Origin: an uncultured Candidatus Rokubacteria bacterium
GTDB taxonomy: Bacteria; Methylomirabilota; Methylomirabilia; Rokubacteriales; CSP1-6
Assembly (NCBI GenBank): GCA_963771355.1
Contig: CAVYTA010000006.1
Coordinates: 192,001-256,000 of the forward strand
Direction: 5' to 3'
DNA length: 64,000 bases
In this document: positions 1 through 64,000 of the stretch, one piece after another
Numbering within the stretch: position 1 is the first letter of the stretch
Layout: each line of letters begins with the position of its first letter
The notes under the pieces: generated by a model
Database searches by the model: none
The model's input: the letters and a program-made list of their open reading frames with translations, nothing else
What the model was told of the DNA's origin: nothing
Position numbers and translations under genes: made by a program

Positions 1-375
1 CTGCGGCATCGCGGCGTATGCGAGCACCTCGATCCGGGTGCCCGGAACCACCAGACCTGCCACCACGATGCACGCTCTCGACGGATACGGCCGGCGGAAG
101 TACCGGGCGTACACCTCGTCGATGGCCGGCTTGTCCTCGATGCGGGTGATGTAGAGGATCACCTGGGCCACATCGTCCAGGGTGGCGCCGGCGGCCTCGA
201 CGGCGTGCTTCAGGTTGGACAGCGCCAGCTCCGCCTGCTCGGTGGCGCTGCCGGTCTCCGCCGATCCGTCGGGTCGGATGGGCAGATGCGCGGTGAAGAG
301 AATACCATTCGCGATGACGGCGTGGGAGAAGGGCGCCGGCTCCGGGGCCAGGCCGGTCCGGACTTCCTGACGCAC
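1..375 (-). CDS. RidA/YjgF family enamine deaminase (3' end runs off the window)
   Basis: Manual translation, not in the ORF track: MRQEVRTGLAPEPAPFSHAVIANGILFTAHLP...YFRRPYPSRACIVVAGLVVPGTRIEVLAYA. GTG start follows an AGGAG RBS. Confidence 0.85.
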   Translation of the reverse strand, partial: MRQEVRTGLAPEPAPFSHAVIANGILFTAHLPIRPDGSAETGSATEQAELALSNLKHAVEAAGATLDDVAQVILYITRIEDKPAIDEVYARYFRRPYPSRACIVVAGLVVPGTRIEVLAYAAMPQ

Positions 376-398
376 TCGCGGCTCCTTTCCTCCCGCCG

Positions 399-2001
399 CT
401 ACTTTCCTTCCAGCGCGGCCAGCGGCGCGTAGTCCGCCGTCCCGCCATGGCCACCCGCGAACTTGGCCGGCGTGATGCCGGCTTTCTTCACGCCGGCCAC
501 CAGCGCGGCGAGCGGGGGGTTGAGACGGTCCGGCAGGGCCCCGCCCGGGTTCCAGATGTCGGTGACGAAGCCCAGCTTGAGGTCCGGGACATACCCGATC
601 ATGAGCCCCTCCGCATGCGGGTTGGGCGCGATCACGTAGGCGTGGACTTCCCGCTGTCCGTCGGTGTGGACCCACTTGTCCGCCACCTCGATGATGGGGG
701 TGCGGGTCAGGTCCTTCGGCGAAAGGTCCGGGTTGCGCGTGTAGGGCGCGGCCAGGACGCGCTTCCAGTGCTCCGCGGTGCCCTTGGCGGTGACGATGGT
801 GGCGCCCTCGTTGGCGTAGGCGCGGATGCCGCCCGCGTGATCCATGTGGTGGTGGGTGAGCACGAGGTACTTCACCGGCTTGCGGAGGTACTTCGCGCGG
901 ACGGCGCTCAGCACCCAGTTCGCCTGCCAGTCGCTCACCGGCGCGTCGTAGACGACGACGTGGTCCTTCATCTCCACGACGAGGCTATGGTGCGTGCCGC
1001 CCACCTGATGCTGGACGCCGGGCCCCAGCTCCACGAGCCGGAGACCGGGCGAGGCCTTGGTGTCATAACTCGGCTGCTCGGAGTCCAGATACACGCCAAT
1101 GAACTGGCGCCGGATGACCCACTGATAGGGCACGTCGCCGGTGGTGGCCCCGCGCGCGCCCGCCAGATACGCGGCGGGGATGACCAGACTGTCGGCGGCC
1201 AGGGGCGCATTGATCTTCGACTCGCGTGATCTTGGTCTCCATCACGGTGCGCCCGTTCAGCTCGTACTTGCGGGTCATGGCGATGCGCACGCCGTCCACC
1301 GTCTGCCAGTCGGACAGCACGAGGTCGTAGTTCACGTCGCCCCAGATATTGTCGTAGTCGAGCGTCCGGATTCGGGCCGGGAGTCCCGTGGCCCGGTCGA
1401 ACATCACGGTGAGGGTCTGATCGCCGGTACGGTAGTTGACGGCGGGGTAGGCGACACCGCCGACGCTGATGTCGCTCACCGCCGCGAGGCTCGCGGGATT
1501 CTTGAACATCTCGAGCACGAGGAGCGGCGAGGCGCGCAGCAGCTCCCGCTGCACGGTGGCCATCCGCACCCCGGACATCGTATGCGCGGGCGGGTTCGAC
1601 TCCTGGCTCTGCTTGGTGCGCCCATTGCTGTCGATGCCGGCGACATAGCCGGCCGAGGGAGTGACGATCTCGCTGAACGTGAAGGTGCGCGGCGCCGGGT
1701 ACTGGAAGTTGCGTACCCAGTCGTTCCGGGTGGTGCGGCTGGCCACGTCCGTGACCGAGGTCACGGTGGACTCGCCGGCATAGCGCATCTCGCCGCCGGC
1801 CGCGGCGGACTGCTCCGGATCCCACTGCTTCACGGTGCCCTTCTCGGAGATGGTCTTGACCCCGCCCAGGGTCACCGGACCGCCGGAGGCCTGCACGGCC
1901 CGCGTGACGAGGTCCAGTCCCTGCTGCTGCGTGGAGGCGCAGGCCCCGACCAGCGCGGTGAGGGCCAGCGCGCCGACAAGCAAGTAGGCGAAACGCTTCA
2001 T
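399..2001 (-). CDS. Exported/lipoprotein MBL-fold metallo-hydrolase, split by a +1 frameshift near 1216
   Basis: Signal peptide with lipobox-like LVGAC (from MKRFAYLL, ORF 1063..2094) joins ORF 399..1133, which carries the THHHMDH MBL motif. Removing one base at about 1216 restores a single frame. Confidence 0.8.
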
Positions 2002-2065
2002 CGAGTTCCTCCCGTCAAGGAAAGGTGATCCGGGTGAAAGCGTGAACATGGGGCGATCCGGCGGC

Positions 2066-2094
2066 ACAGTATCGAGCCGGCGCGGCCGTGTCAA
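2066..2094 (-). promoter_or_regulatory. Putative sigma-70 promoter of the MBL hydrolase
   Basis: TTGACA-N17-TACTGT on the minus strand upstream of the ATG at 2001. Confidence 0.4.
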
Positions 2095-2103
2095 GCGGCG
2101 GGC

Positions 2104-2895
2104 CTAGAGAACCGAGCGGACGAGGCCGCCGTCCACGAGCATGGTGGTACCGGTGATGTAACTGGACCGGCTCGAGGCGAGGAAGGCGACCAGATACGCC
2201 ATCTCCTCGGGCCGGCCGACGCGTCCCACCGCGGTCTCGGCCGCCCGCTGTGCCAGCGCGTCCTCGACGGAGATCCCGGTCTCCTTCGCGCGCGCGGTCA
2301 CGTTGGAGAGCATGCGCTCGCTGAGCAGCGAGCCCGGGCACACGTTGTTGACGAGGATGCCGTCACGCCCCACCTCGTCCGCGAGGCTCTTGGCGAAGGC
2401 GACCACGCCCATGCGCGTGGCGCCGGAGAGCGCGAGGTTGGGGATGGGCTGATAGACCGTGCTGGCCAGGATATTGATGATGCGGCCGCCCCCGGCGCGC
2501 CGGAGATGCGGCACCGCCTCCCGGCACATGCGGGCAAAGAAGAGCAGGGACCGCTGGAGGGCCGTGGCCCACTGCTCCTCGGTGGCATTGTGGGCGCGGG
2601 CCAGGGGCGGCCCTCCCGAGTTGTTGACGAGGATGTCGAGTCGCCCGAACCGGGCCACCGTGGCGGCGATGAGATCCCGGATGGTGTCCGGCCGGTCGAG
2701 ATCCCCCGGGAAGCTCAGGACCTCGGCTCCGGTGGCGTCATGGATCTCGCGGGCCGTCTTGTCCAGGTCCGGCTGCGACCGGCTGCAGAGGGCCAGCGTC
2801 GCGCCTTCGGCTGCGAGCACCTCGGCGCAGGCTCGCCCCAGTCCCTTGCTCGCCCCGCCGATGACGGCGACCTTTCCCTTGAGCTCGAGATCCAT
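2104..2895 (-). CDS. SDR family oxidoreductase
   Basis: GGASKGLG Rossmann motif, NNSGG, VNNVCPG. Atypical SGATR in place of YxxxK. Confidence 0.9.
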   Translation of the reverse strand: MDLELKGKVAVIGGASKGLGRACAEVLAAEGATLALCSRSQPDLDKTAREIHDATGAEVLSFPGDLDRPDTIRDLIAATVARFGRLDILVNNSGGPPLARAHNATEEQWATALQRSLLFFARMCREAVPHLRRAGGGRIINILASTVYQPIPNLALSGATRMGVVAFAKSLADEVGRDGILVNNVCPGSLLSERMLSNVTARAKETGISVEDALAQRAAETAVGRVGRPEEMAYLVAFLASSRSSYITGTTMLVDGGLVRSVL

Positions 2896-2949
2896 CGAGC
2901 TCACTTATCGGGGCAAACATCCCGTTTGTCAACGCGGGCCCGCCCGCAA

Positions 2950-4551
2950 TTACTCGGGCGGTAACGCATGAGCGGGGGCGCGCTCGGGAGTCGGGGCGGG
3001 GTCCGGCGGCTCGAGCCGGATCCGGCGCATCAGGGGCAGGAAGATCGGCACCACCGCGAACATCACCGCCAGGAGCCAGAAGTCGTCGGCATAGGCGAGG
3101 AGCTGGGCCTGATTCACCGTCTCGCGATAGAGCATGGCCATGGCCTGTCGCTCGGCGGTGAAGGCGTCGCTCCCCTGGGCCGCGAAGTGCCCGACCCAGC
3201 GCGCCAGGCGCTGCCGGGTCTCCGGATCCCACGCGGTGATGTGGCTCACCAGCGTGGACTGGTGGAACTGACTCCGCTGGGCGAGGAGCGTGGTGGCCAC
3301 CGCGATCCCCACGCTGCCGCCCACGTTCCGGAGCATCCCGTAGATGGCGGTGGCGTTGACCAGCTTGTCGCGCCGGACGGTGGCCAGGGTGAGGGTCGAG
3401 AGCGGCACGAAGATGAAGCCGATGGCGAAGCCCTGGATGAAGCGCGGCAGGGCGAGCGCCCAGTAGTCCATGCCCAGCGTGAGGGACGTCATCATGTAGA
3501 GCGCCGCCGCGTTGAGCAGGCAGCCGAAGGCCAGCATCAGGCGCTGATCCACCCGGGTCACCATCCCCGAGGCGAACAGGGAGAAGATATTGCCGAGCCC
3601 GCCCGGCGCCAGCACCAGCCCCGACGTCCAGGCGTCGTAGCCGAGGAGCTTCTGCGTGAAGACGGCCACCAGCAGCATCCCCGAGAACATGCCGAAGCCG
3701 ACGACGGCGATCATGGTGACGCCGGTGGCGAAGTTCCGGTCGGTGAAGGCGGTGAGGTCCAGGATGGGATCGCTGGTGGTCAGCTCGCGGATCAGGAAGG
3801 CGACCAGCGCGCACACGGCGATGGCGGTCATGGCCACGATGGCCGACGACTGGAACCAGTCCTCCCGCTCCCCGCGGTCCAGGACGAGCTGGAGGCAGCC
3901 GAAGCCCGCCACCATCAGCGCCAGTCCCCACCAGTCGATGCGCGCGGCTTTCTTGAGATAGGGCGGGTCGAAGAGGAACGCGCTGCCCAGGAGGAAGCCG
4001 AGGATCCCCACCGGCAGGTTGATGTAGAAGATCCAGCGCCAGGACCACTCGTCCGCCAGATAGCCGCCCACGGTCGGGCCCAGGATGGGCCCGAGGATGA
4101 AGCCGACGCCCCACACCGCCATGGCGAGGCCGCGCTGATGAAAGGGGAAGATCTCCCAGAGGATGGCCTGCGAGAGCGGGATGATGGGCCCGCCGCCCAG
4201 CCCCTGGAAGATGCGGGCGATGATGAGCGTGGTCAGATCGGGAGCGGCGCCGGAGAGGAAGGAGCTCGCCACGAAGAGCGTGGTGCAGATGAGGAAGAAC
4301 TTCTTGCGGCCGAAGAGGCCGGCCAGCCAGCCGGTGGCGGGGATGACCACGGCATTGGCGGCCAGGTAGGACGTGATCACCCAGGAGACCTCGTCCAGCC
4401 CCGCCGAGAGCGACCCCTGCAGGTGCGGCAGGATGACGTTGGTGACGCTGGTGTCCAGGATCTGCATGAACGCCACCACCATGATGGTGAAGGTGATGGC
4501 CCACTTCTGAGCAGGCGAGATCGGCGGGGCATCCGGCGCTGGAGCCGTCAT
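2950..4551 (-). CDS. DHA2 family MFS efflux permease (EmrB/QacA)
   Basis: FMQILDTSVTNV, WVITSY and WRWIFYINLPVG motifs, with many TM helices. Confidence 0.92.
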   Translation of the reverse strand: MTAPAPDAPPISPAQKWAITFTIMVVAFMQILDTSVTNVILPHLQGSLSAGLDEVSWVITSYLAANAVVIPATGWLAGLFGRKKFFLICTTLFVASSFLSGAAPDLTTLIIARIFQGLGGGPIIPLSQAILWEIFPFHQRGLAMAVWGVGFILGPILGPTVGGYLADEWSWRWIFYINLPVGILGFLLGSAFLFDPPYLKKAARIDWWGLALMVAGFGCLQLVLDRGEREDWFQSSAIVAMTAIAVCALVAFLIRELTTSDPILDLTAFTDRNFATGVTMIAVVGFGMFSGMLLVAVFTQKLLGYDAWTSGLVLAPGGLGNIFSLFASGMVTRVDQRLMLAFGCLLNAAALYMMTSLTLGMDYWALALPRFIQGFAIGFIFVPLSTLTLATVRRDKLVNATAIYGMLRNVGGSVGIAVATTLLAQRSQFHQSTLVSHITAWDPETRQRLARWVGHFAAQGSDAFTAERQAMAMLYRETVNQAQLLAYADDFWLLAVMFAVVPIFLPLMRRIRLEPPDPAPTPERAPAHALPPE

Positions 4552-4624
4552 GTGTAGGCCGCGGTCTTGGGATAGGATATGCGCCGGGGCGCGAGAACGC
4601 GAGGGGCATGAGAGGAGCGAGTCA

Positions 4625-5623
4625 ATGGCGACGCTGACGACCGAGCGCGAGCTGACCTACGGCGAGGCGGTGAAGGAAGCCATCGCGGAGGAGATGCGGC
4701 GGGACCCCACCGTCTTCCTCATCGGGGAGGACGTGGCGGAGGCCGGGCATCCCTTCAAGACCCTGGTCGGCCTGGTCCAGGAGTTCGGGACCGGGCGGAT
4801 CATCGACACGCCCATCTCCGAGCCCGGCTATGCCGGCATCGGCGTCGGCGCCGCCATGACCGGCATGCGCCCCATCGTGGACGTGATGTTCGGCGACTTC
4901 ATCACGCTGACCATGGACCAGATGGTGAATCAGGCCGCCAAGGCGCACTACATGTCCGGCGGCAAGATCAAGGTGCCCATCGTCTTCCGCACCACGCTCG
5001 GCGCCACCCGTCGCTCCGCCGCCCAGCACTCGCAGTCGCTGCACGCCTGGGTGAGCCATGTCCCCGGGCTCAAGGTGGCGCTGCCCTCCGGCCCTTACGA
5101 GGCCAAGGGGCTCATGAAGACGGCCATCCGCGACGACAGCCCGGTGGTGATCTTCGAGGACAAGATGATGTACCGGCTCAAGGGTCCGGTGCCGGCCGAG
5201 GACTACACCATCCCCTTCGGCGTGGCGGAGGTGAAGCGGGCCGGCAAGGACATCACCATCGTCGCCACCAGCAGCATGGTGGGCGTGGCGCTGGGCGCGG
5301 CGAAGATGCTGGACGATATCGGCATCAGCGCCGAGGTCATCGATCCGCGGACGACATATCCCCTCGACAAGCAGGCCCTGATCGACTCGGCCAAGAAGAC
5401 CTCCCGCGCCCTGGTGGTGGACGAGGGGTACGAGCGCTACGGGGTGACCGCGGAGCTCGCCGCCGTGATCGCGGACGGCGCCTTCTACTATCTCGACGCG
5501 CCGGTGAAGCGCCTGGGGGCCATGGACGTGCCGGTGCCCTTCTCGCCGGTGCTGGAAGATCTCACGGTGCCGTCGGAGCAGACGGTGTTCGCGGCGGCCA
5601 AGGCGCTCTGCGGGAAGACCTGA
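4625..5623 (+). CDS. Acetoin/2-oxoacid dehydrogenase E1 beta subunit
   Basis: LIGEDV, IDTPISE, AQHSQ and EVIDPRT transketolase-like motifs. ATG follows an AGGAG RBS. Confidence 0.92.
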   Translation: MATLTTERELTYGEAVKEAIAEEMRRDPTVFLIGEDVAEAGHPFKTLVGLVQEFGTGRIIDTPISEPGYAGIGVGAAMTGMRPIVDVMFGDFITLTMDQMVNQAAKAHYMSGGKIKVPIVFRTTLGATRRSAAQHSQSLHAWVSHVPGLKVALPSGPYEAKGLMKTAIRDDSPVVIFEDKMMYRLKGPVPAEDYTIPFGVAEVKRAGKDITIVATSSMVGVALGAAKMLDDIGISAEVIDPRTTYPLDKQALIDSAKKTSRALVVDEGYERYGVTAELAAVIADGAFYYLDAPVKRLGAMDVPVPFSPVLEDLTVPSEQTVFAAAKALCGKT

Positions 5624-6888
5624 TGCCGACCACGGTCATCATGCCGGCCCTGGAGCTGGCGCAGGAGACCGGCAAGGTCATTCGCTGGCTCAAGGCGCCC
5701 GGCGACGCGGTGCGAAAGGGCGAGCCCATCGTGGAGATCGAGACCGACAAGGTCACGGTGGAGATCGAGGCCCCCGCCAGCGGCATCCTGGGCAGCGTGA
5801 CCGCACGGGAAGGGGACGTGGTGCCCGTGGGCCAGACCATCGCGCTCATCGCGGCTCCGGGAGAAGGGGACGCGCCGCCGCCGGGCGTGGTGAAGGCCTC
5901 GCCGCTGGCGCGCAAGCTGGCCGAGCAGCACGGCGTCGACCTCGCCCAGGTGAAGACGGCCGGCGGCAAGATCGAGAAGGCCGACGTTCTCGCGCATGTC
6001 GACCGCCGCAGCCCGCCGGCCGCCGGCAATGGCGCGGCCACGAGGGAAGCGGCCGCGCGCCTCACCGCCGCCTCCCCCAAGGCCCGCCGGCTGGCCGCCG
6101 AGCGCGGCCTCGACGTGGGGGCGCTGCGCGGCTCCGGGCCCGAGGGCGCCGTCCTCGCCGCGGATATTCCCGCCGCGCGGACGTCCGCTCCCCCCGAAGC
6201 GGCGCGCGCGGGGGCGAGGGGCGAAGGCGTCAGCAATGTCTGGCGCATCATGGCCGAGCGCATGACGCAGAGCTGGACCAGCGCGCCGCACTTCTACCTG
6301 GTGCGCGAGGTCAACGTGAGCCGCCTCGTCGCCTGGCGAGAGCAGGCCGGCAAGCAGACGGGCGCCCGCATCACCTACACCGATCTCCTGGTGCGCCTCG
6401 TCGCCGCGGCCCTCGCCCGGCACCCGGCCGCGAACGTCGCCTGGAAGGACGGGACGATCGTCCGCCACCCCGAGGTCAATATCGGCCTGGCCGTGGCCCT
6501 CGACGAGGGCCTCGTCGTCCCCGTCCTCCACCGCGCCGACACCCTCGGCCTTCCGGAGATCGCCGCCCGCCGCGAGGACCTCGTGACCCGCGCCCAGGCC
6601 GGCAAGCTCCGCCCCGCCGACATCCAGGGCGGCGGCTTCACGGTCAGCAATCTCGGGATGTACGGCGTGGACGCCTTCAGCGCCATCGTCAATCCGCCCC
6701 AGGCCGCCATCCTCGCCGTCGGCCGCATCGCCGACCGCGTGGTGCCGCTGAACGGCCAGCCGGCCGTCCAGCCCACCATGGTGCTGACGCTCTCGTGTGA
6801 TCACCGCGCGCTGGACGGGGCCCGGGGCGCCCAGTTCCTCGGCGCGCTGGCCGAGCTGATCGAGGAGCCCCTGGCGCTGCTCGTCTAG
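5623..6888 (+). CDS. Dihydrolipoamide acyltransferase (E2)
   Basis: Lipoyl motif ETDKV, two peripheral subunit-binding repeats (ASPLARKLA, ASPKARRLA) and catalytic DHRALDG. Confidence 0.93.
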   Translation: MPTTVIMPALELAQETGKVIRWLKAPGDAVRKGEPIVEIETDKVTVEIEAPASGILGSVTAREGDVVPVGQTIALIAAPGEGDAPPPGVVKASPLARKLAEQHGVDLAQVKTAGGKIEKADVLAHVDRRSPPAAGNGAATREAAARLTAASPKARRLAAERGLDVGALRGSGPEGAVLAADIPAARTSAPPEAARAGARGEGVSNVWRIMAERMTQSWTSAPHFYLVREVNVSRLVAWREQAGKQTGARITYTDLLVRLVAAALARHPAANVAWKDGTIVRHPEVNIGLAVALDEGLVVPVLHRADTLGLPEIAARREDLVTRAQAGKLRPADIQGGGFTVSNLGMYGVDAFSAIVNPPQAAILAVGRIADRVVPLNGQPAVQPTMVLTLSCDHRALDGARGAQFLGALAELIEEPLALLV

Positions 6889-6926
6889 ACCGTGACCGGC
6901 AGCGAACCCTCACCGGAGGAATCGTC

Positions 6927-8477
6927 ATGCGCATGAAGGCGCTCCGCCTCGCCACCCTGATCGTTGCTTGCGCGTTCGCGCTCGGGGCGCCGGCGGCGGC
7001 CCAGGAAACCCCGCGGATGGGCGGCGTGCTCAAGGTGGCCGCCATCGGAGAGCCGCCCACGCTGGACATCCCGTCGAGCACCGCGACCCTCGTCTACGAG
7101 ATCATGTGGCACGTCAACGAGGGCCTCTTCACCTACGACAAGGGCTTCAATCCCACCCCCATGCTCGCGGAGTCGCACACCGTGAGCGACAAGGGCCTGC
7201 GCCACACGATCACGCTCCGCAAGGGCGTGAAGTTCCACAACGGCAAGGAGATGACCTCGGCGGACGTGGTGCCGTCGCTCCGCCGCTGGGGGCGCGTGGC
7301 GTCGGTGGGGCGCACGCTGTGGAAGTACGTGGAGGCGGTGGAAGCCAAGGACCCGTACACCGTGGTGGTCAGCATGAAGCAGCCCTCGGCGTCCCTCATC
7401 TACGGGCTCTCCGAGCCGCATGCCGCCATCTATCCGAAGGAGAGCATCGAGGCGGCAGGAGAGGGCCAGCTCAAGGAGTTCATCGGCACGGGCCCCTTCC
7501 GGTTCGTCGAGCATCGGCCGGACCGCCACATCAAGCTGGCACGGTTCAAGGACTATAGCGCCCGATCGGAGCCCTCCAACGGCTTCGGCGGCAAGCGCAC
7601 CGCGTATTTCGACGAGATCCTCTTCCTCACGGTGCCGGACAATGCGGTGCGGCTGGCGGGAGTGGAGACCGGCGAGTACCACCACGCCATGTTCATCCAG
7701 CAGGATGCCTTCGGCCGCATCAAGGGCGTCCAGGCGCTCGAGCCGCGCATCGTCAAGCCGCGCGGCTGGGCGGTGGCGGTGTTGAACCACAAGCAGGGGC
7801 TGATGACCCAGAAGAAGCTTCGCCAGGCTCTCCAGGCCGCGCTGGACATGGAGCCCATCATGGTGGCGGGCTTCGGCTCCCGCGAGTTCTACCGCCTCGA
7901 TCCGAGCCTCTTCTTCCCCGAGCAGCCCTGGCATTCCACCGTCTCGGCCGCGCTCTACAACCAGAAGAACAAGGACAAGGCGCGCCAGCTCCTCAAGGAG
8001 GCCGGCTACGGCGGCCAGCCCATCCGCTGGGTGACCACCAAGGAATACGAGTTCATGTACAACAATGCCCTCGTCGCCAAGCAGCAGCTCGAGGCGGTGG
8101 GCTTCGTCATCGACCTGCAGGTAACGGACTGGGCCTCCGTGAACCACCGGACCGAGAAGCAGCCCGACGCCTGGGAAGTGTTCTCCACCGGCTTCGTCTT
8201 CTCCGCCGACCCGGCCAATCACGTGTCGTTGCGCTGCACCTTCCAGGGCTGGTGGTGCAACGAGGAGAAGGAGCGGCTGCTGGGCGAGCTCCAGGTGGAG
8301 ACGGACGTGAAGAAGCGCAAGGCCATCGTCGATCGCATCCAGACCGTCTTCTACGAGGACGTCGGCCAGGTGAAGCTCGGCGACTACTTCACTCTTGATG
8401 TCGCGCGACGGGACCTGCGCGGGGAGTTCCGCACCGCGCCCCGCATGTACTTCTGGAATAGCTGGCTCGCCCGCTGA
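6927..8477 (+). CDS. ABC transporter substrate-binding protein, family 5 (peptide/nickel)
   Basis: Signal peptide, LRKGVKFHNG and IGTGPF motifs. Confidence 0.92.
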   Translation: MRMKALRLATLIVACAFALGAPAAAQETPRMGGVLKVAAIGEPPTLDIPSSTATLVYEIMWHVNEGLFTYDKGFNPTPMLAESHTVSDKGLRHTITLRKGVKFHNGKEMTSADVVPSLRRWGRVASVGRTLWKYVEAVEAKDPYTVVVSMKQPSASLIYGLSEPHAAIYPKESIEAAGEGQLKEFIGTGPFRFVEHRPDRHIKLARFKDYSARSEPSNGFGGKRTAYFDEILFLTVPDNAVRLAGVETGEYHHAMFIQQDAFGRIKGVQALEPRIVKPRGWAVAVLNHKQGLMTQKKLRQALQAALDMEPIMVAGFGSREFYRLDPSLFFPEQPWHSTVSAALYNQKNKDKARQLLKEAGYGGQPIRWVTTKEYEFMYNNALVAKQQLEAVGFVIDLQVTDWASVNHRTEKQPDAWEVFSTGFVFSADPANHVSLRCTFQGWWCNEEKERLLGELQVETDVKKRKAIVDRIQTVFYEDVGQVKLGDYFTLDVARRDLRGEFRTAPRMYFWNSWLAR

Positions 8478-8504
8478 GCCGACGAGGCAGGGCGCGGCGG
8501 GCGG

Positions 8505-9203
8505 TCAGGCCGCCGCGCCGAGGAGCAGGCGCGTCAGCGCCTCGGGCTCGCTCAGCATCGGGTAATGTCCGGTGTCCAGCTCCGCGTAGGACGCCTTCAG
8601 GCGCTCGGCGGTGCGGCGCTGGTGCGCTTCGGGTGGGTTGCGGGCGCGCTGGCACCGGATCACCGAGGCGGTCCAGGTGCGCTCCCAGAACTCCGTCGGC
8701 TCCATGGGCGCTTCCAGCGCGGCGATGGGGTGGGGCGTGTAGCGGTCGAGCGCCCACGCGCGGGTGGCGGGCTCGAGATCGGCGAACATGCGGCCCTCGG
8801 CGTCCGGGCGCGTGGGGGCAGTGGTCAGCGTAGTGATCTCGTTGGCGGCGGGCCGATTCACGATGTCGGCGACGCGCTCACCGGGCAGGAGCGCGAGCGC
8901 GTCCACGAAGGCGAGCCGCGCGATGCGCTCGGCGGCCAGTGGCGCCGCCTGGCAGATGACCATCCCCCCCGAGCTGGTGCCCGCGAGCACCACATCCCGG
9001 AGATCCTCGTAGAAGAGCAGCCGCTCGATCTCCCGCGCATGGGTGCTGACGGTGATGCCGGCGCGGACCCGCTCGTGCCGCTCGCCGCAGCCCTCGAGGG
9101 TGGGGGCGTACACGGAATGCCCGGCCTTCTGCAGGCGCTGGGCGACCGGCTTCCAGATCCAGCCGCCCTGATACGCCCCGTGAATCAGCACGTAGGTCGC
9201 CAT
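8505..9203 (-). CDS. Alpha/beta hydrolase (methylesterase-like)
   Basis: VLIHGAYQGGW, nucleophile motif GTSSGG and C-terminal TGHYPM. Confidence 0.88.
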   Translation of the reverse strand: MATYVLIHGAYQGGWIWKPVAQRLQKAGHSVYAPTLEGCGERHERVRAGITVSTHAREIERLLFYEDLRDVVLAGTSSGGMVICQAAPLAAERIARLAFVDALALLPGERVADIVNRPAANEITTLTTAPTRPDAEGRMFADLEPATRAWALDRYTPHPIAALEAPMEPTEFWERTWTASVIRCQRARNPPEAHQRRTAERLKASYAELDTGHYPMLSEPEALTRLLLGAAA

Positions 9204-9230
9204 CGTTCCGCTCCGAGCGGCGCCTCCACA

Positions 9231-9266
9231 CACCGAGGGCGGAGGAGTGATCCTCCGCCCTCGGTG
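9231..9266. terminator. Perfect 16-bp inverted-repeat hairpin (terminator or stabiliser)
   Basis: CACCGAGGGCGGAGGA-GTGA-TCCTCCGCCCTCGGTG, 25 nt downstream of the stop at 9291. No U-tract. Confidence 0.55.
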
Positions 9267-9290
9267 CGGTGGGCGACCGCGATAAGGGGT

Positions 9291-10793
9291 CTAGCCGCGC
9301 GCGGGCGCGACGTAGCCGTAGCGCGTGTTGCTACGCTGACCGCCCATGGCGACGTACTCCGCCTTGATCGCGGCGATCTTGTCCCGAGGGATCTCGTTCA
9401 GAGCCGACTTCACGTCGACGCGATAGAGGCGGGCCGAGTTTCCGCCCAGGATGGCCGACTTGACCAGCCCGTCGGCGGCGCCGAGGGGCGCGAACTGGTT
9501 GTTCTTCTGCATCTCGGCGGGGATCTCCAGCCGGCGGAAGGCCTCGATCTGCCACTGGGGCGAGCCGTACCACACCGAGTCGCTCCCCCAGGCCACGTGG
9601 TCGGCCCCGAGACCGCGGACGAGGGTGCCCACGAGGGCGGCGGCGAGCGGCGGGCTCGACACCGCGCAGGTCGCGAAGGACGTGCCGATCTCTCCGTAAA
9701 CGTTGTTGACGCCGAACTTGGCCGGGATCTCCGCCAGATCGGTGGCCCAATCGATCCGGCCCGACTTCCGGAACTCCGCGAGCATGGCATCCGGCGGCTC
9801 CAGGAACAGGCGGAGCGCGGAGTGATAGATGACGAAGTTCATCTGCGGCCAGTCCTTCGCCGCCTTCCCCACGTCCCACACGCTGTTGTACTGCCACGCC
9901 TGGGCCCAGGACTTCTGGTAGTCCGCCGGCAGCAGGCCCTTGTGAATGCAGATGGTGTTGATCCCGGACTTGACGGCCTTCTCGTAGAAGGGATACATGA
10001 GCTTCTCGTCGTCGAGCCGCCAGAAGGACTGCAGCTTGGAGGGCGAGAGCGGGTCGCCCACGGTATAGCCCTTCCAGCTGTCCGGCCGGACCTGGGCGAT
10101 GCACCGATCCACCTCGGCCATCCACGGGCCCTTGTTCGGCGTGATCACCGCGTGGCCGAGCAGCCGCCGGGAGCCGGAGATGCGGTTGATGGCGGCGCGC
10201 GCGGCCGCGATCTGGTCGTTGGTCAGCAGATCCCAGGTGGGGTCGTCGAAGGGCGCCCCCGAGAGCAGCGCGACCTTGGTATCGCTGTCGACGTAGATCT
10301 CCTTGACGAAATTCTCGAACTTGTAGCGGGCGAGGTTGTTCTCGCCGGCCAGCGCGGGATTCCAGTTCTGGCGGGCGTACTTGGCCAGGTCGAGGAGCCC
10401 GGTCTGGTTGAAGTCGTCCCGGACGAAGTGGACCTGATCATCGAAGATGAACTGCCCGGCGAGTCCGCCCGCGCGCTGGTCGGCCACGCCCGGCGTCTGC
10501 GCCTCGGCGCGGCTCACGTCGAAGATGGGACCGAAGACCTCGTTCATGGCCAGGAACGCCGCCGCCATCCCGGCGGTGCTGGCGAGGAAGCGCCGGCGAT
10601 CCATGCCGTGGCCGGGCGCGTGCCGGTCGGCGAGGTCCTTGATGCGCGCCTCCACCCGGGCCTGCTCGCGGGTCTGGGGCAGGGGGTTGAACTCTCCGTT
10701 GGAGACGATCTGGGTAGGCACCGGAGACGCGAACGCCGCGGTCTCGGCGGGTGCGGTGCGCTGCAGCTCTTCCGGGCTCAGGTAATGGGGCAT
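9291..10793 (-). CDS. Amidohydrolase_2 family protein with an internal twin-arginine segment
   Basis: DDQVH, CIHKG and WGSDS motifs. MDRRRFLASTAG lies about 60 aa in. Confidence 0.85.
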   Translation of the reverse strand: MPHYLSPEELQRTAPAETAAFASPVPTQIVSNGEFNPLPQTREQARVEARIKDLADRHAPGHGMDRRRFLASTAGMAAAFLAMNEVFGPIFDVSRAEAQTPGVADQRAGGLAGQFIFDDQVHFVRDDFNQTGLLDLAKYARQNWNPALAGENNLARYKFENFVKEIYVDSDTKVALLSGAPFDDPTWDLLTNDQIAAARAAINRISGSRRLLGHAVITPNKGPWMAEVDRCIAQVRPDSWKGYTVGDPLSPSKLQSFWRLDDEKLMYPFYEKAVKSGINTICIHKGLLPADYQKSWAQAWQYNSVWDVGKAAKDWPQMNFVIYHSALRLFLEPPDAMLAEFRKSGRIDWATDLAEIPAKFGVNNVYGEIGTSFATCAVSSPPLAAALVGTLVRGLGADHVAWGSDSVWYGSPQWQIEAFRRLEIPAEMQKNNQFAPLGAADGLVKSAILGGNSARLYRVDVKSALNEIPRDKIAAIKAEYVAMGGQRSNTRYGYVAPARG

Positions 10794-10945
10794 CACGAGC
10801 CTCCTTCGGGGTGCGTGGCAAGAACCATCGTTCCACGGCATGCGGAGGGCGGTCGGGGCGGAACGGAGACGGGGTCACCACCTCCTTGTGGTTCGCCCAA
10901 ACAACGGGTCCGGCAGGATCATACCCCAACCTGACCGGCTGCGGC

Positions 10946-12888
10946 TCACGTCACGCGGAGAGCCAGTCCGGCGACGGCGGCCGCGAACTCGAGGGGATCG
11001 ATCGGCTTCGTCAGGTAGAGGTCGAAGCCGGCTTCGAATGACCGCATCTCGTTCTCCGTCGTTCCGTAGGCGGTGATCGCAATGGCGGCGAGCCTCCGGC
11101 CGTTCTTGCCGATGGCGTGCCGCATCCCCCGGAGCAGCATGAAGCCGTCCTCGCCGGGCATGGCGAGATCGCTGACGAGGATTTGCGGCTGCCAATCGGT
11201 CACGATCTCGTGCGCGCGAAACGCCGACGAGGCCACGCGCACCTCGGCGCCCTCCCGGCGCAAGGTCATCGCGGTCAGGTCGAGGGCGTCGGCGTTGTCG
11301 TCCACGACGAGCACGCGCAAGCCGCGCAGCAGGGCCGACCCGCCGCCGCGGTACTCGACGAGGGCCCGCGTCGGAAGCTCCGTCCTCTGCGGGGGCGCCC
11401 ACGGCAGCGTCACCCTGAACGTGGCTCCCTGGCCCTTGCCCGGGCTCTCCGCGCTCACGCGGCCGCCGTGAAGCTCCACGAGGTGGCGGACGAGGGCCAG
11501 CCCGAGGCCCAGTCCCCCATGCGCCCGCGAGCTGGAGCTGTCTTCCTGACGGAAGCGCTCGAACACATAGGGCAGGACCTCCGGGCTGATGCCTTCGCCG
11601 GTGTCCGCCACCACGATCTCGGCGTTGCCGTCTCCGGCTTTCCACCGAGACCTCCACCCGGCCGCCGCGAGGCGTGAACTTGACCGCGTTCATCAGGAGG
11701 TTCCACACCACTTGCTGCAGCCGATCGGCGGCGCCGCGCATGGGTTCCAGCGACCGTATCGAGCGCGGTCACCAGCGCGAGCTCCTTGGCGGTCGCGGCG
11801 GGCCGTACCGTATCCAGCGCTGCCTCGATGACGGCCTTGAGGTCCAGGTCCTCGAACTCCAGCCGCATGCGGCCGGTGACGATACGCGAGAGGTCGAGGA
11901 GATCCTCGATCAACCGGGCCTGGGCGGAGGCGCTGCGGACGATGGTGGCCACCGCGCGGGCGCGGGTCTCGTCGTCGAGATCGGCGCTCTGGAGCATGCG
12001 TGCCCAGCCAAAGATGGCATTGAGCGGCGTGCGGAGCTCGTGAGACACGGTGGCGAGGAACTCGTCCTTGGTCCGGTTCAACGCCTCCGCCTGGGTGCGT
12101 GCCTGCTGCTCGCGGGCGAGCAGCCGCTCGCGCTCTTCTTCCATGAGGCGCCGCTCGGTGACGTCCCGGGCGATCTTGGAGGCGCCCAGGATCTGGCCCG
12201 TGCCATCCCTGATCGGTGAGATGGTGAGGGAGATGTTCAGCCGGTGCCCGTTTCGCGAGACGCGGATGGTCTCGAAGTGGTCGACCCGTTCACCCCGCCG
12301 GATGCGGGCCAGCACCTCGTCCTCCTCGGCGCGGCGGTCGTCCGGGATGATGAGGGTGATGTGCCGGCCCACCGCCTCCGCGGCGGTCCAGCCGAAGATG
12401 CGCTCGGCCCCGGCGTTCCAGGAGGTGATGACGCCGTCGAGCGTCTTGCTGATGATCGCATCGTCCGAGGAGTCCACGAGGGCGGCGAGGCGCGCCTGGG
12501 TGATCTCGCCTTGGCGCTGCGGGGTGATGTCCCGGGCGATCTTGGAGGCGCCCACGATCCGGCCCGCGTCATCCTTGATCGGTGAGACGGTGAGGGAGAT
12601 GTTCAGCCGGTGTCCGTTTCGCGCGACGCGGATGGTCTCGAAGTGGTCGACCCGCTCGCCCCGGCGGATGCGGGCCAGCACTTCGGCCGCCTCGGCGTGG
12701 CGCTCCTCGGGGATGATGAGAGTGATGTGCCGGCCCACCGCCTCCGCGGCGGTCCAGCCGAAGATGCGCTCGGCCCCCCGGTTCCAGAACGTGATGACGC
12801 CGTCGAGCGTCTTGCTGATGATTGCGTCGTCCGACGAGTCGATGAGGGCTCGCAGCTCGGCGACGGACAGGAACAGATCGTCAGCCAT
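10946..12888 (-). CDS. Hybrid sensor histidine kinase PAS-PAS-HisKA-HATPase-REC, with two +1 frameshifts (about 11744 and 11640)
   Basis: SHELRTPL H-box, [10 protein letters not shown]-box, DTGEG/GLGLGL G-boxes and a receiver (SDLAMP, TKP) are spread over three frames. Confidence 0.85.
12165..12846 (-). repeat. Tandem intragenic duplication of a PAS/PAC unit (period 366 nt)
   Basis: Near-identical DNA and protein repeats of [17 protein letters not shown]...ASKIARD, 122 codons apart. Confidence 0.85.
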
Positions 12889-12896
12889 GCCGCCCT

Positions 12897-13844
12897 TCAC
12901 GCCTCCCGGAGGGCCAGCCCGAGCGAGCCGCCGATGAGCGAGACCGCGCGGAGCGCAGTGTCCAGCACGCGCCCCATGCCCACGAAGCCGTGGATCATCC
13001 CGCCGAAGGAGACATAGTCCACGGCGACACCGGCCTCGCGCAGCCGGGTGGCATAAGCCGCGCCCTCGTCGCGCAGCGGATCGAAGCCCGCGGTGATGAC
13101 GAGCGCCGGGGGCAACCCCGCCAGCGACGGCGCGCGGAGCGGGGACGCGCGCCAGTCATTGGCGTCCTCCTTCCGGCCGAGGTAGTGCGCGATGAACCAG
13201 CGCATGCTGTCGCGGGTGAGCATGTAGCCGTCGGCGAAGTCGGCGTAGGACGGGGACTCGCTGCCCACGTCGGTGACGGGATAGATGAGCACCTGGAGCG
13301 CGATGGCGGGCGCGCCGGCATCGCGGGCCATCAGCGCCACCACCGCCGCGAGGTTGGCCCCGGCGCTGTCGCCCCCCACCGCCAGGCGGCCGGCGTCCAC
13401 GCCTAGCCCGGCGGCATGAGCCACGATCCAGCGCGTGGCCGCCCAGGCATCGTCGGCGGCGGCGGGGAACTTGTGCTCGGGGGCCAGGCGGTAGTCCACC
13501 GCGATGACACAGGCGCCGGACTCCGCGGTGAGCTGCCGGCAGAGCACGTCGTGGGATTCCAGATCCCCGATCACCCAGCCGCCGCCGTGGAAGTAGACGT
13601 ACACCGGCAGCGGCTTCGTGTCGGGCACTCCCGCCGGCCGATAGAGGCGGAGCGGGATCTCACCGACCGGGCCCTCGGCGGCAAGGTTCCGCACCGTCCC
13701 GATGGCGGGCGGGGCGGGCGTCGAGAAGGGGCGCGTCTCGAGGAAGAGCGCTCGTGCGTCCTTGGGAGAGAGCGTGTGGTAGGGCGGCCGCCCCGCCTTG
13801 ATCGCGAGCGCGATGACGGCCTGGGCCTGCGGATCAAGCGCCAT
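12897..13844 (-). CDS. Hormone-sensitive lipase family esterase
   Basis: HGGGW, GDSAG, DPLRDE and HGF motifs. Confidence 0.93.
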   Translation of the reverse strand: MALDPQAQAVIALAIKAGRPPYHTLSPKDARALFLETRPFSTPAPPAIGTVRNLAAEGPVGEIPLRLYRPAGVPDTKPLPVYVYFHGGGWVIGDLESHDVLCRQLTAESGACVIAVDYRLAPEHKFPAAADDAWAATRWIVAHAAGLGVDAGRLAVGGDSAGANLAAVVALMARDAGAPAIALQVLIYPVTDVGSESPSYADFADGYMLTRDSMRWFIAHYLGRKEDANDWRASPLRAPSLAGLPPALVITAGFDPLRDEGAAYATRLREAGVAVDYVSFGGMIHGFVGMGRVLDTALRAVSLIGGSLGLALREA

Positions 13845-15291
13845 GGCGCAATACCTCCTGGGCCTGCTTCTCGACGACGGTGCCCTTGAAGAAATCGGGG
13901 TTCACCTCGCCCCAGAAGCGCACCGCATTGGAGAACATGAAGTCCTGGAAATCACCGTCGGTGAGGAGCCCGTGCTCGACCAGCTCGTACGCCTCGGGCA
14001 CCACGTCCGTCATGTCGGGGACGTCGAAGTGGCCGATGTCCGAGCTGAAGAGCGCATTGAGCCGGGCCCGCAGGGGGCTGGCCTGGCGATTGAACGCCCA
14101 GGCATTGGTGGGATCATCCGCCTCGCAGCCGAAGTAGAAGCGCGGGACGAACAGATCGCGGATGTCTTCCTTCTTCGTGATCTGGCACCGGAAGTAGTCG
14201 TCGAGGTCCTCGAGGCCGCCGGTGAGCGTGGAGTTCGAGTCGCCTTCCAGTCCCTCCCGCCGGCCCACCGCCTCTGCCACCGCGGGACTGCCGTACTTCC
14301 GGGCCAGCTCGTGGAGCTTCCCGACGTCGAGCTTCCCGGGATTGGTGCGCTCGATGGCCTGGCGGTTGCGCTTCTCCCAGTGGCCGATGAGGTCCGCGTA
14401 GAGCATGGACGCCCAGCCCACGCCCCCCTCGAGGAACGCGAAGTTGAGCGCGGGGAACCGGCGGGTCACGCCGCCGAGGAAGAGGGCCTTGGCCACCGCC
14501 TCGCCGGCGGAGGCGAAGTGGCCGATGTGGTTGTAGCAGAAGTTGGACGGCGAGTTGCGGAGCAGGATGGAGCGGGCGCCGTTGTGAAAGCTCGGCGCCA
14601 CCCGCAGCTCCAGGCACTTCCGCCACACCGGATCGTAGTCGTAGGGACTGTCCAGCCCGATGACGTCGTACCACTCGAGGAGCTTGGACGCCTCCGGCTG
14701 CTCTTCCTCGAGCGCGGGCACGCGGCGGCGCATGAGGCCGCCCACCATGACCACCTTGTAGCCGAGCTCGGTGACGGCGAACTCCAGCTCCTCGATGGCC
14801 TCCTCGGGCGTGTACATGGGGATGATGGCGGCAGGGATCACGCGATCCCCCAGGCCGCGGAACTGATCCGCGGCGAAGACATTATAGGCGCGGCAGATGG
14901 CGCGCCGCAGCCGCGTGTCCTGCATGCGGTGGAAGGAAAGGCCGGCGGTGGGATAGACCACGCTGAAGTCGATGCCGAGGTCGTCCAGCCGCTCGTACAT
15001 GAGGCGCGGGAGCATGGCGGTTGCCCGGTCCAGCACGTTCTCGCTGGGCGACGACCAGAAGGCCTCCTGGCCGACCCGCTTCCGGGTGCGCTCGGCGAGC
15101 GTCATCTTGAGCGAGGTGGGCACGCGCTGGGTCGCCACCGCCAGCGCCTCGGCCGCCGCCTCGCCGCCGATACGGCGGAACTCCTCCTTCATGACGGGGC
15201 CGTACTCGATCCAGTGGCCGTCCGCGTCGATGACCGGATGGGACAGGCGGGCATGGAGCTTCCGGGCGTCGGTCTGGCCGTTGGTCTGCAT
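13834..15291 (-). CDS. Amidohydrolase family protein
   Basis: IDADGH, FLEGGVGW and FSSDIGHFD motifs. GGAGG RBS. Confidence 0.88.
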   Translation of the reverse strand: MQTNGQTDARKLHARLSHPVIDADGHWIEYGPVMKEEFRRIGGEAAAEALAVATQRVPTSLKMTLAERTRKRVGQEAFWSSPSENVLDRATAMLPRLMYERLDDLGIDFSVVYPTAGLSFHRMQDTRLRRAICRAYNVFAADQFRGLGDRVIPAAIIPMYTPEEAIEELEFAVTELGYKVVMVGGLMRRRVPALEEEQPEASKLLEWYDVIGLDSPYDYDPVWRKCLELRVAPSFHNGARSILLRNSPSNFCYNHIGHFASAGEAVAKALFLGGVTRRFPALNFAFLEGGVGWASMLYADLIGHWEKRNRQAIERTNPGKLDVGKLHELARKYGSPAVAEAVGRREGLEGDSNSTLTGGLEDLDDYFRCQITKKEDIRDLFVPRFYFGCEADDPTNAWAFNRQASPLRARLNALFSSDIGHFDVPDMTDVVPEAYELVEHGLLTDGDFQDFMFSNAVRFWGEVNPDFFKGTVVEKQAQEVLRHGA

Positions 15292-15653
15292 GGCGGCGCC
15301 TCCTTGGCTATCGGGCATCCTGACTCGCCCCGCCCGCGGGGTCAAGGGGAGGGGTCCCGAGCGCGGAGCTCACGCAAGAATCGATCGGGGGAGACGAAGA
15401 AGGTGTTGAAGAACGCGCGCACGTGACGGTGACGCGCAAGTCGCGCTCTCGCGAGAGTGATCGGCCGCTCGCTCGCTCCAGTCGTCATGCAGGTCCCCAA
15501 TCGGTACGAGGGTTCTCGGCCCGCCCTTCCTGTGGTGCGGCGAACGCCCGGTCAAACAATACCGGCGCCGGTAGGGGCCGCGGGGCTCCACCCCGGGAGC
15601 GGTCTTCGGTGATATGTTACCGGCACTGTTCACCCCTTGCCTGGAGGTCGGTC

Positions 15654-17199
15654 ATGTTCGTCCCCCTCACGTTGGCGGACTTCCTCGAGCGCGCGGACCG
15701 CGTCTACGCCGACCGCGTGGGCATCATCGACGAGCCCGAGCCCCCGGGCGGCGGCCTCGGGCGCGTGACCTATGGCCGCTTCGCCGCGATGAGCCGGAGC
15801 CTGGCCGCCGCGCTCGACGATCTGGGGGTGGGGGAGGGCGAGCGGGTGGCCATCGTATCGCCCAATGCGGGCCGCTTCCTGGTGAGCCTCTTCGGGGTGA
15901 GCGCGTTCGGCCGCGTGCTGGTGCCGGTCAACTTCCGCCTCAATGCCGACGAGATCCGCTACATCATCGAGCACTCGGGCTCCACGGTGGCCCTGGTAGA
16001 TCCCGAGATGGAAGCGCTGGTGGAGCCCATCCCCGTGAAGCATCGCTTCATCCTCGGTGCGGCCACGGACGCCGCGCTCTTCGGCCGTGCGGAGGCGCGC
16101 CCCCGCTACTCCGTCAGCGACGAGAACGCGACCGTCTCCGTGAACTACACCTCCGGCACCACCGCGCGGCCCAAGGGCGTCCAGCTCACGCACCGCGGGT
16201 GCTGGCTCAACGCCGTCACCTTCGGCTGGCACGTGGGCGTCTCCGATCGCGACGTGTACCTCCACACGCTGCCCACCTTCCACTGCAATGGTTGGGGGAT
16301 GCCCTATGCAGTCACCGCCATGGGCGCGCGCCAGGTCATCATCCGGAAGATCGACGGCGAGGACATCCTCCGGCGAGTGGAGGCCGAGGGAGTGACGCTG
16401 CTCAACGGCGCGCCCGCGGTGGTCGCCGCCATCCTGGCCGCGGCGCAGGCGCGGCGGCAGCGCGGAGAGGCGATCCCCGGGGCGGGACGCGTGCGGATGG
16501 TGGTGGCGGGCGCGCCGCCCCCGTCCAAGACCATCGAGCGGGTGGAGACCGAGCTGGGGTGGGAGTTCATCCAGATCTACGGGCTGACCGAGACCTCGCC
16601 GCTCCTCACCATCAACCGGTCGCCGGCGGAGTGGGACGGGCTCGAGCCGGGCGAGCGCGCGCGCCGGCTGTCGCGGGCGGGCGTGCCCGCGGTGGGCGTG
16701 CGCATGGCGGTGGACCCGGAGGGTGAGATCCTCGCGCGCTCGAATCACGTGTACGAGGGCTACTGGAAGCAGCCCGAGGAGACGGCCAAGGCCATCGTGG
16801 ACGGCTGGTTCCGCACCGGCGACGGCGGGCACGAGGACGGTGCCTACATCGTCATCGCCGACCGGAAGAAGGACGTCATCATCACCGGCGGGGAGAACGT
16901 CTCCTCCATCGAGGTGGAGGACTGCCTCTTCCAGCACGCGGCCGTGCTGGAGGCCGCGGTGATCGGCATTCCCGACGAGAAGTGGGGCGAGACCATCAAG
17001 GGACTGGTGGTGCTCCGCCCCGGCCATGCCGTGACCGAGCCCGAGCTCATCGCGTTCTGCCGCGAGCCGCATGGCGCATTTCAAGTGCCCGACCTCGATC
17101 GAGTTCCGGGACACGCTCCTGCGGACCGCCACCGGCAAGCTCCAGAAGTTCAAGCTGCGCGAGCCCTACTGGGCGGGCCGCGACCGCCGGGTGAGCTGA
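15654..17199 (+). CDS. Acyl-CoA synthetase (AMP-binding), +1 frameshift near 17067
   Basis: YTSGTTARPKG, IYGLTE, RTGD and DRKKD motifs. After deleting one base the frame continues RMAHFKCPTSIEFRDTLLRTATGKLQKFKLREPYW to a stop at 17199. Confidence 0.88.
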
Positions 17200-17298
17200 G
17201 CCGGTCGAGGTTGCGCCGACCCCCGGGCGCGGGTACGCTTCGCCGAGCGCGCAGGGGTCGAACCACCCTCAAATTTCATTTACCGATGGAGGGCAATC

Positions 17299-17769
17299 AT
17301 GGCCAAGGTCAAGCCGATTCCGGATGGTTACCACAGTGTGACGCCGTACCTCGTCATCAACGGCGCCGCCAAGGCGATCGACTTCTACAAGAAGGTCTTC
17401 GGCGCCACCGAGAAGATGCGGATGCCCGGCCCCGGGGGGAAGGTCGGGCATGCCGAGCTGACCCTCGGCGACTCGATGATCATGCTCGCCGACGAGCACC
17501 CCGAGATGGGCCACCGCGCCCCCCATGCCTACGGCGGCTCGGCGGTGAGCCTCCTGGTCTACGTCCCCGATGTGGACGCCACCGTGAAGACCGCGATCGC
17601 CGGGGGCGCCAAGGTGATCCGGCCGGTGGAGAACCAGTTCTACGGCGACCGGATGGGGACCATCGAGGACCCGTTCGGCCATCAGTGGTCCGTCTCCACC
17701 CACGTCGAGGACGTGCCGCCGGAGGAGATGGCCAAGCGGGCTGCCGCCGCCATGGGCAAGCAGAGCTAG
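17299..17769 (+). CDS. VOC/glyoxalase family protein (PhnB-like)
   Basis: YHSVTPYL, HAELTLG, FYGDR and DPFGH motifs. Upstream TTGCGC-N17-TACGCT. Confidence 0.9.
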   Translation: MAKVKPIPDGYHSVTPYLVINGAAKAIDFYKKVFGATEKMRMPGPGGKVGHAELTLGDSMIMLADEHPEMGHRAPHAYGGSAVSLLVYVPDVDATVKTAIAGGAKVIRPVENQFYGDRMGTIEDPFGHQWSVSTHVEDVPPEEMAKRAAAAMGKQS

Positions 17770-17870
17770 CACGCAGGAAGCGGTGCGCCGTCGCGAAAGC
17801 GGCGGCGCACCGCCGCGACGTTGCACCGCCCCGAGCCGTCCGATTCCCCCGCAGGTCACGAAAGGATGTC

Positions 17871-18653
17871 ATGGACCTTCTTTCCGGCAAGGTGGCGATC
17901 ATCACGGGAGCCAGCAAGGGTATCGGGCGCGTCATGAGCCGTCTCTTCGCGCGCGAAGGGGCCGCGGTGATCTGTGCCGCGCGCTCGGGCGCGCTGGTGG
18001 AGGAGACGGCGGCGCTGGTGAAGAAGGACGGCGGGCGCGCCATCGCCGTCACCGGCGACGCCGCCCGGGAAGCGGACGTGAAGCGCATGGTGGCGGAGGG
18101 CGTGAAGGCCTTCGGCAAGGTCGACACCCTGGTGAACAATGCCGGCGACGGCGGCGTCACCAAGCCCGTGCAGGAGTACACCGAGGAGGACTGGTTCTAC
18201 ACCATCAACTCCTGCCTCACCTCCTCTTACATGTGCATCCGCTTCACGGTGCCCGAGATGATCAAGGCCGGGGGCGGCGCCATCGTGAACATCTCCTCGG
18301 GCGCGGGACGGCGTGGACTGCCGTTCCGCATCGGCTATTGCTCGGCCAAGGCGGGGCAGGTGGGCATGACCTTCGGCATGGCGCTGGAGCTGGCCCCGCA
18401 CAACATCACGGTGAACTGCGTGGCGCCGGGGGCCATCGAAGGCGACCGCATCGACCGCGTGATCGAGGGACAGGCGAAGCAGCGGGGCATGACGCCGGAG
18501 GCGATGCGGCAGGCCATGCTGGAGCGCTCGCCGCTCCGGCGCATGGCGACCGCCGAGGACATCTCCGCCGCCGCCGCTTTTCTCTGCAGCCCGGCGGCGC
18601 GGAACATCTCGGGCCAGGTGCTGCCCGTCAATGCCGGCGAGCCCGCGGGCTAG
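17871..18653 (+). CDS. SDR family oxidoreductase
   Basis: TGASKGIG, NNAG and YCSAK motifs. Own RBS (AAAGGA) before the ATG at 17871. Confidence 0.92.
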   Translation: MDLLSGKVAIITGASKGIGRVMSRLFAREGAAVICAARSGALVEETAALVKKDGGRAIAVTGDAAREADVKRMVAEGVKAFGKVDTLVNNAGDGGVTKPVQEYTEEDWFYTINSCLTSSYMCIRFTVPEMIKAGGGAIVNISSGAGRRGLPFRIGYCSAKAGQVGMTFGMALELAPHNITVNCVAPGAIEGDRIDRVIEGQAKQRGMTPEAMRQAMLERSPLRRMATAEDISAAAAFLCSPAARNISGQVLPVNAGEPAG

Positions 18654-18737
18654 GCCGATGGGTGGGTTCGCCGGCCGGATGTTCGCCGGCCAACCCTCCC
18701 AAAAAGCTGACAGATCAAGGGCTTCCCAAACTTGACC

Positions 18738-18766
18738 TTGACGGCGGCACCCGGCCAGCTTAGCAT
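18738..18766 (+). promoter_or_regulatory. Sigma-70-type promoter
   Basis: TTGACG-N17-TAGCAT. Confidence 0.6.
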
Positions 18767-18880
18767 CCACTCAAGCAACGGGAACCGATGCCGGAGGTCG
18801 TTGATGCTGTCCCTCCTCCACAAGCGGCGTGACCTTGGCGTGCTCGACACGAAAGGCGCCGCCCGCGGCGGCCGAAGCGC

Positions 18881-20074
18881 ATGACCGCGTCCGCACAGCT
18901 GCGAGCGGTGGGCCGCATGCTGTCGCGACCCTCTCACACCGCGCTGGTGGTGAAAGACCTTCTTGGCGTCCGGCAGCCTCGCCGATCGGATCGCGAGCAT
19001 CTGGAGGGAGCGATCGCCTGGCTGTGCCGCGCGCAGGACGCGGCCGGCGGCGGCGTCTCGGCGGCGTACCACATCCCTGACGGCGGCTGGCTACCGCCTT
19101 ACCCGGAGACCACCGGCTACATCATCTCGACCTTTCTGCGCTACGCGCGCCTGGCCGGCGACGGCGCCATCCGCGACCGCGCCGTCCGCATGGGGGACTG
19201 GGAAATCGACATCCAGCTCGCCTCCGGGGCCGTGCGTGGTGGCATCGGGATCAATGACTATCCCGATATCTTCAACACGGGACAGGTGATCGACGGCTGG
19301 TGCACCCTGTTCCGCGAAACGGGCGATTCGCGCTTCTTGGCGGCGGGAGTGCGGGCAGGTCGGTGGCTCACCGAAGCCCAGGCAGCGGACGGCGCGTGGA
19401 GCGCCCACAGCTACCGGGACATCGCCCATACGTACCACGCGCGCGTCGCGTGGCCACTCCTCGAGCTCGCGCAGCTCGCCGGTGACGAGAAGATGCACGA
19501 GGCGGGCCGGCGGAACATCGAGTGGATCTTGGGGCATGCGGCCCCGAACGGCTGGATTGAGCACATGGCGTTCCGCACTGGCGAGCGTCCCCTGACCCAC
19601 ACCATCGGGTACACACTGGAGGGACTGCTGGGAGCGGCCCCCTTGGTCGGGGCCGAACTCGGGCGGCAGGCCACGGCCCTCGTCCGGACCGCCGCCGAGC
19701 ATCTCCTGCTCGCCTACGAGCGCGGGAGCGGCGTAACCGACAAGGAACTCCTGCCGCTGCCCGCCACCTTCGACCGGAGCTGGAGCTCGCCCGATCGAGT
19801 CTCCTGCATGACCGGCAACGCCCAGCTGGCCATCGTGTGGCTACGGCTGTACGACCTCGACGGCGACGCGCAATACCTCAACGCGGCCCTCAAGATCCTG
19901 GACCAGGTAGCCGCGACCCAATGCCTCACCTCCGGCAATCCCGGCATCCGGGGAGCGATCCCCGGCTCCTTGCCGTGCTGGGGAACCTACTTCCCCCTCG
20001 CGTTCCCGAACTGGGCGGCAAAGTTTTTCGCCGATGCCCTGATGCGGCGAATGGTGGTCATGCGCTCAGCTTGA
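18881..20074 (+). CDS. (alpha/alpha)-barrel protein with prenyltransferase/squalene-cyclase-like repeats, function unknown
   Basis: QW-like repeats (WLCRAQD, WLTEAQAADGAW) and the PYPETTGYII and IFNTGQV motifs. Confidence 0.7.
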   Translation: MTASAQLRAVGRMLSRPSHTALVVKDLLGVRQPRRSDREHLEGAIAWLCRAQDAAGGGVSAAYHIPDGGWLPPYPETTGYIISTFLRYARLAGDGAIRDRAVRMGDWEIDIQLASGAVRGGIGINDYPDIFNTGQVIDGWCTLFRETGDSRFLAAGVRAGRWLTEAQAADGAWSAHSYRDIAHTYHARVAWPLLELAQLAGDEKMHEAGRRNIEWILGHAAPNGWIEHMAFRTGERPLTHTIGYTLEGLLGAAPLVGAELGRQATALVRTAAEHLLLAYERGSGVTDKELLPLPATFDRSWSSPDRVSCMTGNAQLAIVWLRLYDLDGDAQYLNAALKILDQVAATQCLTSGNPGIRGAIPGSLPCWGTYFPLAFPNWAAKFFADALMRRMVVMRSA

Positions 20075-20082
20075 GATCCAGG

Positions 20083-20910
20083 TCAGGGTCGGACCCCGAC
20101 CACGATCACCTTGTCCATGAATAGGTTGAACGGGGCCTGGGTCGCGAATCTCTGCTCGATTCGATCGCACCATTTCAGATACGATCGCAGAGCCCGAGGC
20201 AAGGCTCGCTCGATCGGCCCGGCTAGCCAGAAGTTCGTCAGGACCCAGGTTCCCGAGACATTGGATCCCTTTCGAGTGATGACTCTGAGGCCAGCCTCCT
20301 GGAAAATCCGCGAAAGCTCCGGAAGAGAGTTGAAGTCGTTGCGGTAATCGCGGTGGATCCGCGTCAGGCGGGAGCGCGAGTCGGGCCCGAGAAGCTTTCG
20401 AAAAGCTCGAGTCGCGAGCGCCGCGAGGCGCCCGTGTCGCAGAATCTTGATGAGACAGTGGAGCGTCCAGCTATTGTAGTTGAGGACACAGACCACTGCG
20501 CCCGGCTTGCTCACGCGGGCGAACTCTCGAATGGCCGCGGGTTGCGGCATGATGTGCTGTAAGACGCGAATAGAAATGATGCCGTCGAAGCTCTTGTCTC
20601 GGAAGGGGAGCTGCGTAGCATCGGCGGCCACCAACATGGTCGCGCCATCTCCCAGCTTCGACTTGGCGATCTTGAGCATGTTGACCGACGTGTCGATGCC
20701 GACGCAGGAGGTGCCGGGGGGCATGGACTGGATATGTCGTCCCGAGCCACACCCGGCGTCGAGAATTCTCGCCCCGGCACGAAATGGGATCTCAGCGAGC
20801 GCGGCGTCGACCTCCGTACGCTGGAGATACTCTCCGATAATCCCGCGGAACTCGGCGTCGTAGGCGGACGCGGCCTCGAGATCATCCCAGTGTCGGCGAG
20901 TCTGATCCAT
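20083..20910 (-). CDS. Class I SAM-dependent methyltransferase
   Basis: ILDAGCGSG and DATQLPFRDKSFD motifs. Start taken at MDQTRRH after AAGGGAG. Confidence 0.85.
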   Translation of the reverse strand: MDQTRRHWDDLEAASAYDAEFRGIIGEYLQRTEVDAALAEIPFRAGARILDAGCGSGRHIQSMPPGTSCVGIDTSVNMLKIAKSKLGDGATMLVAADATQLPFRDKSFDGIISIRVLQHIMPQPAAIREFARVSKPGAVVCVLNYNSWTLHCLIKILRHGRLAALATRAFRKLLGPDSRSRLTRIHRDYRNDFNSLPELSRIFQEAGLRVITRKGSNVSGTWVLTNFWLAGPIERALPRALRSYLKWCDRIEQRFATQAPFNLFMDKVIVVGVRP

Positions 20911-21058
20911 CGTGAGAGCTCCCTTGCGCAAGTAGTGACCGCGAGATTCAGCTACGGCGACAAGCATCCAGGCGAACCGGCTTGGGCATTGTACCTGATC
21001 GCCGCCGTGTCGAGCCTCCCGGGCCGGGGTATAGTGCTTCGGCGAAAGGAGACCACTC

Positions 21059-21775
21059 ATGCCTATCGTTGCGCGCATGCTGACCCTCGAGCAGGACGGC
21101 CTCCCGGGCTACATGGCCCATCCCGAAAGCCCCGGAGCGCGGCCGGGGGTGCTGATGGTGCACCATGCCCACGGCGTCACCGCCGACTACAAGATCGACG
21201 CGTATCGCTTGGCCCAGCTCGGCTTCAACGTGCTCGTGCCGAGCCTCTTCAACATGTTCGGGGTGGCGGGGACGAATCATATCGGCGCCGGCGCGGAGCT
21301 CCAGGCCAAGCACGGGGACGGGGAGTTCCTGGGCAAGATGGAGGAGGCCTGGCACTACCTGACCGGGCGGATGAATTCCGACCCCGCGCGCACCGCGTGC
21401 ATCGGGCATTGCATGGGCGGGCGGCTCCTCATCCCCTTCGCCGCCGATCATCCCCAGATCCGTGCCATCGTGCTCTACTATCCGTCGGTGCGCGACGAGC
21501 CGGAGACGTCACACCGGCCGCGTCATGCCCTCAAGCTGGCCCCCACGCTGAAGAGTGCCGCGCTGGTGTTCTGCGGCGGGCTGGACTTCATCGCGACTCC
21601 GGCCATCCAGGGGCCGTTGTGGCAGGCCTTCATGGCCAGTGGCCAGCCGGTGGAGTGGCATACCTTCTCCGACGCCAACCACGGCTTCCGCCACCCGGAC
21701 AATGCCGGCTTCCAGCCGCACTACGCGGACGTTGCCTGGGCGCTGACGACCGACTTCCTCCAGCGCCGAGTGTGA
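21059..21775 (+). CDS. Dienelactone hydrolase family protein
   Basis: GHCMGG Cys nucleophile and ANHGF. Confidence 0.9.
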   Translation: MPIVARMLTLEQDGLPGYMAHPESPGARPGVLMVHHAHGVTADYKIDAYRLAQLGFNVLVPSLFNMFGVAGTNHIGAGAELQAKHGDGEFLGKMEEAWHYLTGRMNSDPARTACIGHCMGGRLLIPFAADHPQIRAIVLYYPSVRDEPETSHRPRHALKLAPTLKSAALVFCGGLDFIATPAIQGPLWQAFMASGQPVEWHTFSDANHGFRHPDNAGFQPHYADVAWALTTDFLQRRV

Positions 21776-21789
21776 CGGCGTGAGGCGGC

Positions 21790-23112
21790 CTATCCTCGCC
21801 GCGAGAGACAGGCACGCACGCGCGCCGCGAGCTGCGGGATCGAGAAAGGCTTGGTCAGGTAGTCGGTAGCGCCGAGATCGAAGCCGGCACGAGTATTGAC
21901 CTCGTCATCCAGTGCCGTCAGCACGAGGACGGGCAGCGCCGCCGTCGCCGGCCGCGAACGAAGCAGGGTGAGGACCTCCAGCCCACCTGGCTTGGGCATT
22001 TGCAGGTCCAGCACGAGAAGATCGGGAGCGTGCCCTTCGATCAACGCAAGTGCCTCCTGGCCGGAGGACGCTTCGCTGACGATGTGGCCGGCCTGGCTCA
22101 GGACCTTCTGTACGAGGGCACGGACGTCCGGGTCGTCGTCCACGACCAGGATGTGGCTACCGCGCTGGGCGTCCCGACCCGCGTGGGGAGCCGGAGGCGT
22201 GCTGGACAGTTGCCGGACGGTGTGCGGCTCGACGGCCAGCTCGAGACCCTCGTAAGCGCAGCAGATCTCGAGCGCGTAGCCGCGCTGCTCGGCGTATCCG
22301 CGGGCTCGCTTCTCGATCGCCTCGACGAACGCGTCGTCGTGGGTCGGATCGTGGTGGGTGAGAGCGAGGTGGCGCACCCCCGCCGCGGCGGCCAGCCCCA
22401 CGGCATACTCGTAGGTGCTGTGACCCCAGTTCTTCCTGGACGGGTACTCCTCCGGGGTGTACTGCGCATCGTGAATCACCAGGCCGGCGCCGGCCATGAA
22501 GCGCGCGTGACGCCGGTCGCCCTCGTGCACGATAGATTCGGCGTGGCTGGAGGAGGGATGATCGTGCCAGAGCGTTTCGGAGAAGGGCTCGTGGTCGCAC
22601 AGGTATACGACCGCCGCGCCGTCGGCCTCGATGCGGTAGCCCAGCGCCATCGCCGGATGATGGAGGTACTGCGCCACGATCCGCGCGCCGCCGATCTCGT
22701 GCGTGCCTTCTCCGAGCTCTCGGAAGGTGATGGTGGCCGGAAGCTGGCTGATCTCGACGGGGAAGTATGTGAACTCCATCTGACCGGAGAGGACTTCGGC
22801 CAGAGAATGTCCGCTCCCTTCCGGACCGCACACCGTGATCTGGTTCTCGCGAACGAAAAGGGGGGCGAAGAAGGGGAAACCCTGGATGTGATCCCAGTGC
22901 GTATGGCTGAGGAGGATCACGGCCGAGATGGGCTTCGGCATGTGCGCCATGAGCTCCGCGCCGAGCGGACGCGCGCCCGTCCCGCAGTCGAATATGAAGC
23001 AGGCCCCCCCGTCGGTCGTCACTTCCACGCACGAGGTGTTGCCGCCGAAACGGACGGTGCCCGGACCGGGCGTCGCGATCGACCCTCGGGTCCCCCAGAA
23101 GCGCACTCGCAT
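21790..23112 (-). CDS. MBL-fold metallo-hydrolase fused to a C-terminal receiver domain
   Basis: WGTRGS, SHTHWDH, WGHS and LTHHDP motifs, then REC (VVDDD, LDLQMP, TKPF). Confidence 0.9.
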   Translation of the reverse strand: MRVRFWGTRGSIATPGPGTVRFGGNTSCVEVTTDGGACFIFDCGTGARPLGAELMAHMPKPISAVILLSHTHWDHIQGFPFFAPLFVRENQITVCGPEGSGHSLAEVLSGQMEFTYFPVEISQLPATITFRELGEGTHEIGGARIVAQYLHHPAMALGYRIEADGAAVVYLCDHEPFSETLWHDHPSSSHAESIVHEGDRRHARFMAGAGLVIHDAQYTPEEYPSRKNWGHSTYEYAVGLAAAAGVRHLALTHHDPTHDDAFVEAIEKRARGYAEQRGYALEICCAYEGLELAVEPHTVRQLSSTPPAPHAGRDAQRGSHILVVDDDPDVRALVQKVLSQAGHIVSEASSGQEALALIEGHAPDLLVLDLQMPKPGGLEVLTLLRSRPATAALPVLVLTALDDEVNTRAGFDLGATDYLTKPFSIPQLAARVRACLSRRG

Positions 23113-23129
23113 GCTCCCTCCCGTGCCGG

Positions 23130-25928
23130 CTATTCGTAGTCCACGTGGAGAGCGTCGAGGTATCGGGCGAGCTCCGCGGCCCGCGTGCGAATGTCCTCCG
23201 GCTCACGGCGTCCGGCCGCCTGCTCCAGGAAGGCGCCGATCTCCGTGATCTGGTTCAAGCCGTAGCCGGCGCCTGATCCCTTCATGTTGTGGCCCAGGAT
23301 GCGAACGTGTTCGTAGTCCGCGTGCGCGAGCGCGGTCGCGATCGCCTCGACGTCCCGCCGCCGGTGCTCCAGATAGCCGGGAATCAGCTCCGCGAGATCC
23401 GCGTCCACCCGGATGCGGACGCGTCCCCTGGTGTGCTCCTCGATGGCGCGCAGGAGCGTCGCTTTGCGGATGGGCTTGGTGAGGTGGGCGGTGCAGCCGG
23501 CGTCGAGGCTCTTCTGGACCTCCTCCGGTAGGGCGTGAGCGGTCAGGGCCAGGATCGGGACCGGCCTCGCGCGGTGCTCGGCTTCCCATTGACGAATCCT
23601 GCGGGTGGCGGAGTACCCGTCCATGACCGGCATCTGGACATCCATGAGCACGATGTCGTAGGTGCCGGCGATGCACATCTGCAGCGCGACCTTGCCGTCG
23701 CCGGCCACGTCCAGGCTGCCGCCGCTGGATTTCAGGTACGACTGGATCAGCAGCACATTGTCCAGGGAATCCTCGGCCAGCAGGATCCGCAGTCCTCGCG
23801 CGGCTTCCCGCACGCCCCCCGGCCGGGCGGGCTCGACCAGCGCGACCGCGCCGGCGCGGGCCTGGTGGATCGCCTCCAGGAGCTCGTCGCGCTTCACCGG
23901 TTTCACCAGGTACGCCGCCACCCCGAGGTCGCGGCTTCGGGCGAAATCCCCCGCGCGGTTGTCCGAGGTAAGCATCAGGATGGTCGTCCCGGCCATGGTC
24001 GGTCGCTGATGAATCCGCTCGGCCACCTGGAACCCGTCGACGACGGGCATGCGGCAGTCCAGCAACACGAGGGCGTAGGGGACACCAGCCTGATGGGCCC
24101 GCAGCAGCTCCGAGAGTCCCTCCTCGCCCCCCTCCGCCTCCGTCACCACCGCGCCCCAGCGCGAGAGCATCTCCCGGAGGATCAGCCGGTTCGTCGTGTT
24201 GTCGTCGATGACCAGGGTCTTCACGTCCTGGAGATCCAGCAGCCCGGAGAGGAGCCGGAGCGGAGCCTTGCTGCCGACCGCGAACCGAGCCGTGAAGTAG
24301 AACGTGCTTCCGGCGCCGATGCTGCTGTCCGCCCAGATCCGCCCCTCCATCAGCTCGACGACCTCCCGCGAGATGGCCAGTCCGAGGCCGCTTCCGCCGA
24401 ACTTGCGCGTCGTGGAGGTGTCCACCTGGGCGTAGGGGGCAAAGATCAGCTCGCGCGTCTCCTCGGGAATCCCGATCCCGGTGTCGCAGACCGCGAACCG
24501 CAGGGCACCCGCGGCGGCGTCCTCGGGATCCCGCTCGACCCGAACGATCACCTCGCCTTGCTCGGTGAACTTGATGGCGTTGCCAATGAGATTGATGAGC
24601 ACCTGCCGCAGCCGGGCCGGATCGCCGACCAGCGCGGTGGGGATCTCCGGAGCGATGTGGAGGGCCAGCTCCAGCCCCTTCTCGTGGGCGCGAATCGCCA
24701 TCATCTCGAGCGTCTTGTCGAGGACGTCGCCGAGATCGAAGTCGATGTTCTCGAGCACCAGATGACCCGACTCCACCTTGGAAAGGTCCAGGATGTCGTT
24801 GATCAGGTCCAGGAGCTGGTTCCCCGCCTTCCGGAAGATGCGGACGTACTCGCGCTGCTCCGAGGCCAACGGGGTCTCCCACAGCAGGTCCGCCATGCCG
24901 ATGATGGCGTTCATCGGCGTCCGGATCTCGTGGCTCATGCGCGCGAGGAAGTCAGATTTCGCCAGATTGGCTTTGTCCGCCGCGGACCGGGCGCCCTCCA
25001 GCTCGACATTTTTTTCCTGTAGCACCTGATCCAGGCGTTTGCGCTCGGTGACGTCGCGCGCGGCCGCGAACACGCCCTGCAGCCTCCGGTCCCGATCGTA
25101 GAAGGTGGTGGCGTTGTAGGACACCACGGTTTCCTTGCCGTCGCGGGCGCGCGCGGTGAGCTCGTAGTTGGTGACCTTCTTCTCGCTCAGCACCAGCTTG
25201 ATGCCTCTCTCGGCCAGCTCGGGATCGGTGAAGTGGTCCTTGAACGGCGAGCCGATCAGCTCGTCGCGCGTGCAGCCGGTGAGTGCCTCCATCTGCTTGT
25301 TGACGTCGGTGATGATGCCGGACGGATTGGTGGTCATCAGCGCGTCGATGTTCGACTCGATGAGGGAGCGCGTGTAGAACTGCTGGTCGCGCAGACGCTG
25401 ATCGAGCTGCTTCTGGTCGGCTTCGACCTGCTTGCGCGCGGTATTGTCGGTTCCGATGAGCAGATAGCCGATGATGGCGTCCTGCGCGTCGCGCAGCGCG
25501 GTGACCGACACCACCGCCGGGAAGCGGGTCCCGTCCTTGCGGAAGTAGGTCAGCTCGTAGATGTCCTCGATCTCGCGCGAGGCTTTGAACACCAGAGCCT
25601 CGAAGCCCGGCGTGATCGCGGTGCCGAGCTCGAGGCTCAGCGCCCTGGCGCGCACGATCACTTCCTGCGGATCGGAGATGTCGGCCGGGGTGATCTTGTT
25701 CAGGACGTCGGCGGCCGCATAGCCCAGCATCCGCTCCGCGCCGACGTTGAACAGCTGAATGACGCCTTTCTCGTCGGTGGCGATGCAGGAGAAGTTCGCA
25801 CTGTTGAAGATGGCGTGTTGCAACGCCCCCGTCTTGAGAAGAGCGGCTTCGCGCCGGCCTTCGGTGATGGCCTCTTCTTTGCCGGAGTCGCCGTCGACAA
25901 AGGCGGGGCGGTGGATGTGCTCGGACAT
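23130..25928 (-). CDS. Hybrid sensor kinase PAS-PAS-HisKA-HATPase-REC-REC-Hpt
   Basis: [17 protein letters not shown], two receivers (LDCRMP, MDVQMP) and Hpt GHNMKGSG. Confidence 0.93.
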
Positions 25929-26137
25929 GGCTGCCTCCGTGGGTTCTTCCCCCCCGAGAGATGACCGCGATCAGGGCGGGTGTCGAGCGGGATCTGCGGT
26001 CAATTGCTGATCAATCTATTCCAACCGTGAGAGGGCGGCAACAGGCGAAGAAGCTATATCGCCGCCGCCGAGCAGCGCACGAGGCCCTGTTGCCGCGCCA
26101 TCTCGGGGTGAACCCCGACTCGCTCCATGGGGTGTAG

Positions 26138-26344
26138 GTAAAACTTTACACAGTCTACGGTACTGTCGAAGCACGTGAATTCCTGTCCCTATCACCACAT
26201 GCTTCACCCCTGAAGTTAGGTGCCCCACCAGACTTCCCATCCGTCCCTGTCGACCTTTTTGCCGGAACATCGATCCTGTGAGCCGAGTCAGTATTGGCAA
26301 GCTATTGAAATAGGGTCGATTAGTGCTCGAGGCACGAAATGTGC
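26138..26344 (+). promoter_or_regulatory. Putative sigma-54 promoter with an upstream activator palindrome and an IHF-like site
   Basis: GTAAAACTTTACA (26138-26150); IHF-like TTTCAATAGCTTG on the minus strand (26298-26310); GG-N10-GC GGCACGAAATGTGC (26331-26344). Confidence 0.6.
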
Positions 26345-26421
26345 GCATAGCTGAGGATTTGCAGAAATACGGAGACGACTTGACGATGGGACCCTCGTCA
26401 GAGGGGGTGAAGGAGACTCCG

Positions 26422-27426
26422 ATGCCCAAGCTCATCGCGAGTGCGTTGCTGATCGGCCTGTGCCTGGTCCCGGGACTTTCGGCGGCACACTCATTCTCTG
26501 GGCTGGTCGTTTTCGGCGATAGCTTGTCCGATTCCGGCCGAGCCTTCGTTCTGAGCGACGGGCTCTATCGGCCTTCGCCGCCCTATGCGCAGCGGTTCAG
26601 TAATGGCCCGGTCGCACCCGAGTACTTGGCTTCGGCGCTGGGCTTGCCGCTGCTCCCAGCCAGCACGCCCGGGGGGACGAACTATGCCGTTGGCGGCGCC
26701 ACCACCGACACCAGGAACGTGGCCTGGGAGACTGACCTCCCGCCCGGTGTCAAATCGATCGCGGCGCTTCAGCACACCGGGATCACCACCCAGGTCGGCG
26801 AGTTCCTTTCCAGCGGGCCGCCCATCGATCGAGCCAATGCCCTCTTCATGGTCTGGGGTGGGCCAAACGACATCGTCCTCGCGTTTCTGACCGGCGACGA
26901 CCTCGCCGCGGCGGCGGGAGCGGCGGTGGGCAATCTTGCGGGAGCGGTCGAGGCCCTCGCCCTCGGGGGAGGTCAGCACTTCCTCGTGCCCAACATGGTG
27001 GACCTGGGCCAGACACCGGAATTCGTGGGCACGCCACTCCAGAACCCACTACGCACGCTCGTCCAGGGCTTCAACATGGCCCTCGCCGACGCAATGGCTG
27101 ACCTCGAGACGGGGCTGGAGGAGGCGGGCCTCCCGGTGGACATCACGGTGTACGACACCTTCGCGTTGTTCGACGACGTTCTGGCCAATCCCGAGGCGTT
27201 CGGTTTCACAAACACCACGGACTCCTGCCTCGACAACCTCGACGCCTTCCGGGCCGGCTGCCCGGGTTACATCTTCTTCGATTTCACGCACCCGACGACG
27301 CAGGCCCACCGTCTCCTCGGACTGGTATTCAGCGCCGCCGTTGTGCCGGCGCCACCGGGCGCCGTCCTCGTTCTAGTCGGGGCCGGCCTGGTCGCGCTGC
27401 TCGGTCGCCGTCGGGGTCGGGTCTGA
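26422..27426 (+). CDS. Secreted SGNH/GDSL hydrolase with a PEP-CTERM-like sorting signal
   Basis: Signal peptide, FGDSLSD, RFSNG, GPND and DFTHPT motifs. C-terminus is VPAP, a hydrophobic helix and RRRGRV. Confidence 0.88.
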   Translation: MPKLIASALLIGLCLVPGLSAAHSFSGLVVFGDSLSDSGRAFVLSDGLYRPSPPYAQRFSNGPVAPEYLASALGLPLLPASTPGGTNYAVGGATTDTRNVAWETDLPPGVKSIAALQHTGITTQVGEFLSSGPPIDRANALFMVWGGPNDIVLAFLTGDDLAAAAGAAVGNLAGAVEALALGGGQHFLVPNMVDLGQTPEFVGTPLQNPLRTLVQGFNMALADAMADLETGLEEAGLPVDITVYDTFALFDDVLANPEAFGFTNTTDSCLDNLDAFRAGCPGYIFFDFTHPTTQAHRLLGLVFSAAVVPAPPGAVLVLVGAGLVALLGRRRGRV

Positions 27427-27438
27427 GCGCCGCGCAGG

Positions 27439-28686
27439 CTACGGCGCCTTGTGCAGGTGCCCGTCCTTCATGATGGCCAGCAGCATGTCCGGTTGCTGCA
27501 GACGCTTGATGTCGGCGAGGGGGTCGCCGTCCACGAGCAGGAGGTCGGCGAGGTAGCCCGGGCGGATCTGGCCCAGCTCGTGCCCGCGTCCCATGATCTC
27601 ACCGCCCATCCGGGTAGCGGCGACGAGCGTCTCCATCGGCGTGAAACCGAGAAGGTCGACGAAGAGCAGGAGGTCCCGCGCGTAGGTCCCGTGGGGGTTC
27701 CACGCGAAACCGTAGTCACCGCCGGGCAGCACCCGGATCCCGCGCTTGCGCATCTGGCCGATCGTGTCCACGGCCACCTCGAGTTCGCGTACGAGCCCGC
27801 CCTCGCGCGCCATCTCGGGGGTGAGTCCCCACTCGCTCGCGGCGTGGCAGGCCTGGTAGGTCAGGCCGAGGGCGGGGCCCACGAAGCACCGGTCGCGGTT
27901 GGCCTCGAGGAGGTCAAGCGCCTCCTCGTCGGCGAAGGTGGCGTGGTAGATGATCTCGATGCCGTGGCGCACGCACATCTTGACCGACTCCGCGCTACGG
28001 GCGTGCGCGCACATACGGACGTCGGCGGAGCGGGCGACCTCCATGGCCGCCGCCACCTCGGCGTCCGACATGACGGCCCTTTCAAAGCGGCTATTGCGGG
28101 GGCCGGTGTCGCCGGAGAGATTGAGCTTGAGGAGATCGACCCCCTCGCGCACGAGCAGGCGGCAGGCCTTCCGGACCTCGTCGGGCCCGTCGACCACCCA
28201 GGCAAACGTGGGCGTCTCCAGGTGGGGCAGGTGGAGCGCGTTGTCGTCTCCAAGCCCGCTCGTCACGGTGAGCTCCGGGCCATTGGCGAGATAGCGCGGG
28301 CCGGGGGCGCGGCCGGCCTCGATCTCGTTCCGCGCCACCACGTCGAGCCGGGGCTTGGCCGCGGCGGCCGAGAGCACGCTCGTGTAGCCGCAGTCGAGCA
28401 TGGTCCGGGCATTGCGGAGGGTGATGAGGATATGCTCTTCCGGCGGCAGGCGAGTGAAGTCCGAGTTCCGCGCCGCGTCGGGATAGCTCACGTGGCCATG
28501 CGGCTCGATGAGCCCGGGCATGAGGGTGGCGCCGGCGCCGTCGAGCACGCGCGCGTCGCCGCGCGGGAGGCCGCCGCCGCGCTGCACGGCGGCGATTCGC
28601 GAGCCCTCGACGAGCACGTCGCCGGCGTATGGGGCCGCGCCGGTGCCGTCGAGGATCATCGTGTTGGCGAAGAGCGTCTGGTTCAT
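27439..28686 (-). CDS. Metal-dependent amidohydrolase (Xaa-Pro dipeptidase-like)
   Basis: MPGLIEPHGH, AHARS, GGDYG and GYLADLLLVDGDPL motifs. Confidence 0.9.
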   Translation of the reverse strand: MNQTLFANTMILDGTGAAPYAGDVLVEGSRIAAVQRGGGLPRGDARVLDGAGATLMPGLIEPHGHVSYPDAARNSDFTRLPPEEHILITLRNARTMLDCGYTSVLSAAAAKPRLDVVARNEIEAGRAPGPRYLANGPELTVTSGLGDDNALHLPHLETPTFAWVVDGPDEVRKACRLLVREGVDLLKLNLSGDTGPRNSRFERAVMSDAEVAAAMEVARSADVRMCAHARSAESVKMCVRHGIEIIYHATFADEEALDLLEANRDRCFVGPALGLTYQACHAASEWGLTPEMAREGGLVRELEVAVDTIGQMRKRGIRVLPGGDYGFAWNPHGTYARDLLLFVDLLGFTPMETLVAATRMGGEIMGRGHELGQIRPGYLADLLLVDGDPLADIKRLQQPDMLLAIMKDGHLHKAP

Positions 28687-28750
28687 GTGGTCCTCCGTGA
28701 GCCGCACTATGCCGACATCTCCTGGGCGCTGGCGACGGACTAGCCGGGAC

Positions 28751-28779
28751 TTGACCGCTCCCCGCTCTCGGGCTAGCCT
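28751..28779 (+). promoter_or_regulatory. Sigma-70-type promoter of the ABC operon
   Basis: TTGACC-N17-TAGCCT. Confidence 0.5.
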
Positions 28780-28829
28780 GCACTACCCTTCGCCGTAGTG
28801 CAACGGATCGCTCGAATGGAGGCCCCGAC

Positions 28830-30428
28830 ATGAGGCATCCTCGATTCCTGGCTCGCGGCCCGCATTACCTGTTGATCGTCGCCCTGATCCTGATTGCCGC
28901 TGCCGCGGTGGCCCTGTCGCTTTTCTCATCAGCCGGGGCACAGGCCAAGGGCAAGATCGTTCTCGCCTGGCATGCCGGCTTCGCCTCCCGGTGGCTCGAT
29001 CCTCAGGAGCACGACGGCACCGCCACGCCGGACAACTTCTTCACCGCGCTGCACGACGGCCTCATCAAGAACCAGGGGACGGCGCTCTTTGACCATCCCG
29101 CCCTGGCCGAGCGGTTCACCGTCGCCGCGGACGCGAAGAGCGCCACGTTCACGCTGCGCAAGGGGATCAAGTTCCACAACGGCGACCCGGTGACCCCGCA
29201 GGACGTCAAGTGGAGTTACGAGAGCTACCGGGGCGCCAAGGCCGACGTCTTCAAGAAGAAGACCGAGCGCGTCGAGATCGTGGACGACCGCACGATCCGT
29301 TTCGTCTTCAAGGAGCCCTTCCTCGACTTCGCCATCCTCTTCGGGACCGCCAATGTCGCCGCCCCCGGCTGGGTGGTGCCGGAGAAGTACTACAAGCAGG
29401 TGGGGCCCGACGGCTTCAAGCAGAAGCCCGTCGGCGCTGGTCCCTACAAGCTCGTCCGCCACGAGCCCGGTGTGAAGGTCGAGATGGAGGCCTTCGACGG
29501 GTACTACCGCCCCGTCAACGTGAAGCAGCTCGTCATGGTTTCGGTGCCCGAGGCGGCCACCCGCGTGGCCATGCTGGAGCGCGGCGAGGCGGACATCATC
29601 TACAACGTCCCCGGGGAGCTGATCGCCAAGGTCGGGAAGCTTCCCGGGGTCACGCTGGCGCCGGTGCTGTCCGGCTCGTTCTTCCTGGAGTTTCCCGGGT
29701 TCCAGGACCCGAAGAATCCGTTCCGCGACAAGCGCGTACGCGAAGCGGTGAGCCTCGCCATCGACCGGCGGGCCATGAACCAGGCGGAGACCGCCGGGAT
29801 GGGCAAGGTCACCGGCAACTGGATCAACGACGACGTCCAGTACGCGATCGAGTGGCCCGAGTTCCAGCGCAACGTGGAGAAGGCCAAGCATCTCCTGCGC
29901 GAAGCGGGCTATCCGAACGGGTTCGACGTGGACTGGGTCACGCCGCTGCCTGCTTTCTATTCGCGGGGCGAGCGCATCATCGCGCAGCTCCGCGAGGTCG
30001 GTATCCGCGGTAGGTTGCAGACCATGGAGCGGGGCATCTTCTTCCAGCGGCTCCAGGGCGGGCTCAAGGAGTTTCCCGGAACCCAGATCATCCTCCACGG
30101 CGTGAGGATCGCGGGAAGCTGGTCGTTCTGGTACGAGGGCTACTTCAAGTGTGGCGGCTTCAGCTCTCGTGATCGCATCTGCGTCAAGGACCTCGACGCC
30201 AAGTTCGAGCTGTACGAGCGCTCGATCAATCCCGCTGAGCGAAAGAAGCTCGCCGACGAGATCCAGCGCGGCATTCTCGAGAACTACTATCTCGTGCCGG
30301 TGTTCCGCCATGCGTTCGTCAACGCGATCGGCCCCCGTGTCGCCGCGCAGAAGTGGCAGGACGTCTTCCCGACCATCACCACCGGCTATGCCTATCCCTG
30401 GGAGGACCTGAAGGTGAAGGACCAGTAA
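28830..30428 (+). CDS. Peptide/nickel ABC substrate-binding protein
   Basis: Signal peptide, LRKGIKFHNGD and VGAGPY motifs. Confidence 0.92.
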   Translation: MRHPRFLARGPHYLLIVALILIAAAAVALSLFSSAGAQAKGKIVLAWHAGFASRWLDPQEHDGTATPDNFFTALHDGLIKNQGTALFDHPALAERFTVAADAKSATFTLRKGIKFHNGDPVTPQDVKWSYESYRGAKADVFKKKTERVEIVDDRTIRFVFKEPFLDFAILFGTANVAAPGWVVPEKYYKQVGPDGFKQKPVGAGPYKLVRHEPGVKVEMEAFDGYYRPVNVKQLVMVSVPEAATRVAMLERGEADIIYNVPGELIAKVGKLPGVTLAPVLSGSFFLEFPGFQDPKNPFRDKRVREAVSLAIDRRAMNQAETAGMGKVTGNWINDDVQYAIEWPEFQRNVEKAKHLLREAGYPNGFDVDWVTPLPAFYSRGERIIAQLREVGIRGRLQTMERGIFFQRLQGGLKEFPGTQIILHGVRIAGSWSFWYEGYFKCGGFSSRDRICVKDLDAKFELYERSINPAERKKLADEIQRGILENYYLVPVFRHAFVNAIGPRVAAQKWQDVFPTITTGYAYPWEDLKVKDQ

Positions 30429-30438
30429 GGCCGTCGCC

Positions 30439-31359
30439 ATGGCGCAGTTCATCATCCGGCGCCTGCTCTACAGCGTCGTCACGATCTTCATCCTGAGCGC
30501 GACGATCTTCCTCATCGTGCGGCTCACCGGCGACCCCGTGGCCCTGATGGCGGAAGCCAGCGCGCGCCCCGAAGACCTCGACCGGATCCGTCACCTGTGG
30601 GGACTCGACCGCTCGTGGCCCGAGCAGTACGTCACCTTCATGCAGAACGCCTTCATGGGGGAGCTCGGCAAGTCCTTCAACTACCGGCTCCCGGTCACCG
30701 AGCTCTACTTTCAGCGGCTGCCCAACTCGTTGATCCTGGGTCTCGCCGCCACCCTCATTTCGCTCCTCATCGGCGTTCCCGCCGGCATCATCTCGGCGGT
30801 GAAGGTGAACACCTGGTGGGACAACGTCGCGAAGGGCGTCGCCCTGCTCGGCCTCTCGATCCCCGGCTTCTGGCTGGGGCTGGTGCTGATCCTCGTGTTC
30901 TCCGTCTGGCTGCGATGGCTGCCGACGTCCGGGGCCGGCGACTGGCGGCACGTCGTCATGCCCGCCCTTGCCCTCGGGTGGTACTTCGCCGCGTCGATGC
31001 TCAGGCTGACTCGCTCGAGCATGCTGGAGGTCCTGGGCAGCGAGTACATCAAGCTCGCCCGGCTCAAGGGGCTCCCGGACGTCGTGGTCATCGCCATGCA
31101 CGCGTTCAAGAATGCGCTCATCCCGGTCTTCACCCTGGCCGGCGTGAACATGGTGGTGATGGTCAATGCCGCCGTCATCATCGAGGTGATCTTCGCGTGG
31201 CCGGGGATCGGCCGGCTCCTCTACGAGGGCATCTTCCAGCGCGACTTCCCGCTCGTGCAGGGCGTCGTGATCATGGCCGGCTTCATGATCGTGGGGATCA
31301 ACCTGGTGGTGGACATCCTCTACGCCTTCATCGACCCGAGAATCCGACTCGCGAGGTAG
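30439..31359 (+). CDS. ABC permease (DppB/OppB-like)
   Basis: ARLKGL EAA-like loop, FAWPGIG and DPRIR motifs. Confidence 0.92.
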   Translation: MAQFIIRRLLYSVVTIFILSATIFLIVRLTGDPVALMAEASARPEDLDRIRHLWGLDRSWPEQYVTFMQNAFMGELGKSFNYRLPVTELYFQRLPNSLILGLAATLISLLIGVPAGIISAVKVNTWWDNVAKGVALLGLSIPGFWLGLVLILVFSVWLRWLPTSGAGDWRHVVMPALALGWYFAASMLRLTRSSMLEVLGSEYIKLARLKGLPDVVVIAMHAFKNALIPVFTLAGVNMVVMVNAAVIIEVIFAWPGIGRLLYEGIFQRDFPLVQGVVIMAGFMIVGINLVVDILYAFIDPRIRLAR

Positions 31360-32268
31360 GTGACGATGGCCATCGCAGTGCGGACGCCGGTGGGCGAGGA
31401 AAGGGCCGCGAGGACGTTCTTCGCCGTCATCAAAGCGCTGCGGGAGGCGCCCCTGGTCGCGGTCGTCATCCTCGGCGGCTTCACGTTCGCGGCGGTCTTC
31501 GCCGGCCTCATCGCTCCGTATGACCCGACGCTTCCGGTGAAGGGCGCGAAGGTATTCGACCCGCCGGTCTGGATGGAGGGCGGCCAGTGGGCGACGCCGC
31601 TCGGGACCGACTTCCAGGGCCGGGACATCCTGAGCCGCCTGATCCACGGGGCGCGCGTGTCGCTGGTGGTGGGGTTGATGGGGACGCTCGTGGCGGGCGG
31701 CATCGGGACCGCGATGGGGATCCTCTCCGGGTACGTGGGCGGCTGGGTCGACCAGATCATCATGCGCGTGACCGATGCCTGGCTCGCCTTACCGGCAATC
31801 GTCTTCGCGATCTTCCTGGCCGCCCTGGTCGGGCCCAGCATGTGGAACATCATTGTCATCCTGGGCTCCGTGTACTGGACGCGGTACGCGCGCGTCATCC
31901 GGGGCGAGGTGCTGACGCTCCGGGAGCGGGAATTCGTGAAGCTGGCCGAGATCGCCGGCGCCAGCAAGCTGCGCGTGATCAAGCGGCACATCCTGCCGAA
32001 CGTCATGAACACGGCGACGGTGCTGGCCAGCCTCACCGTGGGCGTGGTCATCATCGCCGAAGCGTCGCTGAGCTTTCTGGGGGTGGGCGTGCCGCCGCCT
32101 CAGCCCGCCTGGGGCCTCATGCTCTCGGAGGCGCGTGCGACCTTGATGGCGGGCCAGTGGTGGCTCACGGTGTTCCCTGGGCTGTGCATCTTGCTGATCG
32201 TCCTCGCGACCCAGCTCTTCGGTGACTGGCTGCGAGTCCGCCTCGATCCCCAGCTCAAGAATCTCTAG
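31360..32268 (+). CDS. ABC permease (DppC/OppC-like)
   Basis: LGTDFQGRD, HILPN and EASLSFLG motifs. Confidence 0.92.
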   Translation: MTMAIAVRTPVGEERAARTFFAVIKALREAPLVAVVILGGFTFAAVFAGLIAPYDPTLPVKGAKVFDPPVWMEGGQWATPLGTDFQGRDILSRLIHGARVSLVVGLMGTLVAGGIGTAMGILSGYVGGWVDQIIMRVTDAWLALPAIVFAIFLAALVGPSMWNIIVILGSVYWTRYARVIRGEVLTLREREFVKLAEIAGASKLRVIKRHILPNVMNTATVLASLTVGVVIIAEASLSFLGVGVPPPQPAWGLMLSEARATLMAGQWWLTVFPGLCILLIVLATQLFGDWLRVRLDPQLKNL

Positions 32269-32284
32269 GGATGCGCGCGCGTTC

Positions 32285-33292
32285 ATGACGCCCGTTCTCG
32301 AAGTCTCCGACCTCCAGACCCACTTCTCCACCTTCGGCGGGACACGCGTGGTCAAGGCGGTGGACCGGGTGAGCTTTTCGCTCCACGAGGGCGAGACGCT
32401 GGGGCTGGTCGGCGAGTCGGGAAGCGGCAAGACGACGACGTGCCTTTCGATCGTCGGGCTCTTGCCGCGGGCCGCCCGCATCGTCGGAGGCCGTGTCCTC
32501 TTCGAAGGGGAAGACCTGACCGCCATGAGCCAGCGCGAGTTGCGCCGGATCCGCGGCCGGCGGATCGCCGTCATCCTCCAGGACCCCATGGCGTCCCTGA
32601 ACCCGCTCTTCACCATCTTCCGGCAGGTGGCGGAGCCCGCGTTCTTCCACCAGCGGCTCCGGGGCCGACCGCTGCGGGAACGCGTGCAGCACCTCCTCCG
32701 GGCCGTCCGCATCCCCTCGCCCGAGTGGCGGATGCGCGAGTATCCGCACCAGATGAGCGGTGGCATGCGCCAGCGCATCGTCGGCGCGATCGCGCTGGCC
32801 GGAGGGCCGAGCCTCGTCATCGCCGACGAGCCCACGACGAACCTCGACGTCACCATCCAGGCGCAGTACCTCGACCTCCTCAAGGACATCCAACGCGAGA
32901 CGGGGGTGGCCCTGATCTTCGTGACGCACAACTTGGGCATCGTCGCGAGGATGTGTGACAAGGTCGCCGTGATGTATGCCGGCAAGCTCGTCGAGCAGGC
33001 GCCAGTGCGAGCGCTATTCGATGCTCCCAAGCATCCGTACACGCGGGCCCTGCTCGGCTCGATGCCGAAGCTGGGCAGCAAGGAGCCCCTGTATTCGATC
33101 TCGGGCCAGCCACCCAACCTGGCTACCCTGCCCACGGGATGCGCCTTCCACCCGCGCTGCCCCGTGACGGTTTCCCGCTGCACGACGGAGGAGCCGGGGG
33201 ACTTCTACCTCGGTGACGGCAGCGTCGCCCGGTGCTGGCTCCTGGACCGCGACCGGGAAGCGCAAGCGGATCGTGACCGAACCCGTTCTTGA
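32285..33292 (+). CDS. ABC ATP-binding protein (DppD-like)
   Basis: GESGSGKT, MSGGMRQ, ADEPT and C-terminal GCAFHPRC. Confidence 0.92.
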   Translation: MTPVLEVSDLQTHFSTFGGTRVVKAVDRVSFSLHEGETLGLVGESGSGKTTTCLSIVGLLPRAARIVGGRVLFEGEDLTAMSQRELRRIRGRRIAVILQDPMASLNPLFTIFRQVAEPAFFHQRLRGRPLRERVQHLLRAVRIPSPEWRMREYPHQMSGGMRQRIVGAIALAGGPSLVIADEPTTNLDVTIQAQYLDLLKDIQRETGVALIFVTHNLGIVARMCDKVAVMYAGKLVEQAPVRALFDAPKHPYTRALLGSMPKLGSKEPLYSISGQPPNLATLPTGCAFHPRCPVTVSRCTTEEPGDFYLGDGSVARCWLLDRDREAQADRDRTRS

Positions 33293-34235
33293 AGTCCGGG
33301 GGCTGACGAAGCACTTCCCCGCGCGGCAAGGCCTGCTGGGACGCAAGCGAACGTGGGTCCGAGCCGTGGACGGCGTGGACTTCACCATTCATCCCGCCGA
33401 GACGCTGGGCCTCATCGGCGAATCCGGATGCGGGAAGACCACCACCTCGAAGCTGATCCTGCTACAGGAGACACCCACCGCCGGGACGATCGCCTTCGAG
33501 GGCCGAGACATCGCCGGCCTCGGGGGCAAAGACCTCATGGCGTATCGCCGGGCCGTGCAGGTGGTGTTCCAGGATCCGTTCAGCTCGCTCAGCCCGCGCA
33601 TGCGTGTCGAGGACATCATCGCCGAGCCGCTGGAGATCCACACCGGTCTCTCACGTGGGGCGATTGCCGAGCGCGTCGCAGTGGTGCTGGAGCTGGTCGG
33701 TCTCCCGCCCGACGTGGCCCCGCTGTTCCCGCACGAGTTCAGCGGCGGGCAGCGTCAACGGATCGCCATCGCCCGGGCGCTCGCGACCGACACCCGTCTC
33801 ATCGTGCTGGACGAGCCCGTCTCCGCGCTCGATGTGTCGGTCAGAGCCCAGATCATCAACCAGCTCGAGCACCTGCAGCGGACCCTCGGCGTGAGCTATC
33901 TCTTCATCGGCCACGACCTGGCCACCGTCGCGCACATCAGCCACCGGATCGCGGTGATGTACCTGGGCAAGATCGTCGAGACGGCGGACAGTGACGCGCT
34001 CTGCGCCCGTCCGATGCACCCGTACACCCAAGCCCTCTTCGCCGCCGCGCTGCCATCCCATCCCGACGACCCGCCGCACGAGCGGCCCATTGCCGGGGAG
34101 GTCCCGAGCGCCCTCAGCCTCCCATCCGGGTGTCGCTTCCACCCGCGATGCCCGTCGGCGATGCCGATCTGCTCGGAGGTGGAGCCGGCGCTGAAAGCTC
34201 GCGGCGGCGGCGAGGTGGCCTGCCACCTGTATTGA
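33273..34235 (+). CDS. ABC ATP-binding protein (DppF-like)
   Basis: GESGCGKT, FSGGQRQ, LDEPV and GCRFHPRC. GTG start. Confidence 0.92.
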   Translation: MTEPVLEVRGLTKHFPARQGLLGRKRTWVRAVDGVDFTIHPAETLGLIGESGCGKTTTSKLILLQETPTAGTIAFEGRDIAGLGGKDLMAYRRAVQVVFQDPFSSLSPRMRVEDIIAEPLEIHTGLSRGAIAERVAVVLELVGLPPDVAPLFPHEFSGGQRQRIAIARALATDTRLIVLDEPVSALDVSVRAQIINQLEHLQRTLGVSYLFIGHDLATVAHISHRIAVMYLGKIVETADSDALCARPMHPYTQALFAAALPSHPDDPPHERPIAGEVPSALSLPSGCRFHPRCPSAMPICSEVEPALKARGGGEVACHLY

Positions 34236-34248
34236 GAGACCGTAGGAG

Positions 34249-35286
34249 CTAGCGCTTGATCCCGAGGAGCGTGGCCGCGGTCTCGCCCAGCATCGCCACC
34301 CGCTCGGGGTCGGACAGGCCCGGCGTGCCGAGGATATGGTCCACCGAGGTGCTGGTCCACGGGTAGGGATAGTCCGTCCCCATCACGATGCGGTCCGGGC
34401 CCACCTCCGCCGCCAGGTGCCGGAGCGCCTCCGGCGTGAAGACAATGGAGTCGTAGTAGAGCTGGCGCAAATACTCGGTGGGCTTCTTCTCGAGCTTTCC
34501 CGGGCAGCGGTCGGGGAAGGTGGTGAGGATGGCGTCCGACCGCGCCCCATAGGAGGGCAGATACCCCCCGCCGTGGGCGGCGCAGATCTTGAGCCCGGGG
34601 AAGCGGTCGAGGGTGCCGTCGAAGATCAGATGCGAGAGCGCGATGGTGGTCTCGAGGGGGTTGCCGATGGTATTGGTGAGCAGGCCATTGCCCTTGAGCC
34701 GGCTCGTGCGCTCCAGCTCCGCCGTGCCCTGCGGATGGATGAAGACGAGCGCGCCGAGCGACTCCGCCTTGGCCCAGAAGGGATGGAAGCGCGGGTCGGA
34801 CAGATCTGCCCCCTCCACGCTGCCGCCGATGGCGGCGCCGCGCAGACCGTATCGCCGCATGCCGTCCTCGAGCTGCTGGGCGGCCAGATCGGGATGCTGC
34901 AGCGCCACCGACGCGAAGGCCACGAAGCGCTCCGGGTGGGCCGCGCAAGCCTCGGCGAGCGCCTCGTTCTGGAGGCGGATCAGCTCGCGGGCCAGATCGT
35001 GCTCGGCTCCGTACCAGTAGGGATTGATGCTCAGCGCCTCCACGTCGATGCCCTGCTCGTCCATGGCGCGCATCCTGGCCGCCGGGCTGGACATGAGCAG
35101 CGCTTCCGTCGGGAGCTTGAGGCCCATGAGCGCCATCGCGGCGGGCACGCCGCAATGCGCGTGCACGTCGATGGTCTTCACGCGCCGGCCGCCGACGGTG
35201 ACCGCCCGTCGCACCGCCTGGGCCTGCACCGCGCCCACCGTGCTGCATCCCACGAAGGCGACCCCTCCTGGCCCGCTATCGCTCAT
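34249..35286 (-). CDS. Amidohydrolase_2 (ACMSD-like decarboxylase/hydratase family)
   Basis: DVHAH, FIHP, AHGGG and GTDYP motifs. Confidence 0.9.
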   Translation of the reverse strand: MSDSGPGGVAFVGCSTVGAVQAQAVRRAVTVGGRRVKTIDVHAHCGVPAAMALMGLKLPTEALLMSSPAARMRAMDEQGIDVEALSINPYWYGAEHDLARELIRLQNEALAEACAAHPERFVAFASVALQHPDLAAQQLEDGMRRYGLRGAAIGGSVEGADLSDPRFHPFWAKAESLGALVFIHPQGTAELERTSRLKGNGLLTNTIGNPLETTIALSHLIFDGTLDRFPGLKICAAHGGGYLPSYGARSDAILTTFPDRCPGKLEKKPTEYLRQLYYDSIVFTPEALRHLAAEVGPDRIVMGTDYPYPWTSTSVDHILGTPGLSDPERVAMLGETAATLLGIKR

Positions 35287-36395
35287 CCGCTTCTCCGGTA
35301 GATGCGGGCCACGCGGGGCCCGATGGTGGTGGCGACCTGGTGGACGCCGATATTGTGCCGGCGGGCGACCTCGGCGAGCGTGATCTCGGCCTCGCCCTGG
35401 CGGCCGATGATCACGACCTCGTCGCCGACCTGCGCGTCCGGGATGGCGGTGAGGTCGATCCGCGTGTGCTCCAGTGACGGCGTGGCCACGATGGGGGCCG
35501 GGCGTCCGCGCACGAGCACGCGGTCGGCGTGCAGCCACAGGAGGCCGTCGGCCAGTCCCATGGGGATGACGCCGAGCCGCATGGGGGCAGTCACGGGAAA
35601 CGGCGCCACCTCGGCGAAGCGCTCACGCGGCGTGATGTCCTTGAGGGCGATGACGCGCGTGGACAGCGCGCGGAACGTCGAGCGGAGCGGCGTGGGTGCG
35701 ACCTCGTCCCGGAAGGTCAGGCCATAGAGCATGCGCCCGGGATCCACGGCATTGAGGTAGGTCTGCGGGAAGCGCAGCACGAAGGGGGAGGCGGCGAGCA
35801 GGCGGATGGGCACGCGCACCCCGCGCGCCTCGAGCTCGTCCACCACCGCGGTGAAACGGCCCAGCTGCCAGTCGGCGTACGCGGGATCGCCGCCCACGGG
35901 GGCATGGGGATGGGCGCAGAGCCCGGCCAGGCGCAGGCGCGGCAGCTCCAGCATGGCGGTGACCAGCTTCACCGCTTCCTCGGGCGCCACGCCGAGGCGC
36001 TCGAGCCCGACGTCGATCTTCACGAACACGTCGCAGGGGTCCCGTGCCGCCTCCGCGTAGGCCCGGGCCCCTTCCAGATCCACCACCGTCGGCGTGAGCC
36101 CGTGGGCGAGGGCCTCGGGCGCGGCCTCGGGCAAGGAGTTGGGATACACGAGGACGGGCGCGGTGATGCCGCGCCGGCGGAGGCGAATCCCCTCGGCGAG
36201 GTCCGCCACGCCCAGCGCGTCGGCGCCGCCGGCCAGGAAGGTCTCGGCCATCTCGGCGGCCCCGTGGCCGTAGCCGTCGGCCTTGATCACCGCGTAGATC
36301 TTTCGCTGGGGCCCGACCATCTGGCGCACCACGCGGACGTTCGAGGCGGCGGCGGCGAGATCGATCTCGAAGGTGGTCGGACGGGGTGGGAGCAT
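35283..36395 (-). CDS. alr: Alanine racemase family PLP enzyme (divergent active site)
   Basis: AVIKADGYGHG PLP-lysine motif, KIDVGLERLG and GDEVVIIG. Second catalytic Tyr not seen. Confidence 0.8.
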   Translation of the reverse strand: MLPPRPTTFEIDLAAAASNVRVVRQMVGPQRKIYAVIKADGYGHGAAEMAETFLAGGADALGVADLAEGIRLRRRGITAPVLVYPNSLPEAAPEALAHGLTPTVVDLEGARAYAEAARDPCDVFVKIDVGLERLGVAPEEAVKLVTAMLELPRLRLAGLCAHPHAPVGGDPAYADWQLGRFTAVVDELEARGVRVPIRLLAASPFVLRFPQTYLNAVDPGRMLYGLTFRDEVAPTPLRSTFRALSTRVIALKDITPRERFAEVAPFPVTAPMRLGVIPMGLADGLLWLHADRVLVRGRPAPIVATPSLEHTRIDLTAIPDAQVGDEVVIIGRQGEAEITLAEVARRHNIGVHQVATTIGPRVARIYRRSG

Positions 36396-36472
36396 GGAAG
36401 GACTATGAACCCGGGCCGCGCGTTTCTCAAGGCGGCTTTCTCCCGTGGTTTCGTCGTGCTAACGTCCCCGAC

Positions 36473-37216
36473 ATGACGACATCCCTCACGCCCGCCGCGA
36501 AGTCCGAGCTGACGCCGACCGGGAAGCTCCGGGTCGGTCTGAACCATGGCAACTTCCTCCTCGTCACCCCGGGCTCGTCCGCGACGGATCCGAAGGGCGT
36601 GGCGCCCGACGTGGCGCGCGAGCTGGCCAAGCGCCTCGGCGTGCCGGTGGAGTTCAGCAAGTTCGACACCGCGGGCAAGCTGGGCGACGCGGTGCGCGAG
36701 GGGGTGTGGGACGTGGCCTTCCTCGGCGCCGAGCCGCAGCGCGCCGCGGAGATCGCCTTCACCGCCGCGTACCTCGAGATCCCCGCGACCTACCTCGTAC
36801 CCGCAGGATCAACCATTCAAACGGTCGCCGAGGTGGACCGCGAGGGCGTCCGGATCGCGGTGGCCGACAAGAGCGCCTACGAGCTCTGGCTCTCCCGCAA
36901 CATCAAGCACGCCACGCTCATGAAGACGCAGGGCATCGACGCCTCCTTCGACCTCTTCGTGAAGGACAAGCTCGAGGCGCTGTCGGGCCTCCGGCCGCGG
37001 CTCATCTCCGACGTGAAGAAGCTGCCCGGCGCGCGCATCCTCGACGGGGTCTTCACGGCGGTGCAGCAGGCCATCGGCACCGCCAAGAAGAACACCGCCG
37101 CCGCGGTGTACCTCGCCGGCTTCGTGGAGGACGTGAAGGCCTCGGGCTTCGTGGGGGAGGCGATCACGCGCAACAAGTCCGAGGGCGTGAACGCGGCGCC
37201 CCCGGCCTCCCGCTAG
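36473..37216 (+). CDS. Polar amino acid-type substrate-binding domain protein, no signal peptide
   Basis: GKLRVGLN, WDVAFL and DREGVRIAV pattern of SBP family 3. Confidence 0.82.
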   Translation: MTTSLTPAAKSELTPTGKLRVGLNHGNFLLVTPGSSATDPKGVAPDVARELAKRLGVPVEFSKFDTAGKLGDAVREGVWDVAFLGAEPQRAAEIAFTAAYLEIPATYLVPAGSTIQTVAEVDREGVRIAVADKSAYELWLSRNIKHATLMKTQGIDASFDLFVKDKLEALSGLRPRLISDVKKLPGARILDGVFTAVQQAIGTAKKNTAAAVYLAGFVEDVKASGFVGEAITRNKSEGVNAAPPASR

Positions 37217-37233
37217 CCCGGCGCGCCCGCCGC

Positions 37234-37761
37234 ATGCACGACACCGGCCCCGGGCGTCCCGACGCTGACGAGTGCCTGCCGTACTACTTCCAGTACATCG
37301 ACCTCGTCCCCGACGGGCACGTGCTGGAAACCCTCGAGCGTCAGATCGGCGAGAGCGCGGCGTACCTCGCCGGCTTCACGGCGGAGCAGGCGCTCCGGCG
37401 CGAGGCCCCGAAGGAGTGGAACGCCGTCGAGATCGTCGGGCACCTGGTGGACGTCGAGCGCGCCTTCGGCTACCGCGCGCTCCGCATCGCGCGCGCGGAT
37501 CCCGTCATGTGGACCCCGGTCGAGTTCGGCGACTGGGCGGCGATGGCCAACTACGAGGCGCGCCCGCTCGGCGACGTCGTGACCGAATACGCGGCGGTGC
37601 GGGCGGCGTTCGTCGCGTTCCTGCGCGGGCTGGACGCGGCCGCCTGGGCGCGCCGCGCCCCGGCGGAGTGGACGCTCCGCAGCGTGCGCGCCGTCGCCTA
37701 CGCCATGGCCGGCCACGAGCGGCATCACCTGGCGGACATCCGCCGCCAGCACCCGCGCTAG
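37234..37761 (+). CDS. DinB family protein
   Basis: YYFQYI, WNAVEIVGHLVD and AGHERHH motifs. 3' part of ORF 36706..37761. Confidence 0.85.
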   Translation: MHDTGPGRPDADECLPYYFQYIDLVPDGHVLETLERQIGESAAYLAGFTAEQALRREAPKEWNAVEIVGHLVDVERAFGYRALRIARADPVMWTPVEFGDWAAMANYEARPLGDVVTEYAAVRAAFVAFLRGLDAAAWARRAPAEWTLRSVRAVAYAMAGHERHHLADIRRQHPR

Positions 37762-37780
37762 CTGCCGTCCCTCGGTGCGC

Positions 37781-38983
37781 TCAGGCGCGCCGGTAGCGCT
37801 CCGGCACGTCGAACTTGAAGAGGCGCGCCGCGTTGAGCCCCAGCACCTTCGCCCTCGCGCCGTCCGAGAGGCCGCTCATGGTCCGCTCGATGGCCTCGGC
37901 GGAATGCGGCCACGTGCCCTCGTGATGCGGGTAGTCGTTTCCCCACATGAATGTGTCGGTCAGGTTGAAGCGCTCCGCGAGCTCGAGCCCGGCCGGGTCC
38001 TCCTGGAACGAGGCAAAGCCGTGCCGGCGGAAGTATTCGCTGGGCAGGTGCTTGAGCTTCGGTCGGACCCAGAAGTGATGCTTGCGATACGCCTCGTCCA
38101 TCGCCTCCAGCACCCACGGGAGCCAGCCGATCCCGGCCTCGATGGTGGCGAAGCGAAGCCCGGGGAAGCGCTCGAAGACCCCGGAGGCGCAGAGGTTGGC
38201 CACCGGCTCCACCGTCGGCGAGAGCGAGTGCGACACGTAGTTGATGACGGCGCCGCCGTTGCCTCGCGACGCGCGCGGGTCGCGGCCCGTCGAGATGTGG
38301 AACGTGATGGGTAGTCCCGTGTCCTGGATGGCGGCCCACAGGGGATCGAAGTGCGGCAGGTTGTAGTTCGGATGGTCGATGTCGTGCGCGCCCCAGACGG
38401 GCTTGCAGGGCAGGGTCAGTGCGCGGAAGCCCACCTTGGCCACGCGCTGCACCTCGGCGATGGAGCCCTCGAGGTCCGCGGTGGCGATGGCGGCGACGGG
38501 CGACAGCCGGTCGTTGTGCGGCCCGAAGACCTCCCACGCCCACTCGTTGAAGACGCGGCACTGCGCCTGGGCGAAGACCGCGTCCGGCGTGGCCCACATC
38601 GAGAGGCCCTTGTTCGGGAAGATCACCTCGGCGTCGATCCCGTCGCGCTCGTGATCGCGGAGCCGGTCCCATGGATCGGCGCCCGCCTGCTGACGGAGCC
38701 GGTCCTCGCCCTCCATCTCGTCCACGCGCAGCCGGTCCGGCCGGTGTCCCTCCGACACGCGCCACTTGACGCCGTTGGCGTCGGTGGTCACGCGCGGCAG
38801 GCGGTCGCGGTACTTCGCGTCGATGCGCTCCGCCCACAGGTTCGAGGGCTCGTTGGCATGGCAGTCGGCGGAGACGATGAAGTACTTGTTGGGATCGTCC
38901 GGTCGTGCGGTCCGGCTCCACCCGGCATGGCCCGGGGTTTCCAGGCGCCACCGGTTCGGGGCATTGATCTCGAGCTGGCTCAT
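37781..38983 (-). CDS. Amidohydrolase_2 family protein
   Basis: SADCH, TFH, IEAGIGW and WGNDYPHHEG motifs. Confidence 0.9.
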   Translation of the reverse strand: MSQLEINAPNRWRLETPGHAGWSRTARPDDPNKYFIVSADCHANEPSNLWAERIDAKYRDRLPRVTTDANGVKWRVSEGHRPDRLRVDEMEGEDRLRQQAGADPWDRLRDHERDGIDAEVIFPNKGLSMWATPDAVFAQAQCRVFNEWAWEVFGPHNDRLSPVAAIATADLEGSIAEVQRVAKVGFRALTLPCKPVWGAHDIDHPNYNLPHFDPLWAAIQDTGLPITFHISTGRDPRASRGNGGAVINYVSHSLSPTVEPVANLCASGVFERFPGLRFATIEAGIGWLPWVLEAMDEAYRKHHFWVRPKLKHLPSEYFRRHGFASFQEDPAGLELAERFNLTDTFMWGNDYPHHEGTWPHSAEAIERTMSGLSDGARAKVLGLNAARLFKFDVPERYRRA

Positions 38984-39465
38984 CGGTCACTCCTTTGTGA
39001 GGAAACCGTCCAATGCACGAGGGTGAACGGAACCTTGGCGTCGTCGTGCGGCTCGAAGACGGCCTCGACCGGCGCGCCGATGGTCACCGCCTGGCGGGGA
39101 TCGCCGAGGAGATTGCCGAGCATGCGGATGCTGCCCGCGTGGGGCAGCTCCACCAGCACGACCAGGTAAGGGCCGTGCGCCTTGAGGGCGGGATGGACGG
39201 GATGCCAGACGCGCTCCCAGGAATAGATCGTCCCGTGCGAGGCGACCGGGGCCCAGCCGACGGCGGATGAGAGGCACGCGTGACAGATCCACTCCGGTCC
39301 CCACTGCCAGGTCTGGCACCGCTCGCAGCGCTGGACGAGGAGCTCGCCCCGCCGCGTTCCCTCCCAGTAGGGGCGGTCGAGCCCGTCCGGCTCCGGCACC
39401 GGCGCGGGCAGGCCCGCGGGCAGATAGGAGGCGGCCACCGCCATCAGTCGCTCGCCGCTCGCCAT
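38980..39465 (-). CDS. DUF35 Zn-ribbon/OB-fold protein
   Basis: CERC...CHAC zinc ribbon, then GTIYSW and IGAPVEAVF. Confidence 0.88.
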   Translation of the reverse strand: MASGERLMAVAASYLPAGLPAPVPEPDGLDRPYWEGTRRGELLVQRCERCQTWQWGPEWICHACLSSAVGWAPVASHGTIYSWERVWHPVHPALKAHGPYLVVLVELPHAGSIRMLGNLLGDPRQAVTIGAPVEAVFEPHDDAKVPFTLVHWTVSSQRSDR

Positions 39466-40646
39466 CAGAGCGTGGCCTCGCCACCCAGGATCAGGCTCGA
39501 GACCGGGGTGACCATGGGGCCCGAGATCACCATGGAGACCTCCGCGTCCGGTACCGGACTGGTCGAGTCCCCGCGGAGCTGGCGCACCGCCTCGATGACC
39601 AGCTCGAGGCCATGCATGTAGCACTCGGCGAGATTGCCGCCGCTGGTGTTGAGCGGCAGTCGCCCCGTGGGCGCGAGGAGATTGTCCACCACCAGGAAGT
39701 CATTGGCCTCGTCCGGGGTGAAGAAGCCGTGCTCCACCAGGCTCATGAGGACGCCGCCGGTGAAGTTCTCGTAGCTCTGCACCACATCCACGTCGCCGGC
39801 GGAGACCCCGGCCATCTCGTAGAGCTGCGGCGCCACCGTGGTGAAGCTCGACGTCGCGTAGAGCGGCGCGTTGTGGCCGCGCGCGGCATTGCGGTACTCC
39901 GAGCCCTGGGCGGCCCCGAGGAGATAGGCCGGCTTCGGCCGGAGGTCGCGCGCGCGCTCGGCGGAGACGACGACCACGGCGGCGGCGCCGTCGTTCTCCA
40001 TGCAGCAGTCGTAGAGCCGGAAGGGCTCCACGATCCAGCGCGCGGCATCGTACGCGTCCGCGGTGAGCGGGCGCCCGTGCATGACCGCGCGGGGATTGGC
40101 CTGGGCGTGATGGTAGGAGGCGAGCGCGATGGCGCGCTGGGCATCATGGCGGATGTCGTGGTCGTGCATGAAGCGCATCACCCGCATGGCGAAGCGCTGG
40201 GCGGGCGAGATGAGGCCATACGGGAAGGTGAGCGCCGGTTCGCCCGAGACGGTGGCAACGGGCGGCGCCGCGCCGAAGCGCTGGAACTGTCCCTGGGCGA
40301 GCGCGCGGAAGACGACGACGCAGTCGGCGATGCCGCCCGCCACCGCGGCCGCCGCATTGGCCACCGCCGCGGAGCCGCCGCCCCCGCCGCCGCCCCACTG
40401 CATGTTGGAGAAGCGCAGGGCGGGCAGACCGAGCGCGGCGGCGATGCGCGAGGGGTCGTTGCGGTCATTGCTGTACGACGCGAACCCGTCCACCTGCCGC
40501 GGATCGAGGCCGGCGTCGGCGCAGGCCTTGAGGATGGCCTCGAGCGCGAGCTTGAACTCGGAGTCCGGGGCCTGGCCGTGCTTGTAGTAGGTGGTCTCGC
40601 CGACGCCGGCGATGGCGGCCCTGCCCCGGAGCGTCCGCTCCTTCAT
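39465..40646 (-). CDS. Thiolase-like protein (SCP2/Ltp2 type)
   Basis: AIAGVGET, DCCMENDGAAA, YENF and NTSGGNLAECYMHG motifs. Confidence 0.88.
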   Translation of the reverse strand: MKERTLRGRAAIAGVGETTYYKHGQAPDSEFKLALEAILKACADAGLDPRQVDGFASYSNDRNDPSRIAAALGLPALRFSNMQWGGGGGGGSAAVANAAAAVAGGIADCVVVFRALAQGQFQRFGAAPPVATVSGEPALTFPYGLISPAQRFAMRVMRFMHDHDIRHDAQRAIALASYHHAQANPRAVMHGRPLTADAYDAARWIVEPFRLYDCCMENDGAAAVVVVSAERARDLRPKPAYLLGAAQGSEYRNAARGHNAPLYATSSFTTVAPQLYEMAGVSAGDVDVVQSYENFTGGVLMSLVEHGFFTPDEANDFLVVDNLLAPTGRLPLNTSGGNLAECYMHGLELVIEAVRQLRGDSTSPVPDAEVSMVISGPMVTPVSSLILGGEATL

Positions 40647-41434
40647 GCGCCGACGAACTCCCGCACCAGGCGCGCCACGCGGTCGGGCTGCTCGACCTGC
40701 GGGGCATGGCCGGCGCCGTCCACGGTTTGCAGCCGCGAGCCGGAAATGCGCCGCGTGAACTCGTCGGCATAGACCAGCGGCACCAGCCGGTCCTCCTTGC
40801 CCCAGACCACCAGCGTGGGCGCGGTCACGCGGTGGATACGCTTCTTGAGTCCCTTGTCCGGGATGGGCCAGATGAACTTGCTGGTGGCGCCCATGGCCCA
40901 CATGAGCCGCACCCGCGCGGCGGCCGCCGCATCCGGCGGCTCGGTGGGGCCGAACATCCGCTGCGCGGCCTCGCCGGTGGGGTCGCGGAGGATATAGGCC
41001 GGCATATCGGTGGGGCTCAGCATGGTCCAGTTGACGACGGGCTCGGCGTCCCGCCAGAAGCCGATGGGATCGATGAGGGCCAGCCGGCGGACGCGCCGGG
41101 GGACCGCCGCCGCCAGCTCGCAGGCGACCATGCCGCCAAAGGAGTGGCCCACCATCGCCACCTCCTCCAGCTTCAGCGCGGTGAGGAGCTCGTCGTAGCA
41201 GAGGACGAGATCCCAGAGGCCATCGAGGTGATAGATGTCGTCATGGGCGCCCGGTGAGGTGCCCGGATGCTCGGGCGCGTACACCGTGAAGCTCTTCGCC
41301 AGCTCGGTCAGGAAGGGATCCCAGTTCAGTCCCCAGGGGCCGTGACAGTAGACCAGGGCGGGGCCCTGGCCGTCCGAGAGCACGCGCATGCGCACGCGGT
41401 TCTGCCAGACGGAAATCGTTTGCTCGGTCCTCAT
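40643..41434 (-). CDS. Alpha/beta hydrolase
   Basis: GHSFGG, WGKEDRLV and AGHAP motifs. Start MRTEQ overlaps the upstream stop. Confidence 0.88.
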   Translation of the reverse strand: MRTEQTISVWQNRVRMRVLSDGQGPALVYCHGPWGLNWDPFLTELAKSFTVYAPEHPGTSPGAHDDIYHLDGLWDLVLCYDELLTALKLEEVAMVGHSFGGMVACELAAAVPRRVRRLALIDPIGFWRDAEPVVNWTMLSPTDMPAYILRDPTGEAAQRMFGPTEPPDAAAAARVRLMWAMGATSKFIWPIPDKGLKKRIHRVTAPTLVVWGKEDRLVPLVYADEFTRRISGSRLQTVDGAGHAPQVEQPDRVARLVREFVGA

Positions 41435-42687
41435 GCCCGGGTCGCCACCGCGCCGGCGGCGGGCTGCGGGGCCGGCGCATCGCGGAGCCCCTCGGGCCAC
41501 CAGTGATTCACCCAGCCCTCCCGGTTCCAGGTGCCGCGGAGGTCGGGCAGGACTTTTCGGGCAAACAGGTCGATGTTTTCTAGCGTGAGCTCGTGCGGCA
41601 TGGAGCCGATCTGGAGCAGCACCATGAGATTGCCCACGTTCAGGTCCTTGATCACTTCTTCCTTGAGCCGGTCGCGCACCGTGGCCGGGCTGCCCGCGAT
41701 GACATAGCCCTTCTCGACGAAATCGCGGTAGCGGAGCGTCTTGGGGTCCTCGGCGCGCCGCAGCGGCTTCGCCACCGTGGCCACCAGGCTGCGATAGTCC
41801 TGATTGCCGGGAGGGGAGAGGTACTGCACGGGCCAGTGCAGGCACTTGTGATAGAAGTACTCGACGTGCTTGGCGTACTTCTCCTCCGCCTGGGCGTCCG
41901 TCTCCCCGACCACGACGAGCTGCAGGAAGCCGGCCCGATAAGGATTGGTCTCCTTTCCCTTCTCGGTGACCACCTCCCAGTAGCCGTCCATCATGGACTT
42001 GGCCGCCTTCGCCCCCGAGTAGCTGAGGAAGCAGTAGCAGACGTCGTTGTCCACGGCAAAGTCGAAGGTGCTGATGCTGCCCGAGCCCGGCACCCAGACC
42101 GGCGGGTGCGGCTGCTGGATGGGGCGCGGCCAGAGGTTCACGTTGGCGAGCTGGTAGTAGCGGCCGTTCCAGGCGAAGATCTCGCGCGCCTGCCACGCCT
42201 TGAGCGTCAGCGCGAAGGCCTCGCGGTAGCGCTCGCGGTGCTCCATGGGCGTGATGCCATAGCAGAAGTTGACGTCCATCGGGCTGCCGAGCGGGAGGCC
42301 GGCCACCAGGCGCCCGCCGCTGATGCAGTCGAGCATGGCGTACTCCTCGGCCACGCGGATGGGCGGGTTGGACGTGGGCAGGGTGGCGCCCATCTGGACG
42401 ATGGCGACCCGGCTCCCGTTCGTCGCCTTGGCGAGCACGGCGCCCATGATGTTCGGGCTCGGCATGAAGCCGTAGGCGTTCTGATGGTGCTCGTTGGTGC
42501 AGACGCCGTCGAATCCCGACCGGGCCGCGAAGAGCAGCTCGTCGAGCGTCCAGTTGTAGTACTGGCCGACCCGGCGCGGGTCGGCGAGCTCCCACCACGG
42601 CGGGGTCACCCACACCGACTCGTAGCGCTTCTCGAAGTCTGCCGGCAGCTCGCGGTGGGGCATCAGATGGAACATGCTGATCTTCAT
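41431..42687 (-). CDS. LLM class flavin-dependent oxidoreductase
   Basis: NEHHQ, PIRVAEEYAMLD and PIQQPHPPVW motifs. Confidence 0.92.
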   Translation of the reverse strand: MKISMFHLMPHRELPADFEKRYESVWVTPPWWELADPRRVGQYYNWTLDELLFAARSGFDGVCTNEHHQNAYGFMPSPNIMGAVLAKATNGSRVAIVQMGATLPTSNPPIRVAEEYAMLDCISGGRLVAGLPLGSPMDVNFCYGITPMEHRERYREAFALTLKAWQAREIFAWNGRYYQLANVNLWPRPIQQPHPPVWVPGSGSISTFDFAVDNDVCYCFLSYSGAKAAKSMMDGYWEVVTEKGKETNPYRAGFLQLVVVGETDAQAEEKYAKHVEYFYHKCLHWPVQYLSPPGNQDYRSLVATVAKPLRRAEDPKTLRYRDFVEKGYVIAGSPATVRDRLKEEVIKDLNVGNLMVLLQIGSMPHELTLENIDLFARKVLPDLRGTWNREGWVNHWWPEGLRDAPAPQPAAGAVATRA

Positions 42688-42715
42688 CGGATCTCCCTTG
42701 GGTGGTCTCGAGGCT

Positions 42716-43501
42716 TCAGGCGGCGGTCACGCCGCCGTCGACGGGCAGGGCCGCGCCGGTGATGAAGGAGGCTTCGTCGGAGAGAAGGAAGAGGGCGGCA
42801 TTCGCGATCTCGTCGGGCCGGCCGGTGCGGCCCAGCGGTACCGAGCCGCCGGCGCGCTTGCGCACCAGCTCCTCCGGGTCCATGCCGGCGGTGGACTTCT
42901 GGTCGGGCCGGGCCACGAACACGCGCAGCATCGGCGTGTCGATGGGCCCGGGACACACCGCGTTCACGCGGATCTTCTCGGGGGCGAGCCGCACCGCCAG
43001 GCTCTTGACGAAGCCCACCACGCCGAACTTGCACATCGAGTAGACGGGGCTATAGGCGGAGCCCTGGAGCCCGGAGGTGGAGGCGGTGAAGAGCAGGCTG
43101 CCGCCCCCGCGGGCGCGCAGCTCCGGGATGGCCGCCTCGGTGGTCATGAGCACCGTGCGGAGATTGAGATCGATGGCGAGGTCGAAGGCGCTCATGTCGA
43201 TGCCCTCGACGGCGGCCGGTCCCGGATGGCCGACGTGGTTCCAGACGAAGTCGAGCCCCTTGAAGCGGGTCACCGTGTCCCACACGATGCGCCGCGAGTC
43301 CTCGTCCCGGGTCAGGTCCGCGGGGATGCCGAGCGCGGTGCCGCCGGCGGCGGTGATCTCGCCGACGACGCGCTGCACGCCCGGCGCGTCCACGTCCACC
43401 ACCGCGACCTGCGCGCCCTCGCGCGCGAAGCGCAGGGCGCCGGCCCGGCCCATGCCCGAGGCGGCGGCGGTCACGATCCCGATCTTCCCGGCCAGGCGCA
43501 T
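42716..43501 (-). CDS. SDR family oxidoreductase
   Basis: TAAASGMG, YSMCK and VNAVCPG motifs. Confidence 0.9.
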   Translation of the reverse strand: MRLAGKIGIVTAAASGMGRAGALRFAREGAQVAVVDVDAPGVQRVVGEITAAGGTALGIPADLTRDEDSRRIVWDTVTRFKGLDFVWNHVGHPGPAAVEGIDMSAFDLAIDLNLRTVLMTTEAAIPELRARGGGSLLFTASTSGLQGSAYSPVYSMCKFGVVGFVKSLAVRLAPEKIRVNAVCPGPIDTPMLRVFVARPDQKSTAGMDPEELVRKRAGGSVPLGRTGRPDEIANAALFLLSDEASFITGAALPVDGGVTAA

Positions 43502-43589
43502 CGGTCCAGATTCTATACCCGTCGGGACCGGGGGGAAACACCGCCCGCGCTTGACACCCGGCCGTCGCGCGGGCAAGTTCGTGAGCGAC

Positions 43590-45608
<2,019 letters not shown>

Positions 45609-45609
<1 letters not shown>

Positions 45610-46571
45610 TGAGCGATACCCTCGCGTTCCTGCTCCAGTACGGCTACGTGATTCTCTACGCCTGCGTGCTGGCCGAGCAGGTCGGGCTTCCGGTCCCCGC
45701 GGTGCCGGTCCTGCTCGGGATGGGCGCGCTCGCCGGCGCCGGAGAGATGAGCCTGCCGCTCGCGCTCGGCGTGGTGCTGGCAGCGTCCTTGCCGCCGGAC
45801 CTCGTCTGGTACGAGCTCGGGCGGCGCCGTGGTCCGCGAGTGCTCGCTCGCATCTGCGCGATCTCGCTCGAGCCGGACTGGTGCGTCCGGCGGACCGAGA
45901 GCATGTTCATCCGGTTCGGCCGGAAGCTCCTGCTGGTCGCGAAGTTCCTGCCCGGGCTGAGCGCGGTGGCCTCGCCGCTGGCCGGGTCGGCCGGCGTGGC
46001 GCGGTGGCAGTTCGTCCTGCTCGACGTCACCGGCGCGCTGCTATGGGCCGGAACCTGGATGGGGATCGGCTATGCTTTCAGCGAGGCCCTGGACGTGGTG
46101 GCGGGTTGGGTCGCCCGGCTCGGCGGCTATGCGCTGCTGCTCGCGGGGGCCGCCTTGGCTGCCTACGTCGTGTTGAAGTATGCCAAGCGGCAGCGCATCT
46201 TCCGAGAGCTGCGGATGGCGCGCATCACCCCCGACGAGCTCAGGCGCCGGATCGACGCCGGCGACGGCGGCCTGGCCATCATCGACACCCGATCGGCGCT
46301 GGACGTGAGGGCGGTGCCCTTTCTGATCCCCGGCGCGATACGGATCGACGCCGACGAGGTCGAACGGCGCCACGCCGAGCTGCCGAAGGACCGAGAAATC
46401 GTCTTGTACTGCACCTGACCCAATGAAGCCACGAGCGCCCGGGTGGCGCTACGGCTCAAGCGACTCGGCTTCATGCGGGTCCGGCCCCTTCTGGGTGGCA
46501 TCGCGCTGTGGATGGACCAGAAATTCCCCGTGGAGGACATCCCGGAGCTTTTACTCGGTCCGCGCCCATGA
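45609..46571 (+). CDS. DedA/VTT-rhodanese fusion, probable selenoprotein (UGA at 46416-46418)
   Basis: DedA motifs EQVGLPVP and AKFLPG. The rhodanese domain continues in frame past TGA as YCT-U-PNEATSARVALRLKRLGFMRVRPLLGGIALW to a stop at 46571. Confidence 0.82.
46427..46456 (+). promoter_or_regulatory. Putative bacterial SECIS element
   Basis: AGCGCC-CGGGT-GGCGCT hairpin with lower stem AGCC/GGCT. Loop starts 22 nt after the UGA. Confidence 0.65.
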
Positions 46572-46699
46572 CTCGTCGGTCGCCCGACGCCATGGGACCT
46601 TTTGCGGCCATGTTTCCGTGCACTTGCCGCCGGGTCGTGCTGGCTCGGTCGAGCTGGAAGCTAGTGAAGCGGCCGAGCCATCAAAAGGGCGTGGCTCAT

Positions 46700-48007
46700 A
46701 TGTTCCGTCTTCTGGGTAGTGTGGCGCTGATCGGGATGTTCTCGGGCCTGGTGGCCTGCGATCGGTCGCCTCAGGTCAACGCCGCCCCCAAGCCGCCCGC
46801 GGTCACGGTGGTGGCGGTCGCGCAACGCTCGGTCCCCGTGTACGGCCAGTACGTGGGTCAGACGGAAGCGGTGAAGACGGTCGAGGTGCGGGCGCGGGTC
46901 GAGGGCTTCATCGAGCGGCAGGTAGCGCCCGACGGGGCCAACGTCAAGGCGGGCGATCTCCTCTTCGTCATCGATGCGCGCCCCTTGCAGGCCGCGCTCC
47001 GCCAGGCGGAGGCCAATGTCGCCCGCGACAGCGCCGCGCTTCATCAGGCGGAAGCAGCCCTGACTCAGCGCGAGGCCGATGTGCGCCAGGCGCAGGCCAA
47101 TGTCGAGCGCGACGTCGCGCAGGCCGAGAATGCCCGCACGCAGGAAGGGCGCTATCGCGCCCTCCTCGAGAAAGAGCTGATCGCCCGCGAGCAGTACGAC
47201 CAGATCCGCACCAACATGACCGCGCTGGAGGCTACCGCGCAGGCCGACCGCGCCGCCCTCGAGAACGCGCGGGCCGCGCTCGCCGCCTCCCGGGCCGCCA
47301 TCGAGAACGCGCGGGCCTCGGTCCGCGCCAACGAGGCCGCGGCCGACAGCGCCCGGCTCCAGCTCGACTACACCTCCATCAGATCGCCGCTGGACGGGCG
47401 CATGGGGCGGGCCGAGGTCCGGGTGGGGGCGCTGGTCGGTAAGGGCGACGCCACGCTCCTGGCCACGGTGTCCACGCTCGATCCGATGTACGTCAGCTTC
47501 AGCGTGAGCGAGCGCGAGGCGCTGTCCGTGTGGGGGCGTCGCCGGGCGGAGATGCCGGCGCAGCCGAGCGTCTCCGGCATCACCCTGACGCTCCCGGACG
47601 ATACCCGGTACGCGCACGACGGGCGGCTCGACTTCGTCGACCGCGCGGTGGACCCGCGGACGGGCACCCTCGCTCTGCGCGCCGCCTTCCCGAACCCGGA
47701 GCGCAAGCTCCAGCCGGGCCAGTACGTACGGATCCAGGTCCTCCTCTCCGAGCGCCCCGACGCACTCGTCGTGCCTCAGGCCGCGATCCAGGAGAGCCAG
47801 GGTTCGGCGTCGCTGTTCGTGGTCGCGCCGGATCAGACAGTGCAGACACGTGCGGTGCGGATGGGACCGCGCCTGGGACCGCTGTGGGTCGTCGAGGAAG
47901 GCGTGAAGCCCGGCGAGCACGTCGTGGTCAAGGGCCTCCAGCAGATCCGGACCGGGATCCGCGTGGAGCCGACCCTGGAGCCCCTTCCGGCCGCCACCGG
48001 GGGCTAG
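46700..48007 (+). CDS. RND efflux periplasmic adaptor (MFP) lipoprotein
   Basis: LVAC lipobox, VEVRARVEG, a long coiled coil, IRSPLDG and VDPRTGT. Confidence 0.92.
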   Translation: MFRLLGSVALIGMFSGLVACDRSPQVNAAPKPPAVTVVAVAQRSVPVYGQYVGQTEAVKTVEVRARVEGFIERQVAPDGANVKAGDLLFVIDARPLQAALRQAEANVARDSAALHQAEAALTQREADVRQAQANVERDVAQAENARTQEGRYRALLEKELIAREQYDQIRTNMTALEATAQADRAALENARAALAASRAAIENARASVRANEAAADSARLQLDYTSIRSPLDGRMGRAEVRVGALVGKGDATLLATVSTLDPMYVSFSVSEREALSVWGRRRAEMPAQPSVSGITLTLPDDTRYAHDGRLDFVDRAVDPRTGTLALRAAFPNPERKLQPGQYVRIQVLLSERPDALVVPQAAIQESQGSASLFVVAPDQTVQTRAVRMGPRLGPLWVVEEGVKPGEHVVVKGLQQIRTGIRVEPTLEPLPAATGG

Positions 48008-48013
48008 CCGCCG

Positions 48014-51000
48014 ATGTTCGTCAACTTCTTCATCGACCGCCCGATCTTTGCCTCGGTGCTCGCCATCGTCATCGTGGTGGCCGGCGCGGTGGCGATTCCG
48101 TTCCTGCCCATCGCGCAGTTTCCCGAGATCACGCCGCCGCAGGTGGTGGTGACCGCCACCTATCCGGGGGCGAGCGCCGAGGTCGTGGAGCAGACGGTGG
48201 CCACGCCCATCGAGCAGCAGGTCAACGGCGTCGAGGACATGATCTACATGTCCTCCCGCAGCGGCAGCGATGGCACGATGACGCTCACGGTGACGTTCAA
48301 GGTCGGTGCCGACCTCGACATCGCCGCCGTGAACGTGCAGAACCGCGTCTCCATCGCCCAGGCGAAGCTGCCCGCGGATGTGACCCGGCAGGGGATCACC
48401 ATCACCAAGCAAAGTCCGGATCTCGTCGAGATCGTCGCCTTGGTCTCCCCCGACGGGAGCCGCGACGAGCTCTACCTGGCGAACTACGCCACGCTCCAGG
48501 TCGTGGACGTGCTGGCGCGGGTGCCCGGGGTGGGGCAGGTGACCGTCTTCAACGGGCGGGACTATGGCATGCGGCTCTGGCTGAACCCCGACCGGCTCGC
48601 CGGCCTGGGGCTCACCGCCGGGGACGTGGCCGACGCGGTCCGGGAGCAGAACCTCCAGGCCGCCGCCGGTCAGATCGGCCAGCCGCCGTCACTCCCCGGG
48701 CAGCAGTTCCAGTACACGGTCACCACGCGTGGGCGCCTGTCGACGCCGGCCGAATTCGAGGACATCATCCTCCGCACGCGGTCCGACGGCTCGCTGCTCC
48801 GCGTCCGTGACGTCGCCCGGGTCGAGCTGGGCGCCCAGAGCTATGGGTCCTTCGGCCGAGTGGGCGGGAAGCCGGCCGCGCTCATCGGCATCTTCCAGCT
48901 GCCCGGCGCCAACGCCCTCGAGGTGTCGAAAGGGGTCCAGGCGGCGGTGGCGCGGCTCGCCCCGAGCTTTCCGGGTGGGGTCACCCATGAGCGCCCGTAC
49001 AACACGACGGAGTTCGTCCGGGTCTCGATCGAGGAGGTCGTGCTGACCCTCCTCATCGCGATCGGCCTCGTCGTCCTCACCGTCTACGTCTTCCTGCAGG
49101 ACTGGCGGGCCACCCTCATCCCGACCCTGACCATCCCGGTGTCGCTGGTGGGGACCTTCGCCGTCATCAGCGTGTTCGGGTTCTCGATCAATACGCTGAC
49201 GCTCTTCGGCCTCGTCCTGGCCATCGGGATCGTGGTGGACGACGCCATCGTGGTGGTGGAGAACACCCAGCGGCACCTCGACGAGGAGGGCTTGGATCCG
49301 CGCGAGGCGGCCCGTCGAGCGACCGCGGAAGTGGTGGGCCCGGTCATCGCCACCGCGCTCGTGTTGATGGCGGTGTTCATCCCGATCGCCTTCCTGCCCG
49401 GCATCACCGGCCAGCTCTACCGGCAGTTCGCGCTGACCATCGCGGTGTCGGTGGCGCTGTCCGCGCTGAATGCGCTCACGCTGACCCCGGCGCTGTGCGC
49501 GCTCCTCCTCCGTCCCGCCGGCGCGGCCCGGAAGCGCTGGCTCGGCCGGGTCTGGGACGCGGGGTTTCTCCGGCTCACCAACGGCTACGATCGGACCGTC
49601 CGGCGCATCGTCCGGCGGGCCGGGCTCGCGGTGGTGGTGCTGCTGCTCCTGGGCGGCGCCGCCTACGCGTTGCTGCGCGTGGTGCCCACGGGCTTCGCGC
49701 CCACCGAGGACCAGGGCTATCTGCTCGTCAACGCCCAGCTCCCCGACGCCGCCTCCGTGGAGCGCACCGACGCCGTCGTTCGCCAGATCGAGCAGATCCT
49801 GCTCGAGACGCCCGGTGTCGAGACGGTGGTGGCCATCGGCGGGCGCAGCTTCATCACGGGCGTCAATGGCCCGAACGTGGCCTCCCTCTTCCCCCGGCTC
49901 ACGGAGTGGTCCCATCGGAAGGCGCCCGAGCTCCAGGCCGGAGCCATCCTGGCCCGCCTGCGCGCGCGCCTCGGCAGCATCCAGGAGGCCTCCATCGTGG
50001 TCTTTCCGCCGCCCCCCATCCGGGGTATCAGCTCCGGCGGCGGGTTCCAGTTCGAGCTGCAAAGCGTGGGCGGCGGCTCGCTCCAGGAGCTCGACGCCAC
50101 CGCCCGGAAGATCATGGACGCAGCCCGCCAGCGTCCGGAGCTGGCGGCGACCTTCACGGGGTTCCGGCCGGGCGTGCCGCAGCTCGACGCGCAGGTGGAC
50201 CGCGCCAAGGCCAAGGCGCTCGGGGTGCCGCTGTCCGACGTCTTCTCGAGCCTGCAGATCTTCCTGGGCTCGCTCTACGTCAACGACTTCAACGCCTTCG
50301 GTCGTGTGTATCGTGTCCAGCTCCAGGCCGAGCCGAGCTTCCGCACCTCCCCCAGCGACGTGGCGCGACTCTATGTCCGGAGCCAGCCCTCCGCCAGCGG
50401 CCAGCCCGCCCAGATGGTGCCGCTGAGCACGCTCGTCTCCGTGAAGCCCATCACCGGGCCCGACACGATCTCCCACTACAATCTCTATCGGACGGCGGAG
50501 ATCGCGGGTGACACGGCGCCCGGCGCCAGCTCCGGTCAGGCCATCGCGGCCATGCAGGACGTGGCGCGCACCGTCATGCCACCCGGCATGTCATATGAGT
50601 GGACGGGCCTCGCCTTCCAGGAGATCGAGGCGGGCAGCCGCGCGGGGTTCGTCTTCGGCCTGTCCGCGCTCTTCGTCTTCCTCGTCCTGGCCGCCCAGTA
50701 CGAGAGCTGGCTCGTCCCTCTGGCGGTGCTCCTGGCGGTGCCACTCGGTGTGCTCGGCGCGCTGGGGGCCCTCTGGATGAGCGGCCTGGCCAACGACGTG
50801 TATGCCCAGATCGGCCTCGCGCTCCTCATCGGGCTGGCGAGCAAGAACGCCATCCTCATCGTGGAGTTCGCCAAGGAGCGCCGGGAGCACGGGACCGAGA
50901 TCCAGGAAGCGGCGCGGGAAGCCGCCCGGCTGCGCTTCCGACCCATCCTGATGACGTCCTTCGCGTTCATTCTGGGCTCGCTTCCGCTGGTCTTCGCGTC

Positions 51001-51190
51001 GGGAGCGGGCGCCGCCAGCCGGAACTCGATGGGCACCACGGTGGTGGGCGGGATGCTCGCGGTGACGGTGCTCGGCGTGCTGCTCGTCCCGGCCTTCTAC
51101 GTCGCGGTGGAGAAGCTCGCGGAGTGGCGGAAACGCCCCGAACCGATCCCCGCTCCGCCGGCCGATCGCGCCATCGAGAGGTCGCGTTAG
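48014..51190 (+). CDS. RND efflux permease (HAE1 family)
   Basis: FFIDRPIFA, GIVVDDAIVVVEN, SKNAILIVEF and RFRPILMT motifs. Confidence 0.95.
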   Translation: MFVNFFIDRPIFASVLAIVIVVAGAVAIPFLPIAQFPEITPPQVVVTATYPGASAEVVEQTVATPIEQQVNGVEDMIYMSSRSGSDGTMTLTVTFKVGADLDIAAVNVQNRVSIAQAKLPADVTRQGITITKQSPDLVEIVALVSPDGSRDELYLANYATLQVVDVLARVPGVGQVTVFNGRDYGMRLWLNPDRLAGLGLTAGDVADAVREQNLQAAAGQIGQPPSLPGQQFQYTVTTRGRLSTPAEFEDIILRTRSDGSLLRVRDVARVELGAQSYGSFGRVGGKPAALIGIFQLPGANALEVSKGVQAAVARLAPSFPGGVTHERPYNTTEFVRVSIEEVVLTLLIAIGLVVLTVYVFLQDWRATLIPTLTIPVSLVGTFAVISVFGFSINTLTLFGLVLAIGIVVDDAIVVVENTQRHLDEEGLDPREAARRATAEVVGPVIATALVLMAVFIPIAFLPGITGQLYRQFALTIAVSVALSALNALTLTPALCALLLRPAGAARKRWLGRVWDAGFLRLTNGYDRTVRRIVRRAGLAVVVLLLLGGAAYALLRVVPTGFAPTEDQGYLLVNAQLPDAASVERTDAVVRQIEQILLETPGVETVVAIGGRSFITGVNGPNVASLFPRLTEWSHRKAPELQAGAILARLRARLGSIQEASIVVFPPPPIRGISSGGGFQFELQSVGGGSLQELDATARKIMDAARQRPELAATFTGFRPGVPQLDAQVDRAKAKALGVPLSDVFSSLQIFLGSLYVNDFNAFGRVYRVQLQAEPSFRTSPSDVARLYVRSQPSASGQPAQMVPLSTLVSVKPITGPDTISHYNLYRTAEIAGDTAPGASSGQAIAAMQDVARTVMPPGMSYEWTGLAFQEIEAGSRAGFVFGLSALFVFLVLAAQYESWLVPLAVLLAVPLGVLGALGALWMSGLANDVYAQIGLALLIGLASKNAILIVEFAKERREHGTEIQEAAREAARLRFRPILMTSFAFILGSLPLVFASGAGAASRNSMGTTVVGGMLAVTVLGVLLVPAFYVAVEKLAEWRKRPEPIPAPPADRAIERSR

Positions 51191-51297
51191 GGCTCGACCC
51201 GAAGCCCCGCATCCGTTTGACCTCCTCCGCGCAGTCTGGCAGGATCGACGCGCGACCTTCCCGACCCCGGACCGGTGCCGTTCCAGGAGGAGGGGAC

Positions 51298-53421
51298 ATG
51301 ATGCGCGGACATTCGATGATGGCTCTCGTGGCGCTCATCCTCGCGGGCCTGTCCGGTGGCGCCTTCGCGCAGGGCGGCGGGGCGGCCAAAGGCTCCGCCG
51401 AGCACATCCGGGCCGCGACCGGCAAGGTCGACGGCGCCGCCATCGCCGCCAATGCGCGAATGACGCGGGACTGGCCTACCCATGGCCTGGACTACGCCGA
51501 GACGCGCTTCAGCCGGCTCAGCCAGATCAACGCGGACAACGTCAAAGTCCTCGGCCTTGCCTGGGCGTACGACCTCGAGTCCACGCGCGGGGTTGAGGCG
51601 ACGCCGCTGGTGGTGGACGGTGTCATGTACGTCAGCGCCTCGTGGAGCGTCGTGCACGCCGTCGACGTGCGTAACGGCAAACGCCTGTGGGTCTACGATC
51701 CCGATGTCCCACGGGAAACGGGCTACAAGGGGTGCTGCGACGTGGTCAACCGCGGCGTCGCCCTCTACAAGGGCAAGGTCTTCGTCGCCACCTACGACGG
51801 TCGCCTGGTGGCCCTGGACGCCGCCACCGGCAACGTAGTGTGGACGAAGGACACCATCATCGACCGCTCGCGCTCCTACACTATCACCGGCGCCCCGCGC
51901 GTCTACAGGGGCAAGGTGATCATCGGCAACGGTGGCGCCGAGTACGGGGTCCGCGGGTACATCACTGCCTACGACACCGAGACCGGCGCCCAGCGCTGGC
52001 GCTGGTTCACGGTGCCGGGCGATCCCTCCAAGCCCTTCGAGGATGCCTCGATGGCCCGCGCCGCCAAGACGTGGGATCCGAGCGGCAAGTACTGGGAGGC
52101 CGGCGGCGGGGGAACCGCGTGGGACACGATGACCTTCGATCCCGACCTCAACCTCATGTACGTGGGCACCGGCAACGGTTCGCCGTGGGCGCGGAGCAAG
52201 CGGAGCCCGGCGGGCGGGGACAATCTCTACCTGGCTTCCATCGTCGCCCTCAACCCCGACACCGGAAAATACGTCTGGCACTACCAGGAGACGCCGGGGG
52301 ACAACTGGGACTTCACCTCGACGCAGCCGATGATCCTGGCCGACCTCAAGATCGACGGCGCCGCCCGCAAGGTGATCCTGCACGCGCCGAAGAACGGCTT
52401 CTTCTTCGTCATCGACCGCACCAGCGGCAAGCTCATCTCGGCGAAGAACTTCGTCGACGTGAACTGGGCCACCGGCTATGACAAGGGCGGGCGCCCGATC
52501 GAGACGCCCGAAGCCCGGGTAGTGGACCGGCCGCGCGAGATCATCCCGAGCCCCTACGGCGCGCGTAACTGGCACCCGATGTCGTTCAACCCGCAGACCG
52601 GCCTCGTCTATATGCCGGTGCAAGGCGTGCCGGTCAACCTGATGGACAACAAGAACTGGAAGCTGGGCGGCAACACGCCCGGTGAGCCCCACGGCGGGCT
52701 CGGCTGGAACCTGGCCATGTACGCCAATGCGGAGCCGCCCAAGAGCAAGCCCTTCGGCCGCCTCGTCGCCTGGGATCCGGTGCAACAGAAGGAAGCGTGG
52801 CGCCAGGAACACGTGTCCCCGTGGAACGGCGGCACGCTCACCACCGCCGGCAACCTCGTGTTCCAGGGCACCGCCGACGGGCGTTTCATGGCCTACAACG
52901 CCACCACCGGCGAGAAGCGGTGGGAAGCCCCGACGGGGACCGGCGTGGTGGCGGGGCCGGTCACGTATCTCGTGGACGGAACGCAGTACGTATCGGTGGC
53001 GGTGGGCTGGGGTGGAGTCTACGGCGTCATGCATCGCGCCACCAACCGGCAGGGACCGGGCACGGTCTACACCTTCGCTCTCGGCCGGAACGTCAAGGCG
53101 CCTGACTTCGTCGAGTACCAGCAGGGCGCGCTGGTCCAGGGCGTCAAGTACGATCCCGCCCATGTGCAGGAAGGCACCCTCCTCTACGTCAGCAACTGTG
53201 TGTTCTGCCATGGCGTCCCCGGGGTGGACCGCGGCGGCAACGTGAAGAACCTGGGCTACGCGTCAAGCGAGGTGATCGGCAACCTCGAGAAATTCGTGTA
53301 CCGGGGCCCGACCATGGCGGTGGGCATGCCCGACTTCACCGGCAAGCTCACGCCGGACCAGCTCGAGAAGATCAAGGCGTTCATCCAGGGTACGGCGGAC
53401 GCGATCCGGCCGAAGAACTAG
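51298..53421 (+). CDS. PQQ-dependent quinohemoprotein alcohol dehydrogenase (type II)
   Basis: Signal peptide, vicinal GCCD, GNGGAE, WDFTS and a C-terminal cytochrome c CVFCH. Confidence 0.92.
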   Translation: MMRGHSMMALVALILAGLSGGAFAQGGGAAKGSAEHIRAATGKVDGAAIAANARMTRDWPTHGLDYAETRFSRLSQINADNVKVLGLAWAYDLESTRGVEATPLVVDGVMYVSASWSVVHAVDVRNGKRLWVYDPDVPRETGYKGCCDVVNRGVALYKGKVFVATYDGRLVALDAATGNVVWTKDTIIDRSRSYTITGAPRVYRGKVIIGNGGAEYGVRGYITAYDTETGAQRWRWFTVPGDPSKPFEDASMARAAKTWDPSGKYWEAGGGGTAWDTMTFDPDLNLMYVGTGNGSPWARSKRSPAGGDNLYLASIVALNPDTGKYVWHYQETPGDNWDFTSTQPMILADLKIDGAARKVILHAPKNGFFFVIDRTSGKLISAKNFVDVNWATGYDKGGRPIETPEARVVDRPREIIPSPYGARNWHPMSFNPQTGLVYMPVQGVPVNLMDNKNWKLGGNTPGEPHGGLGWNLAMYANAEPPKSKPFGRLVAWDPVQQKEAWRQEHVSPWNGGTLTTAGNLVFQGTADGRFMAYNATTGEKRWEAPTGTGVVAGPVTYLVDGTQYVSVAVGWGGVYGVMHRATNRQGPGTVYTFALGRNVKAPDFVEYQQGALVQGVKYDPAHVQEGTLLYVSNCVFCHGVPGVDRGGNVKNLGYASSEVIGNLEKFVYRGPTMAVGMPDFTGKLTPDQLEKIKAFIQGTADAIRPKN

Positions 53422-53444
53422 CCGGGTCGAACAGGAGGCGTCCC

Positions 53445-54545
53445 ATGAGCACTCGTCGGGATTTCCTTCAGACCACCACCGGCGCCCTCGCCGGGCTCGC
53501 CTTCGTCGGGTGCGACCTGCTGCGCGCCGCGCCCGCGCGGGCGCAGGCCAGGCGCCGCGAGGTCGTCGTCAACGGCACGCGCGTCAAGACGGTGGATGTG
53601 CACGCGCATTGCGCGGTGCCCGAGGCGCTCGCGCTCATGAACCAGAAGCTCGCCGGCCCTGGCCTCCGGACCGACCTCGACATGGCGACCGAGGTCTCGC
53701 TGCGGCTGCGGACCATGGACGAGCAGGGGATCGACATCGAGGCGCTCAGCATCAACCCGAACTGGTACAAGGCGGATCGCGACCTGGCCAAGCAGATCAT
53801 CAGCATCCAGAACGAGAAGCTGGCGGCGGCGTGCGCCGCCAACCCGGACCGCTTCGTCGCCTTCGCCACGGTGGCGCTGCAGCATCCGGAGCTCGCCGCC
53901 GAGCAGCTCGAGGAAGGGGTCAAGAAGTACGGGCTTCGCGGGGCCGCCATCGGGGGGAATGTCAACGGGATGGAGATCAGCGACCCGAAGTTCCACCCGT
54001 TCTGGGCTAAGGCCGAGCAGCTCGGCGTGGTGGTATTCATCCATCCGCAGGGCGACGGCGCCCCCGCCCAGCTCGATCAGCGCTTCAAGGGCAACGGCTA
54101 TCTCGGCAACGTGATCGGCAATCCGCTCGAGACCACCATCGCGCTCTCGCATCTGATCTTCGAGGGCACGCTCGACCGGTTCCCGGGCCTCAAGATCTGC
54201 GCCGCCCATGCGGGGGGCTTCCTGCCGTCGTACTCGGGCCGGTCCGACTTCGGGTGTCCGACCCGGCCCGATCTCTGCCCGGGCGGGACGCACGGACCCA
54301 TCAAGAAGCGGCCGTCGGAATACCTCAAGCAGCTCTACTTCGACACCATGGTCTTCAACACGGAAGGCGTGCGTCACCTCGCCGCGGAGGTGGGCGTAGA
54401 CCGCCTGGTGGTCGGCACCGACTATCCCTATCCCTGGACGAAGACCGCGGTGGACCTGATCCTCCAGACGCCGGGGCTGAGCGACGCCGACAAGGCGGCC
54501 ATCCTGGGCGGCACCGCCGCCCGGCTGCTGGGGATCAAGAGCTAG
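53445..54545 (+). CDS. Tat-exported amidohydrolase_2 (ACMSD-like)
   Basis: MSTRRDFL Tat motif, DVHAH, AHAGG and GTDYP. Confidence 0.9.
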   Translation: MSTRRDFLQTTTGALAGLAFVGCDLLRAAPARAQARRREVVVNGTRVKTVDVHAHCAVPEALALMNQKLAGPGLRTDLDMATEVSLRLRTMDEQGIDIEALSINPNWYKADRDLAKQIISIQNEKLAAACAANPDRFVAFATVALQHPELAAEQLEEGVKKYGLRGAAIGGNVNGMEISDPKFHPFWAKAEQLGVVVFIHPQGDGAPAQLDQRFKGNGYLGNVIGNPLETTIALSHLIFEGTLDRFPGLKICAAHAGGFLPSYSGRSDFGCPTRPDLCPGGTHGPIKKRPSEYLKQLYFDTMVFNTEGVRHLAAEVGVDRLVVGTDYPYPWTKTAVDLILQTPGLSDADKAAILGGTAARLLGIKS

Positions 54546-54548
54546 CGG

Positions 54549-54983
54549 CTAGAGCGTCTTCACAACCTCGGCCGGCCATGCCCGGGCGTCGACGCGGGCG
54601 TGCCACTCCTTGATCTTGCCGTCCCGGTCGATCACCACGCCCACGCGCTGGGCGCCCTTCTGCGGGTCCGTGTTGGCGCCGTAGGCGGTGCCGATGTTGC
54701 GGTCGGTGTCGCAGATGAGCGGGAAGTTGAAGTGGTACTTCTCGGCGAACGCCTTGTTCTCGGCAGGGGTGTCGAACGACACCCCGAGGATCACGGCGCC
54801 CTTCTTGTCGTAGTCGGCCTTGAGGTCGCGGAACCCGCAACCCTCCGCCGTTCAGCCGGGGGTGTCGGCCTTGGGGAAGAACCACAGCACGATCGCCTTG
54901 CCCTTGAAGTCCGACAGCTTCACGGGGTTGCCGTTGTGGTCGCGGCCGGTGAAGTCGGGGGCCTTGTCGCCTGCCTTCAGCAT
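54549..54983 (-). CDS. bcp: Peroxiredoxin BCP/PrxQ, probable selenoprotein (UGA at 54852-54854)
   Basis: MLKAGDKAPDF...WFFPKADTPG-U-TAEGCGFRD...ILGVSFD forms one continuous frame. UGA sits at the peroxidatic Cys of PxxxTxxC. Confidence 0.88.
54822..54845 (-). promoter_or_regulatory. Putative bacterial SECIS element
   Basis: GAGG-G-TTGCGG-GTT-CCGCGA-CCTC hairpin. G-initial loop starts 18 nt after the UGA. Confidence 0.7.
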
Positions 54984-54999
54984 ATGTCCTCCGCTGGTG

Positions 55000-55821
55000 T
55001 CACTGGTTCTGGGTTTCGAGCAGGGCCGCGAGCGCTCGGTAGGCGCGACGGGCGCGCTCGGCGGCGGGAAGATCGGCGGTGGCCCGGGACGGCGCCTCCA
55101 CCGCGAGCGGCAAGTCCGGGGGCAGCGCGGCCACGAGATCGCGCAGGGGCAGAACGCCCTCGCCCGGAAGTAGCCGCCCCGTTCGCGCCTCGCGGATGAG
55201 CGCGGGCGAGTCGGTGGGGCCGGGCATGTCCGCGGACGCGTCGCAGATCTGCGCATAGGGAAACAGCGACGGGTCCACACCGGCGATATGCGCCGGCAGC
55301 CCTCCGGATCGGCTGAAGTGGAGCGCGTCCACCACGACCGAGGCGTTCGCGCGGTTCGCGCGGCCCACCATCTGGACGGCGTGGGCGAGCGTGGGGACTC
55401 CGGTGTAGACGGCGAACTCCAGCCCGACCCGAAGCCCGTACCGGGCCGCCCGGTCGCAGAGATCACCGAAGCGCTCGAGGGTGCGGGCCTCGTCCGGCTC
55501 GGCGCTCATGACGAGGACATGCCGCGCGCCCAGGCGCGCCGAGACTTCGAGAAAGCCCTCCGGGATACCCACCGGCCGGTCGGGCTCGAAGCGCAGAAAT
55601 TCCGTGTCGAGCACGGTGATCCCGGTGTCCTTGAGGCGCGCGAGCGTGTCCCGCAGCAGGGGCCCCTCGCTCAGGATGTCATAGGGAGGGACGCCCACGC
55701 TCGGCGGAGCGGTGAGCCGGATTCCGACCGCGTGGAAACCCGCCGCCGCCGCCACCGACACCAGCTCGGGCGGTGTCGTGTCCAGCACGGTCAGGTGAGC
55801 CAGCGAGAGCTGACGAGGCAT
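55000..55821 (-). CDS. Sugar phosphate isomerase/epimerase family TIM barrel
   Basis: LSLAHLT, GLEF, VDALHFSR, QICDA and RLLPGEG motifs. Confidence 0.85.
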   Translation of the reverse strand: MPRQLSLAHLTVLDTTPPELVSVAAAAGFHAVGIRLTAPPSVGVPPYDILSEGPLLRDTLARLKDTGITVLDTEFLRFEPDRPVGIPEGFLEVSARLGARHVLVMSAEPDEARTLERFGDLCDRAARYGLRVGLEFAVYTGVPTLAHAVQMVGRANRANASVVVDALHFSRSGGLPAHIAGVDPSLFPYAQICDASADMPGPTDSPALIREARTGRLLPGEGVLPLRDLVAALPPDLPLAVEAPSRATADLPAAERARRAYRALAALLETQNQ

Positions 55822-55837
55822 GGGGGAGACGAGGGGG

Positions 55838-57184
55838 TCAGCCCAGCAGCAGCTCGCAGGTATCCAGCCAGACCTGGGTGGTGAGGGCGAGCGATTCCAC
55901 GTCGACGCGCTCGTCGTTCCCGTGGAAGCGCCCGGCCATCGCCTCGGCGGTGAGGGCCCGCGAGAAGAGCCCGAAGCCATACGCGACGGCGCCCCGGTCG
56001 CGGAAATACGGCGCGTCGGTGAACCCCACGATCATCCGCGGCAGGAGGCTGGCCCCCGGATAGTGGGCGTCCACCACCCGGCGGAGCACGTCCCAGAGCG
56101 GCGTGCCGGTGGGCGACATCGAGGACGGCTTGGAGAAGAGCGTCTCCACCTCTACTTGCTCGGAGAGGTCGCCGAGGGCCTTGTCGAGATGGCGACGCAC
56201 CTCGTCCGCGTCGTCCCCCGGGATGGTGCGGATGTCCACCTCGATGTCCACCGCGTCGGGGATGATATTGGTCTTCGCGCCCGCGCTGCACATGTTCGGC
56301 GAAAACGTGGTGTGCGTGGCCGACCAGAGATACCGGGCCAGGGCGGGAGGCAGGCCGGCGATGGCGTCGTCCACCTGGGCCGGATCCAGCAGCGCCGCCT
56401 TCACCGCGGGCGGGAGCGTGAGCGAGTTGACGAAGCCCGCCCAGATCTCGTCCACGTACGGGGACGGCCGGTACTCCGCCAGGCGGCTGACCACGTGCGC
56501 GGCCTTCACCAGCGCGTTGTCCGCGCCATAGGGCATGGAGCCGTGCCCGGGCGTGCCCTTCACCTTGAGCCGGCGCCAGGCCACGCCCTTCTCGCCCACG
56601 TGGACGGTGACGCTCAGCGCGTCGCCGTGGGCGCTGACGGTGCCGCCGTTCTCCGTGAGGAGATAGTCCGCGTCGAGCGCGTCCCAGTGGCGCTCGCAGA
56701 CATGCCCGGCGCCGAGGGTGCCGCCCGCCTCCTCGTCGGCGCAGGCGAGGTAGACCAGGGTGCCCTTGGGCCGCCAGCCGCGCCGTGCCAGCGCCTTGAG
56801 CGCCACCGCCTGCGAGGCGGTGAGGTTGAGCATGTCCAGCGCGCCGCGCCCCCAGACCTCGCCGTTCACGAGCTCGCCCCCGAAGGGATCACGGGTCCAG
56901 GTCTTGAGATTCACGGGCACCACGTCGGTATGGCCCATCAGGCAGAGAGTGGGCGCATTCGGGTCGGTCCCCTCGATGCGGGCCACGAGGCTGGCGCGGC
57001 CCGGCGCGCCGTCGGGCTCGTAGACCTCGACGTCGAGCCCGCTGCCCTGGAGATAGGTCCGCAGGACGTCGGTGGTGCGCACCTCCTGACCCGAGGCCAC
57101 GGTGCCGTCGTTCACGCACTGGTTCCGGATGAGCTGCTGGAGCAGCTCCACGGTCTGATTGGTCAGGGCATTATCCACCGGCAT
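55838..57184 (-). CDS. M20/M25/M40 family metallopeptidase
   Basis: GHTDVV, GRGALD, ADEE, GFTD and HGNDE motifs. Confidence 0.92.
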   Translation of the reverse strand: MPVDNALTNQTVELLQQLIRNQCVNDGTVASGQEVRTTDVLRTYLQGSGLDVEVYEPDGAPGRASLVARIEGTDPNAPTLCLMGHTDVVPVNLKTWTRDPFGGELVNGEVWGRGALDMLNLTASQAVALKALARRGWRPKGTLVYLACADEEAGGTLGAGHVCERHWDALDADYLLTENGGTVSAHGDALSVTVHVGEKGVAWRRLKVKGTPGHGSMPYGADNALVKAAHVVSRLAEYRPSPYVDEIWAGFVNSLTLPPAVKAALLDPAQVDDAIAGLPPALARYLWSATHTTFSPNMCSAGAKTNIIPDAVDIEVDIRTIPGDDADEVRRHLDKALGDLSEQVEVETLFSKPSSMSPTGTPLWDVLRRVVDAHYPGASLLPRMIVGFTDAPYFRDRGAVAYGFGLFSRALTAEAMAGRFHGNDERVDVESLALTTQVWLDTCELLLG

Positions 57185-57231
57185 CGGTATCCTCCCCGGG
57201 CGACACAATAACACTGTTAGAATCCCCACCC

Positions 57232-58119
57232 ATGAGAGTCATCGACATGGAATGCACCCTGCCGAAGCGCGATCCGGGTGAGGGCGAAGCGCCGGCACCG
57301 GGCGTCGCCCCTTCCACCCCGGCGGCCGAGGACGCGCCGGCCGGTTACGGCATGGCCAACTACGGCCGCATCTTTCGCTCGCGCGCGGCCGGCGGCGATG
57401 CTCGGCCGGCGGCGGAGCTCGCCGAATACGTGGCCAAGCTCGAGAAGCTCGGCATCGTCCGCTCGGTGCCCTTCGGCGTCTCCAACGACGAGGTGGCCGC
57501 GCTGCTGCGCGATTTTCCCGGCCGCTTCATCGGTCTGGCCCGGATCAGCGGCTTCCTGGGCATGCGCGGGGTCCGCGAGCTGGAGCGGCGGGTAAAGGAG
57601 GAGGGCTTCCAGGCGCTGGGGGTCTCGGCGCTGGTGGACGGGATCCCCGCCAGCGACCGGCGCTTCTATCCGCTCTACACCAAGGCCGCCGAGCTGAACA
57701 TTCCGGTGCGCATCTACTCGTCCATGAACTACGCGAACGACCGGCCCTACGATCTCGGCCACCCGCGCCACCTCGACCAGGTGGCCATCGACTTCCCCGA
57801 GCTCACCCTCATCGGCGGGCTCGGCGGCTGGCCCTGGGTCAACGAGATGGTCGCCCTCGTCCGGCGCCACCCGAAGCTGCACCTCGACACCTCCGCGCAT
57901 CGGGGGAAGTATCTCGGCCAGCGCGGCTCCGGCTGGGAGATGCTGATGCAGTTCGGCAATACCCTCATCCAGGACAAGGTCCTGGTCGGGCTCTCGTCGG
58001 GCCTCGTGGGCCAGCCGTACGAGACGCTGATCCAGGAGTACCTGGAGCTTCCGCTCAAGGACACTGTCAAGGAGAAGTGGCTCTATAGCAATGCCGCGCG
58101 GGTGTTCGGGATCGGCTGA
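57232..58119 (+). CDS. Amidohydrolase_2 family protein with atypical metal ligands
   Basis: FYPLYTKAAEL, GGWPW, HLDTSA and NAARVF motifs. The HxH position reads DMEC. Confidence 0.8.
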   Translation: MRVIDMECTLPKRDPGEGEAPAPGVAPSTPAAEDAPAGYGMANYGRIFRSRAAGGDARPAAELAEYVAKLEKLGIVRSVPFGVSNDEVAALLRDFPGRFIGLARISGFLGMRGVRELERRVKEEGFQALGVSALVDGIPASDRRFYPLYTKAAELNIPVRIYSSMNYANDRPYDLGHPRHLDQVAIDFPELTLIGGLGGWPWVNEMVALVRRHPKLHLDTSAHRGKYLGQRGSGWEMLMQFGNTLIQDKVLVGLSSGLVGQPYETLIQEYLELPLKDTVKEKWLYSNAARVFGIG

Positions 58120-58151
58120 GCCGTTCCGGGCCCGAGCAGGAGGAGATTCCC

Positions 58152-59021
58152 ATGCTAGAGCGGAAGGTCGGCGACATCGTGATCACGCGCGTCATCGAGT
58201 CCGAGCGTCCGGACTTCGACGCCGGGCAGTTCTTCCCCAGCATCACCCCGGAGCAGTGGGCGCCCTACCGCCAGCGTTTGGCCGGCTGGGCCATGGACCT
58301 GGCCTCCAACGGCCTGGTCTTCCCCATGCAGTCCTTCCTGGTGCGCACCGCCCACCACACCATCGTGGTGGACACCTGCGTGGGCGATCACAAGAAGCGG
58401 GTCCGGCCCAACTGGAACATGACCTCCGGCGGCGAGTTCCTCAAGCGGTTTGCCGAGACCGGCGTGCGACCGGAGCAGGTGGACTACGTGATGTGCACCC
58501 ACATGCACACGGACCACGTGGGCTGGAACACGCGCTGGGATAACGGCCGGTGGGTGCCGACCTTTCCCAACGCGAAGTACATCATGTCCGAGAAGGAGCT
58601 GGCCTACTGGACCAAGCTAAACCAGGAGACGCCCCAGAACCAGATCGAGGACAGCGTCCTCCCCATCGTCGAGCAGGGGCGCGCCCAGCTGGTGAAGAAC
58701 GACTTCGCCATCGGCGACGAGGTCCGCTTCGAGTCCACCGCGGGGCATACGCCCGATCACATGAGCGTGCACATCAGCTCCCGGGGCGCGGAGGCGGTGA
58801 TCACCGGCGACCTCATCCACTCCCCGGTGCAGTGCCTGGAGACCGAGTGGGTGCCGCGCCCGGACTACGATCCGCCGCAGGCGGCGGCCACGCGGCGCGC
58901 CTTCCTCGAGCGCTACTGCGAGCGCGACGTGCTGGTCTGCGCCTCGCACTTCCCCTCGCCCTCCTTCGGCCGCGTGGTCCGCGAGGGTAACGGCTTCTGG
59001 TTCGAGTACGCGAAGGCGTAG
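58152..59021 (+). CDS. MBL-fold metallo-hydrolase (lactonase-like)
   Basis: THMHTDHVGWN, GHTPDH, GDLIH and SHFP motifs. Confidence 0.9.
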   Translation: MLERKVGDIVITRVIESERPDFDAGQFFPSITPEQWAPYRQRLAGWAMDLASNGLVFPMQSFLVRTAHHTIVVDTCVGDHKKRVRPNWNMTSGGEFLKRFAETGVRPEQVDYVMCTHMHTDHVGWNTRWDNGRWVPTFPNAKYIMSEKELAYWTKLNQETPQNQIEDSVLPIVEQGRAQLVKNDFAIGDEVRFESTAGHTPDHMSVHISSRGAEAVITGDLIHSPVQCLETEWVPRPDYDPPQAAATRRAFLERYCERDVLVCASHFPSPSFGRVVREGNGFWFEYAKA

Positions 59022-59199
59022 AGGACGAGGCGGGCCATGGACCTCGGGCTGCAGGAAGGCGATCGTCAGCCGCGCGGCAGCCTGGGCATCGGCGAGGGCC
59101 ATGCGCGCACGGGAGCTGGCTCGCGACAGGCGCGGACGTGGCGATCGTGTCGCGCCCCAAGGACATGCTGGAAGAGAAGGCCCGCGGCCGGCGAGCGGC

Positions 59200-60140
59200 C
59201 CCGGCCGCCGGAACGCGAGCGTCCCGTCGGCCCTCGGCCGACGTGACCAGCCGTCCCACGTGCACCGCATGGTGATGCAGGCGACAGAGCAGCGCGAGAT
59301 TCGAGAGCGTCGTCGGGCCGCCCTGCGCCCAGTGGTGGAGATGGTGCCCCTCGGCGATGCGAACACCGCAACCCGGGAACCGACAGCCCCGGTCCCGATG
59401 GTGTAGGGCCCGGCGCAGGGCGGGCGGAATGGTCCGGGTCCGCGCGCCGATCGCCACGACATGCCCGTCTCTTCCCATGGCGCATCACTGTGCGGTTCGC
59501 TTCACTGGTCAGACTCCGCCACGTTCCGCGGAACGTGCGCGCCGTCCCCAGCGCCGTCGCGGCTGCCCCGGTCGGCAGAACCTGGCGTCGACAAGGATTC
59601 CACCACCTGATATCGTACGTGGGGCACCCGGTCGAGCGCGTGATGCAGCGCCGTCTCCGTCATGAAGGAGCAGCGCTCGGCGCCGCTCATCATCGTCGGC
59701 GGGCTCACCGCCGGCACTGCCGCATCTGCGGCGGCGGCCTGCCGCACTCGTGGCTGCAGCACGTCAAGACCCTGGCCGTCCAGCGCGGCCGAGGAGCGCG
59801 CCACTTCGGCATCGAGCGGTCCCCGAACTACGAGCATGCCGGCATCGCCCGCAGACCTGGAGCGCCGCGGCCTTCTCGCCGCGCGCGCCACGGCGCTGGG
59901 CGCATCGACCTGCCGCCAGACGTGGAGGAGGCGCTCGACATGCGCAGTCGTCCCCGCGGCCCCATCCGCGATCGAGGCGGGCCACCGATCGCCGGTGTGG
60001 CGCCGCGTTGCTCGCACCGACAAGGCGTGGGCCATCGCGGGCGAGGGCTGATCAGCCGCGGCAGCGCCGGAGGGCGCGTGCTACAAGGACGATGGCGGCG
60101 CTCTTCTCGAACGCCCTCGCCAGGCGAGCCACTCGGCGGT
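59200..60140 (-). pseudogene. Decayed DUF222-HNH endonuclease gene
   Basis: Fragments in different frames: AEWLAWR, TAHVERL, GMLVVRG and RTRTIPPALRRALHHRDRGCRFPGC...HHLHHW...NLALLCRLHHHAVH. Confidence 0.75.
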
Positions 60141-60420
60141 GGAGCGGGCGCCCGTGCCGCTCCTCGCGTCGTACACGCGGATCGGCCGACGGCGCGCGGT
60201 GCTCGACATGGGGTGCGGGACGGGTTCCCTCGCCCGGACCCTGGCGAGCATGACGCGTCGGTCCGAGATCGTCGGGATCGATCCGGTGGCGCCCTTCGTG
60301 GAGTACGCCCGCAGCCAGGTGAAGGACCCTCGGGTCTCGTTCGAGGTGGGCGACGCGCAGGCCTTGCCCTATCCGCCGGCATCGTTCGACTGCGCGCTGT
60401 CGCTCCTCGTCTTCCGACGT
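60139..60420 (+). pseudogene. Truncated class I SAM methyltransferase
   Basis: VLDMGCGTG...GIDP...GDAQALPY...FD, after which homology is lost. Confidence 0.65.
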
Positions 60421-60429
60421 TTCCGGACG

Positions 60430-61243
60430 CCAGGCAAGCGCGGCCACGTGAGGGGAAGACGTTCGGTTCGAGACGCGAATGCGGAGGGCAAGTCGACCGC
60501 CTCCCGGCGCTCGCCGCCGAGCTGGAGTCGGCGAAAGTCGACTCATCGTCGCGGGAGGTCCTGCGGCCGCTCGAGCGGCCAAGGCGGCGACGAAGAGAGC
60601 CCGAGCGTGAACGCGTGGTGGGGAGGCCCTGACCTCGGCGAGTCCGGCGTGGTCGCCAGCTTCCGCGCCCGGGCGGAAACATCACCGGGGTCCACATGCT
60701 GTCAGGATCCTCGACGAGAAACGGCTCGAGCTTCTGCTCCAGGCCGTTCCCGCAGCGAGAAGGGGGTGCTGACATGAGGGCACGCAGGGCGAACCTATCT
60801 GGTCGCGATCGCGGAAGAGCGCCACCGCGCTCGCGGTGCAGCTGCATATCGTTGACGTCGGTGAGCCCGACGGGTACGAGAGGGCGTTCGACACAATGGT
60901 CCAGAAGGGCGTTCAGGCGCTCTTGGTGGTCGCATCGCCGAAGTTCGATCCGGAACGAAAGCTGATCTTTGCCCTGGCGGCCCGGCGACGAATCCCCACG
61001 ATGTACGGGGCGAGCGCCTTCGCGGCGGAGGGCGGGCTGATGGGCTACGGGCCGACTCGGGCGGAGTTGGATCGCCAGGCGGCAAGCCTTGTCGACAAGA
61101 TCCTCAAGGGCGCGAACCCTGGAGATCTGCCCATCGAACAGCCGACGAAGTTCGAGCTCGGCATCAATCTCAAGGCTGCGCGGGCCCTTGGTCTCACCAT
61201 CCCTCAATCGCTGTTGTCGCGAGCCGATCAGGTCATCGAGTGA
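60430..61243 (+). pseudogene. Decayed ABC substrate-binding protein (ABC_sub_bind type)
   Basis: Intact C-terminus GGLMGYG...DKILKGANPGDLPIEQPTKFELGINLKAA. Upstream remnants (DRLPALAAEL, GVVAS) lie in other frames. Confidence 0.75.
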
Positions 61244-61263
61244 CACCCCCGGGCGGCACGGGC

Positions 61264-62418
61264 ATGATCACGCGCTTCTCGACCCTCTACGTGGGCCATA
61301 TCGAGCTGGAGCGGTGCGGGCTCGACGGCGTGCCCGCCGATGACCGCCGCTACCCCAACGCGCGGCTGGCCGAATCGTTCGACACCGCGGCGGCGCTGGC
61401 CCAGGCCGCCGACACCCTGGGGTACGAGACCCTCTGGCTGGCCGAGCATCACTTCCAGCACGAGGGGTGGGAGTGCATCCCGAACATCCCGATGCTGGCG
61501 GTGGACCTGGCCCATCGCACCGAGCGGGTGAAGATCGGCTGCGCGTTCAATGTGGTTCCCGCCTGGCATCCGCTCCGCCTCGCCGAGGACTATGCCACCG
61601 CGGACATCCTCACCAAGGGCCGGATCGTGTTCGGCGTGGGCCGGGGTTACCACAGCCGCGAGGTCGAGAGCTTCGGCAATCCGATGCTCGACGCCGAGGC
61701 CAACCGGGAGCTCTTCGAGGAGCAGGTGGAGGTTATCCTGAAGGCGCTCCGCGAGGAGTCGTTCTCGCACCGGGGCAAGCACTACACGATTCCGCCGGAC
61801 GTGCCCTACCGCGGCTATCAGCTGAAGGAAATCACGCTGGTGCCGCGCCCCCTGCGCCAGCCGGTCGAGGTGTGGCAGCCCATCGTGAGCGGCAGCGCGC
61901 GGGGTCTCGAGTTCATGGCGCGGAACGGCATCAAGGGCGTCATCTCCGGCACCGCCGAGGAGCTGGTCCAGCGCTGGGTCCGCGACTATCGCGAGGTGGC
62001 GGGGCGCCACGGCCGGCAACTCCAGCTCGGCGAGGACCTCATCCTCGGCTTCCGGACTTTCCTCGACGACACGACGGAGCGGGCCATCCAGCGCGCGCGC
62101 CCGTACTTCGAGGAGCACGCCAAGGTCATGGCCCCGCTCGGGATGCTGCGCTACAGCGAGGAGCACGCGCGGGCGGTGGTGGCGCGGCAGCCCCAGTCGC
62201 CCACCACCGCGACCCTGGAGGACGGCGTGCGCAATCGGTCCTGGCTCTGTGGGCCGCCGGCGGACATCGTCGCCTATCTCAAGGACGTAGAGCGGCGGTA
62301 CCCGGGGCTGGACCACGTGATGGTGGCCTGGGCGATCGGGACGCCGCGGGACGTGATGGTCGAGCAGCTCACCCGCTTCGCCCACGAGGTCATGCCGGCG
62401 TTCAGGAAGGAGCCGTGA
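61264..62418 (+). CDS. LLM class flavin-dependent oxidoreductase
   Basis: WLAEHHF, HPLRLAED and GVGRGY motifs. Confidence 0.92.
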   Translation: MITRFSTLYVGHIELERCGLDGVPADDRRYPNARLAESFDTAAALAQAADTLGYETLWLAEHHFQHEGWECIPNIPMLAVDLAHRTERVKIGCAFNVVPAWHPLRLAEDYATADILTKGRIVFGVGRGYHSREVESFGNPMLDAEANRELFEEQVEVILKALREESFSHRGKHYTIPPDVPYRGYQLKEITLVPRPLRQPVEVWQPIVSGSARGLEFMARNGIKGVISGTAEELVQRWVRDYREVAGRHGRQLQLGEDLILGFRTFLDDTTERAIQRARPYFEEHAKVMAPLGMLRYSEEHARAVVARQPQSPTTATLEDGVRNRSWLCGPPADIVAYLKDVERRYPGLDHVMVAWAIGTPRDVMVEQLTRFAHEVMPAFRKEP

Positions 62419-63536
62419 TGCTCGAGCGCTTCAAGGTACCCGCGAAGGACCAGGTCTTCGTCGCGGAGGCGGCGCTGCGCCGGACGGTGACCGAGATCTT
62501 CGAGAAGCTGGGCCTCACGCCGGAAGACGCCGCCGAAGGAGCGGACGTCCTCACCATGACGGACCTTCGCGGGGTCGAGACGCACGGCGTGTCGAACATG
62601 CTCCGCGCGTACGTCCGCGACTACCGGGCGGGTAAGCTCGATCCGCGCCCGGGCTGGCGGATCGTCCGCGAGTCGCCCGGTACCGCGGTGATCGACGCGG
62701 AGCGGCGGCTCGGGATCATCCTCGGGCCCCGGGCGATGCGCCTCGCCATGGAAAAGGCCCGGCAGGTGGGCGTCGGCGTCGTGACCGTCTACAACAGCGG
62801 GCACTTCGGGGCGATCGGCCACTACGCCATGCAGGCGGCCCAGGCGGACATGGTCGGCGTCTGCTTCACCGCCGCCGGGCTCAACATGGTGCCCACCTTC
62901 GCGTCGAAGCCGCTGCTCGGCACCAATCCCATCGCGGTGGCCGCCCCCGCGCGCCACGAGGCGCCGCTGCTCTTCGACGCCGCCACCTCCGCGATCGCGG
63001 GCAACAAGATCCGCCTGGCCATCCGGGTGGGCTCGCCGCTTCTGCCGGGCTGGGTCACGGACAAGGAAGGCACGCCCATCATGGAGGAGAAGCCCGTCTT
63101 CGACCGCGACGAGTTCTACCAGGCACCGCTGGGCGGCACGCGCGAGCAGGGCTCGCACAAGGGCTATGGCTTCGCCCTCATGGCCGAAGTGCTCGCCACC
63201 ATGCTGTCCGGCACCGTGCCCACCATGCTCGTGGCCGGCAGCGGCTCCAAGAACCACTTCGCCGCGTACAGCATCGAGGCCTTCACCAGCCTCGAGGACT
63301 TCAAGGCCACCATGGACGAGACGCTGAGGACGCTGCGAACGGCCGAGCCCGCCCCCGGGGAGGAGCGCGTGCTTTATCCCGGGCTTCTGGAGGCGGAAGA
63401 GCTCCGCGAGCGGCGGGCCCACGGTATTCCGCTCCACAAGGAAGTCATCGAATGGTTCGGCGAGTGCACGCGGGAGATGGGGCTCGCGCCGCTCACCTCG
63501 CTGTCATCCGGTGCCACAAGCTCGCGCGCCAGGTGA
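62418..63536 (+). CDS. Ldh_2 (malate/L-lactate/sulfolactate dehydrogenase) family oxidoreductase
   Basis: RGVETHG, SGHFGA, GTNPIA and HKGYG motifs. ATG overlaps the upstream TGA. Confidence 0.9.
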   Translation: MLERFKVPAKDQVFVAEAALRRTVTEIFEKLGLTPEDAAEGADVLTMTDLRGVETHGVSNMLRAYVRDYRAGKLDPRPGWRIVRESPGTAVIDAERRLGIILGPRAMRLAMEKARQVGVGVVTVYNSGHFGAIGHYAMQAAQADMVGVCFTAAGLNMVPTFASKPLLGTNPIAVAAPARHEAPLLFDAATSAIAGNKIRLAIRVGSPLLPGWVTDKEGTPIMEEKPVFDRDEFYQAPLGGTREQGSHKGYGFALMAEVLATMLSGTVPTMLVAGSGSKNHFAAYSIEAFTSLEDFKATMDETLRTLRTAEPAPGEERVLYPGLLEAEELRERRAHGIPLHKEVIEWFGECTREMGLAPLTSLSSGATSSRAR

Positions 63537-64000
63537 TCCCGGCGAGCAGGGTGAAGAGCAGGCCGACCGAGGCCAGCGCGGCGACCGTCGGCGCATAGCC
63601 GATGCGCCCGATGAGCGCGCCGGAGGTCATCAGGCCCAGCGGCAGACCGTACACGGCGAGCATGCGCACGCCCATGACCCGCCCCCGGAAGCGGTCGCCC
63701 GCGACGGCCAGGAGCCAGGCGGCCATGGAGATCATCGTCACGCTCTGGACGAGGCCGGCGAGGAAGAGCGCGACCAGGCCGGCGCCGAGCGTCTCCACGA
63801 AGGCGAAGCCGAGCAAGACCGCATACCAGAAGGTCGCGTAGACGAGCATGGAGCGCTCGGGCCGGCGAGGCCCTCCCGTCGCCACCATGGTGATGGAGCC
63901 GAGGAGGGCGCCGAGCGAGAAGCTGGCGACCAGATAGCCGAGGCCGGTGGCGTCGACGCGGTAGACCTGCTTGGCGACATAGGGCAGGAGCCCGCCGGAG
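63493..64000 (-). CDS. MFS transporter, C-terminal part (5' end outside the window)
   Basis: Consecutive TM helices and the RFRGRVMG MFS motif. Confidence 0.8.
   Translation of the reverse strand, partial: SGGLLPYVAKQVYRVDATGLGYLVASFSLGALLGSITMVATGGPRRPERSMLVYATFWYAVLLGFAFVETLGAGLVALFLAGLVQSVTMISMAAWLLAVAGDRFRGRVMGVRMLAVYGLPLGLMTSGALIGRIGYAPTVAALASVGLLFTLLAGITWRASLWHRMTAR

Follow-up and report, generated by a model that had tools for sequence, protein, structure and literature searches.

The window analysed is a 64,000-nucleotide stretch of DNA from an uncultured Candidatus Rokubacteria bacterium. The gene under study within it encodes a DedA/VTT membrane domain followed by a rhodanese domain, with an in-frame TGA in the active-site loop (Table 1). 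From the ATG at position 45609 the frame runs through 269 codons, reaches this TGA immediately after Y-C-T, continues for 50 sense codons and ends at a second TGA (46569–46571). PF09335 followed by PF00581, both matched above their gathering scores, defines the product as a DedA-rhodanese fusion. An earlier note on this DNA had claimed that the 50 codons past Y-C-T complete the rhodanese fold, and the Pfam match bore this out: the rhodanese domain extends from residue 207 to 303 and is therefore complete only with read-through of the TGA.

Table 1. Features of the DedA-rhodanese locus (positions in the window).
Feature	Position	Strand	Remarks
Flavin monooxygenase (BVMO-like)	43996..45609	+	Start inferred; not a conserved neighbour
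Full CDS, DedA/VTT-rhodanese fusion	45609..46571	+	320 aa with Sec at 270
DedA/VTT domain, residues 29-155	45693..46073	+	PF09335, 36.2 bits against a cut-off of 33.9
Cysteine pair C83-x8-C92 in DedA domain	45855..45884	+	Each Cys in 118/127 representatives
Rhodanese domain, residues 207-303	46227..46517	+	PF00581, 43.6 bits against a gathering score of 22.2
Active-site loop C268-T-U270-P-N-E-A-T275	46410..46433	+	Two residues longer than the usual six-residue loop
In-frame TGA, inferred Sec codon U270	46416..46418	+	
Bacterial SECIS (putative)	46434..46450	+	6-bp stem, CGGGT loop, 21 nt after UGA
RND adaptor (46700-48007) and RND permease (48014-51190)	46700..51190	+	Adaptor downstream only within the genus

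Two re-entrant segments were predicted in the VTT domain, the first carrying acidic residues and the second a basic one. D64 and the motif K112-F-x-P-G lie inside the DedA domain and E23 just N-terminal of it. Residues 68–107, which include C83 and C92, comprise 10 Lys or Arg against 4 Asp or Glu, and the linker to the rhodanese domain is also rich in Lys and Arg; both are therefore predicted to face the cytoplasm. An AlphaFold2 model (131 sequences, with Cys standing for Sec) had a mean pLDDT of 94.6 and a pTM of 0.85, and placed residues 268–270 between the last strand and the start of a helix (271–285). Alignment of the C-terminal part of the model with VIA-align gave Z scores of 16.5 to 2hhg and 13.7 to GlpE (1gn0), and fold searches returned only rhodanese chains, the DedA part being barely covered. 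RNA contigs of run X15 cover the 5′ part of the gene (45615–46147) but, giving neither level nor strand, are not taken as a sign of expression. No sigma-70 promoter matches or plus-strand terminators were found in 43400–46800.

The frequency of an open frame and a hairpin after a TGA was estimated in the same genome, which has 70% GC. Among 2548 long, high-GC3 frames ending in TGA, 1243 remained open for at least 50 further codons, 568 had a 6-bp hairpin of the same geometry and 290 had both. The combination was dismissed as proof by itself; such single-sequence features are no better than chance, so that homology and conservation carry the claim.

The TGA is not an assembly error, because contigs from two other studies span it unchanged. 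One (X8, 45921–46454) has no differences from the window and the other (X6, 45320–46599) a single difference, at 46034; a further contig (X2) also crosses the TGA, with one difference somewhere along its length. The codon, which the earlier note had proposed to check at the read level, thus stands as TGA in X6 and X8 and not as TGC. The selenocysteine genes that the note's reading presupposed are all present: selA (501 bits), selB (367 bits) and the tRNA-Sec gene selC (69 bits) lie within about 5 kb on one contig (C7), and selD (266 bits) lies on another (C4), all above their cut-offs. The SelD of this genome has Cys at its own active site and sits in an 817-residue open frame.

To determine how codon 270 is distributed, 201 Methylomirabilota genomes were searched at an E value of 1e-40, and 86 of them had a match. 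There were 115 matches spanning the protein, of which 102 carried one TGA, 3 carried a TGA and a second stop, and 10 were stop-free, with Cys at position 270 in 3 of the latter and another residue in 7. At the 68 loci that cover the site, a few of them from other phyla, codon 270 was TGA in 53, Cys in 7 and something else in 8. The TGA is accordingly not unique to this genome, and both the downstream frame and the hairpin are conserved. A selA match was present in 28 of 32 relatives with the TGA form (one of these partial, at a contig end) and absent in four, namely G002, G005, G014 and G016 (78, 89, 98 and 95% complete, respectively); selB above the cut-off was not found in these four either. 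G014 and G016 (L074 and L075) have a SelD with TGA at its active site, though selA, selB and selC were not found in them. This suggests that their missing selA reflects assembly gaps, because their SelD carries a TGA of its own. For G002 and G005 nothing beyond incompleteness accounts for the absence of selA. A tRNA-Sec match in G002 (47.7 bits) was rejected, as it lies beside EF-Tu and is probably another tRNA. In other phyla, selA accompanied the TGA form in one Nitrospirota and one Acidoferrum genome and was missing where the Cys form occurred, in Lysobacter and a Verrucomicrobia genome.

A second phylum was sampled through 301 genomes around G216 (Terriglobia, Acidobacteriota), of which 53 had a match, and 58 loci in 52 of these were examined; G240 was excluded from the locus counts and is included in the 301 genomes and in the selA total. 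Codon 270 was TGA at 32 of the 58 loci. All 32 genomes with the TGA form had selA, compared with 3 of the 20 with only non-TGA forms and 228 of the 301 in the whole sample (Fisher p 5e-11 for selA against the TGA form, a value that is overstated because kin are not independent). This co-occurrence is the pattern that recoding would predict. The Cys forms of this phylum are probably largely one lineage, because 13 of them share an upstream gene.

The hairpin had been described beforehand as a GC-rich stem of 6 bp with a G-containing loop, 22 nt past the UGA, and it was found as such: AGCGCC (46434–46439) pairs with GGCGCT (46445–46450) around the loop (46440–46444), which begins at nucleotide +22, 21 nt separating it from the UGA. 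In a 42-nt fold the 6-bp hairpin is present at −16.7 kcal/mol (z −1.63), and when the folded stretch is widened to 60 nt to take in the UGA, the hairpin bases are paired differently at minimum energy (z −2.14). The bSECIS model, as set out in PMC13188914, comprises a loop of 3–9 nt with a G within its first two positions, a stem of 4–16 bp, a spacing of 16–37 nt and an energy of −7.5 kcal/mol or lower; the 5-nt loop C-G-G-G-T, 6 bp, 21 nt and −16.7 kcal/mol observed here all fall within these ranges.

Synonymous codons in the stem were nearly invariant among the 53 TGA genes, with AGC in 52/52 for Ser, GCC in 48/49 for Ala, GTG in 46/46 for Val and GCG in 51/52 for Ala. At conserved positions elsewhere, the commonest codon had a median share of 0.50–0.71, depending on the residue, and maxima of 0.66–0.91. 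This near-fixation indicates that the hairpin is under selection. Stem positions were paired in 98.7% of cells against 17–65% in controls with a slid register; the changes seen were five wobble and one compensatory. Covariation was weak, as the stem hardly varies, and 10 of 500 shuffles scored equally high. In the second phylum the inner 3 bp were paired in 31/31 TGA genes against 7/22 Cys genes, and the loop matched CG[GT]G[TC] in 31/32 against 0/22. The loop codon of these Cys forms is mostly Lys which, together with their shared lineage, means that the contrast is partly phylogenetic. In the first set, 3 of 15 non-TGA loci (L064, L078 and L079) retain an identical hairpin, which probably reflects recent loss of Sec.

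A TGA at a conserved Cys position, a conserved hairpin and a full set of Sec machinery together make the Sec reading very likely. The proposal of an in-frame UGA read as Sec with the help of a SECIS element is thus upheld by the comparative evidence, the machinery and the frozen stem codons, and TGA 270 is almost certainly recoded as selenocysteine in the cell.

Sec and Cys forms were interleaved on a FastTree phylogeny of 181 rows, which is unrooted and gives no direction of change. It comprised 23 changes, at least 9 of them forced by starred branches, and exchange between Cys and Sec must therefore have occurred repeatedly. For this tree 31 of the 150 representatives were dropped; 23 of the 150 (partial or frameshifted) were dropped to give the 127 representatives used for residue counts, and 24 of the 150 for the independent-pair test below. 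The duplicate loci L051, L053 and L055 were left out as well. Of the 150 best representatives (50% clustering), 41 stop precisely at residue 269; these are presumed Sec forms on the strength of that truncation and not of their DNA. The same truncation is found in 118 of the 120 nearest database proteins, which end at Y/F-C-x (residue 269), the codon before the TGA, or in 104 of 106 once 14 rows representing the protein studied here are set aside. GenBank HEU5190619.1, for example, is a 269-residue VTT protein. The Sec form is thus common in soil bacteria (Methylomirabilota, and 32 Acidobacteriota genomes of 301), yet routinely truncated in databases.

The gene neighbourhood was compared across both sets. 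The overlap of the monooxygenase stop with the start of the fusion gene (TGATG, 45607–45611) and the RND genes downstream are present as the earlier note had described, but the context that it had taken as coupling is not conserved: among the 68 loci of the first set, just two others (G002 and G005, of the same genus) have the gene between a monooxygenase and an RND adaptor. The monooxygenase match in G005 ends about 770 nt upstream, and the TGATG overlap is therefore not kept there; two other members of the genus have neither gene within flanks of 0.5–1.5 kb. Functional coupling to the monooxygenase and RND pump was rejected on this basis. The largest cluster of neighbours reached at most 6 of the 68 loci (many flanks being only 1.5 kb), and the gene does not appear to belong to a conserved operon. 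None of the neighbour genes at the loci examined in both phyla pointed to a substrate.

Several neighbours recurred within smaller groups of loci. An RND permease is nearby at 5 loci of the first set, and in the second set 14 of the 58 loci (the group of L118, L121, L122, L126–L128, L130–L134, L136, L139 and L153) have an HlyD adaptor as a neighbour. All but one of the 14 are Cys forms, at which the adaptor is upstream on the same strand. Acidobacteriota Cys-form loci also have an outer-membrane efflux protein upstream at 7 loci and UbiD downstream at 9. A polyprenyl synthetase is upstream at 4 loci. Sec forms were seen next to pirin at 5 loci and next to a ferritin/Dps-like gene at 3 (the group of L029, L030, L037, L073 and L092), and a pyridine nucleotide-disulfide oxidoreductase downstream at 4 loci (the group of L026, L045, L063 and L080).

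The C-x-U rhodanese loop is already known, and its fusion to a DedA membrane domain is uncatalogued. A 2026 catalogue of prokaryotic selenoproteins recognises 119 families; rhodanese-like form 3 (NF041203, CxU) is one of them, and the DedA fusion, in the accessible part of that source, is not (PMC13188914). A literature search for selenoprotein or selenocysteine together with DedA or VTT and rhodanese found no prior description, although specialised tables may differ. A survey of selenoproteins in groundwater genomes by Deng et al. 2026 reportedly includes a Methylomirabilota genome with 63 predicted genes. The tables of BSepDB, of Haft and Tolstoy 2025 or of Deng et al. may hold DedA-fused entries under the rhodanese family. 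The description of this gene as a candidate little-known selenoprotein therefore stood for the DedA fusion, which is unlisted, but not for the C-x-U loop, already described in NF041203; as the Sec motif itself is known, the surprise is limited.

NF041203 (rhodanese_LYCAU) was the best NCBIfam match, over residues 199–310 with an E value of 1.7e-26. The loop L-Y-C-x-U-P is shared, reading L-Y-C-T-U-P-N-E-A-T-S here and L-Y-C-A-U-P-N-E-A-T-S in standalone members from the deep-Sep supplement, with Sec at the same position. The score of 92.3 bits (87.5 in the genome search) is below the curated cut-off of 115. The model spans 126 positions and both examples inspected consist of one domain without DedA, whereas the protein here has 320 residues with an N-terminal DedA domain, that is, an extra membrane domain of 200 residues with a cysteine pair of its own. 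By these comparisons the protein would work like the NF041203 domain but fall outside that family. TsoB (rhodanese/DsbD-like, NF045694), a catalogued Sec rhodanese fusion, differs in its UxxxxU motif and its partner domain. The single-domain rhodaneses GlpE, PspE and RDL2 share the rhodanese fold, with the Z score to GlpE given above, and differ from the protein here, whose loop is longer by two residues and holds a second chalcogen.

Cys forms of the same architecture are annotated by NCBI as "DedA family protein/thiosulfate sulfurtransferase GlpE", with the same two domains and the same length. Records from Ralstonia and Xanthomonas are about 40% identical and have the consensus Y-C-x-C-P-N-E and the C83/C92 pair. 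They have Cys and no SECIS element, in contrast to the Sec and SECIS found here. The loop Y-C-x-C-P-N-E is indeed typical of DedA-rhodanese fusions, as had been noted beforehand: 80 of 86 full-length representatives have Cys at 270. PA1209 of P. aeruginosa has the same architecture as the Cys form, a likeness drawn from architecture and not from alignment. No published biochemical function for the Cys form was found in the literature searched. The DedA-rhodanese fusion is mentioned in PMC10127716, where the link of the rhodanese to the lipid carrier is called unclear and the reason for the fusion is treated as an open question. A link to selenite uptake has been reported for a DedA protein of Cupriavidus metallidurans (as cited in PMC8679861 and PMC5358740); the supplements searched do not name the protein. 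XdfA of Xanthomonas is a DedA protein of 200–250 residues without a rhodanese domain.

The catalytic position in the loop was assessed by comparison with rhodaneses of known structure. In profile alignments the canonical catalytic Cys falls on C268 for some solved rhodaneses and on position 270 for others. The rhodanese loop has six residues and ends in Arg, Thr or Ser, according to PMC8533005. Counted from U270 it ends in Thr275, and counted from C268 it ends in Glu273; 70 of 86 full-length representatives have Ser or Thr at 275. As U-P-N-E-A-T would make a six-residue loop ending in Thr like canonical ones, Sec is the likelier nucleophile, with C268 as an extra resolving thiol. The repeated exchange of Cys and Sec at 270 also suggests that residue 270 is likely the reactive one.

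These observations suggest a mechanism in which the DedA domain would hold the rhodanese domain at the inner membrane face, Sec270 would act as the nucleophile accepting sulfane sulfur or selenium, and Cys268 would resolve the Sec270 adduct. The Sec loop would then hand over to C83/C92 and so link the chemistry to the DedA transport site. On balance, we regard the protein as a membrane selenoprotein of 320 residues that probably carries out Sec270/Cys268 chalcogen chemistry at the inner membrane face; the membrane-anchored sulfur/selenium or redox role that the earlier note had predicted is thereby supported. That the chemistry at C268-x-U270 is catalytic, as chalcogen transfer or thiol redox, seems a reasonable expectation. 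The hand-over to C83/C92, coupling this chemistry to the transport site, is proposed tentatively. A fuller version, in which DedA is a chalcogen-coupled transporter whose loop passes sulfur, selenium or electrons to C83/C92, a pair belonging to the rhodanese-fused branch of DedA proteins, which would in turn gate or feed the transport path, is doubtful.

The second pair of cysteines is well conserved, C83 and C92 being kept in 118 of 127 representatives each and C268 in 122, and C83/C92 are present at 54/54 Sec or Cys loci of the second phylum. At 120 genome loci both pairs were kept in 109, both lost in 9 and discordant in 2. Joint loss of the two pairs was not significant among the 127 representatives (Fisher p 0.18), and a sign test restricted to independent pairs gave a median p of 1. 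That the DedA pair and the loop pair are lost together was therefore rejected as proof of coupling, failing the phylogenetic test, and is taken as a hypothesis only. Full-length homologs without a chalcogen at 270 were L064, L079, L081, L082, L083, L084, L085, L057, L144, L149 and L153, and 9 of these 11 also lack C83 or C92.

The same conservation would suit a different role, in which Sec is inserted as proposed but C83, C92, C268 and U270 jointly bind a metal or metalloid, or sense redox state, and thereby gate DedA, with the rhodanese domain as a sensor instead of a transferase. All four positions are kept together in 109/127 representatives and at 109/120 genome loci, and the C-x-C spacing with an acidic loop residue (Glu or Asp at 273 in 79 of 86 full-length representatives) would suit metal binding. 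A paralog in the same genome with Sec at the first position (Y-U-A-C-P) implies that either position can be Sec, and the efflux genes described above, RND permease and HlyD, recur beside the gene. These efflux neighbours are, however, limited to few lineages, the joint loss of the cysteine pairs is not significant, and standalone rhodaneses have the same loop without any DedA domain. We consider such a site or sensor unlikely.

The DedA domain could also be an ordinary flippase or scramblase of undecaprenyl phosphate, with the Sec rhodanese tethered to it and uncoupled. Rhodanese fusions sit in COG0586, a subfamily proposed to flip undecaprenyl phosphate (PMC10127716), and the COG0586 proteins UptA, YghB and YqjA share the VTT domain and re-entrant segments. 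The acidic re-entrant residues are kept here as D64 and E23; D64 is found in 113/127 representatives, Glu or Asp at 23 in 83/127 and a basic residue at 112 in 120/127. The polyprenyl synthetase upstream at 4 loci would also fit. Against this, the UptA models gave just 30 of 250 and 29.6 of 300 bits, far below their cut-offs, and the protein differs from UptA, YghB and YqjA in having Lys for Arg, an extra cysteine pair and an enzyme domain at its C-terminus. Position 112 is mostly Lys and is the one basic residue (K112), with none six residues on, where residue 118 is Ser in place of the second Arg of YghB (on a tentative mapping to YghB numbering after PMC10127716). C83/C92 are lost in the rhodanese-less paralog L013 and at 9 of 11 genome loci without the loop pair, and deletion of PA1209 in P. 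aeruginosa gave no envelope or antibiotic phenotype in rich medium (PMC12893004). An uncoupled flippase is on these grounds distinctly improbable.

A further alternative, a genuine stop or an error in the sequence at the TGA, with the gene reduced to a truncated or decaying DedA protein, is scarcely credible: open frames and hairpins after TGA are frequent in this genome, relatives L025, L070, L072 and L073 have frameshifts or extra stops, and databases annotate the 269-residue form, but the recurrence of this codon at this position in two phyla and in single genomes from others, the dependence on selA, the frozen synonymous codons, the conserved downstream protein and the independent contigs all argue against it.

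For the favoured reading, a Sec270/Cys268 enzyme at the membrane, the conserved C83/C92 pair names a possible partner, through which the reason for the DedA-rhodanese fusion becomes testable. Should the chalcogen-coupled transporter prove true, it would provide DedA-rhodanese fusions with their first mechanism, might account for the link reported between a DedA protein and selenite uptake, and would give soil Methylomirabilota and Acidobacteriota one more membrane selenoprotein, common but systematically truncated.

Other rhodanese and DedA genes were found in the same genome. L019 (G000:C5, about 27018–27345, +) is a standalone rhodanese with the loop F-Y-C-A-TGA-P-A-E, in which the probable start codon (ATG, L019:1362) and the TGA (L019:1561) differ in frame by one base; the offset is either an assembly indel or a real frameshift. 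The paralog with Sec first (G000:C6:847627-847932, −) is a third TGA rhodanese, with the loop L-L-Y-TGA-A-C-P-H-E (U-x-C) and an apparent signal peptide in front; the U-x-C motif is absent from the five rhodanese forms in the catalogue table, in the part of PMC13188914 available. L018 (G000:C6:1461346-1461729, +) has a rhodanese domain with the Cys-form loop Y-C-G-C-P, and L013 (G000:C6:332778-333374, +) is a DedA-only paralog, 51% identical, without a rhodanese domain and without C83. Further downstream in the window, a long ORF (51304–53421, +) is a candidate gene for a PQQ-dependent alcohol dehydrogenase, its product apparently carrying a C-x-x-C-H heme motif at the C-terminus. On the minus strand (54549–55199), a peroxiredoxin-like (AhpC/TSA-looking) frame appears to stop at F-F-P-K-A-D-T-P-G near 54852 and to be continued by a second ORF, and it is possibly another TGA-interrupted selenoprotein gene.

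Follow-up and report, generated by a model that had tools for sequence, protein, structure and literature searches.

Selenocysteine (Sec)-containing peroxiredoxins are an established group of bacterial selenoproteins, as the original prediction had stated, with a TxxU 'Prx' family catalogued since 2005. In the Sargasso Sea survey, passages of the paper describe the TxxU Sec-peroxiredoxins as the second largest family, with 43 genes and the assignment COG1225 (PMC1088965); the corresponding passages on complete genomes report 12 Sec-Prx genes and 5 Cys-to-Sec events, 3 in Anaeromyxobacter (PMC1794560), and Sec-peroxiredoxins are listed in the available part of a 2026 review (PMC13188914). The same part of that review counts PrxU of Eubacterium acidaminophilum (NF040737) among the experimentally supported Sec proteins (PMC13188914). 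Like the protein described here, PrxU carries Sec at the peroxidatic site, but it is a larger, AhpC-like protein (233-position model), and the genome under study has an AhpC/PrxU-like Sec gene of its own at a separate locus (C5:239367). Our literature search, which covered few subscription papers and no supplements, found no biochemical study of any Sec-BCP/PrxQ, and the main texts on BSepDB (PMC13326102) and deep-Sep (PMC12013277) make no mention of peroxiredoxin, Prx or Rokubacteria.

The gene analysed here adds to this known selenoprotein family and is real, strongly conserved and well supported. It lies in the window, by which we mean the whole 64,000-nt stretch of DNA that was analysed, and its features are as follows.

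54549..54983, minus strand: BCP/PrxQ-type peroxiredoxin gene, 144 codons with a single TGA read through
54983 (start ATG) and 54551-54549 (stop TAG), minus strand: ends of the Sec-peroxiredoxin frame
54988..54992, minus strand: Shine-Dalgarno-like GGAGG, 4 nt 5' of the ATG
54852..54854, minus strand: TGA within the frame, predicted to encode Sec44, the peroxidatic residue of PxxxTxxU (with Pro37 and Thr41)
54837..54839, minus strand: Cys49 in helix alpha2, the predicted resolving residue of UxxxxC, encoded within the SECIS stem
54711..54713, minus strand: Cys91 (FPLICD) in a beta strand, a subfamily marker and probably not catalytic
54645..54647, minus strand: Arg113, the conserved peroxiredoxin active-site Arg
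54823..54843, minus strand: SECIS upper stem-loop, 9-bp stem, GUU loop at 54834-54832, 17 nt past the UGA
54815..54850, minus strand: full extent of the predicted hairpin, with a lower stem of 4 bp that varies
45609..46571, plus strand: DedA/VTT-rhodanese gene with a CxU motif, TGA at 46416-46418 (LYCT-U-PNE)

The open reading frame track breaks the gene into two fragments, 54852..55466 (ending PKADTPG) and 54549..54794 (81 aa), and the proposal that both belong to one 144-codon frame holds: with the TGA read as Sec, the translation is 144 aa long and contains PKADTPG-U44-TAEGC49. Motifs resembling the GGAGG are found upstream of most orthologues displayed. The claim that annotation pipelines split such genes is borne out by the 81-aa downstream piece, which is stored in NCBI/ENA within a cluster of 1243 members. 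A scan of 54300-56100 for promoters and terminators returned 0 sites, and within the window Rfam gave no match and ARAGORN no tRNA. The convergent amidohydrolase gene (53445-54545, plus strand) ends 3 nt from the end of the Sec-peroxiredoxin gene, and an intrinsic terminator was not found there. The upstream TIM-barrel gene was matched in 16 of the 88 other loci and the remaining window neighbours in 0-5, many of these loci being short; since neighbours are so seldom shared across the 88 other loci, we see no conserved redox operon.

The protein belongs with the BCP/PrxQ peroxiredoxins, and this part of the original prediction stands in the sense that BCP/PrxQ is the nearest of six classes by both sequence and fold, albeit below the NCBIfam Bcp cut-off. 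PF00578 spans residues 5-126, across the TGA position, with an E-value of 1e-38. The best NCBIfam models are NF006960 (Bcp), at 108.5 bits below its cut-off of 140, and NF053650 (PrxQ), whose cut-off is likewise not reached, and NF040737 (PrxU) scores 47.7 bits, under its cut-off of 270. COG1225 is the Bcp group. Seven of the ten PDB matches are named BCP/Bcp and the remainder peroxiredoxin or AhpC/TSA, and Cys relatives in the databases carry the name peroxiredoxin Q/BCP. The AlphaFold model, built from a 58-row alignment, has a pLDDT of 96.9, shows the thioredoxin-like Prx fold and places residues 42-53 in one helix; in Foldseek its best fold matches are BCPs (TM 0.88-0.93), with AhpE structures also within the top 10. 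Passages of PMC4749874 give Pxxx(T/S)xxC as the motif that defines peroxiredoxins, and here it reads P37-KAD-T41-PG-U44, with Sec in place of the final Cys. U44 aligns with the peroxidatic Cys and Arg113, invariant in all 58 alignment rows, with the catalytic Arg of solved BCPs. We predict a peroxidase with selenium at its catalytic site and, since the sequence has no signal peptide, a cytoplasmic location.

Among solved Cys-type BCP/PrxQ structures, 3drn (Sulfolobus Bcp1), 3hjp (Bcp4) and 5enu (Burkholderia) share the fold with TM scores of 0.88-0.91, and S. tokodaii 2ywn with 0.75. These enzymes have the same Pro/Thr/Arg active site, catalytic position and CxxxxC spacing, but at 32-38% identity the Sec protein differs from them in having Sec for the peroxidatic Cys, a shorter loop before Arg113 and Cys for Ser in the LxSD strand. 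The last of these residues, Cys91, is Cys in 76 of 83 distinct loci rows, and the solved BCPs have Ser there. With the catalogued Sec-Prx the gene shares PxxxTxxU, PF00578 and a UGA followed by a bacterial SECIS, as far as the main-text passages of the catalogues go (PMC1088965, PMC1794560, PMC13188914); in those passages, which exclude supplements and sequence lists, we found no description of the compact 144-aa subfamily or of SECIS covariation.

The in-frame TGA is conserved well beyond this genome. Among 41 related genomes, all 9 close matches, which are 78-99% identical and include this genome's own copy, contain one TGA. Scanning GTDB genomes yielded 119 confirmed loci, of which the best 80 were kept, mostly from Rokubacteria/Methylomirabilota and then from Myxococcota and Acidobacteriota; together with the 9 close matches these make 89 loci, or 83 distinct rows once duplicates are removed. 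Codon 44 is TGA in 86 of the 89, down to 55% identity, and TGC or TGT (Cys) in the other 3, one of which (L097) comes from a genome flagged as unpublished. Full-length frames continue downstream of the TGA across the loci from Rokubacteria, Myxococcota and Acidobacteriota. In the databases the site is Cys in 111 of the best 120 of 1082 matches, a selection biased towards the query. An in-frame UGA that aligns to Cys in homologues and is conserved in relatives is the pattern by which a selenoprotein gene is recognised. On a quick version of the tree, in which 53 of 112 forks are open and which does not give the direction of change, 6 Sec/Cys changes are required, at least 3 of them on starred branches.

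The hairpin that the original prediction described, with a GUU loop at +18, was recovered as an upper stem of 9 bp, pairing +9..+17 with +21..+29 around a loop at +18..+20, with folding energies of -13.5 kcal/mol locally and -21.8 kcal/mol as a whole. It agrees on all four counts (loop 3 nt, stem 9 bp, spacing 17 nt) with the bSECIS model given in the accessible part of PMC13188914, which specifies a loop of 3-9 nt, an upper stem of 4-16 bp, a G in the first two loop positions, a spacing of 16-37 nt and an MFE <= -7.5. The z-score is -3.1 for +1..+42, where 1 of 200 shuffles was equally good, and only -1.2 for the 60-nt stretch from the UGA, where 24 of 200 were as good. We discarded a pattern-only SECIS filter as evidence because in this 70% GC genome it does not separate TGA from TAG ends, passing 144 of 3979 and 171 of 4168, respectively. 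As a lone hairpin means little at 70% GC, we rely on conservation and covariation. Across 62 distinct genes sharing 75% identity or more, codons 48-53 are fixed at 97-100%, with Gly48 written GGT in 60 and Gly50 written GGG in all 62; elsewhere in the same genes GGT makes up 37 and GGG 91 of 735 Gly codons, and the 3 Cys loci are without the Gly codon pattern of the Sec forms. Stem pairing reaches 98.6% in a set of 55 distinct UGA variants (7 of 495 cells unpaired), and slid controls pair at 28-53%. The second base of codon 49 pairs with the third of codon 52, and this pair covaries, both sides having changed in 10 of the 55 variants (8 C-G, 2 U-A); no shuffle of 500 reached 10 double changes at one pair, although related sequences can beat a shuffle control, and the covariation is confined to one of the nine stem pairs and reflects a small number of independent events. 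L103, one of the two rows with U-A, is from a genome flagged as unpublished.

Taken with the observed frame, motif, UGA conservation, covarying hairpin and Sec machinery genes, these results lead us to conclude, with a probability of about 0.93, that the in-frame UGA of this BCP/PrxQ-type gene is decoded as Sec through the downstream SECIS and that the product is a Sec-catalytic peroxidase. In the mechanism that we propose, SelB-GTP-Sec-tRNA would bind the GUU-loop hairpin and insert Sec44, which, held by Pro37, Thr41 and Arg113, would attack H2O2 or organic hydroperoxides and become a selenenic acid. Helix alpha2 would then unfold locally, letting Cys49 resolve the selenenic acid by forming a selenenyl-sulfide within the molecule, and a thioredoxin/thioredoxin reductase pair would re-reduce the bond; the genome encodes one thioredoxin reductase above cut-off and three thioredoxins. 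An atypical two-residue cycle running from Sec44 through Cys49 to thioredoxin and its reductase is the most likely arrangement because it follows from established PrxQ chemistry (PMC4749874, in part). When selenium is lacking, translation would stop at the UGA and leave a 43-residue product; a BCP paralogue of the Cys type, encoded at another locus (C4:202967-203395, 42% identical), may then take over.

The resolving Cys of the UxxxxC spacing survives from the original prediction as a residue that is present, and its function is something that we infer; the codon also contributes to the SECIS stem, and the Cys is missing from 12 Sec relatives. It is rather unlikely, yet worth weighing, that Sec is inserted and Cys49 is no working resolver, the enzyme being a 1-Sec-like peroxiredoxin that a small thiol or a different protein regenerates, with Cys49 kept partly for the SECIS stem, to which its TGC codon supplies three base pairs. 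In keeping with this, Ser, Leu or Thr replaces Cys49 in 12 of the 86 Sec loci (L088, L089, L102-L105, L107-L109, L111, L113, L116), which fall into two separate clades. Against it, 60 of 62 close orthologues have retained Cys49, though a Ser with synonymous compensation in the Arg52 codon is possible and is used by Acidobacteria, in most of whose rows a synonymous change in the SECIS makes up for that in the Cys49 codon. In addition, passages of PMC4749874 put the resolving Cys in helix alpha2 in about 60% of PrxQs. All 111 full-length Cys-form matches among the best 120 of 1082, which are biased towards the query, keep Cys49, and on the quick tree one clade holds 10 Sec rows without Cys49 whose 4 Cys sisters retain it. 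Two events of Cys49 loss on that tree are suggestive only. We continue to favour the Sec44/Cys49/thioredoxin cycle.

Decoding of the UGA as Sec is matched by the gene content of the genome, in which the Sec machinery whose absence would have spoken against the original prediction was found: tRNA-Sec (selC) lies at C7:111447 (ARAGORN; Rfam RF01852, 69 bits), selA and selB are 1.7 kb downstream of it and selD is on C4, all three above cut-off, and SelB has its mRNA-binding winged-helix domains. Of 15 other Sec-form genomes tested, 12 have selA, and it was not found in 3, namely G002 (78% complete), G005 (89% complete) and G046 (completeness not given). Two Cys-form genomes tested (G041, G042) possess selA, so losing the machinery does not account for the Cys forms. 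A reading of UGA as Trp, in a genetic code like 4 or 25, would fit database entries with PGWTAEGC, as W occupies the site in 6 of the best 120 of 1082 database matches and in 14 of 15 listed 144-aa cluster members. We give it next to no credence, however, as TGA is the commonest stop, ending 1635 of 2726 long genes, and RF2 is present, which together indicate site-specific recoding and not a changed code; furthermore, the sole tRNA with a TCA anticodon is tRNA-Sec, Trp at position 44 would abolish the catalytic residue, and JGI called the four closest W entries on contigs below 3 kb, probably by automatic code choice. Sec-form copies in the databases that have Trp as the catalytic residue (P0003-P0006, P0025, P0036 and cluster members), which among the top matches are all JGI calls from short contigs, likely arose by an automatic choice of an alternative code that the Sec UGA had triggered. 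This artefact could mislead searches for code-4 organisms.

Decoding as Sec presupposes that the TGA is no error, and the concern about 54852-54854 was settled by independent sequence: in the 8 of 24 listed read runs whose contigs were compared, contigs bridging the TGA in DNA runs X5, X12 and X14, from three separate studies, differ only elsewhere, and a 273-nt contig of RNA run X17 matches 54734-55006 with 0 differences, which shows presence in an RNA library and not transcription level or strand. A sequencing error or nonsense mutation (pseudogene) is therefore already refuted, even in an assembly that is not break-free (at least one Prx-like gene, on C5 near 476.6 kb, is frameshifted), given this agreement and the same TGA followed by full-length frames in 86 of 89 loci from Rokubacteria, Myxococcota and Acidobacteriota.

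The gene belongs to a large set of selenoprotein genes. In this genome, which its relatives place in Rokubacteria (99.8% complete, 2.2% contamination, 8 contigs), a profile search returned 24 Prx/TlpA-like loci (25 matches), 13 of them with TGA at the catalytic position, one being frameshifted. Among 40 UGA candidates hand-picked from longer lists elsewhere in the genome, 30 align through the TGA with a redox family or an established Sec family (11 AhpC/TSA, 6 CMD/AhpD, 5 UGSC, 2 rhodanese, 2 formate dehydrogenase and 1 each of PDO, DsbA-like, OsmC and ArsC-like), and 8 gave no family match across it. With the Sec-BCP and DedA-rhodanese genes included, the genome has at least 32 selenoprotein genes, 12 of them with an AhpC/TSA domain. 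The DedA/VTT-rhodanese fusion matches NF041203 across its TGA, over the rhodanese part and below cut-off. It is the second UGA gene within 9 kb that had been cited against a chance nonsense mutation; it is real and 8.4 kb away, but counts for little beside the orthologue data.

Several other UGA genes deserve mention. A gene of the CoA-transferase fold (PF01144; C7:248670, about L158:1459-2328) has an in-frame TGA within EHS-U-PA; 15 of 15 matches from 41 genomes, the most distant at 43% identity, contain one TGA, its codon position is shared by the 12 loci that were inspected, and a hairpin with a GGC loop is conserved in most of these. As a Sec family it is absent from the review by term search of the part available (PMC13188914) and from our literature search, and it is more novel than the Sec-BCP gene. 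A DUF411-family gene (C2:110813; HRSPT-U-GCC) is a possible selenoprotein; its Pfam match does not span the TGA, and the family is not named in the accessible text of PMC13188914. The peroxiredoxin at C6:1073583 has PxxxTxxU and a Cys three residues on, with no clear hairpin past the UGA (-6.4 kcal/mol), and possibly uses an atypical SECIS. Two adjacent Sec genes about 570 nt apart on one strand, C6:1824664 (Prx-like) and C6:1824098 (TlpA-like), possibly encode a peroxidase and its reductant. The Prx-like gene at C5 about 476550-477000, whose catalytic codon is TGA and which shows apparent frameshifts, is an assembly error or a broken gene. A KdpD-like piece with an in-frame TGA in its DUF4118 match (C4:61480) was rejected as probably a broken gene, its flanks not being KdpD.

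Finally, because the family has been catalogued since 2005, our result is mainly an annotation fix: an antioxidant gene stored in databases as fragments of 43 and 81 aa, or with Trp at its catalytic site, is corrected. Passages of the review state that aerobes rarely keep selenoproteins and report a Methylomirabilota MAG with 63 predicted selenoproteins, the record for the phylum, with a co-assembly caveat (PMC13188914); the near-complete genome analysed here speaks for large selenoproteomes in Methylomirabilota, and its gene for cytochrome c oxidase subunit I makes oxygen respiration probable. Being small and soluble, and having relatives in nature with Cys, Sec+Cys or Sec alone, the peroxiredoxin would be a convenient system for measuring what Sec contributes. 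It is conceivable, if on balance doubtful, that Sec frees PrxQ from its resolving Cys, the alpha2 Cys having been lost twice, only on Sec branches and within the limits of the SECIS stem, in an oxygen-respiring soil lineage in which about half of the peroxiredoxin/TlpA-fold enzymes may have changed to Sec, counter to the tendency of aerobes to shed selenoproteins.
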